Under the pieces are notes generated by a model. It did not search any database and was not told where the DNA came from. It saw only the letters and a list, made by a program, of their open reading frames with translations. A program made the position numbers and the translations under genes. This document shows positions 1 through 6,365 of a stretch of DNA of 6,365 nucleotides, one piece after another. Source of the stretch: a virus (taxonomy: Duplodnaviria; Heunggongvirae; Uroviricota; Caudoviricetes); the IMG/VR virus record IMGVR_UViG_2698536552_000010, one strand, 5' to 3'. How positions within the stretch are numbered: position 1 is the first letter of the stretch; each line of letters opens with the position of its first letter.

Positions 1-88
1 TGCATGGATAAACTACAAGACGAGATATAAACCACCCTGCATTTAAATAAACAATAAACAACATCAGAAAAATAATTCTGCTCTATGG

Positions 89-115
89 TTTACATTCAAA
101 AATATCATTTATACT
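89..115 (+). promoter_or_regulatory. Candidate sigma70 promoter for the 156-491 ORF (-35 TTTACA 89-94, -10 TATACT 110-115, 15-nt spacer)
   Basis: Hexamer matches read directly; spacer is short and AT-rich DNA gives many chance matches. Confidence 0.25.
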
Positions 116-155
116 TTTCAGAACATCACCAGCAAGGCATAAACAAGGAAACTAA

Positions 156-491
156 ATGAAGTGGATTGTGATTGATACAGTTATCCAGCCATCATGCGGA
201 ATATCTTTTTCAGTCATATGGAGTAAAATAAAATTAATAATCTGGTATCAATCGGATGCTTTCTTACCTCCTGAAAGTATATTTACACTGACTCACACAG
301 GCATCATGCTCAATAACAAAGTGCTACCTGTAACCATTTACAACGTAGTACCATTCAATAAAACATTCTGGAATTCAATCAAAAATAGCCAGGAATGCCC
401 TACAAATACAGATAACGTATTGAATGAATGCTTTAATAACCGTTGCACTCTGCAAATATGTCCTTATGGACTAAAACAACAAAGTCCATAA
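156..491 (+). CDS. Hypothetical protein, 111 aa, 6 Cys, in AT-rich DNA; convergent to the prophage late genes
   Basis: ATG at 156 preceded by SD AAGGA (145-149) at 6-nt spacing; 111-codon open frame in roughly 35% GC DNA (hand count), where chance ORFs of this length are uncommon; no family recognised. Confidence 0.45.
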
Positions 492-494
492 GGA
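461..494. repeat. Perfect 12-bp inverted repeat (TCCTTATGGACT / AGTCCATAAGGA) with 10-nt loop, spanning the stop codon of the 156-491 ORF
   Basis: Read directly: 461-472 is the reverse complement of 483-494; stop TAA at 489-491. Confidence 0.8.
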
Positions 495-504
495 GTTTAC
501 TCAC

Positions 505-547
505 ATCTGACAAAATCAATATAAACAGCCCCTCCGGAGAGGGGCTG
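505..547 (-). terminator. Rho-independent terminator for minus-strand transcription (GC stem 526-534/539-547, loop CGGA, U-tract on minus strand)
   Basis: Perfect 9-bp GC-rich stem CAGCCCCTC/GAGGGGCTG; minus strand downstream reads TTTATATTGATTTTG. Confidence 0.5.
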
Positions 548-938
548 GAGAGTGGCGCTATGTGCCATTGCATGGTGCCGGGTGCCTCCCGGTGAATTCA
601 GTACCAGCACCTGAATCCGCGATTATCCCATATACCTACTCGCTGATTGCCCCTCCGCACAGGGGGATTCACCATGCCAGTTTCTTTTAACAAACTCCCC
701 GCAAACCAGACAACAGTCAACCGCCTGAATTGTGAAGTATTTAAAAATTTCTCCCGCTAACTGATACCCGGCTAACAGTCTGGCGTTTTCTTTTTCAGCA
801 ACGGGAAAGCAACAACCACCACACCCGCCACCAGCACACCGTCAGCCAGCACTGACATTATCCGGCTGCTGCAATGCCATTCACAAAAACAGTAAGCAAT
901 CACTTTTTACCGTAACAGGTGATAATCCAGATATGTAT

Positions 939-1292
939 CTACCCCAGATGAGTAATCCGAAGTTCATCCATACCACAGGTCCTGGCTATTCTGTTGTACT
1001 CCTGAACAAGAGCAAATAATTCTGAATTAGCAACCATGAACTCATCGCAAACCCTCTGTATAGCATCACTATTCAGAATAATAACGTCTCTTCCCGAAAG
1101 ACGATCAGGAGTACAGAACAAAACTGTCAAACGGCTGAAGGCCTTTGCTCGTGCTGCATTGACTATATCAATACGCTGCCTAAGGATGAAACACCCCGAC
1201 GCCTCATCAATATTCACTCTACCCACACCATATGAATGATAAATATTTAATGCTGAAAAAACCATTAGACCGTATAACAAACACTCAATCAA
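939..1292 (-). CDS. Hypothetical cargo protein (117 codons from TTG at 1292; 108 aa from first ATG at 1265) in the stx-equivalent slot downstream of Q and the tRNA
   Basis: Protein-like composition; 6 of 11 Arg codons are AGA/AGG, the codons read by the adjacent tRNA-Arg(UCU); no clear SD, start uncertain; family not recognised. Confidence 0.5.
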   Translation of the reverse strand: MIECLLYGLMVFSALNIYHSYGVGRVNIDEASGCFILRQRIDIVNAARAKAFSRLTVLFCTPDRLSGRDVIILNSDAIQRVCDEFMVANSELFALVQEYNRIARTCGMDELRITHLG

Positions 1293-1402
1293 TACTTAAC
1301 AGAACTTTTATTTTTGACAAACATAAAATATTTTCAACAATATCCTGAGCCAGGTATATTTCAGTATAAGGCTCTGCCGGAAGGAATCTGGAAGAATGAA
1401 TA

Positions 1403-1479
1403 TGGCGCGCTGTACTGGATTCGAACCAGTGACCGATTGCTTAGAAGGCAATTGCTCTGTCCGGCTGAGCTAACAACGC
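1403..1479 (-). tRNA. tRNA-Arg (anticodon UCU), 77 nt with encoded CCA
   Basis: Minus strand folds as a cloverleaf: acceptor GCGTTGT/ACAGCGC, D stem GCTC/GAGC, anticodon stem ATTGC/GCAAT with loop CTTCTAA, T arm ACTGG-TTCGAAT-CCAGT, discriminator G, CCA. Phage-borne tRNA-Arg downstream of Q is known from Stx-type lambdoid phages. Confidence 0.9.
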
Positions 1480-1519
1480 TGAATACCGATAATGGACCGC
1501 CATCGGGGACCCGCCCCCN

Positions 1520-1768
1520 NNNNNNNNNNNNNNNNNNNNNNNNNNNNNNNNNNNNNNNNNNNNNNNNNNNNNNNNNNNNNNNNNNNNNNNNNNNNNNNNN
1601 NNNNNNNNNNNNNNNNNNNNNNNNNNNNNNNNNNNNNNNNNNNNNNNNNNNNNNNNNNNNNNNNNNNNNNNNNNNNNNNNNNNNNNNNNNNNNNNNNNNN
1701 NNNNNNNNNNNNNNNNNNNNNNNNNNNNNNNNNNNNNNNNNNNNNNNNNNNNNNNNNNNNNNNNNNNN
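1520..1768. other. Run of 249 N (gap or masked sequence); position and size would fit one to three further phage tRNA genes
   Basis: N run read directly; the tRNA suggestion is inference from the ileZ-argN-argO arrangement in Stx phages. Confidence 0.9.
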
Positions 1769-1900
1769 TGCTGTTTTAGCATGTCTTTTCCTTTTCCGGT
1801 TAACGTGACACACCAATAACTCTTGTCGAAAAAGCCAGCAAGCTGAAAGACAGGTATTCACCGCCACCAGCGCGTTTACTGTACTGACGCGATTTCAGTC

Positions 1901-1926
1901 ATAAAAAACCCGCTCGGCGGCGGGTT
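1901..1926 (-). terminator. Rho-independent terminator on minus strand, candidate tR' (Q-dependent readthrough site)
   Basis: Minus strand reads AACCCGC-CGCCGA-GCGGGTT followed by TTTTTTAT, about 40-65 nt downstream of the candidate PR' -10. Confidence 0.55.
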
Positions 1927-1973
1927 GTAGAAACTCTTCTAACGTCAGGCATAAAACGCCCATCGTTATAACG

Positions 1974-2001
1974 AATTTACCACAGATTCCGGAAAAATCA
2001 A
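1974..2001 (-). promoter_or_regulatory. Candidate late promoter PR' (minus strand -35 TTGATT 2001-1996, 16-nt spacer, -10 TAAATT 1979-1974) just downstream of the Q stop
   Basis: Hexamers read directly; position matches the lambdoid Q-PR'-tR' arrangement. Confidence 0.4.
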
Positions 2002-2026
2002 CCTTGTTACCTAGTTACCTTTTTTA
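1991..2026. repeat. Left copy of a direct repeat flanking the second N run (shares cggaaaaatcaacc + tagttacctttttta with 2295-2323, plus an extra 8 bp)
   Basis: Read directly; the extra 8 bp (TAACAAGG on the minus strand) creates the TAA stop after ...KKVTR. Confidence 0.85.
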
Positions 2027-3125
2027 NNNNNNNNNNNNNNNNNNNNNNNNNNNNNNNNNNNNNNNNNNNNNNNNNNNNNNNNNNNNNNNNNNNNNNNNNN
2101 NNNNNNNNNNNNNNNNNNNNNNNNNNNNNNNNNNNNNNNNNNNNNNNNNNNNNNNNNNNNNNNNNNNNNNNNNNNNNNNNNNNNNNNNNNNNNNNNNNNN
2201 NNNNNNNNNNNNNNNNNNNNNNNNNNNNNNNNNNNNNNNNNNNNNNNNNNNNNNNNNNNNNNNNNNNNNNNNNNNNNNNNNNNNNNNNNNNNNNCGGAAA
2301 AATCAACCTAGTTACCTTTTTTAACTGCCGCTCAGCCCATGCTTCTTCAATATCAAACCGAGTCACCAGCGCATCATAGAATTTCTTAACTGTTTTTTCC
2401 CATGACGCGCGTGTTATCTGGTTTGTCACCTCGCATATAGCATTAAATGCCTCCGTTGATGGTAGTCTTTCATAGCCACGACCACCACAACGCTGGCAGT
2501 CTCTGATAACAGGCATACCACGTTTTACCGACTCTTCACGATGAATGGCGACACCACGCCCACGGCAATCCTTACAGGCGGTGGAAACCTCACCCTTTCC
2601 GCCACACTCCGGACAGGCAACTTTTACCACCTCCCTGACTTTTTTCCATTCTTCCCAGTAAGACGGATACACACCTTTCGTACACTTTGCCCATACCGGC
2701 GGCTTACCATCCGGATACTGGATCTTGTTTGTAAAAACCTCGCTTTCAATAAATTTTTTTCCGTGACAGCAGGGGCACTGTTTTTTGCTCGCCGCGCTAC
2801 GGGCATAATCTTCAAACGCATACGAAGCCATAATACGCATCACTGCCGGTTTTATTTCTGCCGGGAGTTTTCTTAACGCCGCCACGCGATCACACCGACT
2901 GAGTGCATATTCTGTCAGCAATTCTGTTGCCCGCTCTCTGTCATTCATACTAATGCCCATTTTCCCAAGGAACGCAGAAACCCCCATCTCAGCCCGATTC
3001 TGTGTCATGCCCTGCGCGGCCATCACATCAGTGATACTCAGCGCATCTTTCGACGTTGAGGCCGATGCATCAGTCAGGCCGGGGGATTTTGGGGAGTAGT
3101 ATTTCGGTAAATCTTCCAGTTTCAT
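2007..3125 (-). CDS. quuQ: Late antiterminator Q (Qin quuQ-like), with four DnaJ-like Cys-rich repeats; 3' end crosses the N run, about 273 aa if it ends at ...KKVTR
   Basis: Position directly downstream of rusA with ATGA start/stop overlap and upstream of PR'/tR'; motifs CPCCHG, CPECGGKG, CKDCRGRG, CQRCGGRG; N-terminus MKLEDLPKYYSPKSP resembles Qin QuuQ as I recall it. Only 2295-3125 is directly read. Confidence 0.8.
   Translation of the reverse strand: MKLEDLPKYYSPKSPGLTDASASTSKDALSITDVMAAQGMTQNRAEMGVSAFLGKMGISMNDRERATELLTEYALSRCDRVAALRKLPAEIKPAVMRIMASYAFEDYARSAASKKQCPCCHGKKFIESEVFTNKIQYPDGKPPVWAKCTKGVYPSYWEEWKKVREVVKVACPECGGKGEVSTACKDCRGRGVAIHREESVKRGMPVIRDCQRCGGRGYERLPSTEAFNAICEVTNQITRASWEKTVKKFYDALVTRFDIEEAWAERQLKKVTRLIFPXXXXXXXXXXXXXXXXXXXXXXXXXXXXXXXXXXXXXXXXXXXXXXXXXXXXXXXXXXXXXXXXXXXXXXXXXXXXXXXXXXXXXXXXXXKKVTR
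2027..2294. other. Run of 268 N (gap or masked sequence) inside or at the 3' end of the Q gene
   Basis: N run read directly; the two flanking repeat copies are offset by 297 bp, keeping the Q frame. Confidence 0.9.
2295..2323. repeat. Right copy of the direct repeat flanking the second N run
   Basis: cggaaaaatcaacctagttacctttttta matches 1991-2026 except for the 8-bp indel. Confidence 0.85.
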
Positions 3126-3502
3126 TTTTTGACCTGCCCTTCAAGCATTATGGGATAAATCTTCACCCCCAGACGTCCACCAGATACTGGCTGAGCACGA
3201 ACGATATTGATTTCATCAAACTGCTCATCGTCCATTAGCAACCCCGCATGCGTCAGCGCATCCAGCGGCGCTTTCAGAATATTGTCCAGGTCACGGCGGC
3301 GCTTATCCGGTGGTTCTGCAATAATTTTTATTGCCAACCTTCCGGACAGGCTTAATTTCAGCCGCTGCTGGCGAACAATAAGCGCCACTGCCCGGCGATA
3401 ACGCTCCCCGGCTTTTGATACAAAATATGTGCTGCCACGACGACGCCAGTAAGTGTTCACCGTCGGCGGGTAAGGTAAAACAAATTCTATGCGCTCGGTC
3501 AT
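3122..3502 (-). CDS. rusA: Crossover junction endodeoxyribonuclease RusA (Holliday junction resolvase), 126 aa
   Basis: Contains the RusA signature PPDKRRRDLDNILKAPLDAL and N-terminal LPYPPTVNTYW; ATG immediately follows the upstream TAA (TAAATG) and its stop overlaps the Q start (ATGA). Confidence 0.9.
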   Translation of the reverse strand: MTERIEFVLPYPPTVNTYWRRRGSTYFVSKAGERYRRAVALIVRQQRLKLSLSGRLAIKIIAEPPDKRRRDLDNILKAPLDALTHAGLLMDDEQFDEINIVRAQPVSGGRLGVKIYPIMLEGQVKK

Positions 3503-4561
3503 TTATGCTTTCCACTTCAGAACACCCGAATTTCTCGCGTGCATTAAAAAACGAATCAGCAACAACAGCTGACTGCCGTGTTTCTCTTCAAAATCTTTTA
3601 CTCCGGCATGTAGTTCGTTACGGCATTTACGGCATAACGGAATAACAAACAAATCATCAGCCTTTGTTCCCATCCCTCCCAGTCCATGACCAATGATGTG
3701 ATGCGGATCATCTGCCTGATTGCCACACGTCATGCATTTCTGCGTTTTTACCCAGCGCGTGTATACAGGCATCTCTTCCCGTTGTGATTTCTGGCGCTGG
3801 AGATACTGAGCCGGTGACTCCGGATCAACGGCAATGCTGACCACCGTCTTTTCCTGTGGTGGGTTCTGTTGCTGGTGGACGTGAGGCAGTAACGCAATAT
3901 TTTTTGTGCGCTGCTTCAGTATGCTGGTGGCTGTCTGCTCTCCCGGTATGATGTCGCTTTCACTGTACACAGAGCGAATTTTTTCCGCACGCAACCCCAG
4001 CGAACGACGTAATACCGCTTCCGGTAGCGCGTCCGCCACCTGATTGCGGACCGCCCACCAGGATAATTCAGCCAGAGATAATTCACGCTCCTGCGTACCG
4101 CTTATTGCGTGACCGATGACGTCAATCATCCATGCTGACAGGTTTTGATGAGCAAGTTGCTCGAGTGATTCGGATGTCTGGTCACGCAGCTGGTTGTCGC
4201 AGTGCCAGCACAACACCATTGCGCCGGTACCATAACGGTGAATGACGGTTTCGCTGTGATGATAATCGCCGTGTGGCCACTGGCAGGATTTAATATGGCG
4301 CAACAGCCAGTCAGACAATGCACCAGCACCACCAGCAGCACGAATCACCCGTGCGTTACTGAAAAACGGCAGCAATGTTTTGTCTTCCACCAGCGGCTGG
4401 CGAGCGGCAGGAACGACCCCGGACGGCAGATTACGCATGCTTTTTGGTTCCGGCTCCACCAGTATTCTGCCGTTATGGAATGCTGACATTGATTCACGGC
4501 CTGGCTTAACGATAACCAGACCGAGTTCCGGTACCAGAACAGGTCGAAGTAATACCCGCAC
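3503..4561 (-). CDS. ydfU: DUF968-family prophage protein (ydfU-like), 352 aa, GTG start, C-terminal HNH-like Cys/His motif
   Basis: Long minus-strand ORF with GGAGG 4 nt upstream of GTG at 4561; C-terminal CMTCG...PHHI...CRKCRNELH; sits between rem-like and rusA as in Qin. Confidence 0.8.
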   Translation of the reverse strand: MRVLLRPVLVPELGLVIVKPGRESMSAFHNGRILVEPEPKSMRNLPSGVVPAARQPLVEDKTLLPFFSNARVIRAAGGAGALSDWLLRHIKSCQWPHGDYHHSETVIHRYGTGAMVLCWHCDNQLRDQTSESLEQLAHQNLSAWMIDVIGHAISGTQERELSLAELSWWAVRNQVADALPEAVLRRSLGLRAEKIRSVYSESDIIPGEQTATSILKQRTKNIALLPHVHQQQNPPQEKTVVSIAVDPESPAQYLQRQKSQREEMPVYTRWVKTQKCMTCGNQADDPHHIIGHGLGGMGTKADDLFVIPLCRKCRNELHAGVKDFEEKHGSQLLLLIRFLMHARNSGVLKWKA

Positions 4562-4636
4562 ATTACCTCCAGATCCGTTGCTGGAATGTGCGGGACGGAC
4601 GCGTTGGCCGTTCGGAGTAAGGGAGCCTGACGGAGA

Positions 4637-4918
4637 TTATCCAGTGACGGTAGTCGAGGCTAAGGGCTTTTTTAACCTCGCATCCGCGCCTGCGGTAACA
4701 CTGAATGAGCCATTCGGCCTGTTCTTCAGTGCATGGGGGATGCTGGTACCAATCAGATTTAAATGCGTGAGAGCGCCGCCCGTGCCTGCTGGCAAAGACG
4801 GCTGAATTATCAGAATTGTGTAGTCTGGAAGGCAGTGGCTGACAATAGCGCCATTCTCAACGCGCACAGTATAGAGGCCATCTTCACTAAAAATTTCACG
4901 TAATTCTTCGATTTTCAT
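4637..4918 (-). CDS. rem: rem-like small prophage protein, 93 aa from ATG at 4918
   Basis: SD GGAAGGA 8 nt upstream of ATG; lies between hokD and ydfU as rem does in Qin; protein identity is from context, not recalled sequence. Confidence 0.45.
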   Translation of the reverse strand: MKIEELREIFSEDGLYTVRVENGAIVSHCLPDYTILIIQPSLPAGTGGALTHLNLIGTSIPHALKNRPNGSFSVTAGADARLKKPLASTTVTG

Positions 4919-5000
4919 CAACAGAATCCTTCCAGATAAATAGCACTCCCCTGTTCGGGGTCCATCCCTCTTCTCCCTGCGCGCTACTTAAGTATTTTTG

Positions 5001-5030
5001 ATTCTATTCCGGCACCATCTAAAACTTCAA
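5001..5030 (-). promoter_or_regulatory. Candidate sigma70 promoter for the rem-ydfU-rusA-Q transcript (-35 TTGAAG 5030-5025, 18-nt spacer, -10 TAGAAT 5006-5001)
   Basis: Hexamers read directly; located between the hokD terminator and the rem-like start. Confidence 0.3.
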
Positions 5031-5035
5031 ACGCG

Positions 5036-5070
5036 TTGAAAATAAAAACAAAAACCCGCCGAAGCGGGTT
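5036..5070 (-). terminator. Rho-independent terminator downstream of hokD
   Basis: Minus strand reads AACCCGC-TTCG-GCGGGTT followed by TTTGTTTTTATTTTC. Confidence 0.65.
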
Positions 5071-5138
5071 AAGTGTGGGTGCATTGAGGATGCCTGCCCC
5101 ATCAGAGGTGGCGAGGGATTTCTCCCCCGCCTGGTCTC

Positions 5139-5294
5139 TTACTCCTCAGGTTCGTAAGCTGTGAAGACAGCGACCTCCGTCTGGCCGGTTCGAATTCGTA
5201 CCTCGCAGAGGTCTTTCCTCGTTACCAGTGCCGTCACTATGACGGTTAAACAGATGACGATCAGGGCGATTAACATCGCCTTTTGCTGCTTCAT
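5139..5294 (-). CDS. hokD: Hok-family type I toxin HokD (RelF), 51 aa
   Basis: Translation MKQQKAMLIALIVICLTVIVTALVTRKDLCEVRIRTGQTEVAVFTAYEPEE matches the HokD sequence as I recall it; SD AAGGAG 9 nt upstream of the internal ATG at 5294. Confidence 0.9.
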   Translation of the reverse strand: MKQQKAMLIALIVICLTVIVTALVTRKDLCEVRIRTGQTEVAVFTAYEPEE

Positions 5295-5505
5295 AGCCTG
5301 CTTCTCCTTGCCTTTCGGCACGTAAGAGGCTAACCTAGATTTGCCGTTCATAGATTGAGCCTCAGATTAATGTTAAGCGTCTTGCCGGACGCGTAATGTT
5401 AACTGGGGCTTTTCTCTATCTGCCTTTTGGTGTTCATGCCTGAGACAGATAGCCTCAAGCACCCGCTGCAATTCTACTTAACTCTCCTTTTCCCGCAAAC
5501 CGTTT

Positions 5506-5589
5506 TTATCCCCAGCGGCAAATCGAATACACCACCAGCGCCACCGCCATCGCAATTCCTACCGTTGTTAATGCTTCAGGCCAGGTCAT
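5506..5589 (-). CDS. Candidate 27-aa hydrophobic peptide ([27 protein letters not shown]), start overlapping the upstream stop (ATGA)
   Basis: Found by hand translation; single predicted transmembrane-like segment; below the ORF track length cut-off; no dedicated SD. Confidence 0.3.
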
Positions 5590-5930
5590 CGTAAAATATC
5601 CTCCACGCTTATCAGTCCGTTCCGCTCCAGATAACTCATCGCCTTATCCGGTAATTTGCAGTCTGGCTTCGCTTTCCTCAGTTGCCAGGTTAACTGCTTT
5701 ACCAGCATGGTTAACTCATCGACCAGACGCTGATATCCCACTGGTTTGTATTCATGCAATTTACCGGCTGGCTCTGCTGCCAGCGATACCAGTGCGATTT
5801 CCAGAACAGCAATATCCATCTTATATGTGCGGATGATGTCATGGTCGATTGTGCCCGGTATGCACAGTCTCTGTGCTTCAATAGTCTCCTCTGCGTGAGC
5901 TATTAACTGCTCTCTGGTAAAAGTCGTCAT
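5586..5930 (-). CDS. Hypothetical protein, 114 aa, paralogous at its N-terminus to the 55-aa ORF upstream
   Basis: ATG at 5930 overlaps the upstream stop (ATGA); shares MTT(I/F)T(K/R)E and IAL(A/V)SL(E/A)AEP motifs with 5927-6094; family not recognised. Confidence 0.6.
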
Positions 5931-6094
5931 GCCGTAGCCCCTTCTTGATATTTTTCAAACCAGAACACAACCGGCTCTGCTTCCAGCGATGCCAGCGCAA
6001 TCCGTGCCAGTTCCATTTGTTCACCACGGGTAAGCCCGTTTTCAAGCGGGTTTTTAATGAACAATTCAATACGTTCTTTGGTAATAGTGGTCAT
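5927..6094 (-). CDS. Hypothetical protein, 55 aa ([55 protein letters not shown])
   Basis: Found by hand translation; SD GGAG (TAAGGAGtaacacATG) 8 nt upstream of ATG at 6094, immediately after the upstream TAA. Confidence 0.55.
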
Positions 6095-6104
6095 GTGTTA
6101 CTCC

Positions 6105-6335
6105 TTAACCCGCAGTGCTTTCAACTGATGAGGGGAACAAAATCTTTTCATCAAACCCTGCATTCATATCATGAACAGCAACACACCAATCCATCGACGA
6201 ACGATTATCAAGAGCCTCCATGATTTCATCCATGCGGCGTAGGTCATACAGGTAAATGCTTTTATCGCCAATGGTGTAAAAGCCAATTTTTTTCGGTGAT
6301 GGATGAGGTGTACTGGCAATAGCGGACACTACCAT
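6105..6335 (-). CDS. Hypothetical protein, at least 76 aa; frame stays open to the window edge, so the gene may start beyond 6365
   Basis: Minus-strand ORF ending TAA at 6105; no stop in frame between 6336 and 6365 and no SD before ATG 6335. Confidence 0.45.
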   Translation of the reverse strand: MVVSAIASTPHPSPKKIGFYTIGDKSIYLYDLRRMDEIMEALDNRSSMDWCVAVHDMNAGFDEKILFPSSVESTAG

Positions 6336-6365
6336 TTGTTCTTTTTTTAAGCAGCCATCTGATGA

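Follow-up and report, generated by a model that had tools for sequence, protein, structure and literature searches.

The window, by which we mean the whole stretch of 6,365 nucleotides analysed here, is the late-regulatory region of a lambdoid Escherichia coli prophage. Its minus strand carries hok/sok (5139-5464), a DUF968 gene (3503-4561), rusA (3122-3502), the gene of the antiterminator Q (ending at 3125), a tRNA-Arg (1403-1479), a small DUF3927/TciB-like ORF (772-903) and, at 517-706, a predicted sRNA gene of the STnc100 family. The plus strand carries one ORF of 111 codons at 156-491, and its orientation opposite to the late genes, pointed out in an earlier reading made from the letters alone (hereafter the sequence-only reading), is borne out by the positions of hokD, DUF968, RusA, Q, tRNA and DUF3927, all on the minus strand. 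Two masked runs of N (1519-1768 and 2028-2294) are responsible for spurious very low GC values and for stretches of "X" in the list of ORFs. With these runs excluded, the GC fraction is 0.488 at 526-6365 against 0.330 at 1-525 and 0.345 in the ORF itself, and the compositional break at the left end is therefore real, as the depressed GC noted earlier for 1-500 had suggested. A gene on the minus strand of 1-550, which the sequence-only reading had named as evidence against itself, was considered and rejected: the ORF scan gave no minus-strand ORF longer than 46 aa overlapping 1-560, and the longest one (46 aa, 433-573) overlaps the terminator of the sRNA.

The ORF at 156-491 starts with ATG, agrees with the iraL class in every feature open to in silico examination and, on these grounds, is the known gene iraL, coding for an anti-adaptor of RssB. 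Its product is identical in 110 of 111 residues to IraL of strain CFT073 (WP_000871291.1, c1429), and its identity to K-12 IraM is 61%. At the DNA level, positions 1-620 differ from CFT073 at four sites (122 A/G, 153 T/C, 376 C/T and 386 T/C), two of them in the coding sequence, one being synonymous, and two within positions 122-155. The iraL class, as defined by Hryckowian et al. (2014), comprises genes whose coding sequence matches that of CFT073 iraL in 95% or more of its nucleotides and whose upstream promoter region does so in 96% or more, and with four differences in 620 aligned bases the gene in the window falls within both limits. A Pfam scan of the product returned nothing meaningful (top match Nairovirus NSm, E = 0.056), and its family became apparent from NCBIfam, PDB and PHROGs: NCBIfam NF007393, "anti-adapter protein IraM", matches with 162 bits over a cut-off of 121 (E = 4.7e-48; residues 1-110 on positions 1-113 of the 114 in the model), residues 1-78 align without gaps to chain A of PDB 8twd (IraM; E = 6e-31), with ~65% identity in this core, and PHROG 4407 matches with E = 3e-72. 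The sequence-only reading had seen no recognisable family and six cysteines; the former statement does not survive these matches, and the cysteines number five (C14, C81, C92, C97 and C102). Positions 1-1300 match hundreds of E. coli chromosomes at 99.5% identity or more, where the ORF is annotated as "anti-adapter protein IraM", which is also the RefSeq name of the product.

From alignment to IraM, a PmrD-like beta-barrel core with three clusters of RssB contacts can be inferred for the IraL of the window, since 10 of the 13 residues with which IraM contacts RssB in the crystal are identical: all five in cluster I, three of four in cluster II (T13S) and two of four in cluster III (H63N, I64V). 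One of these contact residues is C14, whereas C81, C92, C97 and C102 belong to the C-terminal tail, a part that is absent from the crystallised IraM construct. The substitution at 376 replaces by serine the leucine at residue 74 that is conserved in both CFT073 IraL and IraM. Among 85 surveyed loci, the protein of CFT073 is found in 76 and the S74 protein in five, and none of these 85 has a frameshift or a premature stop in iraL. Of 5426 complete E. coli genomes, 1446 (~27%) have the gene, in up to three copies, and deposited phage records, for instance vB_EcoS-640R1, also have it. As a separate observation, iraL has three matches in PLSDB, all in non-mobilizable records of 175-730 kb, which are suspected to be pieces of chromosome.

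[quoted passage not shown] This match of sequence predicts the transcription start at A123, with a 5' UTR of 33 nt (123-155), and TATACT (110-115) as the -10 element of a σ70 promoter (89-115), whose hexamers were assigned by reading back from 123; the -35 element is probably TTTACA (89-94), with a spacer of 15 nt. Positions 1-121 are identical to CFT073, and close to the start the window has A instead of G at -1 and T instead of C at +31. A generic promoter scan made no call at 89-115. The most polymorphic part of the cassette is the -35 region, with four alleles at 93-95, of which the window has the CFT073 version. The good Shine-Dalgarno sequence reported earlier is present (AAGGA, 145-149, 6 nt before the ATG), and the 5' UTR gave no stable fold (z = +0.9).

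Upstream of the promoter, on the minus strand, lies a candidate PhoP box, the direct repeat TGTTTA-TTGTT-TATTTA (44-60), which has one mismatch to (T/G)GTTTA-N5-(T/G)GTTTA and, reversed in orientation, covers -79 to -63 relative to the transcription start. It is the sole match in the window at up to one mismatch, where 0.13 are expected, and at least one such match arises in 23 of 200 shuffles, making the site not significant when taken alone. It is retained as a lead because the homologous site in the paralogue of Stx2d phages, described below, has the perfect consensus (0 of 200 shuffles); the aligned site of the Stx2c paralogue has one mismatch. The site is present in 83 of the 85 iraL loci, and the iraL family may, like iraM, respond to PhoP. 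Regarding other inputs, iraL rises by 1.6 log2-fold on a shift from 23 to 37 °C (PMC12890032), and IraL levels are increased in a fur mutant.

The boundaries of the AT-rich block were set by comparing E. coli 042, which has an identical layout and was used to extend the sequence leftwards beyond position 1, with phages devoid of iraL. On the left, homology to JLK-2012 and PhiR5_1 ends at window position -104, at the start codon of a divergent DUF1737/nanS-p esterase gene; on the right, homology is back at 526/527 (PhiR5_1, Stx phage) or at 561-569 (JLK-2012, mEp460). Boundaries at -104 and 526 give a plus-strand iraL cassette of ~630 bp, defined by its GC of 0.33 and by the breaks in homology, of which the window, cutting off its left part, shows 1-525. 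The sequence-only reading had proposed an AT-rich block at 1-550: its AT-richness stands and its start at position 1 does not, the block extending ~103 bp further to the left. The cassette is flanked by the prophage sRNA on one side and the gene of the NanS-p esterase on the other, and iraL is antisense to the late operon that depends on Q. JLK-2012 and PhiR5_1 have the esterase gene next to the sRNA region, with no iraL cassette in between, the Stx phages compared lack iraL, and in mEp460 the slot holds unrelated cargo. This absence from syntenic phages, a comparison that had been proposed as a check, and the contrast in GC (0.33 against 0.49) both support the earlier idea of a horizontally acquired AT-rich moron. 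In all of the 84 further iraL loci, save where a contig end cuts them, the cassette and the reference flanks are collinear through both junctions, to -145 or beyond on the left and to +735 or beyond on the right. In 36 of 85 loci, the nanS-p gene beside iraL is shortened to 62 aa. With its exact boundaries given, the cassette can be placed in the same slot region of the late operon where the stx genes lie in Stx phages.

Facing iraL is the sRNA gene, for which Rfam RF02076 gives 132.4 bits at 706-517, well over its gathering score of 47; the alignment takes in the whole model (positions 1-206 of 206), with its terminal stem and U-tract. The gene is convergent with iraL, and its 3' end lies ~25 nt from the iraL stop. 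Both the Rfam alignment and the terminator scan assign an intrinsic terminator on the minus strand to 526-547, where CAGCCCCTC-TCCG-GAGGGGCTG can form a stem of 9 bp, 7 of them GC pairs, closed by a loop of 4 nt and followed by a U-rich tail. The hairpin is terminator-like on the minus strand only, with the tail TTTATATTGA, and its minus-strand fold has -20.3 kcal/mol (z = -4.6). The sequence-only reading had taken 526-547 for a terminator of the opposing strand, and this agrees with its identification as the terminal stem of a full-length STnc100. The sequence of 526-547 is shared with phages lacking iraL and with the Stx2c/2d paralogue locus, and members of the STnc100 family occupy the same position in mEp460, JLK-2012 and Stx2c/2d prophages. 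Both STnc100 and the related PasD have been described as sRNAs of prophages (Zhu, Shabalina and Storz 2026, bioRxiv 10.64898/2026.05.13.724894), and related STnc100 copies have been detected by RT-PCR in vesicles of STEC (PMC12370729).

Positions 1-550 are thus, with high confidence, two known elements arranged tail to tail, the iraL anti-adaptor moron and the 3' end and terminator of an STnc100 sRNA. The function of iraL has been studied by Hryckowian et al. (2014, mBio, PMC4045071): IraL, in the L74 allele, binds RssB in two-hybrid and pulldown assays, CFT073 and S. sonnei have less RpoS in log phase once iraL is deleted, the half-life of RpoS then falling from ~5 min to ~2.5 min, K-12 provided with iraL and its native promoter shows increased RpoS, and the gene is over-represented among UPEC, prostatitis and Shigella isolates. 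RssB binding and stabilisation of RpoS are attributed to the S74 allele of the window from this literature on a 99%-identical copy.

Two other readings of the ORF have little probability left. One of them takes it for the orthologue of K-12 iraM, induced through PhoP/PhoQ upon Mg2+ starvation and binding both domains of RssB; although the RefSeq name, the score above the cut-off of the IraM subfamily HMM and the repeat at 44-60, perfect in the sister paralogue, all point that way, it is very unlikely, since the product has 61% identity to K-12 IraM against 99% to IraL, homology to the iraM locus is limited to the coding region (~70%) with unrelated flanks, and the context is a lambdoid late region and not the border of e14. 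These identity values already refute orthology, and iraL and iraM form two cleanly separate classes with different patterns of RssB interaction (PMC4045071). According to the other, the block would be H-NS-silenced or decaying foreign DNA with an ORF devoid of any current role in the host, in keeping with the low GC, the truncation of the neighbouring nanS-p as a sign of local decay, and the regulation of the paralogue iraM by H-NS stated in the title of Battesti et al. (2012). This is just as improbable, however, as the protein is nearly invariant (identical in the 76 loci mentioned above) and free of disruptions, and the transcription in mid-log, the deletion phenotype in two species and the enrichment in UPEC, prostatitis and Shigella isolates also speak against it. 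While the mid-log mRNA and the drop in RpoS on deletion (PMC4045071) contradict complete silencing of iraL by H-NS, partial control of the H-NS type is possible because of the rise at 37 °C and the regulation of iraM by H-NS.

A further alternative concerns the hairpin over the stop codon. As the sequence-only reading had described, an inverted repeat with perfect arms of 12 bp contains the stop of iraL (TAA, 489-491). The stop falls in the right arm; the arms (461-472 and 483-494) are 100% complementary and enclose a loop of 10 nt on the plus strand. The left arm codes for P-Y-G-L, and the loop and right arm for a four-residue extension, QQSP, plus the stop. The hairpin is specific to iraL, and neither iraM nor the Stx2c/2d paralogue has it; compared with the latter, codon 108 of iraL has changed from TAA to CAA and ~28 nt have been inserted, which together yield QQSP and the right arm, and judged from this alignment the hairpin is an insertion of the iraL lineage. 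Instead of being an incidental scar of that insertion, it could serve iraL as a functional RNA element, for instance as a stabiliser of the 3' end, a processing site or a weak terminator, a proposal that is conceivable and rather doubtful. Its RNA fold (-17.5 kcal/mol, z = -6.3, 0 of 200 shuffles) puts the perfect stem far beyond chance, the terminator scan found no intrinsic terminator for iraL on the plus strand of 1-1000, and the commonest polymorphism, the synonymous A470G of 41 of 84 loci, breaks the pairing in DNA and keeps it in RNA as a G-U pair, with 39 of 84 loci having the perfect form. On the other hand, the hairpin does not look like a rho-independent terminator, having 5 GC pairs in 12, the tail GTTTACTC with 4 T in 8 in place of a U-tract, and no call in the scan; it is missing from both relatives, and the remaining variants (T461C, G493C) simply break end pairs. 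No compensatory double changes occur across the 85 loci, whose sequences are at least 98% alike and give this comparison almost no power.

Returning to the reading of the block as an anti-adaptor moron facing an sRNA terminator, iraL would be expressed from its own σ70 promoter within the prophage, and the 111-aa IraL would bind RssB, a response-regulator-like adaptor, which would then no longer deliver RpoS to ClpXP, leaving RpoS stabilised in the exponentially growing lysogen. The 12-bp hairpin over the stop codon may serve as a 3' stabiliser. The sRNA terminator would, in the lysogen, also limit antisense read-through into iraL from the side of the tRNA, DUF3927 and the sRNA, while late transcription modified by Q would pass this terminator and cross iraL in antisense before reaching nanS-p and the lysis genes. 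That iraL and STnc100 form a convergent pair with overlapping transcripts, and that the iraL family retains control by PhoP, is a speculative combination and on balance improbable. On this view iraL transcripts, for want of an intrinsic terminator on their strand, would either end at the 12-bp hairpin, or be trimmed to it, or else continue in antisense across the sRNA gene. If true, expression of an RpoS stabiliser would be coupled to a prophage regulatory RNA, and iraL, whose family keeps the PhoP box, might be inducible by low Mg2+ and not in log phase alone. The iraL block and the sRNA terminator are otherwise already known biology, to which the present analysis adds anatomy; their importance lies in the higher RpoS that IraL confers on growing uropathogenic E. 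coli and Shigella, and in its spread by lambdoid prophages.

The comparison also brought up a third paralogue of the IraM family, of 107 aa and 72-74% identical to IraL (e.g., WP_001303568.1; phages 2851 and 1717), which lies directly after stx2B-STnc100, in convergent orientation, in phages of the Stx2c and Stx2d types and in a part of the Stx2a phages. It was counted in 41 phage records and in 236 of 5426 genomes, and is mostly unannotated in the phage records; the literature library searched contained no paper on it. STEC with high log-phase RpoS lack iraL (PMC4045071), and the paralogue is an obvious candidate explanation for these strains. If so, Stx2c/2d lysogens would gain a phage-encoded route to high RpoS. 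Though outside the window, the gene beside stx2B is the more useful lead.

Among the systems known, the closest is IraL of CFT073, which has the same promoter, transcription start, 5' UTR, 3' hairpins and prophage neighbourhood as the window. The gene order of the potB prophage of CFT073 is also the one found here (Q, tRNAs, DUF3927, iraL on the opposite strand, a DUF1737 fragment and holin), with the differences that CFT073 has an IS200 between Q and the tRNAs, L74, G at -1, C at +31 and one synonymous change. K-12 IraM (b1160, PDB 8twd) belongs to the same family, with all five cysteines and 10 of the 13 RssB contacts kept and a PmrD-like N-terminal core. In contrast, its 107-aa product lacks the QQSP extension and its gene the hairpin at the stop codon, the gene is found at the border of prophage e14 with a promoter and a 3' flank unrelated to those of iraL, and its induction by PhoP/PhoQ on Mg2+ starvation and its pattern of interaction with the RssB domains are reported to differ from those of IraL. 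As regards STnc100/PasD, the full model including the terminator stem is matched on the minus strand at 517-706, and the window differs from other STnc100 loci in having an anti-adaptor gene wedged between the sRNA and the esterase gene; in mEp460 and JLK-2012, a different 3' module replaces the stem of 526-547. Finally, the paralogue of Stx2c/2d/2a phages sits in the slot and orientation of iraL, antisense to the late operon and upstream of nanS-p or a holin gene. It is homologous to iraL in upstream region, coding sequence and terminator, and differs from it by a -10 element TATAAT, a consensus or near-consensus PhoP box and the lack of both the stop-codon hairpin and the ~28-nt insertion.

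When considered across related prophages, the slot occupied by iraL, which encodes the 111-aa RssB anti-adaptor, can also hold another gene: in sequence beyond the window, the E. coli Stx2c and Stx2d prophages (4016–4339 in both loci, L096 and L097, respectively) encode a third IraM-family paralogue, which is 107 aa long with 72–74% identity to IraL. There it lies directly after stx2B and the prophage sRNA gene STnc100, convergent with both. Of 5426 complete E. coli genomes, 236 carry this paralogue, as do 41 phage records, where it mostly lacks annotation; the phages, among them 2851 and 1717, are converting phages of the Stx2c, Stx2 and Stx2a types. The literature searched yielded no publication about this gene. 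At the protein level, IraL residues 81–102 (window 396–461) carry four C-terminal cysteines (C81-x10-C92-x4-C97-x4-C102) and end in ICPYG. All four cysteines are conserved between IraL, its K-12 paralogue IraM, the protein from the Stx2c prophage and a homologue from Citrobacter; in the Stx2d copy there is a C92G substitution. IraM was crystallised in a truncated form without this cysteine-bearing tail, which the structure report called flexible; the tail may serve in metal binding, in redox chemistry or in some other way.

In the hairpin spanning the iraL stop codon, the right arm consists largely of the 9-mer GTCCATAAG (window 484–492). PhiR5_1 and PPwrbA_EH2201, phages that lack iraL, carry this 9-mer as well, directly adjoining their STnc100 terminator (about 3990–4005 in L007); its presence in both places may be coincidental or a trace left by recombination. 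The short ORFs overlapping the STnc100 gene, at 562–690 on the plus strand and 598–720 on the minus strand, are probably not genes, and RefSeq labels one of them as an incomplete “hypothetical protein”. Further along, the 117-aa ORF at 939–1292 on the minus strand matches the full model of PHROG 2873, of unknown function (E = 3.7e-70), and no CDS is annotated at the corresponding position in RefSeq E. coli 042 or CFT073. Downstream of Q, where the late terminator tR' is expected, the minus strand carries a strong hairpin resembling a terminator (1907–1926), formed by AACCCGCCGCCGAGCGGGTT with TTTTAT after it. Together with the STnc100 terminator (547–526), this candidate implies that late transcripts must pass at least two terminators; they would then traverse iraL in antisense before reaching the lysis genes.

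Two stretches of the window are masked as runs of N (1519–1768 and 2028–2294), giving false, very low GC values and runs of X in the ORF translations, and rendering the Q ORF artificially long (2007–3125). In E. coli 042, the region matching the first run contains a tRNA-Ile. Upstream of the DUF968-rusA-Q block lies a hokD/sok type I toxin-antitoxin locus (5139–5464, minus strand; Rfam sok, 112 bits).

On the other side of iraL, to the left of window position 1, its divergent neighbour is a nanS-p type sialic-acid esterase gene with an N-terminal DUF1737 domain (8710–8896 in L001, and equivalent loci), which is full length (616–621 aa) in 36 of the 85 surveyed iraL loci; in another 36, an internal deletion leaves a product of only 62 aa. 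Among the 85 loci, the iraL cassette varies most in the presumed -35 region (window 89–97), which is represented by the alleles TTTACAATC (40 loci), TTTACATTC (26, the window and CFT073 among them), TTTAATTC, which arose from a 1-bp deletion (11), and TTTATATTC (8); these alleles may differ in expression level. Also upstream of iraL, a PhoP-box-like direct repeat with one mismatch is located at window 44–60 on the minus strand. Since this repeat is homologous both to the perfect consensus PhoP box of the Stx2d paralogue (L097 3903–3919) and to the one-mismatch box of the Stx2c paralogue (L096 3904–3920), sequence comparison suggests that PhoP control, already known for iraM, extends across the IraM/IraL family.

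What the first reader, a model, noticed from the sequence alone, without database searches (positions are those of the whole stretch)
939..1479. Unknown cargo gene in the stx-equivalent position, Q-dependent and rich in AGA/AGG codons
In Stx phages the order is Q - PR' - tR' - tRNAs (ileZ, argN, argO) - stxAB. Here Q, a candidate PR'/tR' and a tRNA-Arg(UCU) are followed on the same strand by an unrecognised 108-117 codon ORF instead of stx. Six of its 11 Arg codons are AGA/AGG, rare in E. coli and decoded by the adjacent tRNA. That implies a late-expressed moron co-adapted with the phage tRNA, which could be a toxin, effector or defence/anti-defence factor.
Basis: partly seen in the sequence, partly recalled or inferred. 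Interest (0 to 1): 0.65.

Follow-up and report, generated by a model that had tools for sequence, protein, structure and literature searches.

The report
Unannotated small gene in stx slot
A real but uncharacterised small gene (about 92 amino acids, predicted two-helix hairpin protein) sits in an E. coli prophage exactly where related phages carry Shiga toxin genes; it is conserved and under selection, yet standard annotation skips it and its function is unknown.

Summary
On the minus strand, Q, a candidate PR'/tR', tRNA-Arg(UCU) (1403-1479) and an open frame (939-1292) follow each other. The frame has 11 Arg codons, 6 of them AGA/AGG.

The ORF is a genuine gene. Three diverged E. coli variants (60-64% aa identity) keep exactly 279 nt from a shared GTG (window 1217) to the stop, with no indels. 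dN/dS is about 0.26.

The conserved protein is 92 aa, not 108-117. The upstream codons carry frameshifting indels in relatives, and all remote homologues (91-106 aa) start at the GTG position.

In Stx2c phage 2851, stx2AB replaces precisely window 736-1389, so the 'stx slot' claim is correct.

The family is tiny (21 clusters among 1.84 billion representatives) and confined to Enterobacteriaceae mobile elements. PHROGs lists it as 'unknown function'. It has no Pfam, NCBIfam, PADLOC or PDB relative.

AlphaFold predicts a soluble helical hairpin (pLDDT 88.6).

tRNA co-adaptation is not supported. The conserved Arg positions use CGN, and the AGA/AGG codons sit at variable sites.

Nothing suggests a toxin. 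I read it as an ordinary late-region moron of unknown function, probably a small binding protein. It occurs in about 24% of complete E. coli genomes.

The parts
939..1217 (-). Conserved coding sequence of the cargo gene ('ORF92'): GTG start at 1217-1215, stop TAG at 941-939. The product is 92 aa, 10.4 kDa, pI 5.7.
   Evidence: Types A, B and C all keep exactly 279 nt from GTGAATATTGAT to the stop. dN/dS is 0.26-0.27. phrog_2873 matches at E 5.6e-58. Remote homologues align from this start. PGAP annotates the type-C copy as the 92-aa protein WP_001017777.1.
1218..1292 (-). In-frame upstream extension (TTG 1292, ATG 1265) that makes the 117- and 108-codon versions. It is probably 5' leader, not coding.
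   Evidence: A 4-nt indel between type-B copies (L003 against L005/L009) shifts the frame. Type C has no homology here beyond about 30 nt. None of the upstream starts has a Shine-Dalgarno sequence. A -10-like hexamer (TATCAT at 1241-1236; TATAAT in type B) is conserved in all three types, but the -35 is poor.
1403..1479 (-). tRNA-Arg, anticodon UCU (argO-like phage tRNA).
   Evidence: ARAGORN. Rfam tRNA 68 bits. 92% identical, including flanks, to the tRNA-Arg(AGA) that precedes stx2A in phage 2851.
772..903 (-). Second small cargo gene: a 43-aa DUF3927 membrane peptide, 35 nt downstream of ORF92.
   Evidence: PGAP names it 'DUF3927 family protein' WP_000562553.1 in E. coli 042. phrog_1470 matches at E 7.8e-13. 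It lies within the segment replaced by stx2AB.
517..706 (-). STnc100/PasD-type prophage sRNA ending in an intrinsic terminator (hairpin 547-526). It forms the 3' border of the moron slot.
   Evidence: Rfam RF02076 at 132 bits, E 2e-30. Terminator scan. The same element follows stx2B in phage 2851 and follows the cargo in STEC1585.
1907..1926 (-). Candidate tR' terminator (stem plus TTTTTTAT).
   Evidence: Terminator scan. Conserved in E. coli 042 and L015 downstream of Q. Weak isrK-like Rfam hit at 1903-1974, 18.9 bits, below the gathering score.
1974..2001 (-). Candidate late promoter PR': TTGATT (2001-1996), 16-nt spacer, TGg-TAAATT (1982-1974). It would give an RNA of about 67 nt ending at tR'.
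   Evidence: Read directly from the sequence. It matches 8 of 12 consensus positions, so the automatic scan did not report it. It lies 6 nt after a Q-type stop codon. This is an inference.
2325..3125 (-). Antiterminator Q gene. Its 3' end runs into the N mask at 2028-2294.
   Evidence: PF03589 Antiterm at E 1.5e-53, covering the full profile.
1520..1768 (.). Masked stretch (N). Related prophages carry tRNA-Ile (anticodon CAU) at the corresponding place.
   Evidence: E. coli 042 has tRNA-Ile about 100 nt upstream of the tRNA-Arg. L015 has a tRNA(cat) in the same relative position.
156..491 (+). iraM homologue (anti-adaptor), convergent with the late operon. It is a neighbouring cargo gene just beyond the STnc100 element; an iraM-like region also lies after stx2B in phage 2851.
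   Evidence: NCBIfam NF007393 at 162 bits. PGAP names it 'anti-adapter protein IraM'.

Best explanation
Window 939-1217(-) is a genuine accessory ('moron') gene of a lambdoid prophage. It encodes a 92-aa soluble, mildly acidic protein predicted to fold as a long two-helix hairpin joined by a conserved TPDR loop.

Together with the 43-aa DUF3927 peptide it fills the exchangeable slot between the phage tRNAs and the STnc100 sRNA/terminator. Other phages carry stx2AB in that slot.

Shown: it is coding, under purifying selection, has a conserved length and start, is predicted to be a hairpin, and occupies the slot.

Inferred:
1. It is transcribed when Q-modified RNA polymerase reads from PR' through tR' and the tRNAs on prophage induction, as for stx2 (about 0.7). 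Low-level transcription from a weak local promoter is possible (about 0.4).
2. It has no catalytic-looking features, so it most likely acts stoichiometrically by binding another macromolecule, probably as an oligomeric helical bundle. It would be a small modulator of a host regulator or of a competing mobile element, not a toxin (about 0.4).
3. Its AGA/AGG codons reflect the low-GC, foreign composition of the cassette and not tuning to the tRNA.
For: Coding and selection:
- Exactly 279 nt with no indels across variants at 67-72% nt identity; codon-position differences 24/23/43; dN/dS 0.26-0.27; Fisher p about 1e-6.
- Homology between variants ends right after the stop codon. It reaches about 75 nt upstream of the GTG between types A and B, and about 30 nt in type C.

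Family:
- phrog_2873 at E 3.8e-70, and phrog_4827 for 10 of 11 members.
- An exhaustive HMMER search finds only 21 clusters. The full-length members are 91-122 aa and none is a fusion.

Prevalence: 1314 of 5426 complete E. coli genomes carry it, 1179 of them at 99% identity or more.

Slot: comparison with phage 2851. STnc100 borders the slot in the window, in 2851 and in STEC1585. Phage vB_EcoS-640R1 has the same module without the ORF.

Conserved position in remote members: the Citrobacter homologue lies between Q and the holins with DUF3927. The P0030 homologue lies 1 kb after Q. Others are single-gene inserts in tail-gene blocks and on IncF plasmids.

Structure and composition:
- AlphaFold2 pLDDT 83.8 and 88.6; helices 3-34 and 50-81.
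- No TM segment.
- GC 0.41-0.44, against about 0.50 for Q, rusA and DUF968.

Transcription: same strand as Q; no terminator-like site between the tRNA-Arg and the ORF; only a weak terminator-like site (3 G-C pairs, 1103-1085) inside the ORF before the 547-526 hairpin.
Against: There are no expression data of any kind. No convincing promoter or Shine-Dalgarno sequence precedes the GTG in this variant (GGGTAGA-GTG, against AGGAGTAGA-GTG in type C), so translation could be poor or could start elsewhere.

PGAP does not call the gene in more than 1100 genomes.

Q's 3' end is disturbed by a duplication around a masked stretch, so Q function in this particular prophage is not assured. The ORF is absent from some otherwise near-identical phages, so it is dispensable for phage growth.
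Confidence: 0.55

Rival explanations
1. A 108-117-aa late-expressed toxin, effector or defence factor whose AGA/AGG-rich coding sequence is co-adapted to the adjacent phage tRNA-Arg(UCU), which limits or boosts its translation.
For: 6 of 11 (or 5 of 10) Arg codons are AGA/AGG. That is far above a host average of about 6% (the 6% figure is my own knowledge; binomial p 1.5e-4). It is the highest fraction among window genes with at least 10 Arg codons. The tRNA lies 186 nt upstream of the GTG on the same strand. Type A has more AGA/AGG codons than types B and C.
Against: - The conserved Arg positions 15, 23, 29 and 39 use CGT/CGA/CGC in all variants. The AGA/AGG codons lie at variable positions, one mutation away from Lys, Gly or Ser codons.
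- 5/10 is not unusual for 41-44% GC foreign DNA (p 0.18 against a nominal expectation of 30%, my own assumption) and is not different from variants B+C (p 0.22).
- Type C has no tRNA nearby. Type B's neighbouring tRNA-Arg is UCG. The Citrobacter context has tRNA-Thr.
- The N-terminal extension is not conserved.
- No signal peptide or TM segment, no toxin homology, and no consistent defence homology.
Confidence: 0.1
2. The gene works in the lysogen, not in lytic growth. It would be transcribed from its own weak promoter and stopped at the STnc100 terminator. It would act as a small connector or anti-regulator of host gene control, like neighbouring cargo such as IraM or the Psr/YdeO-like AraC regulators.
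For: - A conserved -10-like hexamer lies about 20 nt before the GTG in all three variants (TATCAT/TATAAT).
- A strong terminator lies downstream.
- The cassette is low in GC, as is typical of morons.
- Relatives sit beside regulatory cargo: a YdeO/GadX-like AraC gene in type B, a PapB-regulated fimbrial operon on plasmids, and iraM here.
- Relatives occur as single-gene inserts in unrelated phage modules.
Against: No -35 element; the promoter scan finds nothing at that spot. There is no homology to any known connector, anti-adaptor, Hha, PerC or H-NS-like family, even at Pfam E up to 10. The association with regulators is loose: O157 psr loci appear to lack the gene, since only 80 genomes carry type B.
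Confidence: 0.25
3. ORF92 and the DUF3927 peptide form a two-gene unit. For example, a membrane peptide with a soluble partner could mediate exclusion of phages or colicins, or influence lysis timing.
For: The two genes are 35 nt apart on one strand and are swapped together against stx2AB. DUF3927 also follows the homologue in Citrobacter, directly upstream of the holins. PHROGs annotates phrog_1470 as 'TciB-like inhibition of cell division or resistance to colicin'.
Against: In Citrobacter a 141-aa gene separates them. The plasmid and tail-region relatives have no DUF3927. In type B I did not verify that DUF3927 is intact: the 45-aa ORF called there looks unrelated. DUF3927 occurs widely without ORF92, for example in L008.
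Confidence: 0.12
4. The ORF is not a gene. It is a chance open frame in an AT-rich spacer, a decaying pseudogene, or the sequence is conserved for an RNA or antisense function.
For: PGAP and RAST do not call it. 3.5% of shuffles reach this ORF length. The Shine-Dalgarno sequence is weak. An antisense 67-aa ORF exists at 1036-1239(+).
Against: - There is a codon-position substitution pattern, and dN/dS is 0.26 in this frame alone. The only other frame with low dN/dS is the antisense frame that shares wobble positions, and it has stops in types A and B.
- Zero indels over 279 nt at about 70% identity.
- Homologues at 22-41% identity of the same length exist in other genera and elements.
- No Rfam hit lies over the ORF.
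- The predicted fold is confident.
Confidence: 0.04

Closest known systems
stx2AB locus of Stx2-converting lambdoid phages (e.g. phage 2851, 933W)
   Same: Same slot. It lies downstream of Q, PR', tR' and the ileZ/arg tRNAs, upstream of an STnc100-type sRNA/terminator, an iraM-like region and the lysis genes. The flanks are homologous at 92% and 70% identity. Transcription by Q read-through is therefore expected, as is established for stx2 (my own knowledge, plus PMC7547250 as listed).
   Different: The cargo is unrelated: a 92-aa cytoplasmic helical hairpin plus a 43-aa peptide, against a secreted AB5 toxin. There is no signal peptide and no toxin homology.
PHROG families phrog_2873 and phrog_4827 (unknown function); RefSeq hypothetical proteins such as WP_001017777.1 and WP_079938455.1
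   Same: Direct sequence membership. phrog_2873 matches at E 3.8e-70 over its whole 108-position profile. All 11 diverse members hit it, and 10 of 11 hit phrog_4827.
   Different: The PHROG model includes 16 N-terminal residues that the comparative data here indicate are not conserved as coding. Neither family has a known function.
Lambdoid-phage 'morons' at the PR' insertion site (Juhala et al. 2000 concept, as described in PMC4104026)
   Same: Extra DNA between conserved late-region landmarks, present in some related phages and absent in others. GC is lower than in the neighbours. A terminator and sRNA follow it, matching the 'moron CDS + convergent sRNA' layout of PMC4104026.
   Different: A dedicated promoter, which is part of the classical definition, could not be demonstrated. 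No AgvB or AsxR anti-sRNA was detected here.
Small helical phage or island-encoded modulators (IraM/IraP anti-adaptors, Hha, PerC/Pch, Rop, prefoldin-like hairpins)
   Different: No sequence relationship. Pfam at E up to 10 gives no consistent hit, and identity to the fold hits is 2-14%. The resemblance is a generic helical hairpin, so it is only a lead for 'works like' and no evidence of membership.

Membership tests
Protein-coding gene (as opposed to a chance ORF) | Excess of synonymous over non-synonymous change in the proposed frame | tested here: met
   dN/dS is 0.27, 0.26 and 0.26 for A/B, A/C and B/C. Fisher p is about 1e-6 for each pair.
Protein-coding gene (as opposed to a chance ORF) | Reading frame and length preserved in diverged relatives | tested here: met
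   279 nt in types A, B and C, with no indels or stops. The alignable remote homologues are 91-106 aa.
Protein-coding gene (as opposed to a chance ORF) | Evidence of translation (Shine-Dalgarno sequence, Ribo-seq, protein) | tested here: inconclusive
   The Shine-Dalgarno sequence is good in type C (AGGAG, 4 nt before the GTG) but weak in the window (GGGTAGA). No expression data were available.
PHROG 2873 | Significant full-length HMM match | tested here: met
   E 3.8e-70, profile positions 1-108 of 108. The 92-aa core matches positions 17-108 at E 5.6e-58.
Lambdoid late-region moron | Inserted between conserved phage landmarks; present or absent among close relatives | tested here: met
   Replaced by stx2AB in phage 2851 and absent from vB_EcoS-640R1, with conserved flanks in both.
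Lambdoid late-region moron | Nucleotide composition different from neighbouring phage genes | tested here: met
   GC is 0.41 (117-codon version) or 0.44 (core), against 0.50-0.52 for Q, rusA and DUF968.
Lambdoid late-region moron | Own promoter and own terminator | tested here: inconclusive
   A terminator is present at 547-526. Upstream there is only a conserved -10-like hexamer and no -35.
Q-dependent late gene (like stx2) | Same strand as, and downstream of, Q, PR' and tR' with no Q-resistant block; induced with Q | tested here: inconclusive
   The position and strand criteria are met, and no terminator-like site lies between the tRNA-Arg and the ORF. Induction cannot be tested with these tools.
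Cargo co-adapted to the phage tRNA-Arg(UCU) | AGA/AGG used at conserved, functionally required Arg positions, and enriched relative to homologues that lack the tRNA | tested here: not met
   The conserved Arg positions use CGN in all types. The AGA/AGG codons lie at variable sites. A 5/10 against B+C 4/17 gives p 0.22.
Secreted toxin or effector (Stx-like) | Signal peptide or secretion signal, and homology to toxin or effector families | tested here: not met
   The maximum 19-residue Kyte-Doolittle value is 0.94. No Pfam, NCBIfam or PDB sequence hit.
Known anti-phage defence system component (PADLOC) | HMM match to a PADLOC model | tested here: not met
   The window protein has no match. One of 11 members gives a weak HEC-06 hit at E 0.009.
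Prefoldin / Rop-type helical hairpin proteins | Specific structural and sequence similarity beyond a generic two-helix hairpin; defined oligomeric assembly | tested here: inconclusive

The most novel reading that the evidence does not exclude
ORF92 could be the founding member of a new class of small helical-hairpin proteins carried by Enterobacteriaceae phages and plasmids. Such a protein would bind and neutralise a specific host or competitor component, for example an anti-defence factor, a superinfection-exclusion factor or an anti-regulator. It would be delivered from the same Q-controlled slot that delivers Shiga toxin, in about a quarter of E. coli strains, including ST131 and EAEC 042.
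Probability: 0.25. Interest if true: 0.6.

Novelty: new member of a known kind. Interest (0 to 1): 0.35.

Why it matters
The slot between the Q-controlled late promoter and the lysis genes is where lambdoid phages carry their medically most important cargo: Stx, Psr regulators, anti-sRNAs and NanS-p.

This analysis shows that about 24% of complete E. coli genomes carry a conserved small gene under purifying selection in that region. These include ST131, EAEC 042 and ETEC lineages. RefSeq's pipeline leaves the commonest variant unannotated.

That gives a concrete, cheap target for annotation repair and for functional tests such as induction, tagging, partner identification, and exclusion or regulatory phenotypes.

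The finding also shows that rare-codon richness next to a phage tRNA is not in itself evidence of co-adaptation.

As it stands, this is one more hypothetical moron and not a surprise for specialists.

Tried and rejected
Homology searches with no informative result:
- Pfam (E up to 10), NCBIfam, PADLOC and PDB sequence searches gave nothing consistent.
- PHROGs gave only 'unknown function' families.
- Source names for more than 200 cluster members are almost all 'hypothetical protein' (the few others look spurious or mis-clustered).

Structure searches:
- The afdb50 library was unavailable.

Searches that failed or added little:
- The search for related loci failed with the broad alignment because no block was conserved enough. 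The narrower alignment found only E. coli, one mis-binned MAG contig and Citrobacter braakii.
- The phage collection holds the ORF in a single record, mEp460_ev081, where RAST annotated only a short antisense ORF.

Ideas rejected:
- The antisense ORF 1036-1239(+) as the real gene. It has stops in the relatives and no family hits.
- The TTG 1292 and ATG 1265 starts. The frame is not conserved upstream of the GTG.
- A remnant of the AraC/Psr gene upstream of the window ORF. Homology to type B starts only about 75 nt before the GTG.
- A K-12 counterpart next to iraM. There is none; only iraM is shared, at 70% identity.
- An AgvB or AsxR anti-sRNA in the window. There is no Rfam hit at E up to 1.

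Literature: searches on prophage AraC regulators, anti-sRNAs and STnc100 gave context for the slot but nothing on this protein.
Full report
**Context.** The window is a piece of an E. coli lambdoid prophage whose genes run on the minus strand. In order they are:
- hok (5139-5351);
- a DUF968 gene (3503-4561);
- rusA (3122-3502);
- antiterminator Q (2325-3125, running into an N mask);
- an intergenic stretch;
- a second N mask (1520-1768);
- tRNA-Arg(UCU) at 1403-1479;
- the ORF in question (939-1292);
- a 43-aa DUF3927 gene (772-903);
- a strong hairpin terminator (547-526).

A convergent iraM homologue lies on the plus strand at 156-491. Window 1-1518 is 99.6% identical to E. coli 042. There PGAP annotates IraM, DUF3927, tRNA-Arg and tRNA-Ile, but nothing over the ORF.

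**Checking the observation.** The ORF is 117 codons from TTG 1292, or 108 from ATG 1265. It has 11 Arg codons, of which 3 are AGA and 3 are AGG.

A terminator-like hairpin with a T-run lies at 1926-1907. Read directly, TTGATT-16 nt-TGgTAAATT at 2001-1974 is a plausible extended -10 late promoter. It would give an RNA of about 67 nt ending at that terminator. A sub-threshold isrK-like Rfam hit covers 1903-1974.

ORF length alone is only marginally unusual: 3.5% of dinucleotide shuffles of 736-1402 reach it.

**Is it a gene?** Yes. The ORF is present in 1314 of 5426 complete E. coli genomes, at 99% identity or more in 1179 of them. There are three diverged variants:
- Type A: the window, 042, phage mEp460, ST131 strains.
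- Type B: 80 genomes, mostly non-O157 STEC.
- Type C: for example strain EC581, where PGAP annotates it as the 92-aa protein WP_001017777.1.

All three keep exactly 279 nt from a shared GTGAATATTGAT to the stop codon, with no indel, at 67-72% nucleotide and 60-64% protein identity. Differences by codon position are 24/23/43, 19/19/39 and 24/18/40. Nei-Gojobori dN/dS is 0.27, 0.26 and 0.26, and Fisher p is about 1e-6 for each pair. Other frames give a ratio near 1 or contain stops. The exception is the antisense frame that shares wobble positions, and it has stops in types A and B. Homology between the variants ends immediately after the stop codon. It extends about 75 nt upstream of the GTG between types A and B, and about 30 nt in type C.

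**Where does it start?** Upstream of the GTG, type-B copies differ by a 4-nt indel that shifts the frame. The common type-B protein is 92 aa (P0080, on at least 1000 contigs). Type C shares no sequence there. Remote homologues of 91-106 aa all begin at or within a few residues of this position. The conserved product is therefore 92 aa (window 939-1217), 10.4 kDa, pI 5.7.

In the window the GTG is preceded by a weak Shine-Dalgarno-like GGGTAGA. Type C has AGGAG. The 108- and 117-codon versions are gene-caller extensions.

**The family.** A word-indexed search of 5.8 billion proteins found only E. coli and Shigella relatives. An exhaustive HMMER profile search of 1.84 billion representatives found 21 clusters at E of 1e-3 or better, all 35-122 aa and none a fusion.

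PHROGs holds the family as phrog_2873 (E 3.8e-70), with phrog_4827 as a distant relative. Both are listed as 'unknown function'. There is no Pfam, NCBIfam or PDB-sequence relative, and no consistent PADLOC match.

Contexts of remote members:
- Citrobacter braakii: Q ... gene - 141-aa gene - DUF3927 - holins - endolysin.
- An E. coli phage contig: hok - DUF1367 - YbcO - Q - tRNA - gene.
- Single-gene inserts inside tail-gene blocks of other phages.
- IncF plasmids, next to PapB-regulated fimbrial operons.

This is the distribution of a self-contained accessory gene of mobile elements.

**The stx slot.** In Stx2c phage 2851, window 1390-1513 (tRNA-Arg plus flank) matches the tRNA-Arg(AGA) preceding stx2A at 92% identity. 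Window 42-735 matches the region just after stx2B at 70% identity. So window 736-1389 (ORF92 plus DUF3927) and stx2AB are alternative fillings of one slot.

The 3' edge of the slot is an STnc100/PasD-type sRNA (Rfam 132 bits at 517-706) that ends in the 547-526 terminator. The same element follows stx2B in phage 2851. It also follows the cargo genes, in four copies, in the type-B STEC prophage. This matches the published 'moron CDS followed by sRNAs' layout 3' of PR' (PMC4104026; STnc100/PasD).

Phage vB_EcoS-640R1 has the same module but lacks window 872-1437. It therefore lacks the whole ORF, its upstream spacer and the 3' half of the tRNA-Arg, which shows the gene is dispensable.

In type B the gene lies about 93 nt after a YdeO/GadX-like AraC gene of the Psr/PatE kind. 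O157 psr loci do not appear to carry it.

**Structure.** AlphaFold2 gives a confident two-helix hairpin with both a 7-row and an 11-row alignment (pLDDT 83.8 and 88.6, pTM 0.72 and 0.75). The helices span residues 3-34 and 50-81. They are joined by the conserved TPDR-containing loop, and the C-terminal tail is less confident.

**The rare-codon argument.** The 92-codon core has 5 AGA/AGG among 10 Arg codons. Type B has 2/9, type C 2/8, and the others 1/4 to 5/6. The Arg positions conserved in all variants (15, 23, 29, 39) use CGT/CGA/CGC everywhere. The window's AGA/AGG codons fall where other variants have L, Q/K, N/K or G/S, or, at one position, Arg in type B and Glu in type C.

Type C has no tRNA nearby. 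Type B's adjacent tRNA-Arg is UCG. The Citrobacter context has tRNA-Thr. The excess in type A is not significant against B+C (p 0.22) or against a 30% expectation that I assumed for low-GC foreign DNA (p 0.18). It is significant only against a host average of about 6%, a figure from my own knowledge. The codon bias is best read as a composition effect: GC is 0.41-0.44, against about 0.50 in the neighbouring genes.

**How it most likely works.**
- Shown: a conserved, selected 92-aa coding sequence in the exchangeable late-region slot, on the Q strand, with no terminator-like site between the tRNA-Arg and the ORF.
- Inferred: on induction, Q-modified polymerase from PR' reads through tR' and the tRNAs into ORF92 and DUF3927, and on through the STnc100 terminator. 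This is by analogy with stx2, whose Q/PR' dependence is established knowledge.
- A conserved -10-like hexamer (TATCAT at 1241-1236; TATAAT in type B) leaves room for weak autonomous transcription ending at the STnc100 terminator.
- The protein most likely acts by binding a partner. Its company points loosely to modulation of host regulation or of inter-element competition. That company is IraM here, a Psr-like AraC regulator in type B, PapB-regulated fimbriae on plasmids, and DUF3927 and TolA-like genes in related prophages. No specific target can be named.

**Verdict.** The length, the tRNA co-adaptation and the toxin/effector suggestions are not supported.

It is a new member of a known kind, a lambdoid moron of unknown function. 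The family is already catalogued as a hypothetical protein. It is notable mainly for its prevalence and for being missed by RefSeq annotation.

Noticed in passing
window 517-706 (-), hairpin 547-526: A full-length STnc100/PasD-type prophage sRNA (Rfam RF02076, 132 bits) ends in the terminator that closes the cargo cassette. The same element follows stx2B in phage 2851 and occurs four times around the cargo genes in STEC1585 (L005). It looks like the conserved 3' anchor of the moron slot. PGAP instead annotates a pseudo 'hypothetical protein' on the opposite strand (562-687).
   Followed up: partly
window 156-491 (+): A prophage-borne iraM homologue (NCBIfam NF007393, 162 bits; 70% nt identity to K-12 iraM) is convergent with the late operon. 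A 70%-identical iraM-like region also lies just after stx2B in Stx2c and Stx2a phages, where most records leave it unannotated.
   Followed up: partly
window 1990-2026 and 2295-2325, flanking the N mask 2028-2294: The 3' end of Q plus the -35 of the candidate PR' is present twice as a direct repeat on either side of a masked 267-nt stretch. The copy attached to Q lacks 8 nt, including the TAA stop, so the Q frame runs on into the mask. This is either a duplication or an insertion at the Q/PR' junction. Its effect on Q or PR' function is unknown.
   Followed up: partly
window 1520-1768 (masked): In E. coli 042 and ECMA0423 the equivalent place holds tRNA-Ile (anticodon CAU, ileZ-like) about 100 nt upstream of the tRNA-Arg. 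The window is about 200 nt longer than those relatives between the tRNA-Arg flank and the tR' region. Window 1769-2002 matches the region just downstream of Q in strain fS10a.
   Followed up: partly
window 939-1292; E. coli RefSeq genomes: PGAP lists no feature over the type-A ORF in any of the complete genomes sampled. By contrast, the type-C copy is annotated by PGAP as a 92-aa hypothetical protein, and 92-aa type-B proteins are deposited in NCBI. This is a systematic annotation gap for the commonest variant.
   Followed up: yes
L005 6164-6889 and L003 164-889 (type-B context): A 241-aa YdeO/GadX-like AraC regulator (Psr/PatE kind) sits about 93 nt upstream of the type-B copy in non-O157 STEC prophages. 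It lies between a TolA-C-terminal-like gene and the NanS-p esterase. O157 strains appear not to carry the small gene.
   Followed up: partly
L027 7001-7276, L028 7001-7276 (IncF plasmids); L019/L020 6001-6294; L025 105-425: Distant paralogues (22-34% identity) occur on pig-associated IncF plasmids beside PapB-regulated chaperone-usher fimbrial operons. Others occur as single-gene inserts within tail-gene blocks of unrelated phages. A convergent 70-71-aa hypothetical gene accompanies the plasmid copies.
   Followed up: partly
window 1903-1974 (-): A weak isrK-like match (18.9 bits, below the gathering score) covers the stretch between the candidate PR' and tR'. This is consistent with a short terminated late-promoter RNA of the StxS/IsrK kind.
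   Followed up: no
window 772-903 (-): The 43-aa DUF3927 peptide has one hydrophobic helix, and PHROGs labels its family 'TciB-like inhibition of cell division or resistance to colicin'. It travels with ORF92 in E. coli type A and in Citrobacter, but also occurs alone elsewhere.
   Followed up: partly

Follow-up and report, generated by a model that had tools for sequence, protein, structure and literature searches.

The closest described regulatory system is the late switch of phage lambda, with a Q protein of 207 aa in the family PF03589 and a late promoter, PR', that reads TTGACT, 17 nt, TAAATT, TGACTC, and AACGATGGG. Promoters of the lambda type are characterized by -35 and -10 hexamers, a -10-like element about 6 nt past the -10, and a terminator. 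With regard to genome assembly, false duplications are typically parted by assembly gaps (PMC9516828). The pipeline of Velvet, SSPACE, and GapFiller places N gaps between contigs that are linked by read pairs, and it is greedy, so that false joins are possible; in the same study, the assemblies of Shigella sonnei were the most fragmented, averaging 405 contigs (Page et al., 2016, PMC5320598).

The stretch of DNA analyzed here (6,365 nt, referred to as the window) carries a lambdoid late-regulation module on its minus strand, comprising hok/sok, DUF968, RusA, and Q, and is interrupted by two runs of N, which leave three pieces (A, B, and C; Table 1). The second N run is enclosed by two near-identical sequences, a long copy (R) and a short copy (R'). 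The window is, with a probability of roughly 90%, a mis-scaffolded stretch of a short-read draft from a Shigella sonnei-type genome with two lambdoid prophage remnants (P_A and P_B). The sequence comparisons below show from which locus each piece comes and that resolved genomes have the repeat only once.

The Q gene starts at position 3125 on the minus strand, and its product matches PF03589 with 179 bits against a cut-off of 26.7 in both a 273-aa and a 284-aa form, in addition to a weak match to the DnaJ-type CXXCXGXG motif. On the minus strand, PR' of the window reads TTGATT, 16 nt, TAAATT, CGTTAT, and AACGATGGG, with an intrinsic terminator after it. All of the elements of a lambda-type PR' are therefore present in the sequence, and PR' with its sigma70-dependent proximal pause is a predicted promoter of this type. 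A generic sigma-70 scan skipped PR', as 8 of 12 positions matched at a threshold of 9, and a direct comparison with lambda was used instead. The resemblance to the lambda late switch thus includes the family of Q, the PR' hexamers, the AACGAT pause element at lambda-like spacing, and the terminator that follows. Unlike lambda Q, however, the Q proteins considered here have 273 or 284 aa and a zinc-finger-like CXXCXGXG region; moreover, the reading frame of the 284-aa allele crosses PR', and tRNA genes follow tR' at P_A.

Table 1. Features of the window, with positions counted from its first nucleotide.
Feature	Position	Strand	Description
Piece A	1-1518		Prophage remnant P_A; 1518 nt, 100% identity with S. 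sonnei CP104423.1 at ~2.53 Mb (L014 5846-7363)
IraM/PmrD-like gene	156-491	+	In piece A
STnc100 sRNA	517-706	-	Strong Rfam match (132 bits); between the IraM-like gene and the DUF3927 ORF
tRNA-Arg(tct)	1403-1479	-	ARAGORN
First N run	1519-1768		250 nt; read as a scaffold gap from the P_A piece to the P_B piece
Piece B	1769-2026	-	258 nt of remnant P_B, just downstream of the 273-aa Q; spans the Q stop codon, PR', a tR'-like terminator, P_B-specific DNA (130 nt), and the 5' end of a 65-aa ORF (ATG 1782)
tR'-like intrinsic terminator	1899-1926	-	AACCCGCCGCCGAGCGGGTT, then a T run
PR' -10 and pause element	1962-1979	-	TAAATT (1979->1974); -10-like AACGAT (1967->1962)
Long copy R	1990-2026	-	37 nt, CGGAAAAATCAACCTTGTTACCTAGTTACCTTTTTTA; Q273 codons KKVTR, TAA 2009-2007, predicted PR' -35 TTGATT (2001->1996)
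Second N run	2027-2294		268 nt; read as a scaffold gap with no real DNA between these flanks
Short copy R'	2295-2323	-	29 nt, CGGAAAAATCAACCTAGTTACCTTTTTTA; P_A-type allele, Q read-through KKVTRLIFP, second copy of the -35 hexamer (2306->2301)
Start of piece C	2295-2379	-	P_A-type markers: R', A at 2361, G at 2379
Identical stretch within Q	2380-2722	-	343 bp, P_A = P_B; the assembly would switch locus here
Rest of piece C	2723-6365	-	P_B; 99.9% identical to 10 complete P_B loci
Q 5' two-thirds	2723-3125	-	P_B part of piece C
RusA	3122-3502	-	Pfam match
DUF968 gene	3503-4561	-	Pfam match
hok/sok	5139-5464	-	70-aa toxin ORF of the hok family (hokD in relatives); a match to the sok antitoxin RNA (112 bits) overlaps it
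IS end	6304-6365		Last 62 nt of the window

The sequence check confirmed the description in the original prediction of an N run with near-identical flanks that both encode KKVTR, lie 297 bp apart, and differ by 8 bp. More precisely, R and R' differ solely by the 8-bp indel TGTTACCT, which is present in the left copy only, so that the offset between the copies is 305 bp for the 15-mer at the 5' end of the repeat and 297 bp for the 18-mer at its 3' end. Each of these two words occurs exactly twice in the window (0 expected, 200 shuffles). Both copies abut the N run without any intervening nucleotide, and both encode KKVTR in the Q frame of the minus strand; in the left copy this is followed by a TAA stop, and in the right copy by LIFP and a frame that stays open into the N run (ORF 2007-3125). 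The assignment of the repeat to the 3' end of Q and the PR' -35 hexamer was also borne out, by the PF03589 match and by the lambda-like PR' layout downstream.

An exact-protein look-up found the genes of the window in complete Shigella sonnei chromosomes, including that of strain 53G (HE616528.1), at two places located about 670 kb apart. In CP104423.1, P_B lies at 1.86 Mb and has the gene order DUF968, RusA, Q (273 aa), 65-aa ORF, and N6/N4 methyltransferase; on the repeat side, the order is Q273, R, PR', tR', 65-aa ORF, and methyltransferase. P_A lies at 2.53 Mb in the same chromosome, with an IraM/PmrD-like gene, DUF3927, tRNA, Q (284 aa), and RusA (124 aa), and its order on the repeat side is IraM, tRNAs, tR', PR', R', and the 284-aa Q. 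The Q genes of the two loci are in direct orientation in this chromosome.

Piece B belongs to P_B, as positions 1769-2026 differ from the 10 complete P_B loci by one mismatch (position 1970) in nine cases and by two in the tenth (L010), and in the matching loci the sequence continues unbroken from Q into the region of piece B. Positions 2306-6365 have three mismatches to P_B of CP104423.1. The alignments of 1769-2026 and 2306-6365 to this locus overlap by 18 bp, which means that P_B holds one R and no extra DNA. The beginning of piece C has a different origin: positions 2295-2722 (428 nt) are identical to P_A, with mismatches to P_B only at 2361 and 2379 besides R'; past this point, starting at 2723, the window tracks P_B. 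On the left side of the repeat, the only difference between P_A and P_B as far back as position 1901 is at 1964. Across 1901-2722 (~820 bp), the two loci therefore have four differences, namely the 8-bp indel and three SNPs (1964, 2361, and 2379); at these markers, the left piece is of the P_B type and the start of the right piece is of the P_A type. The marker at 1964 falls within the PR' pause element, which reads AACGAT at P_B and AACTAT at P_A. The A at 1970 is a private SNP of the window, shared only with one IMG/VR contig (L024).

The first N run also has flanks from different loci, the tRNA region of P_A on one side and the start of the 65-aa ORF of P_B on the other, and these flanks have no overlap. 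A real junction of A and B, in which this N run would hide the 65-aa ORF and a tRNA, was considered and rejected, since piece A matches P_A at 100%, piece B derives from P_B, and the two are joined in no resolved genome. The only tRNA that ARAGORN found in the window is tRNA-Arg(tct), and the left piece stops 39 nt past it (1480-1518). On the IMG/VR contig L025, the next tRNA after Arg-tct has a CAT anticodon (4243-4318) and is assigned to Met by ARAGORN and to Ile by RefSeq in relatives, while the middle tRNA-Arg of the E. coli relatives appears degenerate at P_A. At the other end of the window, the terminal IS sequence adjoins an IS3-family transposase in complete genomes and recurs, inverted, at both loci. 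Both prophage remnants are bounded by IS copies, which probably restrict how long contigs become in drafts.

The original prediction described the 8 bp as an insertion in the left copy, but they are not a local mutation; they are the normal allele of the other prophage locus. Both indel alleles are present in complete E. coli and Shigella genomes (L004, L014, L001, and L002), and the indel is a natural allele difference because other E. coli prophages, such as that of strain H8, naturally carry the R' form with a 284-aa Q. The TGTTACCT octamer is a near-tandem repeat of the adjoining ACCTAGTT. Its presence or absence sets the length of Q, to 273 aa with a stop just before the PR' -35 or to 284 aa. 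In the latter, the last 11 codons (LIFPESVVNSS) cross the PR' -35, the spacer, and the -10, and the stop lies in the initially transcribed region. The real C-termini of Q are thus KKVTR (273 aa) at P_B and KKVTRLIFPESVVNSS (284 aa) at P_A, with one PR' per locus.

A single copy of the repeat with no extra DNA, which the original prediction had named as the outcome pointing to an assembly artefact, is what complete genomes and N-free contigs contain. All 10 complete P_B loci have P_B-left, one R, Y_B, and P_B-right together with a 273-aa Q. At eight of the 10 complete P_A places, the exact R' string occurs once and with A at 1964, and seven of these eight have a called 284-aa Q (the exceptions are L021, without the exact R' string, and L016, without a called 284-aa Q). 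Within complete genomes, the exact R' string was found at P_A only, and none of the 20 complete S. sonnei places has both copies at one locus.

Two N-free IMG/VR contigs resolve the flanks of the N run individually. Contig L025 is 100% identical to positions 2295-6365 (4071 nt) and 99.93% identical to positions 1-1518, and between its two window-like parts lie 263 nt with tRNA(cat), tR', and PR'; it has a single R', and its 284-aa Q ends in KKVTRLIFPESVVNSS. Contig L024 matches piece B at 100%, with the private SNP at 1970 among the shared positions, and its single R lies beside a 273-aa Q. A 50-mer containing this SNP had no matches in genome_contigs or metagenome_contigs and one match in IMG/VR, which is L024 with its single-copy structure. 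Complete E. coli genomes are ~95-96% identical to positions 1769-3200, and both flanks fall on one long-form R. One place covers 80% or more of a 1432-bp query in 23 E. coli records, and those listed extend over ~1128-1137 bp, roughly 297 bp less than the window; the listed matches to the full query extend over 1135-1137 bp. The two-copy arrangement was not found among the listed matching E. coli complete genomes or the IMG/VR matches, and the gapped pattern R...N{255-280}...R' had no matches in 185,579 species-representative genomes, where the pattern may not match masked N runs. No exact protein record was found for the 372-aa ORF with X residues. As for a mobile element between the repeats, the evidence favors none: all of the sequence between them is N, the repeats (29 and 37 bp) are non-identical, and the site is 'empty' in all relatives.

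The arrangement can be accounted for by the way in which a scaffolder would treat two near-identical loci. The assembler would have begun contig C in P_A and switched to P_B within the 343-bp stretch that the loci share. Read pairs would then tie both true left neighbors of the near-repeat to C, namely A on the P_A side and B on the P_B side, and the scaffolder would set A and B in series before C, with N gaps between them. As B ends in the R of P_B and C begins with the R' of P_A, the overlapping contig ends would have been left unmerged because of the 8-bp indel, which would give rise to an apparent direct repeat around the gap. We infer the exact software steps; a scaffolder and gap filler of the Velvet/SSPACE/GapFiller type would act in this manner. 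The order of A, B, and C (P_A, P_B, and P_A into P_B) occurs in no resolved genome, and the location of the repeats at the terminal bases on both sides of the gap is a signature of unmerged overlapping contig ends. In P_A, 263 nt separate the end of piece A from R', and an overlap would be expected between B and C; set against these values, the gap estimates of 250 and 268 nt are wrong, which is a point against the scaffolding reading.

The locus agrees in several respects with the false duplications at gaps described for other assemblies (PMC9516828), as the segments flank an N gap, the copies differ slightly, and the resolved assemblies are single-copy. A false gene model results as well, in this case the 372-aa 'Q' with X residues. 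The copies end at the gap on both sides, they derive from near-identical repeats that are easily confused, and other drafts break repeatedly at the same repeat site. On the other hand, the confusion is between paralogous prophage remnants of a haploid bacterium rather than between diploid haplotypes, and the duplicated length is only 29-37 bp. The likeness to drafts from the Velvet/SSPACE/GapFiller pipeline lies in the N gaps of arbitrary length and in sister drafts with ENA-style WGS accessions that have scrambles and single-N joints at this site, and is an analogy rather than an identification of the pipeline behind the window.

The Q of the window type (P0004) is a hybrid that combines the N-terminal two-thirds of the P_B protein with the tail of the 284-aa P_A protein, and NCBI sources name it an S. 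sonnei antitermination protein Q. It is present on 366 contigs, of which the longest is 83,956 bp, but was found on no complete chromosome, and none of its 385 index blocks has a contig of >0.2 Mb. The parental Q273 (P0001) and Q284 (P0002), in comparison, are each present on at least 1000 contigs of up to 5.04 Mb. P0004 probably represents a chimeric gene model that arises repeatedly in short-read drafts. The drafts that bear it have ENA-style WGS accessions, N runs of 1-71 nt, and pieces of P_A and P_B that are scrambled or doubled, and the combinations of the four markers differ among them. In an independent draft (L027, IMGVR_UViG_2693429621_000002), a single N at position 4036 marks the same R junction (CAACCT n ACCTAGTTACC), which suggests a joint of the scaffolder's 'negative gap, no overlap found' kind; a 4-nt ACCT overlap lies on either side of this N. 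Among the drafts with P0004, one (L034, FTTI01000148.1) has two P_B RusA-Q copies (933-2369 and 2714-4147) with an 18-N gap between them. One of these copies ends in R and the other in R', a larger false duplication of a like kind. Two further drafts (L031 and L035) have a dangling P_B piece whose start is exactly at 2722.

A real and strain-specific event at the Q/PR' site would be the main biological alternative, either an in-frame tandem duplication of ~297-305 bp or a small insertion, with an extended Q, two -35 copies, and an N run that stands for an unread interior. The 297-bp offset is a multiple of three, both copies are in the Q frame, and an interior consisting entirely of N is unreadable; a local duplication, however, would copy one locus, and here the copies and their flanks carry the markers of two loci 670 kb apart. 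The left copy is R with C at 1964 and the 130 nt of P_B, and the right copy is R' with A at 2361 and G at 2379, all of the P_A type. Furthermore, the arrangement is found in no complete or N-free relative, including contigs that are 100% identical to each flank, the scan of 185,579 species genomes for the gapped pattern was negative (although its ability to match masked N runs is uncertain), and copies that end exactly at the N run are what a contig overlap predicts. We thus consider such an event very improbable, and it is equally hard to credit that the source isolate has ~297 extra bp at Q/PR' from, for example, an illegitimate exchange between the remnants. If it did, Q would have an extra 99-codon C-terminal extension, and there would be two tandem PR' -35 elements. 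The masking artefact that the original prediction also allowed for would make the N runs hard masks, laid by a database or provider over resolved sequence, and the repeats would then flank 268 nt of real DNA. Some stretches of a public collection are described as N-masked, and the lengths of the runs are not round numbers. Nevertheless, the succession of A, B, and C would still require a mosaic of P_A, P_B, and P_A-to-P_B within 800 bp that is in no resolved genome, there is no reason for mask boundaries to fall exactly at the repeat copies, and native N runs are present at the same site in sister drafts. Masking is accordingly regarded as highly doubtful, and a scaffolding artefact is favored in its place.

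A narrower question is whether the hybrid Q of contig C could be a real recombinant or gene-conversion allele of an S. sonnei sub-lineage, in which case the artefacts would be limited to the N run and the position given to piece B. N-free contigs from at least three assemblies carry the hybrid (L025, L026, L032, and L037), L024 has the look of a reciprocal contig, and P0004 has the wide occurrence among contigs given above. A genuine allele would, however, be expected in about 11 index blocks of >0.2 Mb, based on the ~3% of index blocks of this size for the neighboring DUF968 protein, and P0004 is on no contig of >84 kb. The marker combinations also differ from draft to draft (for example, R' with Y_B or with P_B-left), which suggests an arbitrary choice of path rather than a single recombinant, and piece B of the window itself shows that an R of the P_B type persists in the source genome. 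The Q of L024 (P0003) gives no evidence of reciprocity. We rejected L024 as evidence of a reciprocal recombination, as P0003 is a natural allele widespread in E. coli and the two Q genes are in direct orientation in CP104423.1. A real hybrid Q therefore seems unlikely, and even if it were real, the duplication and the N run would remain artefacts.

The N run and its duplicated flanks are very probably no real genomic feature. Among the readings put forward in the original prediction, which were a tandem duplication, an inserted element, and an assembly or masking artefact, only the assembly artefact is supported, by the single copy in N-free contigs and complete genomes. The biological interest of the site is small; each locus has a single Q end and a single PR'. 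The case serves rather as a caution, since short-read drafts of S. sonnei are repeatedly misassembled at these two near-identical prophage remnants. Misassembly there has put the probably chimeric P0004 on 366 contigs of the searched collection and has produced scaffolds with false duplications, and counts of prophage structures or Q alleles based on these drafts would mislead annotation or pangenome studies.

Follow-up and report, generated by a model that had tools for sequence, protein, structure and literature searches.

The window, by which we mean the whole 6,365-nt stretch of DNA analysed here (IMG/VR record IMGVR_UViG_2698536552_000010), ends in four small minus-strand open reading frames (ORFs) of 76, 55, 114 and 27 aa at positions 5506 to 6365. 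Their junctions read TAA-GGAG-N8-ATG, ATGA and ATGA, confirming the tight stop/start packing described in a first-pass annotation of the same sequence. The array lies between the replication genes on one side and hok/sok, ydfU (DUF968), rusA and Q on the other.

The first of the four had been taken for an intact gene running out of the window. Its ATG at 6335 in fact falls inside an insertion sequence: positions 6304..6365 (minus strand) are identical at 62/62 bases to the right terminus of an E. coli copy of IS600 (IS3 family), and contain the end of the orfB transposase (last codons ..HQMAA, stop TAA at 6349-6347), both of which place the element in IS600. RefSeq labels the matching element 'IS3-like element IS600 family transposase', and at the matching locus (L046) the blastn alignment to the IS600 copy covers 1364-2640, with the right end of the element at ~2627 as judged from the window junction. 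The 76-aa ORF (6335..6105, minus strand) is a chimera of 11 IS-derived codons and the remnant of a phage gene with an 87-aa product of unknown function (PHROG 1714); of this gene the 3' 65 codons and the stop remain at 6105..6303 (minus strand) and the first 22 codons are missing. The 87-aa gene was found in 978 of 5,426 complete E. coli genomes and was missing from 23 of 80 IMG/VR loci carrying the 114-aa gene; a comparison of its product with PDB sequences gave no match below E=0.4. Upstream prophage DNA is lost beyond the IS600 junction. The Shigella sonnei copy is an IS600-truncated remnant; the insertion and an associated deletion would have separated the array from its early promoter, and for this reason it is probably decaying.

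The second and third genes, ORF55 (5927..6094, minus strand) and ORF114 (5586..5930, minus strand), had been noted to share the N-terminal motifs MTTxTxE and IALxSLxAEP, and this relationship is borne out by BLASTP (E=1e-5, 33% identity over 54 residues). Both proteins begin with an Eaa-type head, a module of ~40 residues starting MTTITKE and ending in a ten-residue hinge, which is characteristic of the phage proteins grouped in PHROGs 60, 660, 3323 and 5117. In the DNA, the hinge sequence forms a direct repeat of 29 nt, with 86% identity between its copy in ORF114 (5770..5798, minus strand) and its copy in ORF55 (5973..6001, minus strand), the latter a putative recombination joint. The same head occurs on DUF551 proteins (for example P0242), on dATP/dGTP-pyrophosphohydrolases (formerly DUF550) and on "Eaa" proteins, while ORF55 and ORF114 have no DUF551, PF04447 or other body domain after the hinge. 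The head is predicted as a confident helical hairpin (pLDDT 84-90) and, going by this model, may have a function at the protein level beyond that of a recombination joint. Our literature search on the function of DUF550, DUF551 and Eaa returned nothing relevant.

ORF55 is a body-less chimera of two ordinary phage genes. Residues 1-37, comprising the head and the hinge, are identical to the start of gp026 of Salmonella phage VSe13, a protein with a head, PF04447 and DUF551, and the hinge then runs straight into a 14-residue tail. With its 14-15 residues this C-terminal tail is that of an HNH endonuclease gene, the 15-residue stretch being identical to the end of the HNH protein gp11 of phage ArgO145. 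Profile matches are to PHROG 3323 (E=1e-19), PHROG 60 (E=4e-18) and PHROG 660, and UniRef names the protein 'Eaa protein'. The gene upstream of ORF114 varies among the 80 IMG/VR loci: 57 have ORF55, 19 an HNH endonuclease gene and 4 a variant of 60-70% identity. Of 75 such loci, 24 have no hok. In a further protein (P0151), the head of ORF55 is fused to the tail of ORF114, the two being joined at the hinge motif.

ORF114 combines a variant head, again predicted to fold as a helical hairpin, with the hinge, a brief linker and a conserved tail at its C-terminus, in which ELTMLVKQL precedes a 29-residue stretch. It matches PHROG 660 at E=8e-43 and PHROG 60 at E=1.5e-7, and homologues of 101-140 aa keep this architecture while differing in their heads. 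The AlphaFold2 model is all helical (pLDDT 71.5); a Foldseek search of PDB and BFVD with it returned only generic helical hairpins, all at E>=0.15, and no PDB sequence matched below E=0.4. The tail is common to N15 gp45, ST64B Sb32, H19J orf688 and Rac. N15 gp45 (139 aa, function unknown) has an ORF114-like head, hinge and tail, the tail being 71% identical over residues 70-114, but its central part is different and longer, and downstream of it lies an unrelated ORF of 18 aa, gp45.1, in place of the 27-aa gene of the window. Sb32, annotated as ead/Ea22-like, shares its tail (ELTMWVKRL..GLISVEDVLR) with ORF114 at 52.6% over residues 58-114. We rejected true membership of ORF114 in the Ead/Ea22 family, as the Pfam Ead_Ea22 domain covers only residues 2-159 of Sb32, upstream of the common segment, and the Pfam model (PF13935) matched neither ORF114 nor ORF55. 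ORF114 was found at 630 places in 563 of the 5,426 complete E. coli genomes, and the copies sampled were all at least 99% identical.

The last gene, ORF27 (5506..5589, minus strand), encodes a predicted single-pass membrane mini-protein of 27 aa, MTWPEA followed by L or F and 20 further residues. The hydrophobic character attributed to it earlier holds (Kyte-Doolittle mean of 2.16 over 19 residues, one predicted membrane helix). Its supposed position directly upstream of the hok coding sequence does not, since the hok leader with mok and sok (~5289-5470) intervenes. ORF27 is far more widespread than the rest of the array, occurring at 1,829 places in 1,324 of the 5,426 complete E. coli genomes (~24%) with up to five copies per genome, and a genome-collection scan recovered it outside Escherichia and Shigella only in two tiny, probably contaminant contigs. 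Three unrelated types of gene precede it, namely genes ending in VEDILR, DUF551 genes ending in PPQEVNQ and genes of the 933W L0139 type; on its 3' side lie either hok/sok or GC-rich hairpins, in all combinations with the upstream types. Small membrane proteins such as KdpF and AcrZ resemble ORF27 in size and in having a single hydrophobic helix, but ORF27 is phage-borne and limited to Escherichia and Shigella, and its weak profile matches to KdpF (E=0.12) and DUF883_C (E=0.029) were rejected as chance, with no significant homology to such proteins. Its 90% clusters had suggested that ORF27 might be the C-terminal anchor of DUF551 proteins, an identity that we likewise rejected, as the DUF551 proteins end at PPQEVNQ.

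Beyond ORF27 lies a complete hok/mok/sok type I toxin-antitoxin locus (5139..5470, minus strand), with hok at 5294..5139, mok at 5351..5139 and the hok leader and sok region extending to ~5464-5470, followed by a terminator-like hairpin at 5070-5053, all on the minus strand. Hok matches Pfam HOK_GEF (PF01848) at E=3e-23 and is overlapped by mok, and the Rfam sok model (RF01794) scores 112 bits at 5289-5464 against a gathering score of 59. The locus is an independent module, with a boundary immediately after the ORF27 stop in all contexts. The comparison with K-12 Qin made in the first-pass annotation is correct in that relB-relE lies directly upstream of hokD there and in that the window's products, still uncharacterised, have no sequence or family similarity to RelB or RelE. 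The proposed equivalence of position is only rough: the match with Qin stops at 5308, which is 14 nt upstream of hokD, and K-12 therefore lacks the mok/sok leader that the window keeps. In K-12, then, relBE replaced the hok leader, whereas the window retains the full hok/mok/sok locus and its genes, unlike relBE, have no pairwise obligate linkage.

Comparison with other phages divides the region into blocks of different affinity. Positions 5981-6299 are 95.6% identical to the P22-like phage VSe13, 5505-5971 are 99.6% identical to the Stx phage ArgO145, and 5400-5589 are 91% identical to 933W and Sakai VT2. These blocks occupy different places in different genomes: the early-left region in ArgO145 and VSe13, the nin-equivalent region in two loci (L001 and L002) and, in 933W, a site at the far end of the record. 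The boundaries with VSe13 (5981) and ArgO145 (5971) fall at the ORF55 hinge, and in general the mosaic block boundaries coincide with head and tail segments, which recur on otherwise unrelated DUF551, dATP/dGTP pyrophosphohydrolase, HNH and Ead_Ea22-containing Sb32 proteins. Heads, hinges and tails may therefore be seen as candidate joints for homologous or homeologous recombination; the Red system of lambda recombines diverged sequences efficiently and adds to mosaicism (PMC2327257). The tails also carry a ribosome-binding site and the ATGA overlap, an arrangement that would couple translation to the next gene.

The closest known counterparts of such an array are the 'ea' genes that lambdoid and P22-like phages carry (the exo-xis region of lambda with ea22, the P22 eaA-type 'Eaa' genes, DUF551, PF04447/DUF550), which are likewise small, non-essential, overlapping and mosaic and are transcribed with the early operons. 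The same blocks occur in the early-left region of ArgO145 and VSe13, and the ORF55 head is identical to that of a PF04447+DUF551 protein. Two differences are that ORF55 and ORF114 have no DUF551, PF04447 or Ead_Ea22 bodies, and that the array in the window occupies a nin-equivalent position between the replication genes and Q, whereas the lambda 'ea' genes lie between exo and xis.

We favour, with a probability of about 0.78, the explanation that the region forms the distal end of an 'ea-type' accessory array belonging to a cryptic lambda-like prophage of Shigella sonnei, and that its four small genes are independently shuffled accessory genes rather than a coherent toxin-antitoxin or defence module. 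The array would be a string of independently recombining modules (the IS600 end, the 87-aa gene remnant, ORF55, ORF114 and ORF27), closed by ORF27 as its last cistron. In an intact prophage, transcription starting at the early promoter upon induction would read on through these genes, a pattern that we infer from finding no internal promoters or terminators; the promoter scan was a crude consensus search that returned zero sigma-70-like sites on the coding strand between 5100 and 6365 and also missed the hok promoter. Ea22 and the exo-xis genes belong to the early genes and, without being essential, modulate the choice between lysis and lysogeny (PMC7093339, PMC10834534), and by analogy the array may contribute a non-essential modulation of phage development or host physiology. 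A role of single genes in defence or exclusion may exist, as a candidate only, and some functional linkage of ORF27 with ORF114 or with hok/sok is possible, given its constant adjacency to the former (79/79 loci) and its position before ~82% of prophage hok/sok loci.

Several other readings were weighed against this one. In the first, ORF27 is a real inner-membrane protein of Escherichia and Shigella prophages with an activity of its own, a tentative suggestion with the odds clearly against it. Such a protein might modulate Hok or another membrane target, aid superinfection exclusion or tune lysis timing, and its activity would explain both the retention of ORF27 as terminal cistron of many different arrays and its position directly upstream of most prophage hok/sok loci.

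A functional two-gene unit of ORF114 and ORF27, in which a soluble helical protein and its membrane mini-protein partner would move together, is unlikely. The constant adjacency of the two holds with or without hok or ORF55, the ArgO145 block consists precisely of ORF114, ORF27 and the tail of the gene before them, genes with the diverged tails VEDVLR and AEDVLR also precede ORF27, and the ATGA overlap would couple translation of the two genes. Yet ORF27 was located at 1,829 places, about three times the 630 of ORF114, and also follows DUF551-type and L0139-type genes, and the same-tail proteins N15 gp45, ST64B Sb32 and H19J orf688 precede other genes. Moreover, with the sampled ORF114 copies nearly identical, the linkage among them says more about recent shared ancestry than about selection.

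That ORF27 is untranslated, its 84 nt serving as a non-coding boundary element (a recombination linker or a transcription signal), we consider quite improbable, in spite of its lack of annotation in the records inspected, the existence of null alleles (5 loci with a 1-nt deletion, plus a single nonsense and a single frameshift allele) and an estimated dN/dS of only ~0.4. Among 52 alleles, the distinct changes in the ORF27 frame comprise 24 synonymous, 31 non-synonymous and 2 stops, as against 13/37/6 and 14/42/0 in the other two frames; the synonymous share (24/57, 24.6% expected; binomial P=0.0028) is in excess in this frame only, the others being at expectation, and so is the share of third-position changes (P=0.0098). 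Homology blocks stop exactly at the ATG and the stop codon, GGAGG stands 7-10 nt upstream in all three unrelated upstream contexts, an in-frame 6-nt duplication is tolerated, and the 91%-identical 933W copy, the most diverged allele, is intact and keeps the hydrophobic core. A frame-specific synonymous excess, intactness in diverged copies and a ribosome-binding site are together what is expected of a protein-coding gene, and from these features ORF27 is probably a real one. The earlier annotation had named absence of the 27-aa ORF from homologous loci as a finding that would count against its proposal; on this point we confirm that the ORF is conserved.

Cooperation of ORF27 with hok/sok, either as a second membrane peptide modulating Hok or as a shield from upstream read-through, is highly doubtful. 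ORF27 stands immediately upstream in ~97 of 118 (~82%) prophage hok/sok loci of this type, ORF27 and the hok leader have diverged as one piece (91%) in 933W and Sakai next to a different upstream gene, and both products are small, single-pass membrane peptides. Against this, ~45% of ORF27 copies are followed by a hairpin instead of hok, the boundary of the module lies precisely in the interval from the ORF27 stop to the proposed hok promoter, and K-12 hokD and other hok loci have no ORF27. The adjacent locus is a bona fide member of the hok/sok group (hokD, hokW-sokW), while ORF27 has no similarity to Hok; neither an antisense RNA nor a long folded leader was detected for it by Rfam and a crude promoter scan, which also yielded no promoter of its own, and unlike hok it appears to be translationally coupled to the preceding gene. 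Cloned hokW-sokW behaved as a toxin-antitoxin pair, and no upstream ORF is mentioned in the passages searched (PMC8621323).

Exceedingly improbable is an undescribed operon of the toxin-antitoxin, abortive-infection or superinfection-exclusion kind made up of all four ORFs, as the first-pass annotation proposed, in which ORF55 and ORF114 would be small and large partners and ORF27 a membrane effector: tight packing with ATGA overlaps, a place beside a type I toxin corresponding to that of relBE in K-12, and products of which none has a known function speak for it, and against it stand a first ORF that is an IS600-truncated fragment, a second that is a chimera, replacement of ORF55 by the HNH gene in 19/80 loci, the P0151 fusion, unequal frequencies of the components, the varied contexts of ORF27 and, within the reach of the crude scan that missed the hok promoter too, no promoter of its own. 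The relationship between ORF55 and ORF114 thus stands as a common N-terminal module and falls as a partnership. The genes assort independently: the whole cassette is present in only 315 of the 5,426 complete E. coli genomes, well below the counts for ORF114, the 87-aa gene and ORF27, which, with the HNH replacement and the fusion, is not the behaviour of the obligate pair of a type II toxin-antitoxin system. When the four products were scanned against Pfam, NCBIfam and PADLOC at E up to 1, no toxin, antitoxin or defence match emerged, with zero matches in PADLOC-DB 2.0, which covers systems described up to 2023, and no profile, PDB or fold match to the known toxin (RelE/ParE, MazF, HicA, VapC and others) or antitoxin (RHH, HTH, Phd) superfamilies was seen. 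ATGA overlaps, in turn, are the norm for every neighbouring gene in such arrays. That annotation had itself listed homology to ordinary phage proteins as evidence against a system, and such homology, to proteins of the early or nin region, is clear here. On the sequence evidence the one-operon reading is largely refuted by the assortment data, and the candidate new toxin-antitoxin or defence system does not hold up.

The shuffled accessory array that we favour provides a worked example of how lambdoid accessory genes may be assembled from interchangeable heads, hinges and tails, with the 29-nt hinge repeat as the likely joint and body-less chimeras such as ORF55 left behind. It also advises caution, as tight packing and paralogy of small prophage ORFs need not mean a "system". 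The mosaic array is otherwise ordinary, and its only mildly new item is the mostly unannotated ORF27, a conserved gene that annotation pipelines skip although about a quarter of complete E. coli genomes have it, and whose product is a predicted membrane mini-protein of 27 aa. A literature search for the peptide returned nothing relevant, and the gene is unannotated in the records inspected (RefSeq L001, 933W, ArgO145 and Stx2 phage I). A few other records name it 'prophage protein', and the 90% clusters in which ORF27 is joined to DUF551 are artefacts, produced by entries with partial read-through, for example P0267.

All four minus-strand ORFs of the first-pass annotation were found in 5506-6365 with the junctions listed there: the first ORF (76 aa, 6335..6105), ORF55 (55 aa, 6094..5927), ORF114 (114 aa, 5930..5586) and ORF27 (27 aa, 5589..5506) are joined, in order, by TAA-GGAG-ATG, ATGA and ATGA. 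They are followed on that strand by a complete hok/mok/sok locus (5139-5470; hok with a Pfam HOK_GEF match at E = 3e-23, sok with an Rfam match at 5289-5464, 112 bits), a terminator hairpin (5070-5053) and, further on, a DUF968/YdfU gene, rusA and a Q antiterminator gene (2007-3125, two Antiterm matches and a DnaJ-type zinc-finger match). The region corresponds to the nin part of a lambda-like prophage. Its Q antiterminator is unusually long (372 aa), with the sRNA STnc100 (517-706, 132 bits) and tRNA-Arg(tct) (1403-1479), both on the minus strand, downstream of it.

The four ORFs had been read as an undescribed toxin-antitoxin or defence-type operon beside hokD, an observation that was partly misread, because the first ORF, although present as a reading frame, is the IS600-truncated remnant of a phage gene and not a genuine intact gene. 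The match between near-identical E. coli loci and the window extends no further than 6303, while 6304-6365 are identical to the right end of IS600 (62/62 bases), and the IS600 transposase terminates in the HQMAA* read at the window edge. The first ORF takes its ATG from within IS600; the native gene encodes 87 aa (MATLTKKERAWLNELQEVLDRC followed by PSPKK...; PHROG 1714, function unknown), and its first 22 codons are gone in the window. The exact 76-aa chimera corresponds to the Shigella sonnei "prophage protein" Q3Z0Y9_SHISS and occurs on 832 contigs, which makes S. sonnei the most likely source of the window. At an S. sonnei-type locus matching the window (L046, 1-2640), the DNA past IS600 is not homologous to the intact prophage and the 87-aa gene lacks its 5' part. 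The array has therefore been severed from the early promoter and the genes upstream, through what looks like a deletion or rearrangement associated with IS600 rather than a simple insertion.

The suspected paralogy of ORF55 and ORF114 held at the level of a shared N-terminal head (~40 residues) and the IALxSLxAEP hinge that follows it. The two proteins share 33% identity over 54 residues (BLASTP, E = 1e-5), their hinge DNA forms a 29-nt direct repeat (5770-5798 and 5973-6001, 86% identity), and both match PHROGs 60, 660, 3323 and 5117, none with a known function. The head recurs on otherwise unrelated proteins, many of them entered in databases as "Eaa protein"; a DUF551 protein (P0242) carries a head variant plus the hinge. 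In Salmonella phage VSe13, the first 37 residues of gp026 (L005:1928-2614) are identical to those of ORF55 and precede PF04447 (dATP/dGTP pyrophosphohydrolase, formerly DUF550) and then DUF551, a portable head joined to an enzyme domain. Past the hinge ORF55 has only 15 residues, the same ones that form the C-terminal tail of gp11, the HNH endonuclease of ArgO145, and is therefore a head with a foreign tail and no body. In ORF114 a variant head and the hinge are followed by a short linker and a 45-residue tail that also terminates N15 gp45, ST64B Sb32, H19J orf688 and one Rac protein. Membership of ORF114 in the Ead_Ea22 family was ruled out, since the Pfam domain of Sb32 (residues 2-159) lies before the common tail. 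Aligned full-length relatives carry at least three different heads on one hinge-linker-tail, and P0151 (101 aa, S. sonnei and E. coli), in which the ORF55 head is fused in frame to the ORF114 linker and tail at the IALASL-AAEP hinge, is the expected product of recombination between the two hinge repeats.

At the sequence level, the region is a mosaic, assembled from independent blocks. The 87-aa gene with the ORF55 head (5981-6299) is 95.6% identical to a P22-like Salmonella phage; the HNH tail with ORF114 and ORF27 (5505-5971) is 99.6% identical to Stx phage ArgO145, where this block sits in the early-left ead/Ea22 region; and ORF27 with the hok leader (5400-5589) is 91% identical to 933W and Sakai VT2, which have a different gene, L0139, upstream of ORF27. 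Across 5,426 complete E. coli genomes, the whole cassette was present in 315, ORF114 in 563, the 87-aa gene body in 978 and ORF27 in 1,324 (1,829 places). Among 80 IMG/VR loci with ORF114, the gene upstream of it was ORF55 in 57, an HNH gene in 19 and, in 4, a variant with 60-70% identity; 23 of these loci had no 87-aa gene, and 24 of 75 had no hok. An obligate multi-gene system does not behave in this way, and with the first ORF cut by an IS as well, the reading as an undescribed four-gene system is not supported: this is a decaying mosaic array of accessory genes, of an ordinary kind. The heads, hinges and tails recurring at block boundaries would fit recombination at short diverged homologies, which is efficient with lambda Red (PMC2327257).

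Searches of the four products against Pfam, NCBIfam, PADLOC and PDB sequences gave no match. As a consensus scan found no sigma-70-like promoter or terminator on the coding strand of 5100-6365, transcription from the early promoter of an intact prophage would be expected to run through the array genes upon induction, as with the exo-xis and ea genes, which are early and non-essential and modulate the lysis-lysogeny decision (PMC7093339, PMC10834534).

ORF27 probably is a true gene that also forms a separate module. The peptide is nearly invariant among 121 IMG/VR copies, and homology to other contexts ends exactly at its ATG and directly past its stop codon. Three unrelated gene ends occur upstream, a ..VEDILR type, a DUF551 type (ending in WMPLPEPPQEVNQ) and the 933W L0139 type, and all of them place GGAGG 7-10 nt ahead of the ATG. 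On the other side ORF27 is followed by the hok/sok module or by one of several GC-rich hairpins, with any upstream class found next to any downstream class. Across 52 distinct alleles, changes in the ORF27 frame were 24 synonymous, 31 non-synonymous and 2 stops, versus 13/37/6 and 14/42/0 in the other two frames; the synonymous excess was significant against the 24.6% synonymous sites expected (binomial P = 0.0028), and 28 of 57 changes fell in third codon positions (P = 0.0098). The product is hydrophobic, as had been proposed, with a Kyte-Doolittle mean of 2.16 over a 19-residue stretch, from which one membrane helix is predicted. Null alleles occur in a few copies (null and variant alleles: L002, L013, L030, L066, L084, L031, L082 and L060). 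Five loci, including phage vB_EcoS-689R5, have a 1-nt deletion just past ATGAC, and in that phage a frame-shifted 36-aa ORF is annotated instead; L031 carries a nonsense change (TGG to TGA), L082 a frameshift and L060 an in-frame 6-nt duplication. When one genome per species was scanned with a degenerate pattern, ORF27 turned up only in E. coli, S. flexneri, one unnamed Escherichia species and two tiny contigs, assigned to Xanthomonas pisi (L265, 431 nt) and Acinetobacter idrijaensis (L267, 369 nt), most likely E. coli or Shigella contamination of those assemblies. ORF27 is unlisted in the annotated records inspected (RefSeq L001, 933W, ArgO145 and Stx2 phage I) and named "prophage protein" in a few others, and the peptide string did not occur in the literature searched. 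It probably represents a conserved, largely unannotated gene for a 27-aa predicted membrane mini-protein, and is the one item here meriting a small follow-up. Phage N15 gene 45.1 (L086:1635-1691), an annotated 18-aa ORF with an ATGA overlap with the gp45 stop, occupies the same position as ORF27, but its sequence is unrelated and not hydrophobic.

A functional link between ORF27 and hok is a minority possibility. ORF27 lies directly upstream in ~97 of 118 prophage hok/sok loci collected via the hok promoter region, and ~45% of ORF27 copies are without hok. The module border sits between the ORF27 stop and a candidate promoter (TTGCGG, ~17-nt spacer, TAGAAT); this promoter is a proposal only, read from the sequence, since the consensus scan did not pick it up. 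A cloned hokW-sokW locus acted as a toxin-antitoxin pair, and no upstream ORF is mentioned in the passages searched (PMC8621323). The position given for relBE beside hokD in Qin was seen in the K-12 sequence (Q, ydfU, rem, hokD, relE, relB). Homology of the window to Qin (L210:7120-7289) stops at the beginning of relE, 14 nt upstream of hokD; K-12 hokD has therefore lost the mok/sok leader, whereas the window retains the complete locus. Between hok and ydfU, a minus-strand 94-aa ORF (4637-4921) without a Pfam match aligns over approximately its first 23 codons to K-12 Qin at the rem position, the remainder being unrelated.
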